A stretch of DNA of 64,000 bases from Candidatus Sulfotelmatobacter sp. GTDB taxonomy: Bacteria; Acidobacteriota; Terriglobia; Terriglobales; Acidobacteriaceae. The notes under the pieces were generated by a model that did not search any database, was not told the DNA's origin, and saw nothing but the letters and a program-made list of their open reading frames with translations. The first letter of the stretch is position 1. Each line of letters starts with the position of its first letter. The DNA lies in the NCBI GenBank assembly GCA_017883385.1, contig JADGNQ010000013.1, forward strand, positions 6,083 to 70,082, given 5' to 3'. Below, in pieces: positions 1 to 64,000 of the stretch. The position numbers and the translations under genes were made by a program.

Positions 1-614
1 GTCGTAGTCGCCGGCAGGTACCGTGCCGTGATCATGGAGAGCGAAATGACCGGCGCCAGGAACGAAATCGCATTCAGCCCAAAGCACCACTTCTCCCCCA
101 ACTTCGCCAGGGCCTGACCCGCGAGCGCAGGACCAATCGTCACCGCCATGTTGAATTGGATCGAATTCAGCGCAATGGCGTTCGGCATGTCTTCACGATC
201 GACCAAAGTGGGAATCAGCGCCTGATATGCCGGCCCGCCGAAAGCTTGTGCCAGGCCTGAGACGAACGAGAGACACAGAATGTGCCACACGTGCACCACT
301 CCGGTCGCCACCAGCACCGTAAGCAACCCGGCGCTTGCCATCTGTACGTACTGTGAGAGCAGCAGAATCTTCCGCCGTTCGGTCCGGTCGGCCACCACGC
401 CGCCGATCAACGAGAACAGAAAGATGGGAATGCCCCCAAGAAACTGGTCCAGTGCCAGCAAGAAAGCCGAATGGCTCAGGCGGTAGATAAGCCAACCCTG
501 CGCCACGATCTGCATCCAGGTGCCAATGCTCGACGTACAGGCACCGAACCACATCAGCCGAAAATCTCGATAGTGAAAGGCTTTGAATATCCTGCGCAGC
601 GTTGATGTTGGCAT
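1..614 (-). CDS. MFS transporter (EntS/MFS_3-like), N-terminal part only; the gene continues past the window start
   Basis: Absent from the ORF track because it runs off the window. My own minus-strand translation from the ATG at 614-612 gives MPTSTLRRIFKAFHYRDFRLMWFGACTSSIGTWMQIVAQGWLIYRLS...GGVVADRTERRKILL... It has hydrophobic TM segments and an MFS motif-A-like loop (G-x-x-A-D-R-x-x-R-R-K). It supersedes ORF 193..552, which is in another frame. Confidence 0.7.
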   Translation of the reverse strand, partial: MPTSTLRRIFKAFHYRDFRLMWFGACTSSIGTWMQIVAQGWLIYRLSHSAFLLALDQFLGGIPIFLFSLIGGVVADRTERRKILLLSQYVQMASAGLLTVLVATGVVHVWHILCLSFVSGLAQAFGGPAYQALIPTLVDREDMPNAIALNSIQFNMAVTIGPALAGQALAKLGEKWCFGLNAISFLAPVISLSMITARYLPATT

Positions 615-740
615 GTGCTCCGGGCGGTTGCAGTCCGAGGACTATCTTCGCACGAGCGTGCGTCCCCTTGCCTCAGCGCTCAGCTTTGCCCCGGTTACGC
701 CAGGCGAACCCTCCCCGTATAATCAATCTTTGGCTCTCTT

Positions 741-1697
741 ATGATTCAGACTCTCTTCGGCAGCCTCGAGGAAGAAAAGAAAACTGGCTTCTTCGACCGC
801 ATGAAGCAGGCGGTCACGCGCACCCGCGAGAACCTCGCCGAGCGCATCGAGGAGGTCGTCTCTTTCGGCAAAGAGATCGACCGCACTACTCTCGACGATC
901 TCGAGGCCACGCTCATCGGCGCTGATCTCGGCAACACCACCACCCAGGAGGTCCTCGGGAAGCTTCGCGAAAAAGCTGACCGAAAGCAGATCAAGGACGT
1001 GCAGGAACTCAAGCGTCTGCTGAAAGAAGAGTTGCTCGCAATTCTGAACACGGCGAATACACGACCGGTCAACAAAGTTGAGGGCACGCCGGAAGTGATT
1101 CTGGTGGTCGGCGTCAACGGCACTGGCAAGACCACCACCATCGGCAAACTGTCGCAAGTCTTCCGCTCGCAGGGGAAAAACGTCCTGCTCTGCGCCGCCG
1201 ACACTTTCCGCGCAGCCGCCATTGAACAACTCGAGATCTGGGGACAGCGCACCGGAACAGAAGTGGTCAAAACCAAGCCCGGAGGCGATCCTTCCGCGGT
1301 TCTGTTCGATGCGCTACAGGCCGCGGTCGCACGCAAGTCCGACTACGTGGTCGTCGACACCGCGGGCCGCCTGCACACCAAGACCAGCCTGATGTCGGAA
1401 CTAGAGAAAATGCGGCGCACGGCGCAACGCATCATTCCCGGAGCGCCGCACGAGACTCTGCTTGTCATGGACGCGACCACGGGGCAGAATGGCCTGCAGC
1501 AGGCGCGCATGTTCACCGAGTCTGCGGGCGTGACTGGGATCGTCCTTACCAAACTCGATGGCACGGCAAAAGGTGGCGTTGTGGTTGCGATCTCGCGTGA
1601 ACTCGGATTGCCCGTGCGCTATGTCGGCGTGGGCGAGAAGGCAGGCGACTTGCTGCCCTTCGACCCGAAAGAGTTTGTGGATTCGCTGTTCGAATAG
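741..1697 (+). CDS. ftsY: Signal recognition particle receptor FtsY
   Basis: 318-aa ORF with SRP-GTPase motifs [19 protein letters not shown] and [10 protein letters not shown]. The N-terminal helical N domain is present. Confidence 0.95.
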
Positions 1698-1709
1698 TGA
1701 CGCACGTAG

Positions 1710-1731
1710 GGACGGACGCATTCGTCCGTCC
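1710..1731 (+). terminator. Terminator-like hairpin after ftsY
   Basis: GGACGGACG-CATT-CGTCCGTCC, a perfect 9-bp stem starting 13 nt after the ftsY stop. There is no U-tract, so this is only terminator-like. Confidence 0.4.
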
Positions 1732-1787
1732 AGCAGGCGAAGCCGGCGCTGTGTTTCTTCGAGACCATATCTGTAAAGGAGCGCCCC

Positions 1788-1991
1788 ATGCACCCAGACG
1801 AGAAAAAGTCGCGATTCCGGCTCGTACTCGACTTCGTGAAACGCCTGCTCGGCAGGAAGCCAACTTCTCCGCCTGGCGATCCGTATGCCTATGCAATGGC
1901 CCCGTTGCGTCGTGGCCCTAGTGGGCGCAGCGGTGCTGCAGTCGCCGAGATCGAAGACGATTCGTACCAGAGCTTTCCGCCGCGCCGGTAA
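1788..1991 (+). CDS. Hypothetical small protein (67 aa)
   Basis: The ORF is preceded by AAAGGAG, 6 nt upstream of the ATG. I recognise no family. It sits in an otherwise unassigned spacer between ftsY and ribD. Confidence 0.4.
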   Translation: MHPDEKKSRFRLVLDFVKRLLGRKPTSPPGDPYAYAMAPLRRGPSGRSGAAVAEIEDDSYQSFPPRR

Positions 1992-2070
1992 TAGATGCGA
2001 AGCGATGCGGTTTTGCTTTGCCGCGATGTCCAAGGCGAGCGCGCAACATTCGACTCAAGGGTGATGCAAT

Positions 2071-2176
2071 CTTGTCATCCTGAGCGAAGCGAAGGACCTC
2101 TGCACTCTTTTGCGCCATCGATGCGGCCGGCGAGTACACAGATCCTTCGCGCAAAGAACGCGCTCAGGATGACAAG
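2071..2176. repeat. R2 palindromic element, full copy (MITE/REP-like)
   Basis: Perfect 16-bp terminal inverted repeats: CTTGTCATCCTGAGCG ... CGCTCAGGATGACAAG. The inner arms AAGCGAAGGACC / GATCCTTCGCG also pair. The same termini recur at 5261, 28867, 58774 and 58906. Confidence 0.85.
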
Positions 2177-2246
2177 TACGATTGACCATGGGAAGACTGG
2201 GCAATCCCCGCACGTGATAGATTTCTCCCTGAAGATTTCACCCTGA

Positions 2247-3443
2247 ATGTCCGCTCACTCCGCAGACGAACAGTTTCTCCACCGCGCACTCGAACTCGCG
2301 CGCCAGGGCATTGGTCTTGCATCGCCAAATCCCTACGTCGGCGCGGTAATTGCCGACTCTCACGGCAACGTCGTCGGCACCGGAACCTACACCTACGCTG
2401 GGGTAAAGCACGCTGAGGTTCTCGCCCTTGAGGTCGCGGGCGCGAAAGCACGTGGCGGAACGCTCTACATCAACCTCGAACCGCACGCGCATCATGGCCG
2501 CACGCCGCCGTGTACGGACGCACTGATTGCCGCCGGAATTCATCGTGTCGTGGCCTCGATGCCCGATCCCAATCCGAAAGTGAGCGGGCGAGGATTCGAC
2601 AAGCTGCGCGCTGCCGGAGTGCATGTCGAAGTCGGACGACTGGAAGAGCAGGCTCGCCGCCTGAACGAGGGCTTCGCCCGCTACATCCGCCACAGCACAC
2701 CGCTAGTAACTCTGAAAGCCGCGATGACGCTTGACGGCAAGATCGCTCCGCCGCCAGACGAGGCTTTGGATCGAAGCGACGGCCCTCCGGCAGGCAGCGG
2801 ATTCTCCGGAAACTGGATCACGAACGAAGTCGCGCGCGCGCACGTGCAGGAACTGCGGCATCAGAATGACGCGCTGATGGTTGGTGCCGGGACGATTCTT
2901 TCGGACAACCCGCTCCTCACTGACCGCAGCGGCCGGCCGCGCCGGCGTCCTTTGCTGCGCGTGATTCTCGATTCGCGCCTGCGTCTGCCGCTCGAATCGC
3001 GTCTGGTGCAGAGCGCGGCCAAGGAGCGAACCAACGACGTCCTGGTTTTCTACTCGTCCGCAGGAGAACAAAAAGGCGACGAAGAGAAAAAAGCCCAACT
3101 CGAACAACTTGGAATCCGCGTCGAGAAGATTTCTGCGGTTGAGCCGGACGGACGCCCCGACCTGCCTGCCATTCTTCGCCGCCTCAGCCAACTCGAAATC
3201 ACTACCTTGATGATCGAAGGCGGAGCGACGGTGAATTGGACCGCGCTCGCCACGAACGTGGTCGACAAGGTCTTCCTGTACTATGCACCGAAGATCCTCG
3301 CCGGAACGGGCTCAATTCCCTTCGCCGCTGGAGCAGGATTCCATCACATGAGCCAGGCCGCTCAGGTCAAGCACGTGCACCTGCACCGTTTCGGCGAAGA
3401 CTTCGCGGTGGAAGGCTATCTGCGCGATCCCTACGGGGAGTGA
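2247..3443 (+). CDS. ribD: Bifunctional riboflavin biosynthesis protein RibD (pyrimidine deaminase / uracil reductase)
   Basis: 398-aa ORF. The deaminase motifs are HAEVLAL and LEPHAHHGRTPPC. The C-terminal RibD_C-type reductase half is present (TLDGKIA..., MIEGG). Confidence 0.9.
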   Translation: MSAHSADEQFLHRALELARQGIGLASPNPYVGAVIADSHGNVVGTGTYTYAGVKHAEVLALEVAGAKARGGTLYINLEPHAHHGRTPPCTDALIAAGIHRVVASMPDPNPKVSGRGFDKLRAAGVHVEVGRLEEQARRLNEGFARYIRHSTPLVTLKAAMTLDGKIAPPPDEALDRSDGPPAGSGFSGNWITNEVARAHVQELRHQNDALMVGAGTILSDNPLLTDRSGRPRRRPLLRVILDSRLRLPLESRLVQSAAKERTNDVLVFYSSAGEQKGDEEKKAQLEQLGIRVEKISAVEPDGRPDLPAILRRLSQLEITTLMIEGGATVNWTALATNVVDKVFLYYAPKILAGTGSIPFAAGAGFHHMSQAAQVKHVHLHRFGEDFAVEGYLRDPYGE

Positions 3444-3450
3444 ATCTCGC

Positions 3451-3566
3451 CGTAGAGACGTTGCTTGCAACGTCTCTGCCGGCAGTGCCCGGGATGCTGG
3501 CGAGCGCTACGTCGCTTGCGATCGTCTGTTCGTGGTGACAGAGACATAGCAAGCTACGTCTCTACG
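3451..3566. repeat. R1 composite palindromic element (two hairpin arms) in the ribD-ribE spacer
   Basis: Left arm CGTAGAGACGTTGCTTGCAACGTCTCTGCC (3451-3480). Right arm CAGAGACATAGCAAGCTACGTCTCTACG (3539-3566). Each arm is itself a hairpin, and the two arms are inverted relative to each other. Confidence 0.85.
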
Positions 3567-3606
3567 AAAGCGGGTTTACACTATTACGTTCATCCCGGAG
3601 GCACTC

Positions 3607-4248
3607 ATGTTTACTGGCATCGTGGAAGAAGTCGGGCGCATTACTCGCATCGAACAGCGCGGCGAGAACCGCCGCGTCACCATCGCCGCCAAGAACGCAC
3701 CGCAGGAACTCAAAACCGGCAACAGCGTCGCGGTGAGCGGAGTCTGCCTCACTGCGCTCGACATTAAACCCGGGTCGTTCTGCGCCGATCTCGCACCGGA
3801 GACCTGGGTGCGCACGTCGTTCTCGCGCATTCATGAAGGAGCTTTGGTCAACCTCGAACTGCCCATGAAGGCCGATGGGCGCTTTGGCGGGCACATCGTT
3901 CAGGGCCACGTGGACGGCGTCGGCAAACTGATCGCCTTCGATCGCATCGCTGATTCGGAAAACTGGTGGCTGGACATCGAATTGCCCGACGACGTCGAGA
4001 AGTACACCGTCTACAAGGGTTCGATTTCGATCGAGGGCATCAGTCTTACGGTGGCGAAACTGGAAAAGAATCGCTGCACTGTCGCCATCATCCCCCACAC
4101 GGTGGAGATGACGAATCTGCATTCGCTGAAGCCCGGCGATCCCGTCAACCTGGAAGCAGACCTGATCGCAAAGTACGTCGAGAAGATGATGAAGGGCGAC
4201 GCGGAGAGTTCGCTCACAGTGGAAGAACTGGTGCAGCAAGGGTTTTAG
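3607..4248 (+). CDS. ribE: Riboflavin synthase (alpha chain)
   Basis: 213-aa ORF with the hallmark N-terminus MFTGIVEE and an internal duplication (GHVDGVG..., SLTV). Confidence 0.9.
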   Translation: MFTGIVEEVGRITRIEQRGENRRVTIAAKNAPQELKTGNSVAVSGVCLTALDIKPGSFCADLAPETWVRTSFSRIHEGALVNLELPMKADGRFGGHIVQGHVDGVGKLIAFDRIADSENWWLDIELPDDVEKYTVYKGSISIEGISLTVAKLEKNRCTVAIIPHTVEMTNLHSLKPGDPVNLEADLIAKYVEKMMKGDAESSLTVEELVQQGF

Positions 4249-4257
4249 ACGACTCGT

Positions 4258-4353
4258 CGTAGAGACGTTGCTTGCAATGTCTCTGCCTGCAGCACCCATG
4301 CCCCCGGATGCATGGACGACGCAGGCAGAGACGTAGCAAGCTACGTCTCTACG
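4258..4353. repeat. R1 composite palindromic element, best-preserved copy
   Basis: CGTAGAGACGTTGCTTGCAATGTCTCTGCC (4258-4287) ... GGCAGAGACGTAGCAAGCTACGTCTCTACG (4324-4353). The middle also pairs (GCCTGC..GCAGGC, CATGC..GCATG). It is followed by TGTTTTT, so it may terminate ribE and the convergent ABC gene. Confidence 0.85.
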
Positions 4354-4363
4354 AATACTGTTT

Positions 4364-5131
4364 TTACGCTTCCAGCTTCAGTTCATCCAGTTCAAGGAAT
4401 TCCTGGACAATAGGCACGCTGCATTTTTCCATTTCTGCGTAGGTGCCGAAGAAGATTGCCTTCCCTTCATGCAGAAACACGACTCGCTCGGCGAGTTTCT
4501 TGGCGAGGCGCATGTCGTGGGTCACGACGATGCTGGTCAGGTTCAGTTGAATCTTGAGGCGCTTGATGAGGTCGCCGAGCAGTTGCGCCATCAGCGGATC
4601 GACCATGGTTGTGGGCTCATCGTAGAGGACGCATTCCGGCCGCGCGGCCAGCGCCCGCGCAATGGCGACCGACCGCTTCATGCCAGTCGAAAGATCGGAG
4701 GGAAGAAGGTCGCGCATCTCCTGCACGCCAACCATTTGCAGCAGGCCATCCACGATCTGGTAAATCTGCTCCTCGTTCAAATCCTGGGATTCACGCAGGG
4801 GAAAAGCCACGTTTTCGCCAACCGTGAGCGAGTCGAAGAGAGCTCCATTCTGGAAGACCATGGTGACTTTCTTGCGGATCAGTTCGAGTTGCTCCTCGGT
4901 GTAGTCGGTGATGTCCTCCCCGGCGACGATGACGCGTCCGGAGTCGGGCTTGAGAAATCCCATGATGTGGTGCAGCGAAACGGACTTGCCCACTCCGCTG
5001 CGTCCCAGAATGCACACGGTCTCGGCCGGCAGCACATCGAAGCTCACATGGTCGAGAACGACGTTGTCGCCAAATGCTTTGCTCACGTCGCGGAATTCGA
5101 TGTAGGGCGCGGATTTGGAATCGTCGGGCAT
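4364..5131 (-). CDS. ABC transporter ATP-binding protein, MlaF/Mkl-like
   Basis: 255 aa with Walker A GRSGVGKS, signature LSTGMKRSVAIARAL and Walker B VLYDEPT. The overall layout resembles MlaF-type ATPases. No permease gene is adjacent. Confidence 0.85.
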   Translation of the reverse strand: MPDDSKSAPYIEFRDVSKAFGDNVVLDHVSFDVLPAETVCILGRSGVGKSVSLHHIMGFLKPDSGRVIVAGEDITDYTEEQLELIRKKVTMVFQNGALFDSLTVGENVAFPLRESQDLNEEQIYQIVDGLLQMVGVQEMRDLLPSDLSTGMKRSVAIARALAARPECVLYDEPTTMVDPLMAQLLGDLIKRLKIQLNLTSIVVTHDMRLAKKLAERVVFLHEGKAIFFGTYAEMEKCSVPIVQEFLELDELKLEA

Positions 5132-5135
5132 GATC

Positions 5136-5236
5136 AGCTCTTAGCTCTTAGCTCTTAGCTCTTAGCTCTTAGCTCTTAGCTCTTAGCTCTTAGCTCTTAG
5201 CTCTTAGCTCTTGGCTCTTGGCTCTTGGCTCTTGGC
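5136..5236. repeat. Heptanucleotide microsatellite: (AGCTCTT)x11 then (GGCTCTT)x3
   Basis: Counted directly. There are 11 perfect AGCTCTT units at 5136-5212 and 3 GGCTCTT units at 5213-5233, followed by degenerate GGCTGTC. The tract starts 5 nt from the ATG (5131) of the minus-strand ABC ATPase gene. Confidence 0.95.
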
Positions 5237-5260
5237 TGTCAGCTATCAGCCAACAACGCG

Positions 5261-5303
5261 CTTGTCATCCTGAGCGCGCGTTCTTTGCGCGCGAAGGACC
5301 TAT
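5261..5303. repeat. R2 element, solo half copy
   Basis: CTTGTCATCCTGAGCGCGCGTTCTTTGCGCGCGAAGGACC matches the reverse complement of the right half of the 2071-2176 copy. Confidence 0.75.
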
Positions 5304-5314
5304 GCAACTTCTCT

Positions 5315-5920
5315 TCACCCACCGGCGCTTTCTCGCGCGGCTTCCAGTTCTTCCCGCGTATTCAGGTTGCGAAACATTTTCAACGAGAAACCGGCGGCCT
5401 CCAACTCTTCTTCCCTGATCACCTGCGTCTGCGTCGTTTCGAAGAGCGCATCAATCTTGTAACGACCCTCACGCAGAGACTGCTCTGCAACGTCGACGAA
5501 ATCACGGCGATAAACGGCGCACAACGGCTGCCAGCCTCCGCCTGCCCCCACAACCGTGATCGTCGCAGACGCGGAGTCTCGCGCCCGCCTGATCAAGTAC
5601 TGTAGCAGCGCCAGCGACACTAATGGCACGTCCACGGCCAATATCAGGTTCAGTTCCGTGTTCGACACCCGCAGCGCCGCGTGAATGCCCCCCAGTGGAC
5701 CGCAGTCGCGAAACACATCCTCCACCACCGGACCAAACCCCGCAAACTTCGCCGGATCCCCGACAACACGCACGTCGGGCGTCACGGCTCGCGCCAACTC
5801 CAGTGCCCGCGCCAACAGCGTTCGCCCGTCGAGTGTGACGAAAGCCTTGTCCGCGCCCATGCGCGTGCTCTTGCCCCCAGCCAGGATAAACGCCGACACA
5901 TCCGGCTCAGTACCGCCCAT
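5315..5920 (-). CDS. mobA: Molybdenum cofactor guanylyltransferase MobA
   Basis: Motif AFILAGGKSTRMGADKA plus GPLGGI and LAVDVP. I place the start at the internal ATG 5920 (MGGTEPDV...). The track ORF extends to 6025 with a non-family-like N-terminus. Confidence 0.8.
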   Translation of the reverse strand: MGGTEPDVSAFILAGGKSTRMGADKAFVTLDGRTLLARALELARAVTPDVRVVGDPAKFAGFGPVVEDVFRDCGPLGGIHAALRVSNTELNLILAVDVPLVSLALLQYLIRRARDSASATITVVGAGGGWQPLCAVYRRDFVDVAEQSLREGRYKIDALFETTQTQVIREEELEAAGFSLKMFRNLNTREELEAARESAGG

Positions 5921-6105
5921 GGGCCGATGATACACGCAGGGAAATACGGTTGAGTCGCCCGACTTCCACAGCCTAACCCCCTGCATCCACGCGACTTGCT
6001 CCCCTTGCCATGCGCGCACGTGCACGAAAGTAACCTACCCAAAGTCAATACTTCGCGCGATGATGACGGTGCGTCCGAGATCAACTGACCCGGAAGTCAC
6101 TTATC

Positions 6106-6633
6106 ATGCCGCAAAAATTCATGGATGTGCTTATGCTTGGGCGCTGCTCTCACGAGTTTTCCTGGCCACGCCGTGGAACAGATGGGGACTACTATCAGGT
6201 CTGCCTGATCTGCGCTGCGGAATACAAGTATGACTGGACGACGATGCGCCGCACCCAGCGTGTGGAGCACGCCAAGCCAGAGACGACGATTCGCCGCAGC
6301 CACGCCCGCGAAAAGCGGCCGACGTGGGTTCCGCGTGCACGGCGTCTGAAGCTCGACATCCCGCTGCGCTACCGGGTGAACCGGACCAGCACCTGGCACG
6401 AAGGAATCATCGAAAACATCAGCCAGAGCGGCGTGCTCTTCAACGGGCCGCAGCAGCTTCCAGTCAATGCGCTGATCGAGATGGTGTTTGAGATGCCGGA
6501 AGAGATCTCCGGGCAGAAGAACAGCAATGTGGTATGCCAGGGGCGAGTAATGCGCAACAGGGACCTGCCTCAGCCTGAAGAAGGCAATGTCGGGCTGGCG
6601 GCCTCCATCGTCGACTACAAATTCATCCACTAG
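6106..6633 (+). CDS. Zinc-ribbon plus PilZ-like domain protein (putative c-di-GMP binding)
   Basis: The N-terminus has CxH ... CxxC (CSHEF...VCLICAAEY). The C-terminal half has an Arg-rich PRARRLKLDIPLRYRV followed by ENISQSG, which is the (D/N)xSxxG PilZ motif. The RxxxR motif is not canonical. Confidence 0.6.
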   Translation: MPQKFMDVLMLGRCSHEFSWPRRGTDGDYYQVCLICAAEYKYDWTTMRRTQRVEHAKPETTIRRSHAREKRPTWVPRARRLKLDIPLRYRVNRTSTWHEGIIENISQSGVLFNGPQQLPVNALIEMVFEMPEEISGQKNSNVVCQGRVMRNRDLPQPEEGNVGLAASIVDYKFIH

Positions 6634-6853
6634 ACGCCCTGCAGTTCATGGCAGAGCTCTACTCCCTCCCCAAAGATCAGTCATGCTGTGCCCTCAGGAC
6701 AGCCACGATAACGCCGCCGGTGTATGGAAGATGCTGCCTCACGGTCATCCTGACCGATAACAGTCCCGCCTTTACATCTGCAAGAATGCCCTCGAGCATC
6801 TAAAATGTACGTAGACATTGGGCCGTTCGTCGAGGCCCGTTCAGGAGTTGAGC

Positions 6854-7984
6854 ATGAAAAAAACTTCCCTTCTGGTGTCTTCATTTGTTCTTGCGATCAT
6901 TCTTGGTGTTGGCGTGGGCTGTGCCCGGAAGCCCGATGATGCCAAGGTCTCCAGCGAAATTCAAAACAAGTTCAGCCAGGATTCCGGACTTTCGACCAAG
7001 CATCTCACCGTACAGGCCAATGATGGCGTGGTGACGCTGGGGGGCACCGTCGACAACGACACACAGCGGGAGGCGGCGGGCCGCCAGGCTGCGTCCGTGT
7101 TCGGCGTGAAGACGGTCATCAACAATCTGCAGGTTGGCAATGCCACTGCTGTTGCGCCGAGTCCGGCGATAGGACCTTCACCCGCTCAGACGGTACAAAC
7201 CTCAACTGCCCCGCCGACGGACAAGGCCAAGCCGACCCCCAGTAGGAAATCCAAGTCTCACGCTTCTGAGCGTGCCAGCGCGGCTCAGGACTCCGCCCCT
7301 GACGCGAACGATGGTCAGATGACCGCGGATAACCAGCCCGCGCCGCCCTCTTCCGCTCAGGACGGCACACCTGCGGCTCAGCCGGATACGCCAGCAACGT
7401 CAACCCCTCCGCCGCCACCGGCGCCAAAGAAGCTGATCATCGACCAGGGAACGCAATTGACGGTTCGGCTCATCGATCCCATTGACAGCGAAAAGAATCA
7501 GACTGGGGACACCTTCCATGCGACTTTGAACGCTCCTCTCGCTTCCGACGGAGAAGAAGCCGTCCCGGCGGGTGTCGAACTTACCGGCCACCTCGTCGAG
7601 GTGAAGAGCGCAGGCAAGTTCGCAGGCCAGTCGGCCGTGGTTCTGCAACTCGACAGCATCAAGTCCGGCGGCCAGGCCTATAGCCTGCAAACCGACCGGT
7701 ACAAGAAAGAGGCAAGTTCGCGCGGCAAAAACACCGCCGAGAAGGTCGGTGGAGGCGCCATTCTAGGCGGGATCATCGGCGCCATCGCCGGCGGCGGCAA
7801 GGGTGCAGCCATTGGTTCGGCGGCTGGAGCTGGCGTGGGAGGCGGCGTGCAAGCGGCCACCAAGAGCCAGCAGATCAAACTGCCTTCGGAAACCGTGCTG
7901 AACTTCACACTGCAAGCGCCGATCACAGTAACGCAGGCGACGAATCCGGACGCCAGCCGGCAGAAGCTTGGAGATTCTCAATAA
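6854..7984 (+). CDS. BON-domain lipoprotein with a Pro/Ala/Ser-rich linker and a C-terminal glycine-zipper
   Basis: Start at ATG 6854, with AGGAG 6 nt upstream. Signal plus lipobox is LGVGVGC. The BON-like segment is LTVQANDGVVTLGGTVDNDTQREAAGRQAASVFGVKTVINNLQV. Near the C-terminus is GGGAILGGIIGAIAGGGKGAAIGSAAGAGVGGG. Confidence 0.75.
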   Translation: MKKTSLLVSSFVLAIILGVGVGCARKPDDAKVSSEIQNKFSQDSGLSTKHLTVQANDGVVTLGGTVDNDTQREAAGRQAASVFGVKTVINNLQVGNATAVAPSPAIGPSPAQTVQTSTAPPTDKAKPTPSRKSKSHASERASAAQDSAPDANDGQMTADNQPAPPSSAQDGTPAAQPDTPATSTPPPPPAPKKLIIDQGTQLTVRLIDPIDSEKNQTGDTFHATLNAPLASDGEEAVPAGVELTGHLVEVKSAGKFAGQSAVVLQLDSIKSGGQAYSLQTDRYKKEASSRGKNTAEKVGGGAILGGIIGAIAGGGKGAAIGSAAGAGVGGGVQAATKSQQIKLPSETVLNFTLQAPITVTQATNPDASRQKLGDSQ

Positions 7985-8311
7985 CTATCTGCGCTGCTGC
8001 TGGAGGGAGGCGTCCCCAGCAGCATGCGGAAGATCGGCGCTACTCATCTCCGCGGCGCGCTTTACTTTTCTTTACGTTGTTCTCCCATCGAATCGGCTCC
8101 TTTGCGTCTGTTCGCGCCGGCATCCTGCCGCGCTGGTCCTCCGAAATCGTGATGTTGTGAATTACAATACATCCATTGATCCGGGTTCGCCGTCTTAGAA
8201 CTGACTGGAAGGCTCACAAACGAAGGAGGTTGTGGTAGCAGTGCCGGTCCGGTTCGACCTTCCAACAGAGATCTGTTGCGCCACCGCTCTTGCGCTTTGA
8301 TCTCAACCCTT

Positions 8312-9583
8312 ATGCGCTCCAGGTACTTTTGGATATCCGCCGCGGCTGCGATGTTTTTTCTGTTGCTCGTAGGGGCAGGCAATGGACAAAATACGACGCT
8401 GATCAGTCTTGATCAGGCCATCGATCTGGCGCTGGCGCACAACCATGCGATCAAAGCCTCGCGAACTCTGATTCTTCAGAATCAGGCCCAGGAGATCACC
8501 GCGAACCTCCGCCCCAATCCAACCCTCAGCGCGGATACGCAGTTCGTCCCATTTTTCAGCCCGCAAGATTTCTCCGGGGACAATCTGAACAACGTACAGC
8601 AATTCGACATTGGAATCGGTTACCTTTTCGAGCGCGGTCACAAGCGGCAACGGCGACTGCAAGCCGCTCGCGACCAGACGGCCGTCACTCGTGCCCAAGT
8701 CACCGACGCCGAACGAACCCTGGCTTTTAACGTTGGCCAGCAGTTCGTAAGCGTCTTACTGGCGGAATCCACCCTCCAATTTGCGCTCGAGGATCTGAAG
8801 GGCTTTCAGCAAACGGTCGACATCGGCGAGGCGCAACTCAAAGCCGGGTACATTGGCGAAGGTGACTATCTAAAAATCAAGCTGCAGCTTCTGCAGTTTC
8901 AGACGGACGTCTCTTCTGCCCGCCTGGCGAAAGTGCAGGCGCTGGTCGCTTTGCGTGGGTTCCTGGGCTACAACGCGGTGCCTGCGGATTACGATGTGAT
9001 TGGCGATCTGGCGTACCAGTCCATTCAGGCGAAGCTGGAAGACCTGGAAATGAAAGCGCTGCGCGAGCGCCCCGACTACCAGGCCGCGGAATTAGGCGTC
9101 ACGGCGGCCCGGAGCCAGATTTCGCTGGCCAAAGCAAACGCCAAGGTCGACGTAAATGGAACGTACGACTTTAGCCATGTTGCCAGCGAAACGACCGGTT
9201 CGATTTTCGTAGGTTTTGACTTGCCCATCTTCAATCGCAATCAAGGGGAAATCGCACGCACCGGTTATGCGCTCACTCAGGCTGAGGAACAGCAGCAAGC
9301 GGCGAGCGACACAGTTCTCTCCGATGTTGCCAATGCGTACGAAGCGGTCAGGAGTAACGATGAAGTCGTGCAACTCTACACTTCCGGTTACCTCAAGCAG
9401 GCGCAGGATTCACGTGATATCAGCGAGTACGCGTACAAACGCGGCGCCGCCAGCCTGCTGGACTTTCTCGACGCAGAGCGCAGTTACCGGTCGGTTCAAC
9501 TGGCCTATCGCCAGGCGCTGGCCTCTTACATGACCGCATTGGAGCAGCTGAAGGAAGCGGTGGGAACGAGGAATTTGCCATGA
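8312..9583 (+). CDS. czcC: TolC-family outer membrane efflux protein (CzcC-like)
   Basis: Start at ATG 8312, giving the signal peptide MRSRYFWISAAAAMFFLLLVGAGNGQ. It has two OEP-type repeats. The stop overlaps the next gene's start (ATGA at 9580-9583). Confidence 0.8.
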   Translation: MRSRYFWISAAAAMFFLLLVGAGNGQNTTLISLDQAIDLALAHNHAIKASRTLILQNQAQEITANLRPNPTLSADTQFVPFFSPQDFSGDNLNNVQQFDIGIGYLFERGHKRQRRLQAARDQTAVTRAQVTDAERTLAFNVGQQFVSVLLAESTLQFALEDLKGFQQTVDIGEAQLKAGYIGEGDYLKIKLQLLQFQTDVSSARLAKVQALVALRGFLGYNAVPADYDVIGDLAYQSIQAKLEDLEMKALRERPDYQAAELGVTAARSQISLAKANAKVDVNGTYDFSHVASETTGSIFVGFDLPIFNRNQGEIARTGYALTQAEEQQQAASDTVLSDVANAYEAVRSNDEVVQLYTSGYLKQAQDSRDISEYAYKRGAASLLDFLDAERSYRSVQLAYRQALASYMTALEQLKEAVGTRNLP

Positions 9584-10737
9584 ATGTGTGCCGTGGGCCA
9601 CAGTGGGCTGCAGTTGTTGCCCTATCCGCCCTGCTGCTGACGCTCGCCGCTTGCAATGGCTCGGGTTCCGCCGCCGACGCGGGCGGGCCGAAAAACTCAA
9701 GCAATGCGGATCTGTTTACCATTCCTCAGGACCAGATGTCGCACGTGCAGGTCCTGACGGTTCAGCCCACAACGCTGACTCGGTCGCTCCGGCTCACCGG
9801 AGCAGTAGCGTACAACAGTTTTCGCACTACGCCGGTCATCACCCAGGTGAGTGGTCCCGTCAGCCGAATCGTGGTGGTCCCCGGACAAAAAATAACACAG
9901 GGCGAGCCCATGCTGTACGTGGCAAGTCCGGATTACTCGCAACTCCGCACCAATTTCCTGAAAGCCAAAGATGCGTACGCCCTCGCGCAAAAGGCCAGCG
10001 CCCGAGCCCAGGACCTATACCAGCATCATGCGATTGCGGAACAGGTTTTGGAGCAGGCGCAGTCGGTCGAGGTACAGGCACGAGGCGACCTGGTCTCCGC
10101 GCAAGCCGCATTGAAAGTCATGGGAATCACCGATCCCGATGCCCTGGTGAAAGCTCCGCCTTCTTTTGAGGTTCCAGTGAAAGCGCCGATCAGCGGCTTG
10201 GTGGTTGAGCAGGACGTGTCTGCCGGGCAGTTGCTCCAGTCTGGCGCCACCCAATGCTTCATGATTTCCGACACCAGCAATGTCTGGGTACTGGTGAATG
10301 TCTATCAGAAGGATTTGCCTTACGTGCGCGTCGGAGATACGGTCACAATTCAGACCGACACTTATCCTGAAGTTTTCCACGGGCGCATTTCGTACGTCGC
10401 GGCGTCGCTGGATCCAGCCACGCGGACGCTGCAGGCGCGCATTGATACCAAAAACCCTGGCGAGAAGCTGAAGAAAGATATGTACGTGGTGGCAATGGTA
10501 AACGCGGGTGCGATCCGGAATGCCATTGCACTGCCGGACTCTGCTGTCTTGCGCGATACCGAAAACCAGCCTTTTGTTTACGCCGCCGCGTCTTCGAACC
10601 AGTTCGGCAGACGCTCGGTAACGCTGGGAGAGAGTTTGAATGGGCAGACGGAAATCACCAGCGGACTGAAATCGGGCGACCAGGTCGTAGGCAATGGGAG
10701 CTTGTTCCTGCAGTTTGCCAACTCCCAGCAGCGCTAG
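9580..10737 (+). CDS. czcB: RND efflux periplasmic adaptor (membrane fusion protein, CzcB-like)
   Basis: Lipoprotein-type N-terminus LLLTLAAC. It has the HlyD/MFP layout (lipoyl, hairpin, beta-barrel segments) and sits between the OMF and RND genes. Confidence 0.85.
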   Translation: MNVCRGPQWAAVVALSALLLTLAACNGSGSAADAGGPKNSSNADLFTIPQDQMSHVQVLTVQPTTLTRSLRLTGAVAYNSFRTTPVITQVSGPVSRIVVVPGQKITQGEPMLYVASPDYSQLRTNFLKAKDAYALAQKASARAQDLYQHHAIAEQVLEQAQSVEVQARGDLVSAQAALKVMGITDPDALVKAPPSFEVPVKAPISGLVVEQDVSAGQLLQSGATQCFMISDTSNVWVLVNVYQKDLPYVRVGDTVTIQTDTYPEVFHGRISYVAASLDPATRTLQARIDTKNPGEKLKKDMYVVAMVNAGAIRNAIALPDSAVLRDTENQPFVYAAASSNQFGRRSVTLGESLNGQTEITSGLKSGDQVVGNGSLFLQFANSQQR

Positions 10738-10802
10738 CCGGATGGCCAGGCTTTGAGAAACGCTTCAAAAATTCTGGAAAGAATGGTGTCCACCTCAACG
10801 GA

Positions 10803-13800
10803 ATGATTCACCGAATAGTCCAAGCGGCGCTGCGGCAAAAATTCCTGGTGCTGATGCTGACCGGCTTCATCACGGTCGGGGGAATCCTGTCGTTTCAGCG
10901 GATGCCGGTGGACGCCTATCCCGACCTCTCGCCTCCGCAGGTCGAAATCATTACCCAGTGGCCAGACCATGCTGCCGAAGAAGTCGAACGACTGGTCACG
11001 CTTCCTCTTGAACTCGAGATGAACGGCGTCCCACACATGGTGGTGATGCGGTCCATCTCGCTCTATGGGCTTTCCGATGTAATCCTCACGTTCGAAGAGA
11101 GCACCGACAGCTATTTCGCTCGGCAAATCGTGTTTGAAAGGCTCGCTCAAGCCACTCTTCCGACGGGAGTAACTCCCAACCTGTCGCCCCTGTTCAGCCC
11201 TAGCGGCCTGGTATATCGCTATGTTCTGGAAAGCCCCGACCGCTCGCCTCAGGAACTGAAGACGATAGAGACTTGGGTGGTGGAGCGCGCCTATCGATCC
11301 GTTCCCGGCGTAGCTGACGACTCAGGTTTCGGCGGAACGGTGATGCAATACCAGGTTCTGCTTGACCCGGCGCGTATCTACGGCTACCACCTGACCATTC
11401 CGCAAGTCACTGCTGCTCTGGCAGCCAATAACTCGAACTCTGGCGGCGGATTCTACTCGCAGGGTGGACAGTTCTATTACGTTCGCGGCATAGGGCTGGT
11501 ACGAAACACAGCAGACATTGAGAACGTAGTCGTTGGCGCTAACAAGGGCGTGCCCATCCGAGTGCATGATGTCGGGGACGTAACGATCGGGCATGCGCCA
11601 CGACTGGGTCAATTCGGCTTCCAGAAGAATGGCGATGCCGTCGAGGGCGTCATCCTCATGCTGCGCGGGGAGCAGACGCAGAACGTCCTCAAGGGTGTCG
11701 AAGCCAAAACCGAGGAACTGAATAAACGAATCCTCCCGCCTGACGTCAAGATCCATCCTTATTACGACCGCAGCGAGTTGGTCGACCTGACCACCGACAC
11801 CGTGGAAGCGAATCTGCTTCGCGGCATGGTGCTGGTTTTGATCGTGCTGATTTTCTTCCTGGTCAGCTTCCGCGCCGCCGTCATTGTTGCCCTCACCATT
11901 CCGCTCTCGCTTTTGTTTGCCTTCATCGTGCTCCACGCGCACGACGTTGCCGCGAATCTGCTTTCGATTGGGGCGATTGATTTTGGGATTGTCATCGACG
12001 GCACCGTGGTAATGATCGAGAACATTTATCGCGAATTGGCGTTACGGGAGGGACAGCAGTACAACCTGCACGAAGTTATTCTTGCCGCTGCGAAAGATGT
12101 GGATCGCCCGATTTTCTATTCGGTCGCCGTCATCCTCGCCGGATATCTGCCGATTTACGCGTTAAGCGGGCCGTCGGGAAAACTGTTCCACCCGATGGCA
12201 GAGACGATGTCGTTCGCCTTGGTGGGAGCCCTCATCCTCACGCTCACGCTGATCCCCGTACTCGCCTCCTACTGGTTCAAGAAGGGCGTGCGCGAGAAAC
12301 CGAATCGTACTTTCGAATGGATGAAGAGCAAATACGCCGTTCAGCTGGATTGGGCCCTCGATCGGCCCAAGACCACCATCCTGATCGCGACCCTGATCTT
12401 TGGAGCGACCCTGTTGCTGGTGCCATTCATTGGCGGTGAATTCATGCCTCACCTCGACGAGGGTGCGCTCTGGGTTCGGGCCACCATGCCGTATACCATT
12501 TCCTTCGAGGAAGCCAGCAGCATCGCTCCTCAGATACGCGACATTCTGATGTCTTATCCACAGGTTACTGTGGTCGGTTCGGAACTAGGACGCCCTGACG
12601 ATGGCACCGACCCCACGGGCTTTTTCAACTGCGAGTTCTACGTTGGCCTGAAGCCATATAAAGACAAGTCCTGGACTGGCGGGATCAGTGAGAAGAAACA
12701 GCTCATCGAATCGATCAACAAGAAGCTCATGGCCTTCCCCGGGATTATTTTCAACTATACCCAGCCGGCCGAAGACGCTGTGGACGAAGCCCTCACCGGA
12801 CTCAAGAGTTCGTTGGCGGTCAAAATCTACGGCGAAGACTTGAGCGTACTGCAGGACAAAGCGATCCAGATCAAGAACGTACTCTCCCAGGTGCCCGGGT
12901 TCGCTGAACTCACAGTAGTGCGCGAACTGGGCCAACCCAGCCTGCTTGTCGATGTCGATCGGGACAAGATTGCACGGTACGGGATCAACGTAGCGGACGT
13001 AGAAGCTGTGATTTCGGCCGCAGTCGGCGGCCAGGCAGTCACGCAAGTCATTCAGGGAGAGAAGCTGTTCGATCTTGTCGTCCGCATGCAACCCCAGTTC
13101 CGCAGCAGCGCGCATGAGATTGGAAATCTCCTGGTGGGCACGCCCGACGGACAGCAGATCCCGCTCAGCCAACTCGCCAATATTACTCAGGGGAACGGGG
13201 CGTCCTTCATCTATCGCGAAAACAACTCCCGCTACATCGGGGTGCAATACAGTGTCGAGGGTCGTGATTTGGAGCGGGCGGTGCGAGACGGCCAGGCGGC
13301 TGTCCAGAAGGTCGTAACCCTGCCTCTGGGTTACCGGATGGAATGGGGCGGCGAATACAGCCAGTTTCTCGAAGCGAAATCACAGATGTATTTCATTGGT
13401 CCGCTTGCCGTAGTGCTGATTTTCATGATCTTGTTTGCGCTCTACGGAAATTTCAAATTCCCCGTCACTATTGCCCTCGGTGTCGTCATGACTGAGCCAG
13501 TGGGCGCGCTGGTTGCGCTGAAACTCACTCACACCCCATTCAGCGTTTCCTCAGTCCTTGGTCTTCTGGCGTTGCTGGGAGTTTCAGTAGAGACTGCCGT
13601 CATTCTCGTTTCCTACATCAACAAGTTGCGCCAGGAGGGCATGGCAATTCGCGCGGCCACTCGGGAAGCTTCACTGCTTCGCCTTCGTCCGATCATGATG
13701 ACGGCCCTGGTTGCCTGCCTGGGATTGTTGCCGGCTGCCCTTTCCACTGGCATTGGATCGGACACGCAAAGGCCGTTCGCCATCGTCATTGTGGCTGGGC

Positions 13801-13886
13801 TCATTTCCCGCCTCTTTATCGGATTCTTCGTCAATCCCGTGTTGTACGAAATGGTTGCCCGCGACGGCGATGTACTCCAGGTTTGA
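10803..13886 (+). CDS. czcA: Heavy-metal efflux RND permease, CzcA/CusA family
   Basis: 1027 aa with 12-TM RND architecture. TM4 carries AIDFGIVIDGTVVMIEN, which is the DFG-DG(A/T)-xEN signature of divalent-cation HME-RND pumps. Confidence 0.9.
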   Translation: MIHRIVQAALRQKFLVLMLTGFITVGGILSFQRMPVDAYPDLSPPQVEIITQWPDHAAEEVERLVTLPLELEMNGVPHMVVMRSISLYGLSDVILTFEESTDSYFARQIVFERLAQATLPTGVTPNLSPLFSPSGLVYRYVLESPDRSPQELKTIETWVVERAYRSVPGVADDSGFGGTVMQYQVLLDPARIYGYHLTIPQVTAALAANNSNSGGGFYSQGGQFYYVRGIGLVRNTADIENVVVGANKGVPIRVHDVGDVTIGHAPRLGQFGFQKNGDAVEGVILMLRGEQTQNVLKGVEAKTEELNKRILPPDVKIHPYYDRSELVDLTTDTVEANLLRGMVLVLIVLIFFLVSFRAAVIVALTIPLSLLFAFIVLHAHDVAANLLSIGAIDFGIVIDGTVVMIENIYRELALREGQQYNLHEVILAAAKDVDRPIFYSVAVILAGYLPIYALSGPSGKLFHPMAETMSFALVGALILTLTLIPVLASYWFKKGVREKPNRTFEWMKSKYAVQLDWALDRPKTTILIATLIFGATLLLVPFIGGEFMPHLDEGALWVRATMPYTISFEEASSIAPQIRDILMSYPQVTVVGSELGRPDDGTDPTGFFNCEFYVGLKPYKDKSWTGGISEKKQLIESINKKLMAFPGIIFNYTQPAEDAVDEALTGLKSSLAVKIYGEDLSVLQDKAIQIKNVLSQVPGFAELTVVRELGQPSLLVDVDRDKIARYGINVADVEAVISAAVGGQAVTQVIQGEKLFDLVVRMQPQFRSSAHEIGNLLVGTPDGQQIPLSQLANITQGNGASFIYRENNSRYIGVQYSVEGRDLERAVRDGQAAVQKVVTLPLGYRMEWGGEYSQFLEAKSQMYFIGPLAVVLIFMILFALYGNFKFPVTIALGVVMTEPVGALVALKLTHTPFSVSSVLGLLALLGVSVETAVILVSYINKLRQEGMAIRAATREASLLRLRPIMMTALVACLGLLPAALSTGIGSDTQRPFAIVIVAGLISRLFIGFFVNPVLYEMVARDGDVLQV

Positions 13887-13948
13887 ATGAAACCTGCCGC
13901 AATTGACCCGTTCGCGTACACTCTTTCACGCGGTAAGTTTCCTCTGGC

Positions 13949-14428
13949 ATGCTCCCGATCACGGCGCTGGTGCACACGAACAATGACGCTCTCCGGCTGG
14001 GACGCTGCCTGGAGACGATCTATCCGTGCGACGACCTGCTGATCGTCGACCACGGCTCCCGCGATGGAACGGTGCAGGTAGCGCGCGAATACGGCGCGCG
14101 AATTATGTCCGCCGAGCCCGGAGCTTCCCCCGACCACTATCTTCGAACCGCTCCGGGATGGATCTTGTGCCTCGACCCGCGCGAATCTCTGACCGAGAAC
14201 CTAGCGGCCAGCCTTTTCGAGTGGAAATCTCTTCCTGGCGACGCTCGCGGGAGCCCCGCCTTCTCGGTCTTCCTCCGCGAAGAAACCGCCCGCGGCTGGG
14301 TGGAAGTCCCCGCAGCACAGACCCGCCTCGTTCCCCGAACCTGGAGCCTCTGGAGCGGAAGGTTTCCGCTTCCCGAACCCTTAGCGTCCGTCCTGGAGGG
14401 GGAGCTCTTGCGCTTTGTTTTCCCTTAA
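13949..14428 (+). CDS. Short glycosyltransferase family 2-like protein
   Basis: ITALVHTNNDALRLGRCLETI...LLIVDHGSRDGT resembles the GT2 N-terminus. The usual DxD/DADE position reads LDPRE. At 159 aa it is shorter than typical GT2 enzymes. Confidence 0.55.
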   Translation: MLPITALVHTNNDALRLGRCLETIYPCDDLLIVDHGSRDGTVQVAREYGARIMSAEPGASPDHYLRTAPGWILCLDPRESLTENLAASLFEWKSLPGDARGSPAFSVFLREETARGWVEVPAAQTRLVPRTWSLWSGRFPLPEPLASVLEGELLRFVFP

Positions 14429-14452
14429 GAGTAGGCTTCTCCCGATCAGGAG

Positions 14453-14479
14453 TCACATCTTGTTGTGATTTTAATCACA
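14453..14479. promoter_or_regulatory. CRP/FNR-family type operator: TCACA-N6-TGTGA-N6-TCACA
   Basis: TGTGATTTTAATCACA (14464-14479) is a perfect 16-bp palindrome equal to the CRP half-site consensus TGTGA-N6-TCACA. A third half-site, TCACA, lies at 14453-14457 with the same 6-nt spacing. The palindrome ends 76 bp upstream of the cytochrome c ATG. Confidence 0.55.
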
Positions 14480-14554
14480 GTCCGCTTCCGGCCCCGCATC
14501 TAGACTGCGCTGTTGTGGCAAATTGGGGCCTCATAAGCCCCCTAGGAGAAAGAT

Positions 14555-15001
14555 ATGCGTGTAATGAAATTCATCAGCTTGGCTGTAATCGTGGTAATGA
14601 TCTCGGCTTTGGCCGTGGCGCAGCAGGCCCCGGCACAAGCTCCGCCCGCAGTGAAGCACGTTCCCATCACTAACGCCCCGTCGAACTCGGGCAAAGACAT
14701 GTTCAGCAGCTATTGTGCTGTTTGCCACGGGAAAGACGGCACGGGCGCCGGCCCGGCTGCCTCCGCGATGAAGACTCCGCCGACCGACTTGACGGTCCTG
14801 GCTCAGAAAAATGGCGGGAAGTACCCCGGAGCGCACGTCGCCGCCGTAATCCGCGGGCAGGCCGGCTTGGCATCCCACGGCAGCGCAGATATGCCCGTGT
14901 GGGGTCCGCTCTTCTCCAGCATCAGCCAGGGCCACGAGGGGCAAGTCCAGCAGAGAGTTGCCAACCTGGTTAGCTACATTGAGACTCTGCAAGCGAAGTA
15001 G
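14555..15001 (+). CDS. Class I c-type cytochrome (secreted)
   Basis: AGGAGA Shine-Dalgarno and a signal peptide. It has the haem-binding CAVCH and a distal Met in DMPVWG. Confidence 0.85.
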   Translation: MRVMKFISLAVIVVMISALAVAQQAPAQAPPAVKHVPITNAPSNSGKDMFSSYCAVCHGKDGTGAGPAASAMKTPPTDLTVLAQKNGGKYPGAHVAAVIRGQAGLASHGSADMPVWGPLFSSISQGHEGQVQQRVANLVSYIETLQAK

Positions 15002-15245
15002 TTGCAACAGGCGTGTTGCGCAAATGATGCCGGCTCCGGGGCGTGTTCCGTGCACGTCCCGGGGCTTCAGCGTCGGCCCCGGGCCAAGCCCCAACCCGTG
15101 GGCACCGCCTCCGTCAGTCCACCGTGCGCTGGTAACTCCGCAGGGGTCAATGGCTTACTATCCACTGTCCGTTTGGACAGTGACTTCAGTACCTTAGTGC
15201 TCACCCGGTTAATCGACTTATAATCCAACCAAGATCGAGAAATAT

Positions 15246-16232
15246 TTGCGTTCTTCAGGGACGTTCACGCCCACCAGCGTGTGCGGCCAATGCGAGATCG
15301 TTAGAGACCAAGTGGATCCTGTCATAGCATCGGCGGTTTTTGTCCTGGGGCTGGCCTTCGGCAGCTTCCTGAACGTGTGCATCTATCGTCTGCCGCTGGG
15401 CTTGTCAGTCATCACGCCGCGCTCGGCTTGCCCCGAGTGCAAGCACGGCATCGCCATGTATGACAATATGCCGGTCGTGAGTTGGCTGATCCTGCGTGGG
15501 CGTTGCCGCCAGTGCAAGACAAAGATTTCGCCGCGCTATCTGATCATTGAGTTGCTTACGGGCGTGATGTTCCTGGCCTGTTACTGGTATTTCGGATTAA
15601 CACTGTCCACGCTGAAATACTGCACGTTCGCGTTCCTGCTGCTGGGGCTCATCTTTACCGACGCTGAAACCAAGCTGCTGCCGGACAAAATGACCCTGCC
15701 CGGACTGGCGCTAGGCGTGGTCTTCAGCCTGATCATTCCCGTGAATGACCTGGCTTCTCAATTCCTGCCCGGAGTAGTGAACCTGCCCTTCAGCGGCGAT
15801 GTTTCCGCGCGGATTCTTTCCCTGCTCGATTCCCTGCTGGGCGCGGCCCTCGGCGCTTCGTTCATCTACGGCGCGGGCGCCATTTACTTGCGATGGCGCG
15901 GAACGGAAGGCATGGGCTTTGGCGACGTCAAGCTGATGGCCATGGTGGGCGCGTTTCTGGGAATGAAGCTGACCGTTTTCACAATCTTCACCGCTTCGCT
16001 GGCGGGATCGTTGGTCGGACTGGCCACAGTTTTTGTGGTTTGGCTGAAACGCACGCATCGCTTTATGCGGCGACTGGCCAACGCGCAAGCGGCACGGCGC
16101 CGGGGATGGCAATCCGCCCAGATGGTCTTGCGTTATTACCAGATGCCATTCGGCGTCTTTCTTGGCAGCATGGCGCTGTTCGCCTTCTTCTTCGGTAATC
16201 AATTCTTGCGCTGGTACGGGAGGCTCTGGTGA
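15246..16232 (+). CDS. pilD: Prepilin peptidase (A24 family, PilD/GspO-like)
   Basis: The N-terminal zinc motif is CPECKH...CRQCK. The catalytic regions include GFGDVKLMAMVGAFLG, and the protein is polytopic. The true start may be the in-frame GTG at 15312. Confidence 0.85.
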   Translation: MRSSGTFTPTSVCGQCEIVRDQVDPVIASAVFVLGLAFGSFLNVCIYRLPLGLSVITPRSACPECKHGIAMYDNMPVVSWLILRGRCRQCKTKISPRYLIIELLTGVMFLACYWYFGLTLSTLKYCTFAFLLLGLIFTDAETKLLPDKMTLPGLALGVVFSLIIPVNDLASQFLPGVVNLPFSGDVSARILSLLDSLLGAALGASFIYGAGAIYLRWRGTEGMGFGDVKLMAMVGAFLGMKLTVFTIFTASLAGSLVGLATVFVVWLKRTHRFMRRLANAQAARRRGWQSAQMVLRYYQMPFGVFLGSMALFAFFFGNQFLRWYGRLW

Positions 16233-17155
16233 GAATCCTGGCCAACCCCGTAATCCTGCGCGCGGCGGTCGCACTGTTCTGCGCGACCTTTGCCTTCTTG
16301 CTGGGCCTGGTCCTCATGCGCCTGCTGCGCAAGAGCATCGAGGAAGATGCCGACATCTCCGAGCCTACGCCCTCGCTGGAGGCGCTGCCCATGCACCTGT
16401 ACAACACGGTGATCCAGCAACTGAAGCAGCAGAAGAATGAACTTCAGGTGCAGTCGCAAGCCGAGCAACATCGGGCCCGGACCACCGAAACGTTCAGCCA
16501 TACCGTGCTCTCCAATCTTTCCTGCGGTGTACTGGTATTTGGAATCAACGGCCTGGTTAAGACGAGCAATCCTGCCGCGAAACAGATCTTGGGCTTCGCT
16601 TCCACGACGGGAATGAACGCGGAGGATATTTTTCGCGGCGCCGTGATCAGCCACAGGCGCCAGTGCGAGGCCAGCGCTTTCGCCGACGAAAGCATCGATG
16701 AAGCCGTGAACGAGTCCGTTTGTCTATCCGATGAAGTCAACGCTGTACTGCGCGAAGGCAGCAAGCGCCGCCAGGTCGAAGCCGAAATCGAGACACCGGC
16801 GGGCGAGAGGCGCTTTATCGCCCTCACGGTTTCTCCGGTGCCGGCTGCTGATGGCAGCCTGCTCGGTGTCGCCTGCCTGATCAATGACCTCAGCGAACTG
16901 GAGCGCATTCGGCGCCAGCAGGAATTGCAGGGCGAGATCTCGGCCGAGAAGGCGCTCCAATTGCGCGCCTCGCTGGCCACGATTTCGGGCTACGCACAGC
17001 AACTAGCCAACAGCCGCGATCCCGAACTGGCGAAGCAACTCGCCGGCGACATCGTAAGTGAGGCGACGCAACTGGATTGCAGCATTGGAGGATTCTTGGC
17101 GGAAAAGCGCGTCGCGCAAAGCGTGGCCGCAGGAGCGGGATCGACGAATTCGTAA
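16229..17155 (+). CDS. Membrane-anchored PAS protein with a degenerate HisKA (DHp) segment and no ATPase domain
   Basis: GTG start with GGGAGG 5 nt upstream, overlapping the pilD stop (GTGA). There is one N-terminal TM helix. A PAS-like core follows (GVLVFGINGLVKTSNPAAKQILG...). The H-box-like ALQLRASLATISGYAQQL has Leu where the phospho-His of SHELRTPL would be. The protein ends about 50 aa later. Confidence 0.7.
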   Translation: MRILANPVILRAAVALFCATFAFLLGLVLMRLLRKSIEEDADISEPTPSLEALPMHLYNTVIQQLKQQKNELQVQSQAEQHRARTTETFSHTVLSNLSCGVLVFGINGLVKTSNPAAKQILGFASTTGMNAEDIFRGAVISHRRQCEASAFADESIDEAVNESVCLSDEVNAVLREGSKRRQVEAEIETPAGERRFIALTVSPVPAADGSLLGVACLINDLSELERIRRQQELQGEISAEKALQLRASLATISGYAQQLANSRDPELAKQLAGDIVSEATQLDCSIGGFLAEKRVAQSVAAGAGSTNS

Positions 17156-17228
17156 GGTATTGATCGTAACCGGGGCGGCGGATTCTGCCGCTTCGGCGAA
17201 CAAGACTCAAAGGGAAAAGGTGGAAGTT

Positions 17229-17969
17229 ATGAAACGCATTGCATACAGTGGAATCGGACTCGTGCTGTCACTCGGCCTGCTCGGCCTTCCGGCCGGCGCG
17301 CAGGACCAGACTCCGTCGAACTCTCAAAGCTCAGACTCCGGTTCCTCGCTGGGCGACTATGCCCGGCAAGTCCGCAAGGACCCCGGAGCCAAGCCCAAGC
17401 AGAAGGTATTCGACAATGACAATCTGCCCACCAATGAAAAGCTCTCGATCGTAGGCCCGGCGGCGGTAGCGACCACGGCCCCCGACGCGTCCACCGAGGC
17501 CAAGCCCGCGGAACAGACGGCTGCCCCCGCGGCCGCGAGCGAAACCACCACTAAAAAGCCTGGAGAAATCAGGGCTCCGGGAGACACCAAACCCGCCGGA
17601 GAGGTCAAGCCTCCTTCGGACAAGCCTGCCCCCGAGGCAAAGGCCAAGACTGCTGAGGAAGACGAAGCCACCAAGCAGGCCGCGTGGAAGCAGTGGGCAG
17701 ACAAACTCGCCTCTCAGAAAGAGCAGATCGATCTGCTGGCTCGCGAGCTCGACGTGCTACAGCGCGAGTACCAGATTCGCGCCGCTGCCATGTATGCCGA
17801 TGCCGGCAACCGTATGCGCAACTCCGGCGACTGGGACAAGCAGGATACTCAGTACAAGCAGCAAATCGCCGACAAGCAGAAGGCTCTGGACGATGCCAAG
17901 CAGAAGCTCGAAGACATCCAGGAAGACTCGCGGAAAGCCGGCGTTCCTGCATCGGTGCGCGAGCCGTAA
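17229..17969 (+). CDS. Secreted coiled-coil protein of unknown function
   Basis: Start at ATG 17229, with AAGGTGGA upstream. The signal peptide ends PAGAQ. It has a low-complexity Ala/Pro/Lys-rich middle. The C-terminal part is heptad-like (QKEQIDLLARELDVLQREYQIRAAAMY...). Confidence 0.7.
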   Translation: MKRIAYSGIGLVLSLGLLGLPAGAQDQTPSNSQSSDSGSSLGDYARQVRKDPGAKPKQKVFDNDNLPTNEKLSIVGPAAVATTAPDASTEAKPAEQTAAPAAASETTTKKPGEIRAPGDTKPAGEVKPPSDKPAPEAKAKTAEEDEATKQAAWKQWADKLASQKEQIDLLARELDVLQREYQIRAAAMYADAGNRMRNSGDWDKQDTQYKQQIADKQKALDDAKQKLEDIQEDSRKAGVPASVREP

Positions 17970-17992
17970 AGACACTGACGGCTGCAAGAACT

Positions 17993-18019
17993 CGAGCGCC
18001 GGAGCAAAGCTCCGGCGCT
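17993..18019 (+). terminator. Strong hairpin terminator candidate
   Basis: GAGCGCCGGAGC-AAA-GCTCCGGCGCTC, a perfect 12-bp stem, followed by AATTCATTTC. It lies between convergent genes (17969 on + and 18163 on -). Confidence 0.65.
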
Positions 18020-18162
18020 CAATTCATTTCAGCTCATGTGGCGACAGCCGCCCCGGCTGTCCCGGCAGGGGCGAAGCCCCGCCGGAATCGAGCAAGACAG
18101 CCACGGCGCTTGAAAACCCACCATTGCCAAACGAACATGGAAGTCCATCGCTGACTCTAGCT

Positions 18163-18669
18163 TCACCCTTGGCCCTCTCGCAGGCGGCGAAGCTGTTTTA
18201 CATGATGCAGCCCGTGCACGAGGTGAAACTTCCTCCATTGCGCGCCGGTGAGCGGCCCCAGAATCGGATGGTCCAGCAATCTTCTTCCCGCCCCAAGTGT
18301 TTCTTCGCACCGCCGAATGAGGTCATCCATCTCGGATATCTTCGGGCCAATCCCGGCCAGCACCTGCTCCGGGGGCACTCCGCGCGGACGAGCGATTGGC
18401 GGTGCTTCCCTCCCCGATGGCAAGTAGCCGAAGCCCACGACGACCAACGTTCGCCCCCGCTGCAACCAGGTGGAGGCCGTGGCCAGTGATTTCCCCGCTT
18501 CGGCCACCCGCTCAAATCCTTTTACCGTTCCCGTATACGTCAAGTACAGGTGCTCCAGCACCTCAGCGGCACACCACTTTCCCGGCGGGTGCCAGCTCAA
18601 CTGCTCCGCCGTCAGTCCCGCAACCGCCGACGCGATCTCCTGCTGCAGTTCTTGGAGATTGGGGTCCAC
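18163..18669 (-). CDS. DinB-superfamily / DUF1569-like four-helix-bundle protein
   Basis: 168 aa. The N-terminal AEVLEHL and the C-terminal HPILGPLTGAQWRKFHLVHGLHHVKQL give the His pattern typical of DinB_2/DUF1569. GTG start with AAAGGTGAG upstream. Confidence 0.65.
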   Translation of the reverse strand: MDPNLQELQQEIASAVAGLTAEQLSWHPPGKWCAAEVLEHLYLTYTGTVKGFERVAEAGKSLATASTWLQRGRTLVVVGFGYLPSGREAPPIARPRGVPPEQVLAGIGPKISEMDDLIRRCEETLGAGRRLLDHPILGPLTGAQWRKFHLVHGLHHVKQLRRLREGQG

Positions 18670-18752
18670 GAGTGGTACTCACCTTTTCCGCCGCTTCGGT
18701 TAGAATGTTGCGCGGCAATAAAACTCAACAAAGTTATAACAGGAAGGGTGCC

Positions 18753-19484
18753 ATGAAGACGGCCAGCCTCGTCCATTCAAAGCCCGCCGCTACCTCGGCG
18801 AAGATGTCGAGCAATTTCTTTTCACGCAGTGGGGAAAGAGTAGCAGTCCTGCCCCGAACGATATGCGCTGGAACCGGCGCCATTATCGTGCTGCTGTTGC
18901 TGCTCACCGGATGCTCTTCCGAGTCCAGCAAGCCCGCCGAGACGGCGAAGCCCGAGGTTAAGGGTCCCGAACTCATTACCGCACGTTCCGCCTTCCAGAA
19001 GGTCTACGTGGCTGCGCGCGGCTGGAACCAGGACGCAAGGCCTTACCGGATCGAGTCCACCGTCACCACCGATGGCAATGGCCAGGACGGTAAGTGGGCG
19101 GTGTGGCGCGGCAGCTTCGCCTCCCCCGCACAGCGTTCCGTAAAGGCTTACACGTGGTCGGGCAGCGCCGCCGACGGCGCACCGCCGCGCGGCGTCAATC
19201 CTGGCATCGAGGACAGTTACAGCGCCACAAATTCCTCGACGCAGGTCTTTGATATGGCCTTCCTCAAGATCGACTCGGACCAAGCTTTCGCCACGGCACA
19301 AAAGCACGGCGGGGACAAGATTTTGGAGAAGGAGCCCAACACCCCTGTGTTCTACGTTTGCGACTGGAACCACAACACCAACGAACTGATCTGGCATGTC
19401 ATCTATGGCTCCGCGCGCGATGCGGCTAAGCTGACGGTCGCCGTCAACGCCTCCACGGGCGAGTTCGTGCGGGTGGAGAAGTAG
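18753..19484 (+). CDS. Hypothetical lipoprotein
   Basis: Start at ATG 18753 (AGGAAGGG upstream). It has the TM/lipobox LLLLLTGC. The rest of track ORF 18396.. is antisense to the DinB-like gene and is implausible. Confidence 0.65.
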   Translation: MKTASLVHSKPAATSAKMSSNFFSRSGERVAVLPRTICAGTGAIIVLLLLLTGCSSESSKPAETAKPEVKGPELITARSAFQKVYVAARGWNQDARPYRIESTVTTDGNGQDGKWAVWRGSFASPAQRSVKAYTWSGSAADGAPPRGVNPGIEDSYSATNSSTQVFDMAFLKIDSDQAFATAQKHGGDKILEKEPNTPVFYVCDWNHNTNELIWHVIYGSARDAAKLTVAVNASTGEFVRVEK

Positions 19485-19545
19485 GTCTGCTTTCCGGCTC
19501 TTGCCCCTGAGTTGCCGCCGGAGAGACCAAGGGCGGGAGCGTGCT

Positions 19546-19803
19546 TTACCTTCGTCCGTTGTTGCTGTCTTCCTGGTGCTGGATCTGGGCCTCGATTTGC
19601 GAGAAGAAGCGGTGCAGAGTCTCGGCTGAAGCGATCGCGCGCTTCAGGGTCTGCCGCTCACCGAAAGCGACTATATCTTGCGGAGAGTACTGGAGCCGAA
19701 CCCGGTCGGCGGCGCATTGCGCGCTCAACAACTCCACCGCGCAGTCGGCGAGATCGGCCTTCAGGTGGATGACATCAATCTGTTTCCTGGGGGCGGGTAC
19801 CAT
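19546..19803 (-). CDS. Hypothetical small protein (85 aa)
   Basis: AGGAG lies 6 nt upstream of the ATG, and third-position GC looks coding-like. It is divergent from the TetR gene. I recognise no family. Confidence 0.5.
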   Translation of the reverse strand: MVPAPRKQIDVIHLKADLADCAVELLSAQCAADRVRLQYSPQDIVAFGERQTLKRAIASAETLHRFFSQIEAQIQHQEDSNNGRR

Positions 19804-19991
19804 CTACGGCTCCTGGATCGTTCGCGTATGCACGCAGGCGGGTCCCGGGATCCGTTTGGGGAGGACTGCCACGATTGCGGGTCCGGCGGAACCCAACCTG
19901 CGAGGTCGTCAGTTGTTGCTGGTGTACATATAAGTATACGGTGTTAGTTATACGCCGTGCAAGTAAACTACTCTCTTGTTCTGGAGGCGAA

Positions 19992-20663
19992 GTGCCCCGG
20001 CATCCCGACCCTGATCTGGAACAGCGCATCCTCGAAGCGGCCTCGCGGCTGTGGGCCCGCGGCGGCGAAAAATCGCTCACCATGCGTGCCGTAGCCAAGG
20101 CGGCCGGTACCACCACGCCCACGGTCTACGAGCGCTACCGCGATCGCGACGACATTCTTCGCGCCCTGCGCCTGCAGACCCGAAGTGATCTTTTCGCCGC
20201 CCTTCGGCGCACCCGCACGCTGCGCGATTCCTTCGAGCAACACATTGAATTCGCTCTCAACCACAGCCATGCCTACGAAGTGCTCTTCGACGGGGTAGGC
20301 AAGCCTCCTTCCCTGCACGAGCCCTGGCCCTCTTTCAATCTCATGCGCGAACGGCTGGCGAAGCGTCTCGGCGGGACTCCCCGCGAACATACGCGACTCA
20401 TGCTCGCCCTGTGGTCGCTGATGCACGGCGCGGCCATGCTCATCATCCGCGGCCGTTTTGACGGGGTATTGCGCACCCAGGGCGTCCACGCGTGTCTGGA
20501 CGCCTTCGACGCCATCATCGACTCAGCGGCGCGATCGAAGGGTCTGGCCAACTCCGGTCCGCCGTGGCCTTCCAATCTGGTTCTCGGCGAGGGCAGGCAG
20601 AGCCGCGTGGGAGATGGAAATGGGAGCAAGAGCAAGCCGAAAGCTCGGAAGTCGCCCCGCTGA
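19992..20663 (+). CDS. TetR/AcrR family transcriptional regulator
   Basis: Start at GTG 19992 (GGAGG upstream). The HTH reads LTMRAVAKAAGTTTPTVYERYRDRDDIL. An AT-rich island at 19921-19970 upstream probably holds the promoter or operator. Confidence 0.8.
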   Translation: MPRHPDPDLEQRILEAASRLWARGGEKSLTMRAVAKAAGTTTPTVYERYRDRDDILRALRLQTRSDLFAALRRTRTLRDSFEQHIEFALNHSHAYEVLFDGVGKPPSLHEPWPSFNLMRERLAKRLGGTPREHTRLMLALWSLMHGAAMLIIRGRFDGVLRTQGVHACLDAFDAIIDSAARSKGLANSGPPWPSNLVLGEGRQSRVGDGNGSKSKPKARKSPR

Positions 20664-20714
20664 TCGATTTCCAGCCCGCGAGTGACTGCGGCCATTGCAG
20701 TGGCTGCGCCTAGC

Positions 20715-21380
20715 TCACTTCGCGGCCTTTGCGGAGGGACGCTTCAACCGGTCGATCGCCTTGTTTGCCTCTTCCGACTGCGGTCCGTGGGGCAGGATCT
20801 TCAAATAGCTTTCGTATTCTTTCCGCGCTTCATCTGGTTGGTCCATTTTCTCCAGGCACACAGCCAGGCGGAAAGTGGCGATTGCGTCGTTGTCTTTGTA
20901 CAGGAGCGCTTCGCGATAGCGATCCTGGGCGGCGCGATAGTTCTTACGCTTGAAGTAGAAGTCGCCCACCTCAACGTCCTTCGCCGCCTTGTGAGGATTC
21001 CAGGGGTGAAACTCGGTCGTCTCGCTGCTACCAGACGTCCCCGCCTCGTCCATGAGTATCTCCGAACTCTGCGGATGCACTTTGGCATCGTCCGCTGGCG
21101 GGCTCAAATCTACCTGCGTGTCTTTGCTGGAACTCTCCCCGGGTTCGTCGCCCAAGTCATCGGCGTTTACGCGATCTGACCGCGGCGGTGTGAGGTTCGG
21201 CGAGCGCGGCTTGACGGGCTTGTCGGCAGCGGACGAGCCGGAATCCGGCGTTTGCGAACCCGACGGCGAAGCACTGGGGGGACCGGAAGAAGCAGGACCG
21301 GCAGAAGCAGGACTGGACGAGGTCTGGGCCCACACTCCCACGCTTGAGCCGAGCAGCAAAACGAAAAGCAAGCCACGCAT
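20715..21380 (-). CDS. Secreted tetratricopeptide-repeat protein
   Basis: Signal peptide MRGLLFVLLLGSSVGVWAQ and a Ser/Pro-rich low-complexity region. The C-terminal TPR-like helices read GDFYFKRKNYRAAQDRYREALLYKDNDAIATFRLAVCLEKMDQPDEARKEYESYLKI. Confidence 0.75.
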   Translation of the reverse strand: MRGLLFVLLLGSSVGVWAQTSSSPASAGPASSGPPSASPSGSQTPDSGSSAADKPVKPRSPNLTPPRSDRVNADDLGDEPGESSSKDTQVDLSPPADDAKVHPQSSEILMDEAGTSGSSETTEFHPWNPHKAAKDVEVGDFYFKRKNYRAAQDRYREALLYKDNDAIATFRLAVCLEKMDQPDEARKEYESYLKILPHGPQSEEANKAIDRLKRPSAKAAK

Positions 21381-21389
21381 AGACTTATT

Positions 21390-22253
21390 CTACCTTCCTC
21401 CGTGTGCCGCGCGGAATGCCTGCAAGCATTTACGCGCGGTCTCCAGTTCGGAGAACTGGCTTCCCTCCTGCTCAACGAGGTAATACTCGACTCCGCCGAC
21501 GCTCTCCGCCGCCTGGAAGATGCCCTTCCAATCCGCCTTACCTTCGCCAAACAGAACCTTGTAGCCTTTGTCCGGGTCAGAGGACCATTCCTTGCAATGG
21601 ATGGACCGGATGCGCCCCGGGTTGCCTCGAATCCACGCCACTGGGTCGGAGCCGGCTTCGAGGCATGTCCCGACATCCAATTGCAACATCACTGTCGGCT
21701 TCGTTTTCTTGGCCAGAATTTCGATGGGGCGCTGCCCGCTCACCGGCGCCCATTCAGCCTGATGATTGTGATACCCAACCTTGAGTCCAGCCGGCTCCAG
21801 TTTCTCCGCCGCGGCATTCAGTTCATCTGCCACGGCCTGCCAGCCGTCAAGGCCTTTGCCCGGCTCCGTCCACGCCATCACAACATACTTGCTCCCCAGA
21901 ATCAGATTCAAGTCGCGGGCATGTTCGATGTTCTTTGTGCTGAAGTAATCCTCGTTGTTGTGCGTCGAGTAGCAGCGGATGCCTAGCTCGTCCAGCACCT
22001 TCCGCATCTGCTTGGCCTGCGCTTCCGTCCACTCGAAGTAGGGCGCATAGAACTCCACCGCCTCGTATCCCATCTGAGCCACCGCCCATACCGTGCCCTC
22101 GGGATCTTTCTTTAGCGCCTCGCGCACCGAGTAGAGTTCCAGCCCCACGGGAATCGTGCCGGATGACGCAGAGAATGCCAAACTGCGGAGCGCCCAGGGC
22201 AACATGGCGGACATGGCAAGAAAGGAACGGCGGGAGAACGGTATCGAAGTCAT
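21390..22253 (-). CDS. Sugar phosphate isomerase/epimerase (xylose isomerase-like TIM barrel) with a Tat-type signal
   Basis: The N-terminal SRRSFL twin-arginine motif is present. AP_endonuc_2-like segments include GYEAVEF, GLKVGYHNH and QLDVG. Confidence 0.75.
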   Translation of the reverse strand: MTSIPFSRRSFLAMSAMLPWALRSLAFSASSGTIPVGLELYSVREALKKDPEGTVWAVAQMGYEAVEFYAPYFEWTEAQAKQMRKVLDELGIRCYSTHNNEDYFSTKNIEHARDLNLILGSKYVVMAWTEPGKGLDGWQAVADELNAAAEKLEPAGLKVGYHNHQAEWAPVSGQRPIEILAKKTKPTVMLQLDVGTCLEAGSDPVAWIRGNPGRIRSIHCKEWSSDPDKGYKVLFGEGKADWKGIFQAAESVGGVEYYLVEQEGSQFSELETARKCLQAFRAAHGGR

Positions 22254-22425
22254 GCCAGAATCCTACTAGCCCGCGCGACTCTGAGAAAGTAATTCTCTCG
22301 TCGCCTGCCCCATGTGGCACGGTCAATTCCCACTGCCCGAGCCGCGGGTCACTCCCGCGTGACGTTCGTGTTTGCGATGTCAGCGGAATGCTTGATAATG
22401 GCCTGATCGTCCAGGCACCTGGCCC

Positions 22426-23217
22426 ATGAAGAAAAGTCCCCGAAAAGATCGCAGCCGCAAGGGAAAGCCGGATCGGGCTTCGGCGCGCCAGACGTCGGCC
22501 CGCGAAGACCGGCGCCGGCCTCGTTTCTCCCGCGAGCTTTCCGTGCTTTACGAAGACGACGCCGTCGTCGTTCTCGACAAACCGGCCGGACTTCTGGCTG
22601 TCCCGGTTAAGGGCTCCGATAGTCCGTCTGCACTGTCTCTGCTTATCGCGAAACTTAGCCCGAGAAGACAACGAGCCTTGATCGTGCATCGCATCGATCG
22701 TTTTTCCTCCGGGGCTCTGCTGTTTGCCAAGACCGATCCAGATCGAAATGCGCTAGTGCGGCAGTTCCTCGCCCACACTCCGGTAAGGCAGTACCTTGCG
22801 GTTGTGCGCGGCCGTCTTGGCCCCCAGTCAGGAACGCTCGTACACCACTTTCGACGAGAAGGAATGTTCCAAAGACTGCGCCCCGCGAAAGACCCCCGGG
22901 CAGCCCGTGCCGAACTGCGATATTCCGTCGAACGCCTTTTTGCGGACGCTTCGCTCGTTCGAGTTGAGCTGGTTACGGGATTACAGAATCAGATCCGAGC
23001 CCAATTCTCGGCGATGGGCCATCCGGTTATTGGCGATAGAAAGTACCATCGCGCGGAATCATCCGAGCCCCTGATTGCTCGCGTTGCACTTCACGCCGCG
23101 CGTCTTCAGTTTGCCCATCCGCGCTCGGGAAAGAGCGTCTCGATTGACTGCAAACTGCCTCCCGACTTTCAAAACTTGATTCGGGAATTGTCGCGATCCA
23201 ACCGTGCACGCCGGTGA
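22426..23217 (+). CDS. RluA-family pseudouridine synthase
   Basis: VLDKPAGLLAVP and the catalytic-Asp motif HRIDRFSSGALLFAKT are present. There is a basic N-terminal extension. Confidence 0.85.
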   Translation: MKKSPRKDRSRKGKPDRASARQTSAREDRRRPRFSRELSVLYEDDAVVVLDKPAGLLAVPVKGSDSPSALSLLIAKLSPRRQRALIVHRIDRFSSGALLFAKTDPDRNALVRQFLAHTPVRQYLAVVRGRLGPQSGTLVHHFRREGMFQRLRPAKDPRAARAELRYSVERLFADASLVRVELVTGLQNQIRAQFSAMGHPVIGDRKYHRAESSEPLIARVALHAARLQFAHPRSGKSVSIDCKLPPDFQNLIRELSRSNRARR

Positions 23218-23242
23218 GTTGTGGGATCCGCCTGCTTAGAGC

Positions 23243-23283
23243 AAAAAAAGCAGGCCGCTCAGGGGGAGGCATCGAGCGGCCTG
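23243..23283 (-). terminator. Intrinsic terminator (bidirectional context, strongest on the minus strand)
   Basis: CAGGCCGCTC (23251-60) pairs with GAGCGGCCTG (23274-83), a 10-bp perfect stem. On the minus strand it is followed by a T7 run (A7 at 23243-49). It lies between the convergent rluA-like and ompA-like genes. Confidence 0.8.
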
Positions 23284-23325
23284 TTTGGCGAAGTCCTCCG
23301 GGGAGGAGGGTAAACTTTTTCGTTC

Positions 23326-24066
23326 TTACATGGACGACGGATTGTTCTGTCCAGTGGTCGTCGGGGTCGAAGACGGCGTGGTGTCGCCCACCGTATTCGT
23401 CATCAACCGCACATCGACGCGGCGGTTATCGGCGCGGCCTGTGGAAGTCTTGTTCGTTTCCACCGGCTTGTCCTTGCCCAGCCCAATCACATAGATCTTG
23501 TGGGCGGGTACGTTGTGCTTCGAGGCCAGGTACTGAATCACAGAGTTGGCGCGACGCTGGCTGAGATCGTAGTTGTAGTCGGCCGATCCCACCGAATCCG
23601 TTCCGCCCTCCAACGCGACGATGTATCCCTTGGTCGACGCGATGCTGGCCGCAAGCTGATCCAGAGCTTCCTGGGACTTCGAGGTCAGGTTGTCTTTATT
23701 GAAACCAAACTTTACCGAGGTCTCAGCGACGGCGCGATAGTTGTCGAGATTCGCCACCGTGTTGGTTAGTACGCCCACGCGACTATTGGCGGCGTCGGCC
23801 ATTTGCTGCGCCGTGGCGGCGTTTTGACCGGCGGTCTGCGCCTTCTGCTCGACTTCAGCAGTCTTGGTGTTCACGGCCGTGATGCCGGCTTGGGCTCGGG
23901 CGTCGACGTCCTTAATGTCCTTGCTGTTTTTCGCGGTCAGGTCGTCGAGTTCGTTGGTCTTGTTGATCAGCGGCGTGGTCTGCTGCTTCACGTAGTTCTT
24001 GCTGGAACAACCAACGGTGGCCACCATGCTGGCTGCCAGGCAAATCACTAACGAAGTGCGGTTCAT
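23326..24066 (-). CDS. OmpA-family lipoprotein (N-terminal coiled region, C-terminal OmpA_C peptidoglycan-binding domain)
   Basis: AAGGAG Shine-Dalgarno and lipobox ATVGC. The C-terminal part reads TDSVGSADYNYDLSQRRANSVIQYL...NRRVDVRL. Confidence 0.85.
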   Translation of the reverse strand: MNRTSLVICLAASMVATVGCSSKNYVKQQTTPLINKTNELDDLTAKNSKDIKDVDARAQAGITAVNTKTAEVEQKAQTAGQNAATAQQMADAANSRVGVLTNTVANLDNYRAVAETSVKFGFNKDNLTSKSQEALDQLAASIASTKGYIVALEGGTDSVGSADYNYDLSQRRANSVIQYLASKHNVPAHKIYVIGLGKDKPVETNKTSTGRADNRRVDVRLMTNTVGDTTPSSTPTTTGQNNPSSM

Positions 24067-24141
24067 AGGATTGAGGCTCCTTAGTCTTTTTGGCGCTTTG
24101 CGGGCTGCCCCGCGCGCCGTACTTCCAAATCTTTATGCCCT

Positions 24142-24219
24142 GGGAATGACTAGTTTTACTTACAAGTTCCGTACCTAACTTTGCACGGGACATGCCAGTG
24201 TTCCGTACCGGGAATGACT
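24142..24219 (-). promoter_or_regulatory. Duplicated decamers upstream of the OmpA-family gene; possible ECF-type promoter
   Basis: GGGAATGACT occurs at 24142-51 and 24210-19. GTTCCGTACC occurs at 24166-75 and 24200-09. On the minus strand the proximal copy reads GGAACTT-N14-TCATT, which loosely resembles a sigmaE/ECF -35/-10 pair. The spacing is not ideal. Confidence 0.3.
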
Positions 24220-24357
24220 GATGTAAGTATATCCGTTTTCAATGGCTTGCGGAAACAATACCAGCGATCCAACCGCCGCACAGCCTCTGCCCCAACGCAA
24301 AGCCCACATGGGGAGTGGAAATTTTATACGGTAGGGTTCAGATCAGCTGCGCAAGAC

Positions 24358-24768
24358 TCAATTCCCTCGCGGCGGGCATATGAGGGGAATGGTCTCCCTT
24401 TTGTTTCGCCGATATACCCGGAAATCACTCTCGTCCACTGTAATAACCATGTGTCGAGGATTGAGCTCGCTCATGCGAATGATACACAGATCGGCCATGT
24501 CCGGCTTGTGATCGGCATAGCGCCGCGCAAGGTCCAGGAGTTGTGGAATGTGACGGGAGCAGTCGAACGCCACCCGCAACATCTCATCCTCCACCAAAGA
24601 CAACACATAGGAACTTGACCCTAGATGAAATGCCGCTTCCGCGAGAACGGCCTCGCAAGTCAGCAGGGGTTCCGTGATTCCCTTCGCGAGGTTGAGGGCC
24701 CACGAATGATGCTGGTCATTGAGTCGGGCAAAAGCCACGATGAAGCCCGTGTCTGCAATTGCCTTCAT
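24358..24768 (-). CDS. vapC: PIN-domain toxin VapC
   Basis: 136 aa. It has an N-terminal IADTGFIVA and the acidic residues spaced as in PIN domains. There is a 4-nt ATGA overlap with the upstream small gene. Confidence 0.8.
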   Translation of the reverse strand: MKAIADTGFIVAFARLNDQHHSWALNLAKGITEPLLTCEAVLAEAAFHLGSSSYVLSLVEDEMLRVAFDCSRHIPQLLDLARRYADHKPDMADLCIIRMSELNPRHMVITVDESDFRVYRRNKRETIPLICPPRGN

Positions 24769-25022
24769 GAGCGCGAGAATCCCTTTCGGGACGAAACATT
24801 CGGCGGGCCGCCTGTGATTGCGCCCGCATGGCGCAGGAATCGCTGCTTCCCTCCGTCGGACTGAGCCGCTTCAAGCTGCTGGCGAATAATTCGGCCGACG
24901 GGCACGCCGGTGCGGCGTGATCTTTCTCTCAGCCATGCGAGGAGTTCCTCTGTAAGACGTATTGTGAGTGTATGACTCATGCTGCACAATTGTAACACAT
25001 TTCGCCGGATGGCTCGTCCCAT
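24765..25022 (-). CDS. vapB: Ribbon-helix-helix antitoxin VapB-like
   Basis: LTIRLTEELLAWLRERSRRTG is an RHH/CopG-like beta-strand plus helix. The likely true start is ATG 24980 (MSHTLTIRL). Confidence 0.7.
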   Translation of the reverse strand: MGRAIRRNVLQLCSMSHTLTIRLTEELLAWLRERSRRTGVPVGRIIRQQLEAAQSDGGKQRFLRHAGAITGGPPNVSSRKGFSRS

Positions 25023-25140
25023 TTGGACCGCGACCTTCTTCGCGGCCTTCCCCTGCGACCCTAACGGCTAAGACCTCCTACATGCGCAGTCATAGCGGAG
25101 AATGCCGAGAGAGAACGTAAAATAGAACCCTGACCCGGCG

Positions 25141-27078
25141 ATGGATCTGCTCGCGAAAATCCGCACCATTCCCACCGAGCCCGGCGTGTATCTCTACAAG
25201 AACGCCCAGGGCGACGTCATTTACGTGGGCAAGGCGAAGAACCTGCGCAGCCGCGTGGCCAGCTACTTCCACGAGGGCCGGTGGGAGGACGCCAAGACCG
25301 GCACCCTCGTGCGCGAGGCGGTCGACGTCGACTACATAGTCGTCGCCAACAACAAAGAGGCACTGGCGCTCGAGAACAACCTCATCAAGCAGCGCAAGCC
25401 ACGCTTCAATATCCTGCTGCGCGACGACAAGACTTACCCTTACGTGAAACTCACGCTCGGCGAGCGCTGGCCGCGCGTTTACGTTACCCGCCGCCTGCGC
25501 AAGGATGGCAGCGCGTACTTCGGTCCCTACTTTCCTGCCAATCTTGCCTATCGCATCGTCGATCTTATCCACCGCAATTTTCTGATTCCTTCGTGCAAGG
25601 TCGACCTCACGCGTTTTCATCCGCGCCCATGCCTGCAGTACTACATCAAGCGCTGCCTGGGGCCGTGCGTAAAGGACTTGACGACCGCCGAGGTATATCA
25701 GGAAGCCGTGCGCGACGTGAAGTTATTCCTGGAAGGTCGCCCCACGGATTTGAGCCGCTCGCTGCATGGTCGTATGGAGCAGGCTGCCGCGGCGCAAGAG
25801 TACGAGCGCGCCGCCCGCTATCGCGATCTGATCTCAACCGTCGAGCAGTTGCAGGAGCGCCAGCGCATGGCCGCCGCCGAAGGCGACGATGCCGACGTGT
25901 TCGGCTATCACTACGAGAACGGCATGCTGGCTGTGAACCTCTTCCACATGCGCGGCGGCAAGATGGTCGACCGCCGGGAGTTCTTCTGGGAAGACCTGCC
26001 GGAGTTCGCCGCACCAGAACCTGCTCGTAGAGACGTTGCTTGCAACGTCTCCGCCGATGGCACTACCGAAGCCAGCGAGAACACGGGTGCCGGCAGCAGA
26101 GACGGTGCCAGCAATGTCTCTGCAGAATTCGTTCCCGGTGAATTCTTCTCTGCTCTGCTGAAGCAGCTCTACATCGGACAACCCTACGTCCCCCGCAACC
26201 TCTACGTTCCAGTCGATTTCGAAGATCGTGAAGCGCTCGAAGATCTGCTCTCCGAACAGAGCGCAGGCGAAAACTCGCGCGCCGCGCGCGCGCATATTCT
26301 CGTCCCGCAGCGTGGCGACAAGCGCTCGCTCATCGATCTCGCCGGAAATAACGCCAAGCAATCCTATGACCAGCGCTTCCGCGTGCTCAAACCCAACGCG
26401 CGGAAGATTCAGGAAGAGTTGCAGGAAGCGCTGAGCCTGCCCGAACTGCCCAAACGCATCGAGTGTTTCGACGTCTCGCACATTCAGGGCGCCGAAACCG
26501 TCGCCTCGATGGTGGTCTGGGAAGAGGGCAAGATGAAGAAGTCGGACTACCGCAAGTTCATCATCCGCACGGTCGAAGGAGTGGACGACTTCGCCTCCAT
26601 GCGCGAGGTGGTCACGCGCCGCTACAAACGTTTGCAGGACGAAAAGAAACCCTTGCCCAGTCTGGTGTTGATTGACGGCGGCCTCGGACAACTGCACGCT
26701 GCTGCCGAAGCGCTGGATTCACTCGAGATCATCAACCAGCCGCTGGCCGCCATCGCCAAGCGCGAGGAAATCCTGTATGTCTTCGGGCAAGAGAAAGACC
26801 CCATTGCGCTCGATCATCATTCGCCGGTGCTGCATCTGATTCAGCTGATTCGCGACGAGGCCCACCGCTTCGCCGTGACCTTCCACCGCAAGCGCCGGCA
26901 AATACGCGACCGCTCGACGGAATTGCTCGAGATCCCCGGCGTCGGATCGAGTACAACGCGGCGTTTACTGGAACATTTCGGCAGCGTGCAGGCAGTAAAG
27001 CAGGCTGATACTGCAGCGTTGTCGGCCGTTGTGACGAGGGCGCAGGCAGCAGCCATCCGCAATCACTTTCAACAATAG
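25141..27078 (+). CDS. uvrC: Excinuclease ABC subunit C (UvrC) carrying an in-frame repeat-derived insert
   Basis: GIY-YIG motif GVYLYKNAQGDVIYVGKAKNLRSRV, UVR motif EYERAARYRDLISTVEQL, a C-terminal endonuclease half and (HhH)2. The ORF is uninterrupted at 645 aa. Confidence 0.93.
   Translation: MDLLAKIRTIPTEPGVYLYKNAQGDVIYVGKAKNLRSRVASYFHEGRWEDAKTGTLVREAVDVDYIVVANNKEALALENNLIKQRKPRFNILLRDDKTYPYVKLTLGERWPRVYVTRRLRKDGSAYFGPYFPANLAYRIVDLIHRNFLIPSCKVDLTRFHPRPCLQYYIKRCLGPCVKDLTTAEVYQEAVRDVKLFLEGRPTDLSRSLHGRMEQAAAAQEYERAARYRDLISTVEQLQERQRMAAAEGDDADVFGYHYENGMLAVNLFHMRGGKMVDRREFFWEDLPEFAAPEPARRDVACNVSADGTTEASENTGAGSRDGASNVSAEFVPGEFFSALLKQLYIGQPYVPRNLYVPVDFEDREALEDLLSEQSAGENSRAARAHILVPQRGDKRSLIDLAGNNAKQSYDQRFRVLKPNARKIQEELQEALSLPELPKRIECFDVSHIQGAETVASMVVWEEGKMKKSDYRKFIIRTVEGVDDFASMREVVTRRYKRLQDEKKPLPSLVLIDGGLGQLHAAAEALDSLEIINQPLAAIAKREEILYVFGQEKDPIALDHHSPVLHLIQLIRDEAHRFAVTFHRKRRQIRDRSTELLEIPGVGSSTTRRLLEHFGSVQAVKQADTAALSAVVTRAQAAAIRNHFQQ
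26026..26125. repeat. R1 composite palindromic element inside the uvrC coding sequence
   Basis: Left arm CGTAGAGACGTTGCTTGCAACGTCTCCGCC (26026-55). Right arm GGCAGCAGAGACGGTGCCAGCAATGTCTCTGCAG (26092-26125). It has the same architecture as the copies at 3451 and 4258. Confidence 0.8.
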
Positions 27079-27144
27079 CGGCTCGTCAAGACAGAAACCG
27101 AGCTTCCGGCAATCTAGACTCGGCGATTACGCGCCCTCTGCGTT

Positions 27145-27630
27145 TTAGGGTTTTGGGTTGGGCGAGGCGTTCCCCATGTCGAGAACGACTTTCCAGCTTC
27201 CGTCCTTCTGTTGCTTCCAGATGCTGGTGTACTTGCCGTATTCGACCGTGGGCTTACCCTCTTTATCTTTCGAATGAAACTCGTAATTCCCGTAGGTGTA
27301 GCCGAGATCGCCTGATGCCGAGATGTCCGCGCCAATCGGCGTCCAGAGCAGTTGATTGCTCTTGTCGTCAAGAAAGCCCATGCCTTTGGCGATGTTCGAC
27401 TTTCCCGGAATGATGGCCCCGCCGTTTGGCACTTCAACGGCGTCATCTGCGTAGTACGACATGTACCCCTGAGAGCCCTTCTCGGCCGCCGTCTTCATGA
27501 ATTCGCCTTCGAGTTGCTTCAGCGTTTCGGCGGTGGCTTTCGGAGACGCCGAAACTGTAGGGCGGGCAATCGGAAGAACGATCATGGCGACGAGAAAGGC
27601 GACAACCAGAACCGGCAGAGACGATTTCAT
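27145..27630 (-). CDS. Secreted NTF2-like (SnoaL/DUF4440-type) protein
   Basis: A signal peptide is followed by the pattern LEGEFMKTAAEKG...YADDAV...SGDLGYTYGNYEF...KYTSIWKQQKDGSWKVVLDM, typical of DUF4440/NTF2-fold proteins. Confidence 0.65.
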   Translation of the reverse strand: MKSSLPVLVVAFLVAMIVLPIARPTVSASPKATAETLKQLEGEFMKTAAEKGSQGYMSYYADDAVEVPNGGAIIPGKSNIAKGMGFLDDKSNQLLWTPIGADISASGDLGYTYGNYEFHSKDKEGKPTVEYGKYTSIWKQQKDGSWKVVLDMGNASPNPKP

Positions 27631-27685
27631 GCAGCCTCCGTAAAATGCGGACCTATTCTACTCCGCCATGCGCAGACGAGAAGGA

Positions 27686-27729
27686 TTCCCTTCGTGAAAC
27701 TTCGTGGCCTTCGTGGTTCAAGCTCTTGC
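27686..27729. repeat. R3-type repeat, variant (CTTCGTG cores)
   Basis: TTCCCTTCGTGAAACTTCGTGGCCTTCGTGGTTCAAGCTC has the same reiterated-core architecture as R3. It ends 27 nt before the TolB-like start. Confidence 0.55.
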
Positions 27730-27756
27730 TACTTTGCTACACTAGCGCCCATCGCT

Positions 27757-28848
27757 ATGAAACGTAACCCCCTGTCTCTTCTCATTGTCTGTTTTCTTGA
27801 GGTCTGTCTTCTTGAGATCGCCGCAGTGCACCCGCTTTCAGCACAGACCGTGCCCGTGCCTGATTCTGCCACCGCGCAGGAAAAGCATCTCCGCAACGTC
27901 CATCAGTTGACCTTTGGCGGACAAAACGCCGAGGCATACTTTTCTGCCGATGGCAAGAAACTGATCTTCCAGTCATCCCATGGTGACGTAAAGTGCGACC
28001 AGATCTTCGAGATGAACATTGACGGCAGCGACCAGCACATGGTCTCGACCGGCAAGGGACGCACAACCTGCAGCTTCTTCTATCCCGATGGCAAGAAGAT
28101 TCTCTACGCGTCGACCCACCTGGCAAGCCCGGAATGCCCGCCGCGGCCTGATTTCTCCAAGGGCTATGTCTGGGCGGTGTATTCCGGGTATGACATTTTC
28201 ACCGCCAATCCCGACGGCTCGAACCTGAAGCAACTCACCAACTCGCCGGGATATGACGCCGAGGCCACAATCTCTCTCGATGGCAAGAAGATCGTATTCA
28301 CGTCCGTGCGCAATGGTGACCTCGACATTTATTCGATGGATGCCGACGGCAAGAACGTCAAGCAACTCACCCATGAACTGGGCTATGACGGCGGCCCGAC
28401 GTTCTCTCCCGACCGCAAGTGGATCGTCTACCGGGCTTATCATCCCCAGACGGAAAAAGAGATTTCCGACTACAAAGAGTTGCTGGGTCAGAATCTGATC
28501 CGACCCACGTCGCTCGAAATCTGGATCATGAAGCCTGATGGCAGCGGCAAACGGCAGATCACGAATCTGGGCGCGGCGAGCTTTGGGCCGGCGTTCACTG
28601 CAGACGGAAAGAGAATTGTTTTCTCCTCGAACTACGATCCCGAGACGCACGCCACCGGCGGCATGGGCAACTTCGAACTGTGGCTCATCAATCCCGACGG
28701 GAGCGGCCTCGAGCGCGTCACCTACAGCGACGGCTTCGACGGCTTCCCCATGTTCTCGCCGGACGGCAAGAAACTGGTGTGGGCCTCAAACCGCAACGCC
28801 AAGGCCCCGCACGAGACGAATATCTTTATTGGGGATTGGGTACCGTAA
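27757..28848 (+). CDS. TolB-like beta-propeller (PD40/WD40-like repeat) periplasmic protein
   Basis: Start at ATG 27757, with a signal peptide. It has repeated ...SxDGKKIxF.S.R.G..DIY... PD40 units. The upstream part of track ORF 27352.. is antisense to the NTF2-like gene. Confidence 0.8.
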   Translation: MKRNPLSLLIVCFLEVCLLEIAAVHPLSAQTVPVPDSATAQEKHLRNVHQLTFGGQNAEAYFSADGKKLIFQSSHGDVKCDQIFEMNIDGSDQHMVSTGKGRTTCSFFYPDGKKILYASTHLASPECPPRPDFSKGYVWAVYSGYDIFTANPDGSNLKQLTNSPGYDAEATISLDGKKIVFTSVRNGDLDIYSMDADGKNVKQLTHELGYDGGPTFSPDRKWIVYRAYHPQTEKEISDYKELLGQNLIRPTSLEIWIMKPDGSGKRQITNLGAASFGPAFTADGKRIVFSSNYDPETHATGGMGNFELWLINPDGSGLERVTYSDGFDGFPMFSPDGKKLVWASNRNAKAPHETNIFIGDWVP

Positions 28849-28866
28849 CACTGACATCCAACACGA

Positions 28867-28929
28867 GTGTCATCCTGAGCGAAGAGGCAAGGGCGCAAGG
28901 CGCTTGCTGCGCAGTCGAAGGATCCCTCT
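28867..28929. repeat. R2 element, variant copy
   Basis: GTGTCATCCTGAGCGAAGAGGCAAGGGCGCAAGGCGCTTGCTGCGCAGTCGAAGGATCCCTC, starting 19 nt after the TolB-like stop. Confidence 0.7.
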
Positions 28930-28962
28930 AGCCATCCCAACCAAGGACTCCGAGAGGAATTT

Positions 28963-29217
28963 CTATTTCGCGACGCTGTCGCGTTCCGCCGTTGCCTTCT
29001 TCACGGCCAGAGTCTTATCCACCCACTCATCGGCGGTTTTCAAATCTTCCTTGCGCGCGGCGGCATCGCCGCATTCCAGGTCGGCCTTCTCGCGATACAT
29101 CAAATTCAGGTACGCCATCGCGTCGTCGTAGTCAGGACGCAGTTCGATGGCCTTCTTTAGCGAGTCGATCCCATGTTCGACGACGGACAGGATCCGAGCC
29201 CGAAGGGCGACACTCAT
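28963..29217 (-). CDS. Short TPR-like protein, possibly a 5'-truncated gene remnant
   Basis: 84 aa. The segment AIELRPDYDDAMAYLNLMYREKADL looks like the last TPR of a longer protein. There is no signal or N-terminal domain. The ATG and first 8 codons lie inside repeat R4. Confidence 0.4.
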   Translation of the reverse strand: MSVALRARILSVVEHGIDSLKKAIELRPDYDDAMAYLNLMYREKADLECGDAAARKEDLKTADEWVDKTLAVKKATAERDSVAK

Positions 29218-29286
29218 TAGCCCCGGACGTAAGTCCGGGGTTAAGCTAGGACGTAGAATCGAGTCCCGTAAGGGACGACACTAAAT
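29196..29286. repeat. R4 repeat cluster: three short hairpins, two with a CGACACT tail
   Basis: GAGCCCGAAGGGCGACACTCATT (29196-218). CCCCGGACGTAAGTCCGGGG (29221-40). GAGTCCCGTAAGGGACGACACTAAAT (29261-86). On the plus strand two of the loops are GTAA (GNRA-type). Confidence 0.7.
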
Positions 29287-29317
29287 CTCTCGCGCGCTCT
29301 GCGGCCCATCTAAACGT

Positions 29318-29908
29318 TCAACTGCCCCGGCTTGCCGGCGTGCCCGCCCGGCTTCTGGCCGCCAACCACGCGACACAACCTAGCATTCCGCACCAGCCTA
29401 ACAAGCGCACCACGGCAGCAATCTGCGTGTCGTGCTCAAGCACGCCTAGACTCGAAAAGATCGCGTAAAAATCGTGTTCGACAAAGTCGGAATCCCCGGT
29501 GGTGAACAGCGGAAGCACCTGGACTCGGGCATCGGCCATGTAGGTCGCGGTGTAGAGCCAGTTCTCAAAAAAGAAAAACAGACTGAAAACGAAGCCGGTG
29601 GTCTGTCGTTGACTGAAGAAGTACACGGCCAGCAAGAATGGGACGAGCCATTGCAGCAGCGTGCCTCCCCAAAGTCCGAGCGTAGGACCGAACCAGCCGA
29701 ACAGGTTGTGTCCGCCTTCGTGAACGACCAAGTTCGCATTGTCGATGAACAGAAACCCGCCATGGGCGGAGAAAGCGTAGACGAGGAATCCTGCATAGAA
29801 CAGCAGCCATGCCCCCAGTGCAGGGCGGGAAGCAGGCTTCCAGGGCTCGTCGAGAATCGCTTGGAGCGGTTCGAACATTTGTATTGAGACGATTCTATTG
29901 CCACCCAT
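29318..29908 (-). CDS. Polytopic membrane protein with an HExxH motif (putative membrane metalloprotease-like)
   Basis: Four to five hydrophobic segments. VVHEGGHNLFGW sits at a membrane boundary. The start may be ATG 29878 (MFEPLQ...). Confidence 0.6.
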   Translation of the reverse strand: MGGNRIVSIQMFEPLQAILDEPWKPASRPALGAWLLFYAGFLVYAFSAHGGFLFIDNANLVVHEGGHNLFGWFGPTLGLWGGTLLQWLVPFLLAVYFFSQRQTTGFVFSLFFFFENWLYTATYMADARVQVLPLFTTGDSDFVEHDFYAIFSSLGVLEHDTQIAAVVRLLGWCGMLGCVAWLAARSRAGTPASRGS

Positions 29909-30068
29909 TTGTGCGGTGCAGATTACGAACGTGCGCGGAATCTTTCGGCTGAGACCGGCGCCGTCTCAGGGCAGGAATGACTAGGACCTGTAACCATCGC
30001 CTGAGCGAGACGTTTCTTGTTACATTGGTTTAGCGAGCGCGCCGCTCAAAGCACGCTATTGAATGGGT

Positions 30069-30100
30069 GGCAAAGAGACGCCGCAAGCTGCGTCTCTACG
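30069..30100. repeat. R1 element, solo right-arm copy
   Basis: GGCAAAGAGACGCCGCAAGCTGCGTCTCTACGAA matches the 4324-4353 arm. It lies 19 nt upstream of the MscS-like start. Confidence 0.7.
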
Positions 30101-30119
30101 AATCGATTTCGGAATCTTT

Positions 30120-31973
30120 ATGAAAGTTCGGCAGTGGATTACCGCGATTGTGCTGGTTGTGCTGGTGGCCGCGGCCATCGCGGGAATCGTCTGGACGCGG
30201 GCGCTCCCGTCCTCGGACGAGGATACAACTGCAACGCCGGCCAGGAAGATCCTGGGACGGAAATCGCCTGCGGCTCAGCGTTCTCTGGTGGACCAGCGTC
30301 CCCTTCAGACCGCTAGGCGGATGGCGGCGCTTGCTGGCACCCAGGAAGAACAAACGTTGGCGCATCAGGCAGAAAAGGTCGGAGACCACGAGGTCGATCT
30401 CGCGTTTTTCGACGCGTTGCGCACGGCAGAGGAAAATCCTCCCCCGCTCTCAGCGGAAGCCAAACAGATTTCCGGCCGCAAAGACAAAGCGGAGCAGGCC
30501 CTCAAGGAAGATCAGGATGGCATTGCGCTGCTGACGAGGAAACTGGCGGAGGCTCCCGAAGCCCAGAAGGACAACCTGCAGGACCAGATCGATGTCGCCA
30601 AGGCGCAGATGGATCTCGATCAGGACGAGGTGGACGACGCTGCCGAGGACCTTGAGCAGGCTGGCGGCGATCCGCAGTCCAAGATCAAGCGGCTGAAAGC
30701 GGAGCATGATGCCAGCGACCAGGCCCCGGGTGCGGCCGCGGGCTCGGCCATCGACCCCTACGAGCGCGACTACCAGACACACACTCTGCTGAGCGTGTTC
30801 CGGGCATGGCGGGCCCTGCGTGAGAAAACAGCTCAGTTGCAGACAGCTCGGGACGAAACCGTTACTAAACAACAGCGCCTTGCCCAGCGGCACGCGACCT
30901 TGCGCACACAAGTTGAAAAGGAGAAAGAGAACCGCGAGGGGGCCAAGCAGCAGGCGAAGGGATTCTCTAAACAAAGTAAGGCGGCGACCCGCGAAGAGTC
31001 GAAAGCAGCGGCGAAAACCGCCCTCGATTCGCTGAAGCAATACACGCGCGACCAGAAGAACCTTGCCGACCTCGGACGGCGCCTCCTGGACGAGCAGGAA
31101 CTGAGCGAAATCTACGCGAGTTGGATCACGCTGGTCGAGGATCGCGAGCGAGCGGCCTTGCACCGCTTGATCGAGTCAGGCCTCTGGATCTTGCTGGTTC
31201 TTGTTGTGGTGTACGTGGCACACCTGCTGATTGAACGCCTGTTCACCGGCATGACCGCAGAGAATAAGCGGATCGACACGCTTCGGGCCGTGGTCAAATT
31301 TGGGGCACAAGCGGTGGGCGCCATCGTGATTGCGTTTTTGATCTTTGGTATGCCCAGCCAGACGACCACCGTCCTGGGATTGGCCGGCGCGGGACTGACG
31401 GTGGCCATGAAAGATTTCATCGTCGCATTCTTCGGCTGGTTCGTATTGATGGGCCGCAACGGCATACGGGTTGGTGACTGGGTCGAGATCAATGGCGTAG
31501 CTGGCGAAGTGATTGAAGTGGGGCTGCTGAAGACGATCCTTCTGGAGACTGGGAACTGGACGGACGCAGGACATCCCACGGGCCGAAGAGTTTCTTTCGT
31601 CAACAGCTTCGCGATTGAGGGACATTTTTTCAACTTCACGACTTCTGGGCAGTGGATGTGGGATGAACTGGATCTCACGATTCCGAGTGACCAGGATCCG
31701 TATGCGCTCATCGACGGGCTGCAGCAGATGGTGGCGAAGGAAACCGAGGAGAGCGCGCACAAGGCGGAAGAGGAGTGGTCGCACACAACCACGCGCTACC
31801 GGGTGCAGTCTATCTCGGCGGCGCCCGCCATCAACGTGCGTCCGAGCGGATCAGGCGTAGAGCTCAGCATACGTTACATCACGCGCGCCTACGAACGGCA
31901 CGAAACGCGCAAGCGGGTGTATGCAGCTGTGCTGGAGTTGATGCATGGCAAGCGGGAAGCGGTGAAGCAATAG
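30120..31973 (+). CDS. Mechanosensitive ion channel family protein (MscS-like) with a long N-terminal coiled-coil domain
   Basis: Start at ATG 30120 (MKVRQWITAIVLVVLVAAAI). About 330 aa are charged, coiled-coil-like sequence, followed by TM helices. The MscS core reads GLAGAGLTVAMKDFIVAFFGWFVLM...IRVGDWVEINGVAGEVIEVGLLKT. Confidence 0.85.
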   Translation: MKVRQWITAIVLVVLVAAAIAGIVWTRALPSSDEDTTATPARKILGRKSPAAQRSLVDQRPLQTARRMAALAGTQEEQTLAHQAEKVGDHEVDLAFFDALRTAEENPPPLSAEAKQISGRKDKAEQALKEDQDGIALLTRKLAEAPEAQKDNLQDQIDVAKAQMDLDQDEVDDAAEDLEQAGGDPQSKIKRLKAEHDASDQAPGAAAGSAIDPYERDYQTHTLLSVFRAWRALREKTAQLQTARDETVTKQQRLAQRHATLRTQVEKEKENREGAKQQAKGFSKQSKAATREESKAAAKTALDSLKQYTRDQKNLADLGRRLLDEQELSEIYASWITLVEDRERAALHRLIESGLWILLVLVVVYVAHLLIERLFTGMTAENKRIDTLRAVVKFGAQAVGAIVIAFLIFGMPSQTTTVLGLAGAGLTVAMKDFIVAFFGWFVLMGRNGIRVGDWVEINGVAGEVIEVGLLKTILLETGNWTDAGHPTGRRVSFVNSFAIEGHFFNFTTSGQWMWDELDLTIPSDQDPYALIDGLQQMVAKETEESAHKAEEEWSHTTTRYRVQSISAAPAINVRPSGSGVELSIRYITRAYERHETRKRVYAAVLELMHGKREAVKQ

Positions 31974-32124
31974 AAACTTCTAGCGTCTAGCTTTTGGCTT
32001 CTAGCTTTTAGCTAGTATCAGGCACCCGAAATCTTCCAGATGTATGCGCCACGTGGAAGAGCGGCCCTTCCAGGGCCGCGAAAGAACCCAGAATCAGTCA
32101 GGGCTTCAGCCCCCTGTGGTATCT

Positions 32125-32886
32125 ATGACCAACAAAGAAGACTTGGGCACACTCATCGTGACCGGCGCCAGTCGCGGCATTGGCGCGGCCATAGCTCTGC
32201 TTGCCGCGAAGCGGGAATACGCGGTTGCCGTTAGCTTCTCGACGGGCGCAGCCGAAGCAAACAGCGTGGTCGGCGAGATTGCCTCCGGCGGCGGGCGCGC
32301 CATCGCGATTCACGCCGACGTCTCACACGAAGATCAGATCATGCGCATGTTCGAGACCGCAGAGCAACAGTTAGGCCCGATCAAAGGATTGGTGAACAAC
32401 GCAGGCATCACCGGCGGGTTCGCCCGAGTCGAAGACGTGTCAGCGGACGCCATCGCCAAGGTCTTGGCGGTCAATGTCGCTGGCACAATTTTGTGCTCGC
32501 GCGAGGCGGTCCGCCGCATGTCGACGCGGCGGGGCGGAACCGGCGGCGCAATCGTCACCATCTCCTCGCGTGCCGCACACACAGGTGCCCCGGGCGAGTG
32601 GGTGCACTACGCGGCATCAAAAGGCGCGATTGACAGCTTCACCATCGGATTGGCGCGTGAGGTCGCGACGGAAGGAATTCGGGTAAACGCGGTCGCTCCT
32701 GGATTGGTGGACACGGGTCTCCACGCCGCGAACGGCGAACCGGGCCGCCTGCGGCGACTGATGGGCACCATCCCGATGGGAAGGCCGGGAACCCCGCACG
32801 AGGTTGCCGAGGGAGTGCTTTGGCTGCTGTCTTCGTCAGCGTCCTACACAACGGGTGCAATCCTGGAAATCGGCGGCGGCCGCTGA
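32125..32886 (+). CDS. Short-chain dehydrogenase/reductase (SDR)
   Basis: Start at ATG 32125. Motifs TGASRGIG, NNAG and YAASK are present. Confidence 0.85.
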   Translation: MTNKEDLGTLIVTGASRGIGAAIALLAAKREYAVAVSFSTGAAEANSVVGEIASGGGRAIAIHADVSHEDQIMRMFETAEQQLGPIKGLVNNAGITGGFARVEDVSADAIAKVLAVNVAGTILCSREAVRRMSTRRGGTGGAIVTISSRAAHTGAPGEWVHYAASKGAIDSFTIGLAREVATEGIRVNAVAPGLVDTGLHAANGEPGRLRRLMGTIPMGRPGTPHEVAEGVLWLLSSSASYTTGAILEIGGGR

Positions 32887-32912
32887 AATACCGAGATCCT
32901 CAGTGCCAAGTG

Positions 32913-33737
32913 CTAACGGCTCGCCTTTCCACCCTGCCCCCTAATCTCCAATTCTTTCCGTAAGTATGCTTTCGTCCTTTCCGGCAGCCTCGACGCATGC
33001 AAAATGTCGCGCAGCAAAGGCGGCGGCAGGCGCCGCGCGAACTCGAGCGCACACGCCAGCGGCGTTTTCTCGTTGCGCAGCAGAGCCATGCGAATCTCAC
33101 GCCGCACGGACCATTTGGCATGATGGCACATCGCCTCTACAAAAACCGGAGAGACATTCGGGCGCAGCAATGCCTTGACGATGGCAACCTCGGTCAAGCG
33201 TGGATTCTCCAGGGCCGTTTGCCACACGCGCGTTTCCTTATCGAGTAGCAAGGCGGTGCTAACGATTGCTGAGCACCGGCGGGCCAATGAAATACGCTCA
33301 CCAAGGCTGATGGAGGCGAGGCGCGCGATGAGCATTTCGTCGGCGGCACGCTTCAGGTCGGCGGCAGCAGCAGGCATCAACGCAAACCGCACAAGGTCGA
33401 AGGTGTAGAGCTCGCGGATCATCCGTAGCGCGATACGGCGCGGGGCGCGGGGATGAGCGGCCAGCGCGAGGCGCACCTTACGCGACTTCAACACCGCTGC
33501 GTTCTTGATGAGTTGTTCAACCTCTTCCGCGGAAAGATCCCCGCGCTTCAGGAGGGCCAGGGCCAGATCTTCAGTGAGGGCAGGGTCGGAAGCGTGATCG
33601 TCGTGAATCCCAGTCGTTCGCGAGTCGGACGCGGCCATTAACGTGAGCGCGTCATCGGTTTGGGATTCTTCCGGAATCATCAAGGCTCTCGTCAACACCA
33701 CCTGCACCCCGTGGACAGCCGAGTGAGCTGTCCCCAT
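32913..33737 (-). CDS. Hypothetical alpha-helical repeat protein
   Basis: 274 aa with reiterated Leu/Ala/Arg-rich helices (HEAT or leucine-rich-variant-like). It starts 4 nt downstream of the BadF-type kinase gene on the same strand. I cannot name a family. Confidence 0.6.
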   Translation of the reverse strand: MGTAHSAVHGVQVVLTRALMIPEESQTDDALTLMAASDSRTTGIHDDHASDPALTEDLALALLKRGDLSAEEVEQLIKNAAVLKSRKVRLALAAHPRAPRRIALRMIRELYTFDLVRFALMPAAAADLKRAADEMLIARLASISLGERISLARRCSAIVSTALLLDKETRVWQTALENPRLTEVAIVKALLRPNVSPVFVEAMCHHAKWSVRREIRMALLRNEKTPLACALEFARRLPPPLLRDILHASRLPERTKAYLRKELEIRGQGGKASR

Positions 33738-33741
33738 ATTC

Positions 33742-34704
33742 TCAAGCGGTAGAGCTTCTCGAAGCGGCTCTTCGCGCCATACGCAGCGCGCCTTCCACCG
33801 GTTCGACGACTTGCGGACTTACTTCCGCCCGCCGGTCTAGCGCGCGCAGATCATTGTAGAAAAGCTGCCCCACCAACGGCGCATGACGAAAGACACCTCC
33901 GGTCATGGCCACAGGAACGGTCGCCGTCTCGTCCTTCGCAAACAGCCGCCGGATCACGACTTCGGCTATCCATGCCAGTTCTCGGCCAGCGTCGGCAAGA
34001 ACCTGCGTAGCCAGATCGTCCTTGCTCACAGCGACAACGGGAAAGAGTGCGGCGAAGTCAGGAGGCGGAATCGAGTTCGCGGCGCGGGCAAGATCGATCA
34101 GCGAGGTTACTCCCCAGGCTTTGAACAGCGCTGCAGCGAGCACTGAGTCGGATGACCGGATGCGGTCTGGGGAACCTTCGCCAGCCAAATCAGAGGCCCG
34201 CAGAACCGCGCTGACCGCAGCCCGTCCGATCCAGTGGGCCGAGCCCTCATCGCCGATGGCAAATCCCCAGCCTCCGGCCCGCGCGGTCGTTCCCTGCCGG
34301 CCGCGGCCGTATGCGATCGAACCCGTCCCGGCAATAACGATGACGCCGGGTCCGGTATCGAACGCGGCATCGAGCGCGATCTGCATGTCGCCGACAACAT
34401 CAATGGGTGTAGGAAGAATCTCGGTGAGGATCCTCCGGACCACAGCGGCCAACTCGGGACGCGCGGCCCCGGAACCTCCCACGCACGTGTTCGAGACTTG
34501 CGCGGGCGTGATTCCGGCGGCAGCGCAGGCCTGGCGTACAGATTTCTGCAGCGACTCGCGGGCCAGAAACTCGCCGACCCGGACGATGTTGCTGGGCCCC
34601 GCGGTAGCGGTGGCAAGCAGTTGCGATTCATTGCCAACCGCGCACGTGGTTTTGGTACCGCCGCCGTCGATGCCGAGGTAGAAGGGCACGGTTATTTTTA
34701 ACAC
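33742..34704 (-). CDS. BadF/BadG/BcrA/BcrD-type ATPase (N-acetylglucosamine kinase-like)
   Basis: LGIDGGGTKTTCAV phosphate-1 motif, VIAGTGS, and GGWGFAIGDEGSAHWIG. Confidence 0.85.
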   Translation of the reverse strand: MLKITVPFYLGIDGGGTKTTCAVGNESQLLATATAGPSNIVRVGEFLARESLQKSVRQACAAAGITPAQVSNTCVGGSGAARPELAAVVRRILTEILPTPIDVVGDMQIALDAAFDTGPGVIVIAGTGSIAYGRGRQGTTARAGGWGFAIGDEGSAHWIGRAAVSAVLRASDLAGEGSPDRIRSSDSVLAAALFKAWGVTSLIDLARAANSIPPPDFAALFPVVAVSKDDLATQVLADAGRELAWIAEVVIRRLFAKDETATVPVAMTGGVFRHAPLVGQLFYNDLRALDRRAEVSPQVVEPVEGALRMARRAASRSSTA

Positions 34705-34861
34705 AGGGCGGTTGCCCGTCGATGGTTTGCCGGTTGTCAGTTCCTGTTCTCGTTGGGTGGAGGACTACAGAGTCTCACTCGCGAAAGACCGCGACTGGCT
34801 CCATAATTGGATTCTCAGCGCAGCACTTCTTCCGTAGACGCGCAAGGCAAGGAATTCAGGA

Positions 34862-35260
34862 ATGACAGCGAAGGTTCAGATCTTGCAACTCGACAACAGC
34901 GGAGATGCGCGAGGGTTCAGCTTCACGACCCCGGCGGAGGCCCTCGCATTTGTCGCGCGTATGGCGGACGTTCACCTGGCGATGACCAAACCCGGAGCGG
35001 TACGCGGGAATCACTATCATCTGCGGCGGCGGGAAGCGATTGTGGTGCTGCCCGGCGCGAAGTGGTCGCTGCACTGGGACGAAGGCGCGGACTCGACCGC
35101 GGAGCATCGCGAATTCGATGGGGAGGGCGCGGTGTTGGTGCTGGTATCGCCGGGTGCATCGCACGCCGTACGGAACGACGGCATCGCCCCCCTGTGGCTG
35201 GTGGCGATTTCGTCGGAACCATACGATCCGGCGGAGAGCGTGACCCGCAAGGTGGTGTGA
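34862..35260 (+). CDS. Cupin-fold protein (WxcM/FdtA-like sugar isomerase domain)
   Basis: 132 aa with GDARGFSF...GAVRGNHYH...ASHAVRN, the pattern of WxcM-like cupins. It overlaps the spurious N-terminal extension of ORF 34807.. in another frame. Confidence 0.6.
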   Translation: MTAKVQILQLDNSGDARGFSFTTPAEALAFVARMADVHLAMTKPGAVRGNHYHLRRREAIVVLPGAKWSLHWDEGADSTAEHREFDGEGAVLVLVSPGASHAVRNDGIAPLWLVAISSEPYDPAESVTRKVV

Positions 35261-35350
35261 GACTCCCGCGGCAGTGTTGGCAGCACAAGGACTCTCACCC
35301 GCAAAAGTTCGCCCGAGAAAAGAGACTACCGTGGCAGACTGAGATTCGGT

Positions 35351-35400
35351 TTCTTTTGCGACCTTTGCGGCTGTGCTTTGCGAACTTGGCGGTTAAGAGC
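35351..35400. repeat. R3 repeat
   Basis: TTCTTTTGCGACCTTTGCGGCTGTGCTTTGCGAACTTGGCGGTTAAGAGC, ending 18 nt before the symporter ATG. Confidence 0.7.
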
Positions 35401-35418
35401 TTCTGTGGATTGTGCCCT

Positions 35419-36843
35419 ATGGGCCTGAATCATCTCGATCTCGCGATCATCGGGTTGTACCTTGTGGGAATCACGCTGTTCGGACTGCGATTCCGCAAGA
35501 AGCAGCGGACGCTGCGCGACTATTTTCTCGCCGGGCGGGATATCCCCTGGTGGGCCATCGCGCTCTCGATTGTGGCGGCCGAGACCAGCACCCTGACCAT
35601 CATCAGCATCCCCGGCCTCGCCTACGACACCAATCTCACGTTCCTGCAGGTAGTGATGGGATACGTGATAGGCCGTGTGGTCATCAGCTTTCTGCTGCTC
35701 CCCCACTACTTTCGCGGCGATCTCTATACCGCGTACGAACTGATTGAGCGGCGCTTCGGACCCGGCCTGCGCTCACTCACGGCTGGCTTATTTCTGCTGA
35801 CGCGGGCCGCCGCCGAAGGTGTTCGCGTGTATGCCGTGTCGATTGTAGTGTCGATCGCATTGGGGACGGGCGAGGTCACCTCGATTGCCATCATCACTGC
35901 ATTGACGGTGATCTATACATTCGAGGGCGGGCTCGCAGCCGTGATCTGGACCGACGTCGTCCAAACCGCAATCTACGTGGGCGGCACGCTGGTGGGGCTG
36001 GCGACGATTGTGCATCTTGTCCCAGGCGGATGGGCTGCAATTCACACGGCCGCGGCCGCCGCGGGCAAGCTGCAAGTGTTTGATTTCAGCACCAGCATTT
36101 GGATCCCTTATACGTTCTGGGCGGGCGTAATCGGCGGGACGTTTCTGACCACAGCCAGTCATGGCACCGACCAACTCATTGTGCAGCGACTGCTGGCGGC
36201 GCGCGGGCAGAAGCAGTCCGTGACGGCACTGCTGTCCAGTGGAGCAGCCATTCTGTTTCAGTTTGCCCTGTTCCTGATGGTGGGCATCATGCTGTGGGCT
36301 TACTACCGGGTGCCGTCGGCGGCATTTGGCAAACCCGACCGGATCTATCCAACATTCATCGTCACCCGCATGCCACACGGGATTTCTGGCCTGCTCATCG
36401 CGGCCATCCTGGCGGCGGCGATGTCGAACTTGAGCGCGGCGCTCAATTCCTTGTCGTCAAGCGTGATCATGGATTTCTACGCGCGCCTGCGGCCGGGCGC
36501 AGACGAGAAAACCAAGATGCGCCTCTCCCGCGTGGCCACGGTGGCTTGGGCTATGGTGCTCTTTACGCTGGCTCTGATCGCCCTCCACCGGTTGGGGCGT
36601 GTGGTCGAGGTAGGACTGCAGATTGCCTCGGTGGCCTACGGGGCCCTGCTCGGCGTTTTCCTCTTGGGTGTGCTGACGCGCCGCGCGAATCAACGCGGAG
36701 CCATGGTGGGCATGCTGTTCGGTTTCGGTGTCGAATTGTATCTGTGGCAGTGGACACATGTTCCGTGGACATGGTGGGTAATGATCGGAACGGCCGTGAC
36801 GTCCGGCGTTGGGTATGTGGCAAGCTCGATCACGCAAAAGTAG
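35419..36843 (+). CDS. Sodium:solute symporter (SSS) family transporter
   Basis: Start at ATG 35419 (MGLNHLDLAIIGLYLVGITLFG). There are about 13 hydrophobic segments and the sequence is SSS-like throughout. Confidence 0.85.
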   Translation: MGLNHLDLAIIGLYLVGITLFGLRFRKKQRTLRDYFLAGRDIPWWAIALSIVAAETSTLTIISIPGLAYDTNLTFLQVVMGYVIGRVVISFLLLPHYFRGDLYTAYELIERRFGPGLRSLTAGLFLLTRAAAEGVRVYAVSIVVSIALGTGEVTSIAIITALTVIYTFEGGLAAVIWTDVVQTAIYVGGTLVGLATIVHLVPGGWAAIHTAAAAAGKLQVFDFSTSIWIPYTFWAGVIGGTFLTTASHGTDQLIVQRLLAARGQKQSVTALLSSGAAILFQFALFLMVGIMLWAYYRVPSAAFGKPDRIYPTFIVTRMPHGISGLLIAAILAAAMSNLSAALNSLSSSVIMDFYARLRPGADEKTKMRLSRVATVAWAMVLFTLALIALHRLGRVVEVGLQIASVAYGALLGVFLLGVLTRRANQRGAMVGMLFGFGVELYLWQWTHVPWTWWVMIGTAVTSGVGYVASSITQK

Positions 36844-36844
36844 T

Positions 36845-36892
36845 TCTTCTTTGCGATCTCCGCGGACTTCTCTGCGTTCTTCGCGGTTACAT
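36845..36892. repeat. R3 repeat
   Basis: TCTTCTTTGCGATCTCCGCGGACTTCTCTGCGTTCTTCGCGGTTAC, beginning 2 nt after the symporter stop. Confidence 0.7.
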
Positions 36893-37076
36893 GCTCTCCG
36901 CTGTGCCTCCGAGAAGAAATCAACCGACGAGTTCGCAAAGAATGCGCAAAGGCTGCAAGAGGAGCACTATGAGCGCCACCATCTCGGTCTCGTTTTGGGA
37001 ATACGCTCCACATCTCCCCCCGTCGTCTGTCATGCGGTGAATCTCGCGGAGTAGAGTTCTTCTTGAGGTGCAAAGT

Positions 37077-37511
37077 ATGACCTGCATGGATCTCACGTCC
37101 CAGATCATCGGAGCCGCGATCAAGGTTCATCGCAAACTAGGACCTGGACTGCTGGAGTCCGCGTACGAGGCGTGCCTGGCTTATGAACTTGAGCAGTTAG
37201 GGCTACATGTGCAACGGCAGAAGGCCGTCCCGCTGATATACGGAATAGTGAAACTGGAATGCGGCTTCCGCGCGGATCTGGTAGTCGACGGCAAGGTCGT
37301 AGTTGAGATCAAGTGTAAAGAAGCACTCCATCCGGTGGACCAAGCGCAACTACTGTCTCACCTGCGATTGCTGGATATCCAGGTTGGCCTCTTGATCAAC
37401 TTTCACGTCGTCCAACTCAAGGACGGGATCAAGCGCATGGTCAACCACTATCAGGAACCACCGGGCGACGCGGACGACTGCCAAACTATGCTCTCGAAAG
37501 CAAGCCTGTAA
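37077..37511 (+). CDS. GxxExxY protein (PD-(D/E)XK nuclease-fold, PDDEXK_3-like)
   Basis: The name motif is GLLESAY within KLGPGLLESAYEACLAYEL. Then come RADLVVDGKVVVEIK (D...E-x-K) and LINF. Start at ATG 37077, with GAGG 7 nt upstream. Confidence 0.8.
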   Translation: MTCMDLTSQIIGAAIKVHRKLGPGLLESAYEACLAYELEQLGLHVQRQKAVPLIYGIVKLECGFRADLVVDGKVVVEIKCKEALHPVDQAQLLSHLRLLDIQVGLLINFHVVQLKDGIKRMVNHYQEPPGDADDCQTMLSKASL

Positions 37512-37598
37512 CCGCGGAGCGCGCGGAGCTAATCCCTTGATTTTGGTCTTCTCCGCGTCCTCTGCGGCCCTTTCTCTGCGTTCTCTGCGGTTAAAAGC
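37506..37598. repeat. R3 repeat: an inverted partial copy plus a direct full copy
   Basis: CTGTAACCGCGGAGCGCGCGGAG (inverted) includes the TAA stop of the GxxExxY gene. It is followed by TTCTCCGCGTCCTCTGCGGCCCTTTCTCTGCGTTCTCTGCGGTTAAAAG. Confidence 0.7.
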
Positions 37599-37635
37599 TT
37601 TGCTCGCCCTTCGCGTATACTGGCTCACTTCGACG

Positions 37636-39036
37636 ATGCCCGCGCCAGCCACTCCCCGTCCTGAACTGTCGCGCGACTTAGGCGTCAGCCACGCCTCCGC
37701 AGTCGTAGTCGGTACCATCATCGGCAGCGGGATCTTTCTTGTCCCCGCCGAAATGATGCAGGCCGTAGGGTCCGCCAAGCTTGTGTACCTGGCGTGGGTG
37801 GTGGGAGGACTCCTGTCTTTTGCAGGTGCCCTCACCTACGCCGAACTCGGGGCGATGAAGCCGCAGGCCGGCGGCGAATATGTCTATGTCCGCGACGCAT
37901 ACGGCCCTTTGGGCGGCTTTCTCTATGGATGGACATGGTTCGTAATCGCGAAGCCGGCGTCGGTGGCCACGGTCGTAACTGGGCTGGTGCGCATCCTGGG
38001 GACCTTCCAAGTCTTCTCCTTCTTCTCCGTGAACATCATCACCGCGCCCTTGCCCGTGACCTGGGGACAACTCGTCGCAATTGTGGCGGCGATTCTCATT
38101 TCGTTCTTGAACTACATCGGAGTAAAGAAAGCAGGCGAGTTTCAGCTTGTGTTTACCTTGCTCAAAGTGGCGATCATTCTGGGGATCGTGGTGGTGTGTT
38201 TCAGCGGAATGGGCAACGCAGCGGGTCGCGGATGGAGCAACTTCGCAGGAACGTTTGCCGGAGCGAAGGGCGGGATCGCCGGCTTTATGGCGGCACTCGT
38301 CGCGGCCCTTTGGGCCTATGACGGATGGAATGACCTGAACATGGTGGCCGGTGAAGTGAAGCATCCCGAGCGCAACATCCCGATTGCACTGATTGCTGGC
38401 GTAGCCACGGTGGGCCTGCTCTATGTGCTGGTGAATGCCGGTGTGCAGTATGTGCTCCCAGCTAATGTCATTGCGGCTTCGTCGCGTCCGGCATCCGATG
38501 CCGTCGCGCTGATCATGGGACACATGGGTGCAGGAATCGTGTCGGCCGGCATGGCGGTGTCGATGCTGGTCACGCTGAATGGCACGATCATGAGCGGCGC
38601 GCGTGTGCCGTTCGCGATGTCGCGGGACGGATACTTTTTTCGGGCGCTGGCGGAGGTGCACCCGCGGTTTCACACGCCATCAATGGCAATCGTAGTACAG
38701 GCGGCGCTGTCCATTCTGCTGTTGCTGCTGGGCGCGAACTTCCGGCAATTGTTCTCGCTGGCGATTTTTGCCGAGTGGCTTTTCTACATGATCGCCGGCA
38801 GCACCGTCTTTGTGTTCCGGTGGCGGGAACCGCAGGCGCAGCGGCCCTATCGAATGTGGGGCTATCCCCTGGTGCCGGCTTTGTTCGTGGTCGTCGCGGC
38901 CGCACTACTCGTGTACACCTTCCGGAACGACTGGCCCAATTCCGGGTATGGAGTGCTCGTGATCCTGGCAGGGATTCCCGTGTTTGCGTACTTTTCTTTC
39001 TTGCGGCGGCAGCGCGGCGCAAGCAAGAGCTCCTGA
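37636..39036 (+). CDS. APC-superfamily amino acid permease
   Basis: Start at ATG 37636. It has the VVGTIIGSGIFLVP motif and 12 TM segments. Confidence 0.85.
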   Translation: MPAPATPRPELSRDLGVSHASAVVVGTIIGSGIFLVPAEMMQAVGSAKLVYLAWVVGGLLSFAGALTYAELGAMKPQAGGEYVYVRDAYGPLGGFLYGWTWFVIAKPASVATVVTGLVRILGTFQVFSFFSVNIITAPLPVTWGQLVAIVAAILISFLNYIGVKKAGEFQLVFTLLKVAIILGIVVVCFSGMGNAAGRGWSNFAGTFAGAKGGIAGFMAALVAALWAYDGWNDLNMVAGEVKHPERNIPIALIAGVATVGLLYVLVNAGVQYVLPANVIAASSRPASDAVALIMGHMGAGIVSAGMAVSMLVTLNGTIMSGARVPFAMSRDGYFFRALAEVHPRFHTPSMAIVVQAALSILLLLLGANFRQLFSLAIFAEWLFYMIAGSTVFVFRWREPQAQRPYRMWGYPLVPALFVVVAAALLVYTFRNDWPNSGYGVLVILAGIPVFAYFSFLRRQRGASKSS

Positions 39037-39121
39037 CCGCGGACGACGGCGAGAAAAGCCGCGAAACGCACCAATGGGGACCGAAGAACCGAGTCAGTTC
39101 AGCGCTCGACAAGAGAGTCGC

Positions 39122-39226
39122 TCTCCTTGGCGACCTTTACGGATCCTTATCTTTGCGACCTCTGCGGTTAAAGGCTCTCTCCTGGTGCCGGCAAAAGCAC
39201 TTGACCGCAAAGGTCGCCAAGAAAAG
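39122..39226. repeat. R3 repeat: a direct copy plus an inverted partial copy
   Basis: CTCCTTGGCGACCTTTACGGATCCTTATCTTTGCGACCTCTGCGGTTAAAGGCTC, then the inverted CTTGACCGCAAAGGTCGCCAAGAAAAG. Confidence 0.7.
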
Positions 39227-39504
39227 CCGAGAGGGACGTTGAGAACATCCACCCTCTTAATTCTGATCCGAGTTTTCGCCCCCACACTTTGGTTTTTCTT
39301 CCCTCTTTCGTCCGACGGAAGCGAGCTTTACCCGCGCAAAGCCCCGCCCATGCCCGTTCTGGGCCGTCTTCTCAAAAGGACATACCTCTGGTTACCTAAG
39401 GTCAAGAGCCGTTGACACGTTTACCCCCTGTCCTATCTCCCGTATTTTTAAGACTCCAAAGCTCCCGGTGCTGTCCCATCCGGGTCCCAGTGGAGTGGAA
39501 TTGC

Positions 39505-40548
39505 ATGGCGACAGCTTACCGAGGATTTCAATTAGGACTACTGCCCGAACGCAAGATCAACAAGCGGGCGCTGGCGACCAGCTATGGCTTGGTGACGCTG
39601 GCCATTCTCATGCTTATCAACCTGAGCTTGCTGGTGCCGGAAAAGCTCCAGCTCGTTGACTACCACGTGACGGAACTGATTCCAATGCCGGCGCTACGGC
39701 CCGTGCCAGAACCGATCAAGGTAAAGCCTCAGGCCAGGGTCAAGTTGCTTCCGGCGGAGAAGCTTCCGGTTTTTGAGACACCGAAGCTGCTCGTGCCGCG
39801 CGAGGTTCGCCGCCAGGCACCGCAGCCGGTGGAAGCCCCGAAGGTAGTGGTCAACCAGTTCGCCGCTCCGCAAATAAAGATCGCGGTGGGCGGGGCGCGT
39901 CCGCAGCTGGTGCACACGGGCGACTTCGGCGGAAGTTCGCAGAAGCCGACGCTCAACGTCGCTGTCGAGAAAGTGCAAACGGGCGGATTTGGCGATCCCA
40001 ATGGTTTGACGGGAACCGGCAAGCAGGGCGCGAAGCTGTACGCGGCTGCCGCAGGTGGTTTTGACATGCCCGTCGGTCCGGGACAAGGCAACGGGTCGGG
40101 CGGTGCTAAAGGGCTCAAGGGCACCGTGGCGAGCGCCGATTTCGGCAATGGCGTCGCGACCGGTGGCCACGGTGATGGCCGCAGCAATGGCAAGGGCAGC
40201 GGAGTATCCACTGGTGGTTTCGGGCAGGAGCAGGTAGTTCATCAGGGACCCAAGATCGTGCAGGCGGAAACCGGTGCAACCACGCCGGTGGAAATCACAT
40301 TCAAGCCGAATCCGGCCTACACCCCTGAGGCTCGCAGTCTGAAGCTCGAAGGCGAAGTGCTTCTCGAAGTGAGCTTCGCAGCGACCGGGACCCTGCAAGT
40401 AAATCGTGTCGTCCGCGGCCTGGGTCACGGACTCGATGAGGCCGCCATCGCCGCCGCCAAGCAGATGCGCTTCAAGCCGGCTTTACACAACGGCCAGCCC
40501 GTGGATGCGACGGCGATTGTTCACGTGATGTTCCAGATGGCGTACTGA
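39505..40548 (+). CDS. TonB-family protein
   Basis: Start at ATG 39505 (GGAGTGGA upstream). It has one TM anchor, a Pro/Lys-rich segment and then a Gly-rich spacer. The C-terminal TonB_C part reads YTPEARSLKLEGEVLLEVSF...VVRGLGHGLDEAAIAAAKQMRFKPA. Confidence 0.8.
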   Translation: MATAYRGFQLGLLPERKINKRALATSYGLVTLAILMLINLSLLVPEKLQLVDYHVTELIPMPALRPVPEPIKVKPQARVKLLPAEKLPVFETPKLLVPREVRRQAPQPVEAPKVVVNQFAAPQIKIAVGGARPQLVHTGDFGGSSQKPTLNVAVEKVQTGGFGDPNGLTGTGKQGAKLYAAAAGGFDMPVGPGQGNGSGGAKGLKGTVASADFGNGVATGGHGDGRSNGKGSGVSTGGFGQEQVVHQGPKIVQAETGATTPVEITFKPNPAYTPEARSLKLEGEVLLEVSFAATGTLQVNRVVRGLGHGLDEAAIAAAKQMRFKPALHNGQPVDATAIVHVMFQMAY

Positions 40549-40625
40549 AAATTTTGGCGAAGTGTTTTTTAGTAGCACGGGAATACAACAAGAACTCGGG
40601 TCATAGAAACTTGGAGAAAAGAGTC

Positions 40626-42464
40626 ATGCGTACTTGGAATTGGATACTCACAGCGGCTTTGCTGGCATCGATAAGTGCAGCCGCACAGCAGGCGGCGGAT
40701 TCAAACCCCTCCGCACAGCCGCCCGCGCCCGATGCGACGCCGACGACACAACCGTCTCAGCAGGCCGCACCCGCACCGGAACAGGCACCGCCCGTTCAGG
40801 CGCAGTCAACGCAGACGCAGGCTCCGCAGCCGGCGCCGATTCCTCAGCCCGCCGTGGTGGCTGCTCCGACCACTATGGACCAGGTCGTCAACCTGTTCAT
40901 TCAGCGCGAGCACGGCCTGATCAAGATGTTGTCGAACCGTACGCCCGTGGTCGAGACCTATCTGCAGAATCTGACCGCGGATCCGCAACTGGGCCCGGTG
41001 CCGAGCGAGGACCATTATTTCCTCGGCCGCCTGGATATGGGCGAGACCGTCGATCGCAAGGACTATCTGAAGGACGACGACAAGGGTGGCATGGAGTCGC
41101 GCCTGCTCGGCGGATTCCACAAGCTCTACAAGGTCCAGTACCAGCCCGTCGGATTCTCCTGGATGGTGTACGCGGACCGCACCGATTTCGACCGCGAGCA
41201 CTACGACTTTCACTACATTCGCCGCGAATTTCTCGGCGACGTGCGTTGCCTGGTGTTTGACGTCACGCCGAAGCCGAAGTCGGGCCGTGGCCGCTTCCTG
41301 GGCCGCGTCTGGGTGGAAGACCAGGATTTCAACATCGTGCGCCTGAACGGGACCTATGCCCCGGCTCCGCGCAATTCTTACTTCTTCCACATGGATAGCT
41401 GGCGCTTGAACCTGATCCCCGGCTACTGGGTTCCGTCCTTCATTTACAGCGAAGAAGGTGACTTCAGCGCTGGGGTGAAGAACAAACTGGCCTTCAAGGC
41501 GCAGACCCGCATCTGGGGCTACGACTTGAAGAAGGGCGGCAAGGACGACGAACTCACCAACATCCGCGTGGACGCTGTGCAAGACAGCAGCGCGACCGCG
41601 CAGGACGCATCTCCTCTGCAAGCTGAGCGCGTATGGCAGCAGCAGGCGGAAGACAACGTCGTTGAGCGCTTGACCAGCGCAGGCTTGCTGGCGCCCGAAG
41701 GCGACGTCGACCGGATTCTCCAGACCGTCGTCAACAACCTGGAAGTCACCAACAACATCGACCTGCCCCGGCCAGTACGCACGCGCGTGCTGCTGACGGC
41801 TCCGCTGGAAACCTTCAGCGTCGGCAATACCATCGTGATCAGCCGCGGTTTGGTTGACGTCCTTCCGGACGAAGCCAGCCTCGCCGCTGTTCTCTCGCAT
41901 GAACTCGCGCACATCGTGCTCGGCCACAACCTGGGCAGCAAATATGCCTTCAACGACCGCATGCTGTTCGGCGATGATTCCACCTACCAGAACCTGGGCT
42001 TCAAGCACATTCCGGAAGAAGAGACCGCAGCCGACAAAAAGGCCCTCGATCTTCTGAAGAATTCGCCCTACGCACAGAAACTGGATAACGTCGGCTTGTT
42101 CCTGAAGGCATTGCAGGCGAAAGCTCCGCAGCTGAACGCGCTGCTGACTACTCACCTGGGCAATCCTCTGGCAGAAGGCGGGACCGTAAACCGCTTGTCG
42201 GCCCTGGCCGCGCAAGGCCCGGCGCTCGACAACAACAAACTGGATCAGATCGCGGCTCTGCCTCTGGGCGGTCGCGTGAAGATCAACCCCTGGGACGACA
42301 AGGCGGAAATGGTGAAGACGGCTCCGGTCGCCATCACCTCGGCGCGTGACAAGATGCCGTTTGAAGTCACGCCCTTCTTTCCACGCTTGGCCCGGTACGG
42401 TGCCGCCGCCGGTCAGACTCCGGCTCCGACCACCGCTGCCGCCAACTCAGGCACGGGTAACTAG
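40626..42464 (+). CDS. Secreted M48-like metalloprotease-domain protein with a large N-terminal domain of unknown function
   Basis: Start at ATG 40626 (GGAGA upstream). It has a signal peptide and a Pro/Gln/Ala-rich stretch. HELAHIVLGH (HExxH) lies in the C-terminal third. Confidence 0.7.
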   Translation: MRTWNWILTAALLASISAAAQQAADSNPSAQPPAPDATPTTQPSQQAAPAPEQAPPVQAQSTQTQAPQPAPIPQPAVVAAPTTMDQVVNLFIQREHGLIKMLSNRTPVVETYLQNLTADPQLGPVPSEDHYFLGRLDMGETVDRKDYLKDDDKGGMESRLLGGFHKLYKVQYQPVGFSWMVYADRTDFDREHYDFHYIRREFLGDVRCLVFDVTPKPKSGRGRFLGRVWVEDQDFNIVRLNGTYAPAPRNSYFFHMDSWRLNLIPGYWVPSFIYSEEGDFSAGVKNKLAFKAQTRIWGYDLKKGGKDDELTNIRVDAVQDSSATAQDASPLQAERVWQQQAEDNVVERLTSAGLLAPEGDVDRILQTVVNNLEVTNNIDLPRPVRTRVLLTAPLETFSVGNTIVISRGLVDVLPDEASLAAVLSHELAHIVLGHNLGSKYAFNDRMLFGDDSTYQNLGFKHIPEEETAADKKALDLLKNSPYAQKLDNVGLFLKALQAKAPQLNALLTTHLGNPLAEGGTVNRLSALAAQGPALDNNKLDQIAALPLGGRVKINPWDDKAEMVKTAPVAITSARDKMPFEVTPFFPRLARYGAAAGQTPAPTTAAANSGTGN

Positions 42465-42506
42465 CTCGACTTAGAAGCAAGGCTTCTGCAAGTTGAAGTA
42501 AAACGT

Positions 42507-42554
42507 GGGCCGGGATCCGGAACTTCTTTCCGGGATACCCGGCCTTCGTTTTTT
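42507..42554 (+). terminator. Intrinsic terminator after the M48-like gene
   Basis: GGGCCGGGATCCGG ... CCGGGATACCCGGCC forms a long bulged stem, followed by TTCGTTTTTT. Confidence 0.75.
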
Positions 42555-42672
42555 GGGAAACATGATTTGGGGAACATGGTATGAGCCGTTGATCGCTGTG
42601 AGCGGTCTCCTGGCTCTTCCCCGACCCCTCCGGAACTTCCTTCCCCGAGAAAACGTACAATAGATACCGACC

Positions 42673-43920
42673 ATGCGGACGGTCCTGGACATCTTCGCGC
42701 AAATCTTCCGCAACCTGTGGGCGCACAAGCTGCGCTCGTTCCTCACCATGTTCGGCATTGCCTGGGGCGTGGGATCGTTACTGCTGCTGGTGGGCGTGGG
42801 CGAAGGCTTCCGCTCGGGCAACAAGCGCGAGATGGCCGAGTTCGGCAAGGACATCATGTTCCTCTTCCCCGGCCGCGCGCCGGCGGTCAATGGCAGCATG
42901 AACTCCGCCCGCTCCTATCTGCTTACCTATCAGGACTACACAGAGATCCGCCAGCAAGCTCCTCACGTTAGAAACGCTTGTCCCGTGATTTCTCGCGGCG
43001 ACTTGCACGAGGTAAGCGAATTCGCGACCGGCAGTGGCGAAATCATGGGAACGGAGCCGCAACTGAGCGAAATCAGCTATCTTCCCCTCCAAGAAGGTCG
43101 CTGGCTCAATGAACTGGACGGAGTGCAGCGACGGAATGTGATTGTGCTTGGGAACGAACTGCTGAAAACCCTGTTCCCGGGCCGTCCAGCGCTGGGCGCA
43201 TTCATCCTGCTCAATGGCGTTAGATTTGAAGTGGTGGGCAGCATGCCGCACCTTGGCCGCGGCGACAATATGTGGCTGAACATGCGCGGCTACATCCCTT
43301 TCCAGGTGATGGCCACGAGCTTCCCCATCAAGGGAGAGAACCATCAGAACTCCATCTCCTTCATCGAGTACCAGCCGAGCAGAACCGCCGAGCACTTGCT
43401 GGCGAAAGAGGATGTTCACAAGATCGTTGCCCGCAACCACGGATTCGACGCCAGCGACGAGAACGCCTTTGACGAGTGGGACTCGATCCAGGAATCAAAA
43501 ATGATAGGCACCATCTTCGATGTCATGAACATGTTCCTGGGAGCAGTGGGGATGGTCACGCTGGCGCTGGGTGCGATCGGCGTCATCAACATCATGCTGG
43601 TCGCGGTCACCGAGCGTACGCCTGAGATCGGATTGCGCAAGGCTCTGGGCGCCACCAACCGCAACATTCTGTTTCATTTTTTTCTGGAAGGATTGCTGCT
43701 CACGCTGGGGAGCGGGCTGATCGGCCTGGCCGGGGCGGGCGGCTTGATGGCTCTGATGGGAGGAGTGCAAGGACCGCAAGGATTTGATCCCCCCAAATTG
43801 GTGCCGATGTCCGCCATGCTGGCAATTGGCAGTCTGTCGCTGGCCGGTGTGGTCGCAGGTCTTTATCCCGCGCGCAAAGCGGCCATGCTGCAGCCTGTGG
43901 AAGCGCTGCGGCAGGAGTAA
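42673..43920 (+). CDS. ABC transporter permease, FtsX/MacB type
   Basis: N-terminal LRSFLTMFGIAWGVGSLL TM helix, a periplasmic MacB_PCD-like domain, and a C-terminal FtsX module with TPEIGLRKALGATNRNIL. Confidence 0.85.
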   Translation: MRTVLDIFAQIFRNLWAHKLRSFLTMFGIAWGVGSLLLLVGVGEGFRSGNKREMAEFGKDIMFLFPGRAPAVNGSMNSARSYLLTYQDYTEIRQQAPHVRNACPVISRGDLHEVSEFATGSGEIMGTEPQLSEISYLPLQEGRWLNELDGVQRRNVIVLGNELLKTLFPGRPALGAFILLNGVRFEVVGSMPHLGRGDNMWLNMRGYIPFQVMATSFPIKGENHQNSISFIEYQPSRTAEHLLAKEDVHKIVARNHGFDASDENAFDEWDSIQESKMIGTIFDVMNMFLGAVGMVTLALGAIGVINIMLVAVTERTPEIGLRKALGATNRNILFHFFLEGLLLTLGSGLIGLAGAGGLMALMGGVQGPQGFDPPKLVPMSAMLAIGSLSLAGVVAGLYPARKAAMLQPVEALRQE

Positions 43921-43927
43921 ACGCGAT

Positions 43928-45169
43928 ATGGTCAGGGATTTGCTCCAGGAAGCCTATACCGCCATGCGCCACAATCGGCGGCGCACCGCCCTCACCATGC
44001 TGGGCATGGCCTGGGGCATCGCCACTGTGGTCATGCTGCTCGCTTATGGCGACGGTTTTGGCCAGGCCTGCGCGGCCATCTTTGCAAATTTCGGTACGAA
44101 GCTCGTGATCGTGGTGCCGGGCCAAACCTCTATGCAGGCTGGCGGCCAGAAATCTGGCGTCGAAATCCGCTTCACCCAGGACGATGTCGACGCGCTTGCC
44201 ACCAATCTTCCCCAGATTACTCATATCACGGCGGAAGTCGGCAAGCAGGCGAACGTGCAGTACGACACCAGGATTTTCAGCTTTTCAGTCAGCGGAAATG
44301 ATCCCAATGTATTTTCGATCCGCGCCCTGAAAATGGCCCAAGGCCGCTTCTACAACATGGAAGACCAGGTCCAGCGCGCTCGGGTAGCCGTGATCGGTTC
44401 AGAGGCAAAAGAAAAGCTATTCTCCGGACGCAACGCCCTGGGGGAGCACATCCGGCTTGACGGTCTCAGTTTCGAAGTAGTCGGCGTCTTGAGCGCCAAA
44501 ATGCAGGAAGGCAACGACGACATTAACCGCGTGGTCTATATCCCCTTCACCACCATGGGCGATCTGAAGGACACGCACTACCTGGGCAGCATCTGGTTCA
44601 CCTACCAGACTCCAGAATACGAGCGGCTCGAACCAGCGGTCCGAACCATCATGGCGACACAGCACAAGTTCAACCAGGCGGACCGCCAGGCCGTACGAGT
44701 GTTCAACCTGATGATGCAAGTCCATCAGTTCGAAATCATCACGCTGGGCTTGAAGGTCCTGATGGGTTTCATTGGCACGCTAACCCTCGGCATTGGCGGC
44801 GTCGGCCTGATGAACATCATGCTGGTTTCCGTCACACAGCGCACGCGTGAGATAGGCGTGCAGAAGGCGCTGGGCGCGCCGCGGCGTTACATCCTGTTTC
44901 AGTTCCTCGCCGAAGCTCTGACCATTACCTTCGTTGGCGGTGTGCTGGGAGTGATCCTGGCCTACGTCGTCGCGCTTTCCGTGGGCAGGCTCACTCTTTA
45001 CAGCGCCTTTGCCAAGAACGGAGAAGCCGGCGACATCCGCCTGATCATCGCTCCGGGAACGCTGATCGCGTCCACACTCATTCTCGGTGCCGTGGGATTG
45101 ATCAGCGGCATGATCCCAGCCTTTCGCGCCTCCCGCCTGAATCCGATCGAAGCCTTGCGCCACGAATAG
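43928..45169 (+). CDS. ABC transporter permease, FtsX/MacB type (second paralog)
   Basis: Start at ATG 43928 (AGGAG upstream). It has the same architecture, with TREIGVQKALGAPRRYIL. Confidence 0.85.
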   Translation: MVRDLLQEAYTAMRHNRRRTALTMLGMAWGIATVVMLLAYGDGFGQACAAIFANFGTKLVIVVPGQTSMQAGGQKSGVEIRFTQDDVDALATNLPQITHITAEVGKQANVQYDTRIFSFSVSGNDPNVFSIRALKMAQGRFYNMEDQVQRARVAVIGSEAKEKLFSGRNALGEHIRLDGLSFEVVGVLSAKMQEGNDDINRVVYIPFTTMGDLKDTHYLGSIWFTYQTPEYERLEPAVRTIMATQHKFNQADRQAVRVFNLMMQVHQFEIITLGLKVLMGFIGTLTLGIGGVGLMNIMLVSVTQRTREIGVQKALGAPRRYILFQFLAEALTITFVGGVLGVILAYVVALSVGRLTLYSAFAKNGEAGDIRLIIAPGTLIASTLILGAVGLISGMIPAFRASRLNPIEALRHE

Positions 45170-45225
45170 CGACTGCCGCCGCGTCCTCTACTGACATCGT
45201 GTAGGATTGGCAGGGCTAATTACCT

Positions 45226-46530
45226 GTGAATATGATCACCCAACGAGAACCTGCCGCCGCTGTGGAAGAATCCTTGCACACTCGGGTCTTAGGCATCGTA
45301 CTTGCCGGGGGCAAAGGAACCCGGCTCTTTCCCCTCACGCGGGAACGCGCTAAGCCTGCGGTTCCCTTCGGGGGCAAATACCGGATCATCGACTTCGTCC
45401 TCAGCAATTTCATCAATTCCGGAATCTACTCGATCTACGTGCTCACCCAGTTCCGTAGCCAGTCTCTGCTCCAGCATCTGAGCGAGGGATGGCAATTCGG
45501 CGGAATGCTGAAAAGCCATTTCATCATCAACGTCCCGGCGCAGATGCGTTCGGAGAACGAAGCCTGGTACCAGGGAACTGCCGACGCCATCTTTCAGAAC
45601 ATTAACCTCATCGAGCAGTCCGACCCGCACGTGGTGGCGATCTTCGGTGGCGATCACATCTACCGCATGAACATCGCCAGCATGATCGATTTCCACAGGG
45701 CCCGGCACGCGGAACTGACCGTCGCCGCCAATCCTTTTCCCCGAGAGTTCGCCGCCGAATTCGGGGTCATTGAGGCCAACGAGGAAGGACGCGTCCTGGC
45801 CTTTCACGAAAAGAACCCCAATGCGCCCACCATGCCCGGCGATCCCAGCCGGGTCTATGCCTCGATGGGCAACTACATCTTCTCCACGCGCACTCTTGTT
45901 GATCTGCTCAAGGCCGACGCCAAGGACCCCAACAGTCATCACGATTTCGGCAGGGACATCCTGCCCAAACTGGCAGGCAACGCTCCCGTCTACGCTTACA
46001 ACTTCGAGACCAACCGCATCCCCGGCGAGGCCGAAGACGCCATCCCTTACTGGCGCGATGTCGGCACCATCGACGCCTATTACGAAGCCAACATGGACTT
46101 GAACGACATCGCGCCGGAGCTCAACCTCTACAATCGCCAGTGGCCGGTGCGCAGCACCAGCTATCCCGATCCGCCCGCCAAGTTCGCCTTCGACGAGGCC
46201 GATCGCCGCGGCGAGGCCCTCGACACCATCGTCTCCGGCGGATGCATTCTGTCCGGCGGCGCCGTGCGCAAGTCCGTTCTCGGACGCGGCGTCCGCGTCC
46301 ACACCGGCGCGCTGGTAGAGGGCTGCGTCATTATGGACAACTGCGACATTGGGCGCCACGCCAAGGTGCGCCGCGCCATCCTCGATAAGAACGTCCGTAT
46401 TCCGGAAGGCGCCCTGGTCGGCTACGATCTCGATGCCGACCGCGCGCGCGGATGGCATGTCACCGATTCCGGCATAGTCGTCATCGGCCGCGAACACAGC
46501 ACGGTGCCACTGGCGGCACTGTTCACCTGA
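45226..46530 (+). CDS. glgC: Glucose-1-phosphate adenylyltransferase
   Basis: [32 protein letters not shown], a left-handed beta-helix C-terminus. The start is uncertain: GTG 45226, ATG 45232, GTG 45262 and TTG 45274 are all in frame. Confidence 0.92.
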
Positions 46531-46998
46531 GCCTTGTCCCAAGCTCGGATATTTGCCGGTCCGGCATCTACCCCAGTGGCTTGCGTTCTTCCCCCTGACG
46601 AGGGGTAACTGGCAAAACATCGCCCCTCCAGTCTCCTTAGGGCGTACGATTCACAACCTCGTGTGACATCCAGCCTTGACCTCAACTCCCAATTTGTCCG
46701 ATCATGGCTCCGCCGCGCGGTCTGCCCAGACCCTCGGCTCGAGCTGTAAACCCTTGGGGCTCAAGATTTTGCCCCTAAGTTGTTGCAGCTCTTAGATTAC
46801 TTTGCGATTTCCCGCTAAGTCGATGATTCCAATAGACTGAGGGGGAGGGGGGTGGGGATAGCAAGAAAGTAAACTCCATCCCGAAACCGGAAAAAATCGA
46901 TCCCAGCCCCGGCTCTTTCGAAGTTTATTTCAAGCGGAAATCCACCACGAGCGATTGCCTGCAGCAAACGACCAACGACCGACGACGAACCACGGTTC

Positions 46999-47589
46999 CT
47001 ACGGCGTGCAGTGGAAGATCAGCGCAGGCAGGATGTTGAAGAGTTGGAAGTTGAGTTTCACCGAACTGAAGCTCGACTCGAGATAAGGCTGGAGCTTACG
47101 CGTGTATTGGAACAGCACCATCGAGCCTTCGGCCTTCAGCGCCATACGCGACTCTTCCAGCATCTCGCGGCGCAGCGAGTCCGTCATGTTGAGATACGGC
47201 AAGCCGGAGATGATGTAGTCCGCAGGCGCCAACTTCTGTTCCGCCAGAATCCCGCGCACCCGCGCCGCCGATCCATGTACGACCCGCAGCCGCGGATCGT
47301 GGATGTGGCCGCAAAGATATTCCACGAAGTCTGTGTTCAGTTCGATGGCCACCAAAACCGCGTCAGGCCGCATGCGTTTCAGCACTTCCCGCGTGATCGT
47401 GCCAACGCCAGGTCCGAGTTCCACCAGGACGCGCGCACGCTCCCACTCCACCCGCGTCATCATATCCTTCACCAGGAACGGAGAGCTTGGCACCACCGAA
47501 CCGAGCATGAATGGATGCTTGAAGAAGTTCCGGGCAAACAGAGCTACTGACGATTGCGCGGCAGGCTTCTTGGCGACCTCGTTAGACAT
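46999..47589 (-). CDS. Class I SAM-dependent methyltransferase (phospholipid N-methyltransferase / COG3963-like)
   Basis: SAM motif I is VLVELGPGVGTIT. The layout is that of small rRNA-adenine-MTase-like enzymes. Confidence 0.7.
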   Translation of the reverse strand: MSNEVAKKPAAQSSVALFARNFFKHPFMLGSVVPSSPFLVKDMMTRVEWERARVLVELGPGVGTITREVLKRMRPDAVLVAIELNTDFVEYLCGHIHDPRLRVVHGSAARVRGILAEQKLAPADYIISGLPYLNMTDSLRREMLEESRMALKAEGSMVLFQYTRKLQPYLESSFSSVKLNFQLFNILPALIFHCTP

Positions 47590-47907
47590 CCCGCAGTATC
47601 CCCTAGAACAGATTCCGTCGAACAGCAGTCCTCATCCTACTCTGATGCATGGCGAGTCCACAGCGTGCCCCTGTAAACCGAAGTAGTGCTGAGCTTGGTA
47701 CTTTAGTCACTCGCGGCAGCGAGCCCCCGGTTTCAGATCTGGTTCCCGTCCCGGATGGATCAGGTAGGATCCGCTTCCGATGAGGGAAAACGCGCGTACG
47801 ATCGCCCCTGATCGCCGCTAAGGGTAACTTGCGGCATCGAAGCTGGTCGTTGAAAATCGAGGAATCGGCACTGCGGGATTAGTGTCGCTTCTGAAGGATC
47901 TGGCATT

Positions 47908-50454
47908 TTGAGGCTATGGATTCATACGCTGCTCCGGCTGGTCTCGGGAACGTACTTCGTTCTCACGTCGCTGTACTGCCTGCTGGCCTTTCTGCCTTAT
48001 ACATACTGCGCATTCATAAAAGCGCCACCCTATCCATGGATGCCGTGGTTCACCCATCATCAAGCGGCTTTGTATTGGCTGGCAGCCGCCGCGGGCATTG
48101 TCGCGAGCGGCGCATCACTACGAGATAGCTGGAGCACCAAGACAAGGCTCTGGCTTGCGGGAGTCGCTCTGCTGGCTGGCGCTGGCGTCTATCTCAGTGT
48201 GCGTCCCTTCCTTTCAACACTGCAGAGTGATCGCGCCGCATACTGGTGGAGCTTGACGGCACTATTGCCGGTGATTGGGTTGGCGCTGCGGCGCTCGTCC
48301 TCCGCGCCACGTGAGGACGGACCAATCGGAAAAGTCGAGGGCATTCGCGGCCAGCTCTTCGGATACTCCGGAGGAATGCTGGTTGCATTCGTAGTCAGTG
48401 TCATCTATACGATCGGCGCGCGCATGCGAGTCTACGGCGAGACTCATGCTCTGCGCTTCCACTCGCAAGACGTGGAGTTCGCTCTCTGGAGTTTGATCTC
48501 TCATTTCGTCCTCGCGGTTGCCGTCTTGTCCGCGCTGAATGTGATCTTCCTGCTTGCCGCAAAGTGCCCGCAACCGCGTTTGCTGCGGCGTGGATTGACC
48601 GGAGCGGTGATTGTTGCCGCCTTGTCGTTCGTCCTGGCACGCTTCCTGAACAATGCGATGAGCTTCGACGGATGGTCAGCCTATATTTATGCTGGCGCGC
48701 TCGCCCTCGCTCTCACGGTGTGGGGATTCTCACTGGTGCTGCCGCTGCTGCCGCTCTGGGTGCCGCGCGACGCAGAGAATGGTTCGCAGAAGCTGGAAGC
48801 GAGACTCTCTTCCGGACAGTCCATTGCAACCTGGATCGCGGTTGTGCTTCTAGTTGTCCTGGCGCTGGCGTCGCGCACGCTGATCGGGGGAGAAGACTGG
48901 AATGGTTTTGTCGCGAGCACGTGGGCTCTGATCTTCTGGATCGCCATGAGCCTGTGCGTGTACCGCCTGCATCCGGCGCGAGCGCATTATTCCGCCGCGG
49001 TTGTCGCTGCAGTCCTGCTCGCAAGCGTATTTGCCTATAAGGGACTACAGGCCACCGAGATCTTCTGGGGCAAGCCGCTGGGCTCAACCGATGACGAGAT
49101 TTCCCGGAAGTTCGAGGACTACGGAAACCGCGACGCATCGTTCCAACTGGCTCATTACGCACTCGGCAACAGCCGCAACCAGGCTTGCGGAGATCTTTGC
49201 CGTATCCTGCGGGAGTACACAAATATCCGCGACACTCACATCAGCCAGGGAGTGCGGTTGGTAGAGAATCTCGCGCCCATGCCAGGCGAGCGGCCAAACA
49301 TCTTTATCTTCGTGATTGATTCGATGCGGCCGGATTACCTGGGTGCGTACAACCAGCAGCATGTCCACTACACACCCAATCTGGACGCTCTCGCACGCGA
49401 CAGCGTCGTCTTCAGCCACGCATATACGCACTACGCGGGGACTTCCCTGTCCGAACCTGGTATCTGGTCAGGTGCGTTGTTGTTGCACGCCCATTTTCCG
49501 CAGCCGTTTGATGAGGTCAACAGCCTACGCACGCTGGCACGGACGGACCGTTATCAACTGGTCGCAAGTTACGACGTGGTGCTACGGCTGTTGTTCTCTC
49601 CTGCCGATGAACTGACGAAGCTCGATACCGACAAGGGACTGTGGAATCAGGATGAGGCTTGCTCGACGGTCGAACAACTGGAGTCCACACTGGATACGCG
49701 GCGCGACAAGTCCCAGCCGGTTCTCTTCTATGCACAGCCGATGAACGTGCACCAGTTCGCGCGTAATAACGTGCCGTCCCCTACATCCCAGCACTGGCAG
49801 TCGCCTGAAGGCATGAATGGCCGGATTACTTATGAAGTGCATTGGGTGGATTCTTGCTTGGGCGGGTTCTTTGGCTATCTGAAGCAGCGCGGAATGTATG
49901 ACAACAGCATCATCATCGTAACCAGCGACCACGGCGATGCCACGGGCGAGTTCGGACGGACCAGCCATTCGACCTCCATCTGGCCGGAGATCATGCGGGT
50001 GCCGCTCATCATCCATCTCCCGCCAAAGATGCGCGAGCGCCTGGTCTACGACGATAGCCGACTTTCCACGCTCACCGACATCGCGCCAACACTGTATTAC
50101 CTGCTTGGGCATCGGCCAATCCGGCAAAATCCGCTGTACGGACGGCCTCTGTTTGCGGAGACGAAGCAGGAACTGGATCACTACCCTCAGCACGACTTGC
50201 TGCTGGCGTCGGACGTGCGCGCGGTGTATGGGATTCTGACCGCAGACGGGCGTAATCTCTACACCACCTACGATTCCCCGGCGCAGAGTTATCTCTTCGA
50301 CCTCGCGGCTGATCCTAATGCCGAGCACAACATTCTGACGGCTCCACTCAAGCAGCGCTATGACGAAGAGATCATCGAGCAACTGCACATGGTCGGCGAT
50401 TACTACGGGTACAAGGCCGGTGTTGGATCGCTGCTAACCGCTAGCGAACGCTAA
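47908..50454 (+). CDS. Polytopic membrane protein fused to a sulfatase-like (alkaline phosphatase superfamily) domain
   Basis: About 390 aa contain about 10 hydrophobic segments. These are followed by IFIFVIDSMRPDYLG and IIVTSDHGD metal-site motifs. The TTG start has GAAGGA upstream, and the first in-frame ATG is 44 codons in. Confidence 0.75.
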   Translation: MRLWIHTLLRLVSGTYFVLTSLYCLLAFLPYTYCAFIKAPPYPWMPWFTHHQAALYWLAAAAGIVASGASLRDSWSTKTRLWLAGVALLAGAGVYLSVRPFLSTLQSDRAAYWWSLTALLPVIGLALRRSSSAPREDGPIGKVEGIRGQLFGYSGGMLVAFVVSVIYTIGARMRVYGETHALRFHSQDVEFALWSLISHFVLAVAVLSALNVIFLLAAKCPQPRLLRRGLTGAVIVAALSFVLARFLNNAMSFDGWSAYIYAGALALALTVWGFSLVLPLLPLWVPRDAENGSQKLEARLSSGQSIATWIAVVLLVVLALASRTLIGGEDWNGFVASTWALIFWIAMSLCVYRLHPARAHYSAAVVAAVLLASVFAYKGLQATEIFWGKPLGSTDDEISRKFEDYGNRDASFQLAHYALGNSRNQACGDLCRILREYTNIRDTHISQGVRLVENLAPMPGERPNIFIFVIDSMRPDYLGAYNQQHVHYTPNLDALARDSVVFSHAYTHYAGTSLSEPGIWSGALLLHAHFPQPFDEVNSLRTLARTDRYQLVASYDVVLRLLFSPADELTKLDTDKGLWNQDEACSTVEQLESTLDTRRDKSQPVLFYAQPMNVHQFARNNVPSPTSQHWQSPEGMNGRITYEVHWVDSCLGGFFGYLKQRGMYDNSIIIVTSDHGDATGEFGRTSHSTSIWPEIMRVPLIIHLPPKMRERLVYDDSRLSTLTDIAPTLYYLLGHRPIRQNPLYGRPLFAETKQELDHYPQHDLLLASDVRAVYGILTADGRNLYTTYDSPAQSYLFDLAADPNAEHNILTAPLKQRYDEEIIEQLHMVGDYYGYKAGVGSLLTASER

Positions 50455-50479
50455 GAGTACCTTGGCTGGGGAGCCGAAC

Positions 50480-50593
50480 CCTTAACCGCAGACAACGCAA
50501 AGAAGACCCGCGAAGATCGCGAGGAAGAACTCACTGAAGAACCTTCCCTTTGCGTACTTTGCGGCTCTTCTTTGCGTTCTCTGCGGTTAAAGG
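50480..50593. repeat. Inverted pair of R3 repeats filling a convergent spacer
   Basis: CCTTAACCGCAGACAACGCAAAGAAG (inverted) ... CTCTTCTTTGCGTTCTCTGCGGTTAAAGG (direct). The pair can fold into one long hairpin between the gene ends at 50454 (+) and 50597 (-). Confidence 0.75.
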
Positions 50594-50596
50594 CGG

Positions 50597-51262
50597 TCAT
50601 GCTCCGCCAAACTTTAACAACTTCCGCAGATTGTCGATGCCCTTGGCCTGCAGCGTGTACAGCATCTTTTGCCACACGCGAGCGGTGAGGAACGCGTCGG
50701 AGAGCGCGTGGTGCGCGTCTTGCGCGTCGAGGTTGTAGAACTTGGCGAGCGTTGGCAAGTCAAGCTTTTCCAACTGCACGTGCAAATCCTCGGAATACAG
50801 ACCGTGGCGCAGGACCCAGTGGTGAACGCGAGCCGTGCAGACCGCGGGATTATCAACCGTGTGGCCAGTCTCAGCCATCTCCTTGCGCAGGATTTTCAAG
50901 TCGATATCCACGAAATGGCCGACCAGAACCGCTCCTGCGATGAACTGACGGAGGTCATCAAGAGTCTTCGCTAGCAGCTCGCCGCCTTCCACATCTTCGG
51001 AGCGGAGTTTGTGAATGACGATGCTTTCCGCCGGAATCGATACCTGAGGATTGACCACGCGATAGAACTGCTCTCCAAGGTGGATGCTCGGCCCCTGCAT
51101 CGCGATCGCACCGACGGAGAGCAGACGGTTGGTGCGATGATCGAGCGAGGTCAGTTCGGTATCGAACACTACGTAACGCAGCGAATGAAGAGGAGCGTCC
51201 TTGGATTGGGCCAGTTCGGCGTTCTCACCAAGCACAGGCTTGCGTTTCAACCAATCCGGCAT
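50597..51262 (-). CDS. DEDDh 3'-5' exonuclease (DnaQ / PolC-exonuclease-like)
   Basis: Exo I is VVFDTELT, Exo II is GHFVDIDLKIL, and Exo III is HHALSDAFLTA. Its ATG directly abuts the stop of the upstream gene (TGAATG). Confidence 0.85.
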   Translation of the reverse strand: MPDWLKRKPVLGENAELAQSKDAPLHSLRYVVFDTELTSLDHRTNRLLSVGAIAMQGPSIHLGEQFYRVVNPQVSIPAESIVIHKLRSEDVEGGELLAKTLDDLRQFIAGAVLVGHFVDIDLKILRKEMAETGHTVDNPAVCTARVHHWVLRHGLYSEDLHVQLEKLDLPTLAKFYNLDAQDAHHALSDAFLTARVWQKMLYTLQAKGIDNLRKLLKFGGA

Positions 51263-53191
51263 TCAGCGCCCCAGTTGGGACCAGATGGCGGTCCGGAAGT
51301 TTTCTTCGATCAGAGCTTGCGCTCGCGTTGTGGTGCGGAAGGCTTCTTTCAGCAGGCTCCTCTGCAAGTGCGTGAGCGCATCAGGAGAGATGTAGTTGCT
51401 CAGTTCCTTGCCATCACGGACCTGATGAAGCTGGCACTCGAGGCGCATGAGGGTAAGGAACTCGAAGGCCTCCTTCATATCTTGAAAGATCGCCGGGTCT
51501 CGGTCTGGCTTTGAAGTAAGTGCGGATAGGCGGTCCCCAGTGTTCGTGGGTTCGACTCCCACATCGAGCGCGAACATGCGGGCCGCGTTCACGATCGGAC
51601 CGGTGCCAAACAGTTTGAGATCGAGTTGATTCTTGTGTTCTCCACTGCGCTCGAGGACGAAGTTACGGAAGAATCCGAGCGGAGGCTTGTGCATGGTCGA
51701 GACACAGGCGAGCACTGACTTGAACATGCCTGCGCCCTTCAACAACTCGCGCACGCTGGCGGCGAGCGTTTGGAACAGCGAGAAGTCGCCGGCAACAGGA
51801 CGCATGTCGAAGAAGATAAGAGCATCCTCGGTACCATGAAGTTCAGCTTCCGTAATCCACGCCCGGAAGTAGCTGAGCCAGGTTTGGAGCGGCTGACGCC
51901 AGCGCGGGTTGCTGGCCATGTAGTTGCCCGTGCAAGGTGGATATCCGCAGGTAGCCAGCGCATCCTGCACGAAGGCGGCAAGTTGGGCGAAGTACTCGCG
52001 GGCCTTCGGCTCGTCTTCGGAGTCCTCGTAGATGAGGGCGTTGTCCTGATCGGTTTTGAAGGTCTGCTCACGGCGGCCTTCGCTACCCAGCACAACCCAA
52101 CAGTAAGGAACTGGTGCGCGTCCAATTTTGGCTTCTGCGAATTGGAGAATCTTTCCGATGAGGCGGTCGTTCACTTCGGCGACGACTCGGGTCACGTGAC
52201 TGGCCTTCGCGCCTTCCCGTAGTAGGAGCGGCAGAAGGCCGTTGATGCGAGTCTGCGCCGCGGCCAGATCCTGCACATTCGTTTGCGTCTCTACAAACCG
52301 CACCACGTTAAGCGGAGACTTGCCCTGCAGCACCATCAAGTCGTGAGCGGTGAGAACGCCCGCGGGAGTTCCCTGCTGCGTAACCAGCACGTGGTGGATG
52401 TTGCGGCTCACCATCGCCAGCAAGACGTGGAACAGTCGTTCGTTGGCCTCGACCGCGACTACAGGCTGGCTCATGATCTCGGTGACTTTGAGTTCAAGGG
52501 ATAGAGCCTGCGCCACAACCTTCTCGGCAAAATCGCGATCAGTAACGATGCCTACGGCCACGCCAGCAGCATCGACAACGAACACGCAGGTGGCCTTCGA
52601 ACTGGCCAGCATCTGCGCGGCTTCGCGAATGGTCGTCTCCTGCTTGCATAGTAAGGGAGGAACGCCCGGCACGTCGCTGACGGACAGCGAATAGAGGAGG
52701 CGTTCGGTGTCGCCCATGAGTCCGGTCTGGGTACGGAGTTCCTGCAGGCTGCGATCGATGTAGCGCGTCACGGAGGTTCGCAGCAGATAGTTTGCGACCT
52801 CGGCATTGGAAGAGATGAGGCGTTGCACCTGCTCTGCCGGGATGCAGTAACAAAGAGTGTCTTCAATGGCGGTGACGTCGAGGCGGGCGAGATCCTTGCT
52901 CATGATGGAGAGCAGGCCGAAGATTTCACCTTCACTGCGCATGTCGAGCACGAGTTGCTTGCCGACCTGCGATCGGAGGAAGAGCTTGACCCCGCCTTTG
53001 TGCACGACGTAGAGCGATTCTGCTGCGGGATGTCCCGCGCTGAGGATGACGGTGTCTTTGGGAAAGAATTCCAGCGTCATGCTGCCGGCCAACCGGGAGA
53101 GTTCGGCGGCGGAAAGGAACTGGAACGGAGGGATGTTCTTGAGAAATGAGACCACCGTGCCTGTGACCACTGATTCGGATGAGGACGACAC
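51263..53191 (-). CDS. cNMP-binding / CBS-pair / DUF294 nucleotidyltransferase signalling protein
   Basis: The N-terminal cyclic-nucleotide-binding fold reads FPKDTVILSAGHPAAESLYVVHKGGVKL...GEIFG. Two CBS motifs follow. Then comes VVLGSEGRREQTFKTDQDNALIY, the DUF294 Pol-beta-type NTase motif, and a C-terminal helical DUF294_C-like domain. Confidence 0.8.
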   Translation of the reverse strand: MSSSSESVVTGTVVSFLKNIPPFQFLSAAELSRLAGSMTLEFFPKDTVILSAGHPAAESLYVVHKGGVKLFLRSQVGKQLVLDMRSEGEIFGLLSIMSKDLARLDVTAIEDTLCYCIPAEQVQRLISSNAEVANYLLRTSVTRYIDRSLQELRTQTGLMGDTERLLYSLSVSDVPGVPPLLCKQETTIREAAQMLASSKATCVFVVDAAGVAVGIVTDRDFAEKVVAQALSLELKVTEIMSQPVVAVEANERLFHVLLAMVSRNIHHVLVTQQGTPAGVLTAHDLMVLQGKSPLNVVRFVETQTNVQDLAAAQTRINGLLPLLLREGAKASHVTRVVAEVNDRLIGKILQFAEAKIGRAPVPYCWVVLGSEGRREQTFKTDQDNALIYEDSEDEPKAREYFAQLAAFVQDALATCGYPPCTGNYMASNPRWRQPLQTWLSYFRAWITEAELHGTEDALIFFDMRPVAGDFSLFQTLAASVRELLKGAGMFKSVLACVSTMHKPPLGFFRNFVLERSGEHKNQLDLKLFGTGPIVNAARMFALDVGVEPTNTGDRLSALTSKPDRDPAIFQDMKEAFEFLTLMRLECQLHQVRDGKELSNYISPDALTHLQRSLLKEAFRTTTRAQALIEENFRTAIWSQLGR

Positions 53192-53418
53192 GAACGGACC
53201 TCAAAGGCGAACGACAGACCCATGATGGTAGGTGGCGATGCGATTAAAGTCAAAGCGCGGCGAGCCCGCGTGCTGACCAGACAGCGAGCGATATGTATCG
53301 TTCGTCGCCGCGCGGAGATATTGGCACTGTCCTCGAAGTGCCGAACCGGCCCGAGTGGACACAACCGGTCGATGAGTGTTGATTTGTGTCAATTGACCGG
53401 TGTGGGCTAGATGGCTCA

Positions 53419-53871
53419 CTACTCTCGGAGTGCCAGAGGAAAGAGCCACAGAAAGCAAATCCAATAGGCCGCAAGCGTCAATCCGAGGCGTGACCAGCCC
53501 CTTCCAAACCAGACTAGTATCGCCGCCACTGCATTCACTCCGAGTAAGCACAAGACTACTGGGCGGAGGTGCAGAGTTACGCCACTCAGTGCGATGGGCC
53601 AAGTCGCGACGGGACACGAACACAGCGCGAGCAAGAGGACCATTCCGGTTATGTATAGCGCGCGACGCCATCGTGCGAGCGAACTCTGCTGCTCGCTTCG
53701 GTAACGCACCAACGTGCTCAACACGACGGCGATTACAGATGCGTACAGCACGACGAGGAAAGAGACGCCTAGGAATTTATGACCCCAGATCAGGCTGTTT
53801 CCGCCCATGTAGATTGGGACAAGCAGGGCTGATGTCGCCATTGCCACGGTTTGCACAGTTTTCGCTTTCAC
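53419..53871 (-). CDS. Hypothetical small membrane protein (about 4 TM)
   Basis: 150-aa ORF with four clear hydrophobic segments. I recognise no family and the Shine-Dalgarno is weak. Confidence 0.45.
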   Translation of the reverse strand: MKAKTVQTVAMATSALLVPIYMGGNSLIWGHKFLGVSFLVVLYASVIAVVLSTLVRYRSEQQSSLARWRRALYITGMVLLLALCSCPVATWPIALSGVTLHLRPVVLCLLGVNAVAAILVWFGRGWSRLGLTLAAYWICFLWLFPLALRE

Positions 53872-53964
53872 GGCAGTCGGGACCTTAGCCTACAGGAGCG
53901 TTGCTCGTCAGCAAAACGTTGCTGCTGTTATCAGGCGGCCATTTCACTCACCGACAATTGCGAT

Positions 53965-56900
53965 CTACTTCGCGCCCAGATCGTCGTGCTCGTGATAGTT
54001 CGGGTATGGCGGACGCTTGATCTCGGGTAGCGGATGATCTTTCAATTGCTGCATCACCACCTCGATCGCTTTCTCGAGTTGGGCGTCGTGGCCTTGCTTC
54101 CATGCTGTCGGTTCGAGATCGACTTCGACGTCTGGCGGGACGCCGTGGTTCTCGACCTCCCATTCACCGTTGAGTCCATAGATGGCCGCTCGCGGAGCGG
54201 TGACACGGCCACCGTCGATGAGTTCGGGATAGCCGCCAATGCCTACCAGTCCGCCCCAAGTCTTCTTGCCGATCAACGGGCCGATGCCGGCCTTGCGGAA
54301 GTACCAGGGCAACGCGTCGCCGCCGGAGCCGGACATTTCGTTGATGATCATGACCTTCGGACCGTAGATCGCTTCCGAAGGACTCGACCAGTCATGACCC
54401 TCGCGAGTGACGACCTTGCTCATCATGGGACGGCGCAAGTGGTCGACGATGTAGTCGGCGAGTTGTCCACCTTCATTGAAGCGTTCGTCGATGATGGCTC
54501 CTTCCTTGCCCACTTGCGAAAAGTAGTAGCGGTTGAAACTCGTATAGCCCGCGCCGGCAGTATTGGGCACATGCACATAGGCGACGCGGCCTCCGGTGGC
54601 TTGATCGACGCGGCGGCGATTGTTTTCGATCCAGGCGAGATGGCGAAGGTTTTCTTCGCTCTCGACCGGAACGACCGTGACGTCGCGAGAGTCTTTGCCG
54701 TCAGAATTGGCGCCGACTTTCAGCACGACCTGCTTCCCTGCCGTCTCTTCGAAGAAGCTGTAGATATTGTCGGAAGCATGCAGATCGCGGCCGTTCACTG
54801 CAAGGATGTAGTCTCCGGCCTTGACGTTGACGCCGGGCTGGGTCAGCGGAGCCTGGTTGCCGGGATTCCAGTTCTCTCCGTCAAAGACCTTCGCTATCCG
54901 ATAGCGGCCGTTCTCCAGGCTGTAGTCGGCGCCGAGGAGGCCGCCTTTGAGCTTCTTCGGTTCAGGCACCTCGCCGCCGCCGACGAACATGTGTCCGACG
55001 GTGAGTTCGCCCAGACACTCTTCGAAGAGATAGGTGAGTTCGCCGCGGGAAGCGATGCCGTCGAGGTACGGCGCGTACTTCTTCTTGGCCTTGTCGAGGT
55101 CGAGGCCGTGATAGTGCAAGTCGTAGAAGAAGTCGCGCTCAATGCGCCAGGTCTCGTTGTAGATCTGCTTCCACATGGCGCGGGGCTCGACGTAGACTTC
55201 CCAGCCGTCGAGCTTGAGCGGGCCGAAACCAGGTTTGGGCGGACCGCTGCCGCCGGGGCCGTCATCGGCTGATGCGGTTGCCCAAGAGTCACCTTTGCGG
55301 TAGAGAACCTTTTCGCCGTCGAAGGAGATGGTGAAGTCGTTGACTTCGTCCATGAACTTGTCGGCCTTGCGCTTGCTGAGATCGAACTTCTGAATGGTTT
55401 GATTCAGGTTGGGCTGATCGTCTTCGGTGATGACTTGTGGACCCTCGGAGAGGAATAGAATTCCCGACTTGCCGGAAAGCAGGTTCAGGTAGTTCTTGGG
55501 CGGAATTGGCAGCGAGAGGATGCGTTGACCGATGCCTTCGATGTCGACTTTGACGACGACGGGTTCGTCTTTCTTGTCTTTGTCTTTGTCTTTGTCTTTG
55601 TCTTTCTCCTTGTCTTTGTCCTTGTCGTCTTTGCTCTTATCCTTGTTGGCCGATTTGTCGTCGGCTTTGCTCTTGTCTTTGGCTTTATCCTTATCCTTGG
55701 CCTGATCTTTGTCCTTGGCTTTGTCTTTATCCTGATCGGCCTTCTTCTCTTCTTTCGACTTTTCCTCGTCGCTTTCGGGAGCGAGCGGCGATTTTTCGTC
55801 TTTACTCAGAACAGCAACGTAGGCGCTGCGCGAGATGCGGTGCTCGTCGCTCGACATGTCGAGACCCGCGGTTGTCAGAGCTGTATCAGTGGAGGCCGTA
55901 AAGTAAAGGTACTTTCCATTCTTGTCGAAGGTGGGATTGAGAGCGTCGCTCATGCCGTCGGTGACCTGGAACGCCTTGCCCTGCTCGACCGAGAAGACGA
56001 ACACCGCGTGTATGCCGCTGGGAAGCTGCTTGGTGTAGGCGATCCACTTGCTGTCGGGGGACCATGTTTGATTGAGCTGCGTGGGGCCGAAGCCGCCGAA
56101 GTAGTCGGCGTCGACGAGCTTGGGCGCCGGGTTGTCGAGGTCGAGGTACCAGAGCTGCAGGCGCTTGTCGCTGTATGCGATCTTCTTGCTGTCGGGGGAC
56201 CAGGCGGGCGTGTAGAAAAACGATGGCGGAGAGCCAAGGCGAATGTGGCGAACCGGACCGAGGCCGGTCTGGTCGCGGATGGCCAAGTCATACTCTCCTG
56301 ATTCGTCGGAGAAATAGGCTATCGATTTGCCATCGGGTGACCACTGAGGGTCGCGATCGGCGACCGCGGGACTGTGGGTGAGATTGCGAATGTCGCCTTT
56401 GTCGGTGGGAACGGTGAAAATTTCTCCCCAAGCCTCAAAGACGGCGCGCGCGCCGGTGGGTGAAATGTTGAAGTTCTGAATGCGCTTGGGATCGACCTTG
56501 GCGAAGTGCGGGCGCACGGCGTCAATATCGCCGGTGACGTGGATCGTGATGTTCTTTGCCTGGTGCGTTTGCAGGTCGTAGAGCTTGATCGCGCCGAACT
56601 GTTCGATCACGATGGCATCGGGTCCGGCAGAGGCTCCCTTGAAATCGAGGCCGTCGCTGTGGAGAGCTTCCGCGACCTGCTTCGTCTTCGTGTCGTAGGC
56701 GAAGAGGCTGACCGGGCCGTTGCGGTCGGAAAGGAAATAGATTGTGTCGCCGACCCACATGGGATGGTCATCGTTGGAGTTTTCGCGAGGAATTTTCACC
56801 ACGCTGGAATCTTTGAGATCGAGAATCCAGATGGGTGTGGTTTGACCGCCGTGGTAGCGCTTCCAGGCTGCCTGCCACTTCGGATGCGGGACGTAGGCGA

Positions 56901-57411
56901 TGTGAGTACCGTCGGGCGAGAAGCTGGCGTCTTCGGCGATGGGGATGGGCAACTGCGTGGGAAGTCCGCCCTCGACGGGGACGGTGTAGAGCTGATCCTC
57001 AAAGTGCATGAAGCTGTTGCCCCAGGAGTTGAACAGGATCTTCTTGCCGTCGGAAGTCCAGCCGGCGACGTACTCTTCGGAAGGATGGTAGGTCAGACGG
57101 CGGGGCTCGCCGCCGAAAGCCGGGACTACGTAGACGTCGCGATTGCCGTCGTATTCACCGGTGAAGGCGATCGTCGAACCGTCGGGAGAAAAGTGCGGGA
57201 CACCCTCGAAACCGATTCCGGAAGTGAGGCGGTGCGCGTCTCCGCCGTCGCGGCCAACGGTCCAGAGATCTCCTGCGTAGTTGAAGACGATCTGGGTCTT
57301 GCTGACAGTGGGGAAACGCAGCAGGAGTGGTGGATCGGACTGGGCAGCAACGGTGGTTTGCAGGAACGTCGAGACGAAGACGAACAACAATACAGAACGG
57401 AGTTTGCGCAT
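53965..57411 (-). CDS. Tricorn protease homolog (beta-propellers + PDZ + S41 peptidase) with a Lys/Asp-rich insert
   Basis: 1148 aa with a signal peptide. The N-terminus PTVSKTQIVFNYAGDLWTV...FSPDGSTIAFTGEYDGNRDVYVV is characteristic of tricorn homologs. The C-terminal S41-like part reads MSGSGGDALPWYF...GKKTWGG. Confidence 0.88.
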   Translation of the reverse strand: MRKLRSVLLFVFVSTFLQTTVAAQSDPPLLLRFPTVSKTQIVFNYAGDLWTVGRDGGDAHRLTSGIGFEGVPHFSPDGSTIAFTGEYDGNRDVYVVPAFGGEPRRLTYHPSEEYVAGWTSDGKKILFNSWGNSFMHFEDQLYTVPVEGGLPTQLPIPIAEDASFSPDGTHIAYVPHPKWQAAWKRYHGGQTTPIWILDLKDSSVVKIPRENSNDDHPMWVGDTIYFLSDRNGPVSLFAYDTKTKQVAEALHSDGLDFKGASAGPDAIVIEQFGAIKLYDLQTHQAKNITIHVTGDIDAVRPHFAKVDPKRIQNFNISPTGARAVFEAWGEIFTVPTDKGDIRNLTHSPAVADRDPQWSPDGKSIAYFSDESGEYDLAIRDQTGLGPVRHIRLGSPPSFFYTPAWSPDSKKIAYSDKRLQLWYLDLDNPAPKLVDADYFGGFGPTQLNQTWSPDSKWIAYTKQLPSGIHAVFVFSVEQGKAFQVTDGMSDALNPTFDKNGKYLYFTASTDTALTTAGLDMSSDEHRISRSAYVAVLSKDEKSPLAPESDEEKSKEEKKADQDKDKAKDKDQAKDKDKAKDKSKADDKSANKDKSKDDKDKDKEKDKDKDKDKDKKDEPVVVKVDIEGIGQRILSLPIPPKNYLNLLSGKSGILFLSEGPQVITEDDQPNLNQTIQKFDLSKRKADKFMDEVNDFTISFDGEKVLYRKGDSWATASADDGPGGSGPPKPGFGPLKLDGWEVYVEPRAMWKQIYNETWRIERDFFYDLHYHGLDLDKAKKKYAPYLDGIASRGELTYLFEECLGELTVGHMFVGGGEVPEPKKLKGGLLGADYSLENGRYRIAKVFDGENWNPGNQAPLTQPGVNVKAGDYILAVNGRDLHASDNIYSFFEETAGKQVVLKVGANSDGKDSRDVTVVPVESEENLRHLAWIENNRRRVDQATGGRVAYVHVPNTAGAGYTSFNRYYFSQVGKEGAIIDERFNEGGQLADYIVDHLRRPMMSKVVTREGHDWSSPSEAIYGPKVMIINEMSGSGGDALPWYFRKAGIGPLIGKKTWGGLVGIGGYPELIDGGRVTAPRAAIYGLNGEWEVENHGVPPDVEVDLEPTAWKQGHDAQLEKAIEVVMQQLKDHPLPEIKRPPYPNYHEHDDLGAK
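55562..55775. repeat. Low-complexity hexamer-repeat tract encoding (K/D)-rich sequence inside the tricorn gene
   Basis: Five perfect GTCTTT units at 55575-55604, plus many degenerate GTC(C/T)TT / ATCCTT units. On the minus strand it is translated as ...KDKAKDKDQAKDKDKAKDKSK...KDKDKEKDKDKDKDKDKKDEP. Confidence 0.9.
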
Positions 57412-57468
57412 GTGGCTCCTGATGACTTCAGGCGAACCGGGAATCTTAGTGTGCGGCGAGGATGGTGG

Positions 57469-58734
57469 TCAACTGCGCGGCTTCTTCTTCCCCGGCATGC
57501 TCGCCGGATTCTCGTGAATACGTTCGCGGAAGGTCCCGCGGAGACCCGCAGCCAGACCCACGCTGGACTCGCCGAATTTGTCACGCATGCGGTCGGCGGC
57601 GGCCATGGCATCTTTCCACCGCTCCTGGCGGTTTCCCTCGAGAAGATTGATCTGATCGGGCTGCGAAGTGAACGACGACGCGTGCACGCCCAGGAGGCGC
57701 ACCGGCACACCTTTTTTCCAATTCTTGCGAAAGAGGGCGCGGATCTGTCCGAAGATTTCGGTGTCGAGTTGAGTTGGGGCCGCCAGGGTGTGGGCCCGGG
57801 TCAGGGTGGTGAAGTCTTTATAGCGCAGTTTGAGTTGAACCGTGCGCGCGTAGAAACTGGATTCGCGCAGACGGCGGCCTACCATCTCGGAGAGGCGCAT
57901 CAGCGTGGCCTCGAGTTGGCTGATGTCGGCGGTGTCTTCGTTGTAGGTGTGCTCATGGCTGATGGATTTGGCCCCGACGTCGGCACCGACTTCGGTGTCG
58001 AACCAGCCGCCAGCGTCTTCGCCGCGAGCCTTGCCGGCCAAGGCCAGGCCCCACTTTCCGAAACGATCGCTGAGTTCGGATTCTTCAAGGCGCGCGAGGT
58101 CTCCGACTTTTTTGATGCCGAGCGCGTGGAGGTGGGTCTCCATGACTTTGCCGACGCCGGGAATTTCGCGCACGTCGAGGGGAGCCAGGAACTTCGCCTC
58201 TTCGCCGGGGACGATCCAGAGAACGCCGTTGGGCTTGGCTTGCGCGGAAGAAACTTTGGCGATCAGGCGCGAGGTTCCGATGCCCACCGAGCAGTTCAGG
58301 CCCGTGTCGGCCTTCATGCGCTGGTGCAGCGTGTGCGCGGCCTTGAGGGGAGGACCATGCAGACGGTCGGTGCCGGTCATGTCGAGATAGGCTTCGTCGA
58401 TGGAAGCCATTTCTACTTGCGGACTAAATGTGCCCAGCACTTTGTAGACTTTCTCAGAACACTCGCGGTAACGCTCGGGATGGCCGTTCACGAAGATCGC
58501 GTGAGGACACTGCTTGGCTGCGGTACGAAGCGGCATGGCGGAATGCACTCCGAACTTGCGCGCTTCGTAGGAGGCCGCAGAGACCACGCCGCGCTCGTCG
58601 CGCTGGCCGCCGACTACGACTGCTTTGCCTTTCAGCGCGGGATCGAAGAGCTCTTCGACGGAGACAAAGAAGGCGTCCATGTCGACGTGGAAGATGGTGC
58701 GGGTGAAGGCGGGCATGGAGATGACTGCGGACAT
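57469..58734 (-). CDS. dinB: DNA polymerase IV (Y-family)
   Basis: IFHVDMDAFFVSVEEL, SIDEAYLD and the overall Y-family layout. I place the start at ATG 58734 (or 58716). The track N-terminus up to 58836 reads through repeat R2. Confidence 0.9.
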   Translation of the reverse strand: MSAVISMPAFTRTIFHVDMDAFFVSVEELFDPALKGKAVVVGGQRDERGVVSAASYEARKFGVHSAMPLRTAAKQCPHAIFVNGHPERYRECSEKVYKVLGTFSPQVEMASIDEAYLDMTGTDRLHGPPLKAAHTLHQRMKADTGLNCSVGIGTSRLIAKVSSAQAKPNGVLWIVPGEEAKFLAPLDVREIPGVGKVMETHLHALGIKKVGDLARLEESELSDRFGKWGLALAGKARGEDAGGWFDTEVGADVGAKSISHEHTYNEDTADISQLEATLMRLSEMVGRRLRESSFYARTVQLKLRYKDFTTLTRAHTLAAPTQLDTEIFGQIRALFRKNWKKGVPVRLLGVHASSFTSQPDQINLLEGNRQERWKDAMAAADRMRDKFGESSVGLAAGLRGTFRERIHENPASMPGKKKPRS

Positions 58735-58773
58735 CTTCTGCGGATTGTAGCAGCGGGGCGAGCGGATGCGAAC

Positions 58774-58920
58774 GTCATCCCGAGCGAAGCGAAGGACCTG
58801 GGTTCTTGCTGGCGCCGCCACAGTCTCGCGGCACACGCAGAAACCCAGGTCCCTCGCTTCGCTCGGGATGAAACATATGGGTGGTACCAGCGAATCGCGA
58901 GACTCCGCTCAGGATGACAC
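58774..58920. repeat. R2 element: a full inverted copy plus an extra terminal half-site
   Basis: GTCATCCCGAGCGAAGCGAAGGACCTGGGTT ... AACCCAGGTCCCTCGCTTCGCTCGGGATGA (58774-58872), plus CGCTCAGGATGACAC (58906-20). It occupies most of the glgA-dinB spacer. Confidence 0.85.
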
Positions 58921-60405
58921 GCCTACCAAGGCTTTTTCTGGTGCTGGCGCTGCTGGCGCACCGCGCAACTGACGCACTCGCTCGTAGATCTTGCCGTACT
59001 CGCGCGCGGAGGCGTTCCAGGAGAAATCTTTGTTCATGCCGTTGCGCATGAGCACCTGCCACGACGTCTGGTCGCGGTAGGCCTGCAGGGCTTGCTTGAC
59101 GGTCAGCAGCAGCGATTCGCCGTTGTATTCGGTGAACTTGAAGCCGGTTCCCTTGCCGTTGCGGGCGTCCCAGGGCTCGATGGTGTCGTCGAGGCCGCCG
59201 GTGGCGCGGACTATCGGCACCGTGCCGTACTTGAGGCTGTAGATCTGGTTCAGGCCGCAGGGCTCATAGCGCGATGGCATGAGGAACATGTCCGAGCCGG
59301 CTTCGATCTTGTGCGCGATGGCGTTGTCGTAGGCGACTTTGACGGCAATCTTGTTGGGGAACTGTTTGTTGAGCCGCACGAACATTTCTTCGTAGGTCTT
59401 GTCGCCGGCGCCGAGCGCGACGATGATCATTTCTTCGCGCGCGAGGCGGTCTGCGATCTGGGAGATTAGGTCGAATCCCTTCTGGGCAGCGAAGCGGGAG
59501 ACGATGCCGATCACAGGTAGTTTAGGGTCGGCATTCTTGACTCCGAATGCCGCCAGTAGATCCTGCTTGCACTTCGCCTTGGCGGATAGGTCCTGCGGCG
59601 AGAACTTGCCGGCAGTGAACTTATCGGTCTGCGGGCTCCACTCGTCGTAATCCACTCCGTTGAGAATTCCTGTAACAGTGGCCGCGCGGTCTCGCAGCAC
59701 GCCCTCCAGGCCAAATCCGTATTCAGCAGTTTGAATCTCTTGACTGTATTTGCGGCTGACCGTGGTGATGAAATCGGAGTACGTCAACGCACCCTTGAGG
59801 AAGTTCACCTGGCCGAAAAACTCCATCTTCGACATGGTGAAGAGATCCCAGGGGAGCATGAGCAGGGGCAGAGTGTCGGGCGGGAACAAGCCCTGGTAGC
59901 CCATGTTGTGGATGGTGAAGACTGTGCCTACGTCGCAGAAAGCAGGGTCCTCGGCATAGACCGTGCGGAGGAGAACCGGAACCAGCGCCGATTGCCAATC
60001 GTGGCAGTGGAAAACCTGCGGCACGCCGAGAATCTTCGAGGCTTCGAGCACAGCGCGGGAGAACAGGGCGAAACGCTCGGCGTTGTCGGGATAGTCGCCG
60101 GCCGGCGTGCCGTAAAGCGCGTCCCGGTCGAAATATTGCGGATACTCGACAAAATAGAAGTGGACACCGCCCTGGCTGCCTCCCGAAACAACCGAGGCGA
60201 AGCGATATTGGTCGTCGAAGGGGACCGTAATGCTGCGGACCACCGTCGCCGGCTCGGTGAGCTTGGTCTGGCGGTAACGCGGCAGGTAAACGCTGACTTG
60301 ATGGCCCAAGGCGGCAAGGGAGCGGGGCAGGGCGCCAACCACATCGGCCAGCCCACCGGTCTTGGAGAATGGAACACCTTCGGAAGCGACGAATGAGATA
60401 TGCAT
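58909..60405 (-). CDS. glgA: Glycogen synthase (ADP-glucose type)
   Basis: Start at ATG 60405 (MHISFVASEGVPFSKTGGLADVVGALP). It is a GT5 family enzyme with the KTGGL motif. Confidence 0.92.
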   Translation of the reverse strand: MHISFVASEGVPFSKTGGLADVVGALPRSLAALGHQVSVYLPRYRQTKLTEPATVVRSITVPFDDQYRFASVVSGGSQGGVHFYFVEYPQYFDRDALYGTPAGDYPDNAERFALFSRAVLEASKILGVPQVFHCHDWQSALVPVLLRTVYAEDPAFCDVGTVFTIHNMGYQGLFPPDTLPLLMLPWDLFTMSKMEFFGQVNFLKGALTYSDFITTVSRKYSQEIQTAEYGFGLEGVLRDRAATVTGILNGVDYDEWSPQTDKFTAGKFSPQDLSAKAKCKQDLLAAFGVKNADPKLPVIGIVSRFAAQKGFDLISQIADRLAREEMIIVALGAGDKTYEEMFVRLNKQFPNKIAVKVAYDNAIAHKIEAGSDMFLMPSRYEPCGLNQIYSLKYGTVPIVRATGGLDDTIEPWDARNGKGTGFKFTEYNGESLLLTVKQALQAYRDQTSWQVLMRNGMNKDFSWNASAREYGKIYERVRQLRGAPAAPAPEKALVGVSS

Positions 60406-60527
60406 GAGAGCGGAACCTCCAGAGCGCGGACGATTTTCGCGGCGCACGCTATTATGAATGTGTCTCGGGGCCCAGAGGGTCCAGCAGCTAGGATGCGGAC
60501 CAACTTGCAAGTCTACTTCCCGGGGCA

Positions 60528-61403
60528 GTGAGGGTCAACGTGCCAAAGGTCGCTTCCGCGCGCCGTCCGCAAACCAAGCCTAAATTGGGACAGCATTTTC
60601 TGGCCAGCGAAGACGTTGCTGAGCGCGTCGTCGACGCTTTGGGCGACGTGTCGCAGAGTACTGTGCTTGAAATCGGCCCGGGACGAGGCATTCTGACTTC
60701 TCTGCTAGCTAAGCGAACGCGGCGATTGATCGCGGTGGAACTCGATCGGGTGCTGACGGCGCAGCTTCGGCTGAAGTTCGGCATGGCGCGGAATGTGGAG
60801 ATCATCGAGGCAGACATCCTGGCGATTGACTTCGACTCTCTTTTCGGACCGAAACCGGGGCTCAGCCGTCCCGGAATTGAGATCAAACCTGAGCGGGTGA
60901 ACGTGGTGGGCAATCTTCCTTACCACATTACGTCCGACATTCTGCTGCGGCTGTTTGAGTTTTCGAAATACTTCGAGAGCATTGTGATTATGGTGCAGCG
61001 CGAGGTTGCGGACCGGATCGCAGCGGAGCCGGGGGGCCGTGACTACGGAATGCTCTCGGCTACGGCGCAGTTGTATGCCCGAGTAGAAAACCTGTTTACA
61101 CTGCCGCCGGGTGCGTTTGTGCCGCCGCCGAAGGTGCATTCGTCGGTGTTGCGGTTGACGATCGACCCGCGGCAGGAAAAGTTGGGCGTGGTTGGCGATG
61201 GGTTCATCGATTTTCTGCGGCTTTCGTTTGGGCAAAAGCGCAAGACGCTATGGAATAACCTGAAGGCAAAGTATGAGGGAGCAGAGTTGAAGCGGGCTCT
61301 GGCTGAGGCCAACGTGAAGGGCACGGCGCGGGCCGAGACGCTGAGCCTGGAAGAAAGCGCGGCCATTTTTCGCGCCTTGCGTAACGCCAACGGCGGCTCG
61401 TAG
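60528..61403 (+). CDS. rsmA: 16S rRNA (adenine1518/1519-N6)-dimethyltransferase RsmA/KsgA
   Basis: KLGQHFL, VLEIGPGRGILT and GNLPYHITS are present. The GTG start may be 60528 or 60540. Confidence 0.9.
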   Translation: MRVNVPKVASARRPQTKPKLGQHFLASEDVAERVVDALGDVSQSTVLEIGPGRGILTSLLAKRTRRLIAVELDRVLTAQLRLKFGMARNVEIIEADILAIDFDSLFGPKPGLSRPGIEIKPERVNVVGNLPYHITSDILLRLFEFSKYFESIVIMVQREVADRIAAEPGGRDYGMLSATAQLYARVENLFTLPPGAFVPPPKVHSSVLRLTIDPRQEKLGVVGDGFIDFLRLSFGQKRKTLWNNLKAKYEGAELKRALAEANVKGTARAETLSLEESAAIFRALRNANGGS

Positions 61404-61471
61404 CATTGGCTTGCAGGTCTTGACGCAGCGCCGCTTGGTGCTGTGCGCCCGGCTCACCGAACGGAGGGCCT

Positions 61472-62293
61472 ATGGCTACTACGATTCTTCGTCATCCCGC
61501 GGTCGCGGGACGGTTTTACCCGCGTGATCCCGAAGATCTGCGCGCGGAAGTGCGCGGCTATCTCTCCCAATCTGTGACGCAAGCTCCGGTACGCGCCCTG
61601 GGGTGCATCGCTCCGCATGCGGGATATGTGTATTCCGGACACGTGGCGGGGGCGGTATTTGCGCGGGTGGAGATTCCACGGCGGTGCATTGTGATGTGTC
61701 CCAACCATACGGGGATGGGGCGCGCTCTGGCCACGATGAGCGAAGGGGTATGGGAGACGCCGCTGGGCGAGGTCCCGATTGATGCCGAACTTGCCGCGGC
61801 CCTGAAGGAACGGCTCCCAGCTTTGGAGGATGACCCGGCAGCACATCGCGCCGAGCACGCCGCGGAGGTGGAACTTCCCTTCCTGCAGGAGCGTCAACCG
61901 GAACTAAGGTTCGTGCCCATCGCTTTGGGAACGGGACGGTTTGAGATTCTGGAACAACTTGGCACGGCTCTGGCTGACGTCATTGCGGCGCAGAAAGACT
62001 CCATTCTGATCGTGGCTTCGAGCGACATGAATCACTACGAGTCCGACGCGGCAACGCGGGTGAAGGACCATCGAGCGATTGAGCGAATTCTCACGCTCGA
62101 TCCGCGAGGGCTCTTTGACGTGGTGACGCAGCAAGACATCAGCATGTGCGGCTACGGGCCGGCGGTGGCGATGTTGACTGCGGCTCGACAGTTGGGCGCA
62201 AAGTCGGCTGAACTGGTGAAGTATGCGACCTCAGGAGACGTCTCGGGGGACCGGGACATGGTGGTGGGGTATGCGGGGGTCGTGGTGGTGTGA
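61472..62293 (+). CDS. Memo-like protein (AmmeMemoRadiSam system protein B family)
   Basis: VAGRFYP near the N-terminus and IAPHAGYVYSG are present. GGAGGG Shine-Dalgarno. Confidence 0.8.
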   Translation: MATTILRHPAVAGRFYPRDPEDLRAEVRGYLSQSVTQAPVRALGCIAPHAGYVYSGHVAGAVFARVEIPRRCIVMCPNHTGMGRALATMSEGVWETPLGEVPIDAELAAALKERLPALEDDPAAHRAEHAAEVELPFLQERQPELRFVPIALGTGRFEILEQLGTALADVIAAQKDSILIVASSDMNHYESDAATRVKDHRAIERILTLDPRGLFDVVTQQDISMCGYGPAVAMLTAARQLGAKSAELVKYATSGDVSGDRDMVVGYAGVVVV

Positions 62294-62517
62294 TTTGAGC
62301 GGATGGATTGGATTTGTGGTGGTTGCCGCCGGGGCTTCGCCCAGGCGGGACAGCCGAGGCGCCTGTCCCCAAATGAGCATTTCTCATCTTCCAGAAAACC
62401 CTAAGAAAACCAGTAAACATCGGCGTTCCCGGGCATTTTATCAAGTACATCGGTAACTTTCACCCCCCTCCGGCGGCCATTAACCTTGTCAGAGAGTTTG
62501 CTTGGGGAGGACTGTTC

Positions 62518-63222
62518 ATGGGTGATCGTTACTGGCTCTGGGTAGGGGCGCGTCTGCTCGTAGGCGTGGCAATTATTGCCTGGGCGTTAAGTTATCTGGG
62601 GACGGGCAGCGGGGAAAAAGAGTTTCAGAAAACGCTGCAGGCGATGAAGCAGGTGCACAGCTTCCGCGTGGCCTCCACGTCGAACCCTGGAATGCAACAC
62701 AATGAAATGCTCTGGGAGGTCGACTGCGACCGCGACCTGCTGCACTACCAGTGGCACCTGGTGGTTACCAGTAGCAATCCTCCGACGGAAATGAACCGGG
62801 ACGAGATAACTGTGGCTGGCCGCGAGTATGACCGCCAGAGCGACGGTTCGTGGACCTCACCCAAATACGCGAGCAGGGGTAGCGGCTCGGCGAAATGGTA
62901 TTGCGGCACCCTGGCCCAAGGCACCGACAGCAACCTGTTGCCGCAGATTGCCACCATGATCCGGCGGGGCATCATTCAGAAGGGCGATAAGAAGACCGTG
63001 AACGGCGTCCGCTGCCGCGAGTGGCTGGTCGCAATGAGGGGCGCCCCCAGCGGCCTGGAGCACGATACGGTGTGCCTGGGGCTCGCAGATCATCTTCCCT
63101 ATGAGATGACGGTGGACTGGGAGCACGCTCACGCCACATTCTCCGATTACAACACACCCATCCACATTGACGTGCCGGAGGCGGCTCTCCAGTCGACCAG
63201 CGCGAATGATGGATCAAGATAA
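62518..63222 (+). CDS. Hypothetical membrane-anchored protein
   Basis: Strong Shine-Dalgarno (GGGGAGGA). There is one N-terminal TM helix, then a soluble domain with no motif I recognise. Confidence 0.6.
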   Translation: MGDRYWLWVGARLLVGVAIIAWALSYLGTGSGEKEFQKTLQAMKQVHSFRVASTSNPGMQHNEMLWEVDCDRDLLHYQWHLVVTSSNPPTEMNRDEITVAGREYDRQSDGSWTSPKYASRGSGSAKWYCGTLAQGTDSNLLPQIATMIRRGIIQKGDKKTVNGVRCREWLVAMRGAPSGLEHDTVCLGLADHLPYEMTVDWEHAHATFSDYNTPIHIDVPEAALQSTSANDGSR

Positions 63223-63244
63223 GAGCAGTTTGGAGACTCCTTTC

Positions 63245-64000
63245 ATGAATCGAGCATTGCATCCTATAACCGGGAAGTCCGTGGGCATTCGCTGCGCATG
63301 CGAGTGGGCGATCGCCATCGTGTTGTGCCTAGCCGCGTGGGGCACGCCCCTGCGAGCTCAGCAAAGCAACTCCCTGGCCGACGCGGCGCGGCAGGCGCGC
63401 ACGCAGAAGCAAGTGCCGCCGCAGGCCAGCGACAATCAGGCGCAGCATATCGCCGATCAGTTGTCAGAGGATCAGAACAGCGGCGATGCACCGGGCGGGT
63501 TCAAGGCCTACAATGCCGGAGATTACAAGGTTTGGGTTCCGGCTCCGTTTACTGTGGACGGGCGCGACGACGGAGGAACCGTGGTCACGGGGCCATCGGT
63601 GGGCAGCAAGCGTGCCGTGGTCCTGTTGGGAACTCCCATTGTCTTCCGGTGGGGAAACAGCGATGCTGCTTTCCACGACGCCGCCACTCAGTTCGCCAGC
63701 CTCTACCTTGACTCCCCGAAATGCACCAAGACGAAGGTTCGCGATCACGATGCGTATCAATGCGGCTTGGCGGGAGCCCATCTGATGGGACGCAATGTCA
63801 GCGGCAACGCCATGTTTGTTCGGGTTTCGGATGCCATCTATCCAATTTTCTGCACCGCCCCGACCGACAGCCACGAGCGCGATATCATCAACGACCCGCA
63901 CTCCAGCTATGAGGACAAGTTGTACGCCCGCAGGGCGTTGGATCGCGAAGAACAGGATGTGAGGAGCGTCTGGCAAAAATGCGACACAGTCTTTCAGTCG
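63245..64000 (+). CDS. Hypothetical secreted protein, 5' part only (continues past the window end)
   Basis: My own translation from ATG 63245 gives MNRALHPITGKSVGIRCACEWAIAIVLCLAAWGTPLRAQQ... The frame is open for 252 codons to the window edge. It is absent from the track because no stop lies within the window. Confidence 0.55.
   Translation, partial: MNRALHPITGKSVGIRCACEWAIAIVLCLAAWGTPLRAQQSNSLADAARQARTQKQVPPQASDNQAQHIADQLSEDQNSGDAPGGFKAYNAGDYKVWVPAPFTVDGRDDGGTVVTGPSVGSKRAVVLLGTPIVFRWGNSDAAFHDAATQFASLYLDSPKCTKTKVRDHDAYQCGLAGAHLMGRNVSGNAMFVRVSDAIYPIFCTAPTDSHERDIINDPHSSYEDKLYARRALDREEQDVRSVWQKCDTVFQS

Follow-up and report, generated by a model that had tools for sequence, protein, structure and literature searches.

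Short palindromic repeats that lie in frame inside bacterial genes are familiar from several systems. The Rickettsia palindromic elements (RPEs), associated with the work of Ogata and colleagues in 2000, are reportedly about 100 bp in length and inserted in frame in conserved genes, where they are surface-exposed and compatible with function. They are usually seen as relics, evolving today at the level of the encoded peptide. The MITEs, of which the enterobacterial ERIC and YPAL elements are intragenic examples, originate from DDE-type insertion sequences and normally possess terminal inverted repeats and target-site duplications. Intragenic bacterial MITEs have been described in Coxiella as well, namely, the QMITEs (PMC5896051).

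The closest described relatives of the element considered here are the GTAG-type REPs and REPINs, defined by a GTAG tag accompanying a stem-loop, by inverted doublets, and by a location downstream of genes (PMC3733652; PMC3116915). GTAG and CGTC REPs and their dimers also occur inside ORFs, typically encoding 20-30 aa, and such intragenic REPs are enriched in the UvrABCD, RecBCD, and PolI genes (Di Nocera et al., 2013; PMC3733652). In-frame REPs were reported in uvrA, uvrB, and uvrC, the supplementary table listing uvrC of R. conorii with a single REP and that of X. autotrophicus with a dimer at residues 550-585, and different REPs were found at nearly the same site of Xanthomonas recB (PMC3733652). 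The phyla recorded as carrying GTAG REPs are the Proteobacteria, Cyanobacteria, Chloroflexi, and the PVC superphylum; for the Acidobacteria, only TIR-flanked Y1 transposases were noted, and no GTAG REPs were listed (PMC3733652).

The uvrC gene of a soil acidobacterium (Terriglobia; Candidatus Sulfotelmatobacter), contained in a stretch of 64,000 nucleotides (hereafter, the window), harbors a palindromic segment belonging to a dispersed repeat family, R1. Very probably, this segment is a GTAG-type REP doublet of REPIN-like organization that was anciently acquired in a loop of the protein and vertically inherited since, with its arms kept as palindromes. R1 resembles the GTAG REPs and REPINs in its GTAG tag, its short G+C-rich stem-loop, and its inverted doublets that can form a long hairpin, as well as in the dispersal of its copies, which are mostly intergenic and downstream of genes, and in the presence of the palindrome on the flanks of RayT-like genes in other phyla. 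It differs in the length of its stem (11 bp) and in its host phylum, which is new relative to the published survey (PMC3733652). With the intragenic REPs of that survey it shares in-frame copies in DNA-repair genes, including uvrC.

The likeness to other systems is looser. R1 and the MITEs are alike as small non-autonomous repeats with inverted ends that are able to add peptide segments, but R1 lacks a flanking duplication, and each of its ends is itself a GTAG-tagged hairpin. An earlier note on this DNA had drawn a parallel with the Rickettsia elements, and the analogy is apt in that both are in-frame palindromic repeats of about 100 bp in protein-coding genes. Nevertheless, the likeness is one of behavior, because the host is acidobacterial and R1 belongs to a RayT-associated family of GTAG palindromes; its host is unrelated to those of the RPEs, its sequence family probably so too, and its arms are conserved at the nucleotide level. 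The same note supposed in-frame insertion to be undescribed for this kind of repeat, which the published REPs and REP dimers in uvrC contradict (PMC3733652). Insertion of REP dimers into uvr genes, with the frame kept, is a known event, and the acidobacterial case is new for its phylum; since the event is already documented, the insertion by itself amounts to a catalogue entry for a new phylum. What is absent from the published account is the conservation of the arms at the nucleotide level across species-level divergence, and the finding of several repeat families in one and the same loop (PMC3733652).

Architecture of the R1 doublet in uvrC and in the window

The host gene spans positions 25141..27078 on the forward strand, encodes 645 aa, and is intact as judged from the ORF list, its Pfam domains, and a database protein match. 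A profile search recovers the complete UvrC Pfam set (GIY-YIG, UVR, UvrC_RNaseH, UvrC_RNaseH_dom, and HHH_5), with GIY-YIG at residues 14-88, UVR at 212-236, UvrC_RNaseH_dom at 428-579, and HhH at 593-642. The protein matches one database entry at 100% and has hundreds of orthologues, the near-identical ones being labeled Ca. Sulfotelmatobacter or Ca. Acidoferrum. Within this uninterrupted frame, as first noted, the element is read through without a stop as ...PARRDVACNVSADGTTEASENTGAGSRDGASNVSAEF..., or, more fully, ARRDVACNVSADGTTEASENTGAGSRDGASNVSAEF. The coordinates and sequences initially given for the three doublets were recovered with the same ends, at 26026-26125 in uvrC and at 3451-3566 and 4257-4354 elsewhere.

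The uvrC copy (26026-26125; CGTAGAGACGTTGCTTGCAACGTCTCCGCC ... GGCAGCAGAGACGGTGCCAGCAATGTCTCTGCAG) is built from two inverted arms of about 30 nt at a distance of 69 nt. Each arm follows one layout, in which GTAG precedes an 11-bp stem with a 2-nt loop (AGAGACGTTGC-TT-GCAACGTCTCT), and the right arm is an inverted copy that ends in ...CTACG. The left arm, at 26026..26055 on the forward strand (core 26029-26052; translation RRDVACNVSA), bears the C-GTAG tag, the 11-bp stem, and a TT loop; it forms 10 of the 11 stem pairs and folds alone at -14.6 kcal/mol (z -4.6). The spacer, DGTTEASENTGAG (26056..26094, forward strand), has homologous counterparts in the orthologues, and in a codon alignment its rate of change is neutral-like. 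The right arm (26095..26125, forward strand; core 26098-26121; translation SRDGASNVSA) is partly decayed, with three mismatches to the core and 10 of 11 pairs if G-T is counted. It is indeed more degenerate than its intergenic counterparts, as had been remarked, and this degeneration is particular to the present genome, orthologues retaining ...GAGACGTTGCAAGCAACGTCTCTACG and, with it, the CTACG of the right arm.

Two further doublets in the window are intergenic. One, at 3451..3566, lies between ribD (stop 3443) and ribE (start 3607) and folds at -62.9 kcal/mol (z -5.9); the other, at 4257..4354, lies between ribE (stop 4248) and a convergent ABC ATPase gene (end 4364), corresponds to inverted repeat I3 with 45-nt arms that are 84% complementary, and folds as RNA at -70.8 kcal/mol (z -12.2). 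The spacers of these intergenic copies are unrelated. The ORF at 3607-4248 between the two doublets was considered as a candidate RayT that would complete a REPtron, and was rejected: it is riboflavin synthase, ribE, and is preceded by ribD.

A 24-nt arm core, AGAGACGTTGCTTGCAACGTCTCT, is matched with at most three mismatches at 3454, 3540, 4261, 4327, 26029, and 26098, six matches against none expected from 100 shuffles. The looser pattern GAGAC-N10-16-GTCTC finds seven arms in the 64 kb against 0.74 expected, the seventh being a single arm at 30075. This R1-type arm, AGAGACGCCGCAAGCTGCGTCTCTACG (30073..30100; family D5, inverted repeat I25), coincides with the annotated 5' end of a 636-aa ORF, the real start codon of which probably lies downstream of the arm.

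All arms possess the 11-bp stem and 2-nt loop, and single arms fold with z between -3.6 and -4.6. CGTAG before left arms or CTACG after right arms occurs at 3451, 3566, 4258, 4353, and 26026. The complete doublets, which coincide with inverted repeats I3, I16, and I8, fold at -53 to -71 kcal/mol (z -5.8 to -12.2), the uvrC insert at -53 kcal/mol and z -5.8. The whole element has two alternative structures, either two small hairpins or one long hairpin. No target-site duplication was found at the flanks of the three doublets (TCGC|CGTAG...CTACG|AAAG; TCGT|...|AATA; TGCT|...|GAAT), and Rfam gave no match at the element, its sole match in the window being Acido-Lenti-1 at 29197-29240.

The insertion site and its occupants

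Among 80 distant UvrC representatives (clusters at 50% identity, spanning both flanks), the interval between the anchors ...FFWEDLPEF and VPGEFF... holds no residue in 26 and one to seven residues in 12, and the remaining proteins carry heterogeneous inserts of 16-106 aa. Thus, the segment of about 33 aa is missing from other UvrCs, as had been predicted, with 0-7 residues in 38 of the 80, and the site tolerates lengths from 0 to 106 aa. In two close orthologues, L184 and L185, the tighter anchor pair FFWEDLP and EFFSALL encloses only 15 residues, which is effectively an empty site.

The position had been proposed as a plausible linker between domains. It falls instead within the middle RNase H-like domain, PF22920, in the loop that joins strand 3 to helix 1; the best Pfam stretch of this domain restarts at residue 331, equivalent to profile position 41. 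A structure model had been proposed as a check for a surface loop. In the model obtained, residues 250-283 form three strands and residues 332-344 a helix, with coil over the intervening 284-331, but its confidence is low: the AlphaFold model, computed from a shallow alignment, reaches a mean pLDDT of only 43.6, too poor for a fold search. Because the model is poor and the PDB holds no solved structure over the UvrC middle region, the designation as a surface loop draws on the secondary structure, the split Pfam match, and the length variability.

In close orthologues, this loop is occupied by a variety of repeats. An R1 insert is present in 87 of 197, with two arms in 74 and a single arm in 13. 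A GTGG-tagged palindromic family (HVGTAAPGCPGEQSSP...RPSPH) fills the loop in 64 of the 197, a CHPERSEG...RGPQDD family in 26, and the two together, nested, in three; a GGTAEAVPFP type, whose status as a dispersed repeat is indicated by weak matches only, is found in two, other or decayed inserts in 12, and little or nothing in three. Both the GTGG-tagged and the CHPERSEG families have copies in unrelated loci as well, and the CHPERSEG inserts match repeats of the window at the DNA level (2071-2149, 58774-58871, 5260-5307, and 28868-28884). As such, the sister lineages hold at least two, and probably three, other dispersed repeat families in the UvrC loop, and amount to a natural experiment in which the tolerance or targeting of insertions can be studied. 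In a clustering of the masked proteins (p-distance UPGMA, of low resolution), the insert types interleave, which could reflect turnover, recombination, or just the low resolution.

Age of the insertion and upkeep of its arms

The R1 arms lie at the same codon in all orthologues, and the spacers between them (ADS[IV]TEA.ESTGA...) are homologous, which argues for one ancestral insertion inherited vertically. An orthologous REP doublet common to dozens of species-level lineages is a dated locus that offers internal references, neutral and coding, for gauging how arms and spacer evolve. The DNA of 10 two-arm orthologues, phylogenetically related to one another, was compared in this manner. In the rest of the gene, the pairwise nucleotide divergence is 0.047 at codon positions 1+2 and 0.411 at position 3, the mark of strong purifying selection. 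In the spacer, the corresponding values are 0.41 and 0.43, and its drift looks neutral. The left arm diverges by 0.076 at positions 1+2 and 0.106 at position 3, and the right arm by 0.164 and 0.200. The arms exhibit no codon periodicity, and at each of the three codon positions their change is two to five times slower than that of the spacer. Where paired codons specify the same amino acid, synonymous differences stand at 0.42 over the whole gene but at 0.14 in the arms, and a value this low occurs in none of 588 windows of 17 codons. It follows that the arms are conserved as nucleotide palindromes rather than as peptide, contrary to the earlier suggestion that the copy now evolves as peptide, given that among the 10 orthologues the slow change extends to synonymous sites.

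The stems themselves tell a similar story. Most orthologues keep 9-11 of the 11 pairs, and one (L204) displays a compensatory change from GTT..AAC to GTA..TAC at the cost of an N-to-Y replacement. Decay of arms is seen in some lineages (L200, L201, L205, L189, and L194), in addition to the right arm of the present genome. Candidates for the upkeep of the arms are selection on a DNA or RNA hairpin, gene conversion by the numerous other copies in the genome, and intrastrand template-switch correction, all of which fit the pattern.

A plausible history can be sketched from these comparisons. An ancestor of a Terriglobia clade, the Ca. Sulfotelmatobacter/Acidoferrum group, would have gained the doublet in uvrC, the likely route being a single-strand hairpin transposition of the kind performed by RayT-type HUH Y1 transposases. 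Of the frames of the palindrome, two are free of stops; the insertion would have occurred in one of these and into the strand 3/helix 1 loop of the middle RNase H-like domain, which has 0-7 residues in most UvrCs; with a stop-free frame and a length-tolerant loop, UvrC could have kept its function. Thereafter, the spacer has drifted neutrally, and both arms have stayed palindromic at the nucleotide level, whatever the codon position. The palindromic nature of each single arm also makes the pair direct repeats, and deletion between them yields the single-arm alleles of 623 aa; one such allele (P0073) is separated from a 94% identical protein (P0241) by one exact gap of 23 codons between the arms. 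The loop is at the same time a recurrent landing or tolerance site at which other dispersed palindromic families settle, sometimes nested.

Conservation at the nucleotide level naturally raises the prospect that the element has been exapted, with the uvrC hairpin, as mRNA or DNA, or the RRDVA.NVS peptide serving the host, for example, by modulating uvrC expression or mRNA stability or by altering UvrC activity. Altered activity of REP-decorated repair proteins has been speculated upon before (Di Nocera et al.; PMC3733652). The conserved arms, the stable RNA fold of the insert (-53 kcal/mol, z -5.8), and the recurrence of REPs across phyla in uvrA, uvrB, and uvrC all speak for such a role, which we nonetheless regard as unlikely. 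Equally conserved orthologues carry unrelated repeat families or nothing in the same loop, and therefore UvrC does not depend on any one insert; the variable frame of the palindrome between genes and the lack of codon periodicity in the arms make a role for the peptide unlikely; and gene conversion or template-switch correction could also conserve the arms, with no benefit to the host.

Distinctly unlikely is the converse, namely, a neutral relic in which an old insertion retains no nucleic-acid role and persists as an unconstrained peptide linker. The three mismatches in the right arm of this genome, the decaying arms of five other lineages, and the unconstrained spacer are what a relic would leave behind, but the arms evolve two to five times more slowly than the spacer at every codon position and free of periodicity, their synonymous change falls below that of any 17-codon window of the gene, and a compensatory stem change was accepted despite its amino-acid cost.

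Were R1 and other families instead to target the uvrC site repeatedly, the well-kept arms would simply be young. Clustering of REPs is a known phenomenon, the insert types are intermingled in the UPGMA comparison, and the loop has received at least two, probably three, other families along with nested composites. Yet the R1 spacers are homologous among uvrC orthologues and unrelated in the intergenic copies of the window, the arms sit at the same codon throughout, and the divergence of the spacer, at 0.41, is neutral-like, so the uvrC insert is not young; recurrent insertion is, on this evidence, very unlikely. An artefact, whether a chimeric assembly or a pseudogene whose frame is open by chance, can practically be dismissed although the source contig is metagenome-assembled, given the intact UvrC domains, the strong purifying selection on the rest of uvrC, and the same insert in more than 70 independently assembled orthologues (NCBI, JGI, and ENA), which argues against an assembly error in particular.

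Returning to the ancient, vertically inherited doublet, a bolder extension is conceivable but doubtful: that REP hairpins in coding sequences are actively maintained, in their capacity as nucleic-acid structures, over species-level time, and that the UvrC loop is a preferred landing pad for several unrelated hairpin families. If true, and taken with the in-frame REPs of RayT genes in different phyla described below, this would connect the hairpin biology of REP/RayT functionally or mechanistically to particular host genes, nucleotide-excision repair among them, the alternative being a mere tolerance of junk.

Relatives of the repeat and the RayT association

A scan of GTDB genomes with GTAGAGACGTWGCWWGCWACGTCTCT returned more than 117 stretches. 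Among the matches listed, the acidobacterial copies have a TT or AA loop and are commonly doublets, and a perfect 28-bp palindrome, GTAGAGACGT[T/A]GCATGC[A/T]ACGTCTCTAC, is dispersed across other phyla, its carriers including Cyanobacteria, Bacteroidota, Chloroflexota, Patescibacteria, Desulfuromonas, Gammaproteobacteria, and others. In 30 loci of acidobacterial type together with the window, 63 arms were counted, of which about nine fall in credible CDSs. The flanks of 78 uvrC orthologue loci (329 kb) contained no R1 arms, an uninformative result, and a literature search gave no match to the exact palindrome or its peptides.

Related acidobacterial MAGs carry R1 REPs in frame in three further genes. 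In that for leucyl-tRNA synthetase, the REP is translated as AETLQATSL and separates the catalytic from the anticodon-binding domain; in that for the CCA-adding enzyme, it is translated as ERDVASNVST and falls inside the PolyA_pol head domain; the third gene encodes a membrane protein. For annotation, strings such as RRDVA[CS]NVST, VETL[HQL]ATSL, or CHPERSEG, where they appear in proteins of acidobacteria, derive from repeats and are not to be taken for conserved motifs.

No RayT-like ORF was found in the window or in the roughly 30 acidobacterial loci examined (about 0.3 Mb of acidobacterial DNA), and because of this, mobilization by RayT in the R1 lineage is extrapolated from other phyla. 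There, all-against-all clustering of ORFs beside the cross-phylum palindromes yielded no conserved neighbor gene other than three RayT-like ORFs, at loci L066, L059, and L105, where an identical palindrome both flanks the gene and lies in frame inside it. The L066 ORF scores 23.9 bits against Pfam Y1_Tnp, for which the cut-off is 23, and homologues carry the JGI name "REP element-mobilizing transposase RayT". The occurrence of the palindrome with RayT-like genes at three loci therefore makes R1 a member of a RayT-associated REP family.

The in-frame REP inside RayT genes is a third point beyond the literature consulted and is a side observation. At L066, one palindrome precedes the start codon of the RayT-like gene by 30 nt, and a second copy lies in frame just after the HUH motif; the gene at L059 has the same arrangement.

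A REP palindrome within RayT-like genes

At three loci in other phyla, genes for RayT-like Y1 transposases, relatives of the REP-mobilizing HUH enzymes, contain their own REP palindrome in frame (L066, 3487-4153; L059, 5145-5733; L105, 7252-7530). The palindrome always lies immediately C-terminal to the HUH motif, and is read as.RDVACNVST in 39 of 120 RayT-like homologues and, in the other frame, as VETLHATSL in 28 of the 120, with certain homologues carrying a hybrid reading (VETLQCNVST) or tandem half-repeats at this position. That the internal REP does not depend on the frame in which it is read implies a feature at the nucleotide level, possibly with an autoregulatory role. To our knowledge, an in-frame REP following the HUH motif within RayT genes has no prior description.

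As a rule, REPs are lineage-specific. It is therefore unusual that, among the listed matches to the R1-type palindrome (L001-L117), a 28-bp palindrome, GTAGAGACGT[T/A]GCATGC[A/T]ACGTCTCTAC, is dispersed nearly without variation across many phyla, its hosts including Cyanobacteria, Bacteroidota, Chloroflexota, Patescibacteria, Desulfuromonas, and Gammaproteobacteria. This palindrome probably moves together with the RayT-like family that has the internal REP, a family that may be RAYT Group 4 (PMC5581495).

R1 arms in and near other genes

In related acidobacterial MAGs, arms of R1, the GTAG-type REP doublet found in frame in uvrC, also occur in frame in the genes for leucyl-tRNA synthetase, the CCA-adding enzyme, and a membrane protein (L051, 2499 and 749; L111, 1013 and 3610; L074, 3237). 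Pfam confirms the identity of the first two genes, and the synthetase is represented by orthologous copies in two MAGs. Within the window, a single arm (30063-30111) runs into the N-terminus annotated for an ORF of 636 aa (MGGKETPQAASLRIDFGIFMKVRQW...). This ORF probably starts further downstream, at MKVRQW, and the arm would then lie outside the gene.

Repeat families shared with the uvrC loop

The window also contains another dispersed family of palindromes, whose ends are TGTCATCCTGAGCGAAGCGAAGGACC...CCTCAGGATGACA, at positions 2071-2149, 5260-5307, 28868-28884, and 58774-58871; translated in frame as CHPERSEG.../...RGPQDD, this family fills the uvrC loop, the insert site in the middle RNase H-like domain, in other lineages. 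A GTGG-tagged palindromic repeat (CATGTGGCGACAGCCGCCCCGGCTGTC...; 18032-18087 and 62323-62378) is akin to the family that, in many orthologues, supplies the HVGTAAPGCPGEQSSP inserts of the uvrC loop.

Additional repeats and an RNA match in the window

A further dispersed family, ...TCTTTGCGTTCTCTGCGGTTAAAGGC..., has five copies (35370-35401, 36864-36895, 37568-37599, 39145-39176, and 50479-50595), the last being an inverted pair that spans 50479-50593. Immediately upstream of the start of an ABC ATPase gene (4364-5131, minus strand), a nearly perfect array repeats the heptamer AGCTCTT 14.6 times (5136-5237). The Acido-Lenti-1 sRNA has an Rfam match at 29197-29240 on the minus strand (40.6 bits versus a gathering score of 37). 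Finally, an imperfect 6/18-nt tandem array (CTTGTC/TTTGTC...; 55573-55733) would specify, on the minus strand, a low-complexity K/D-rich segment.
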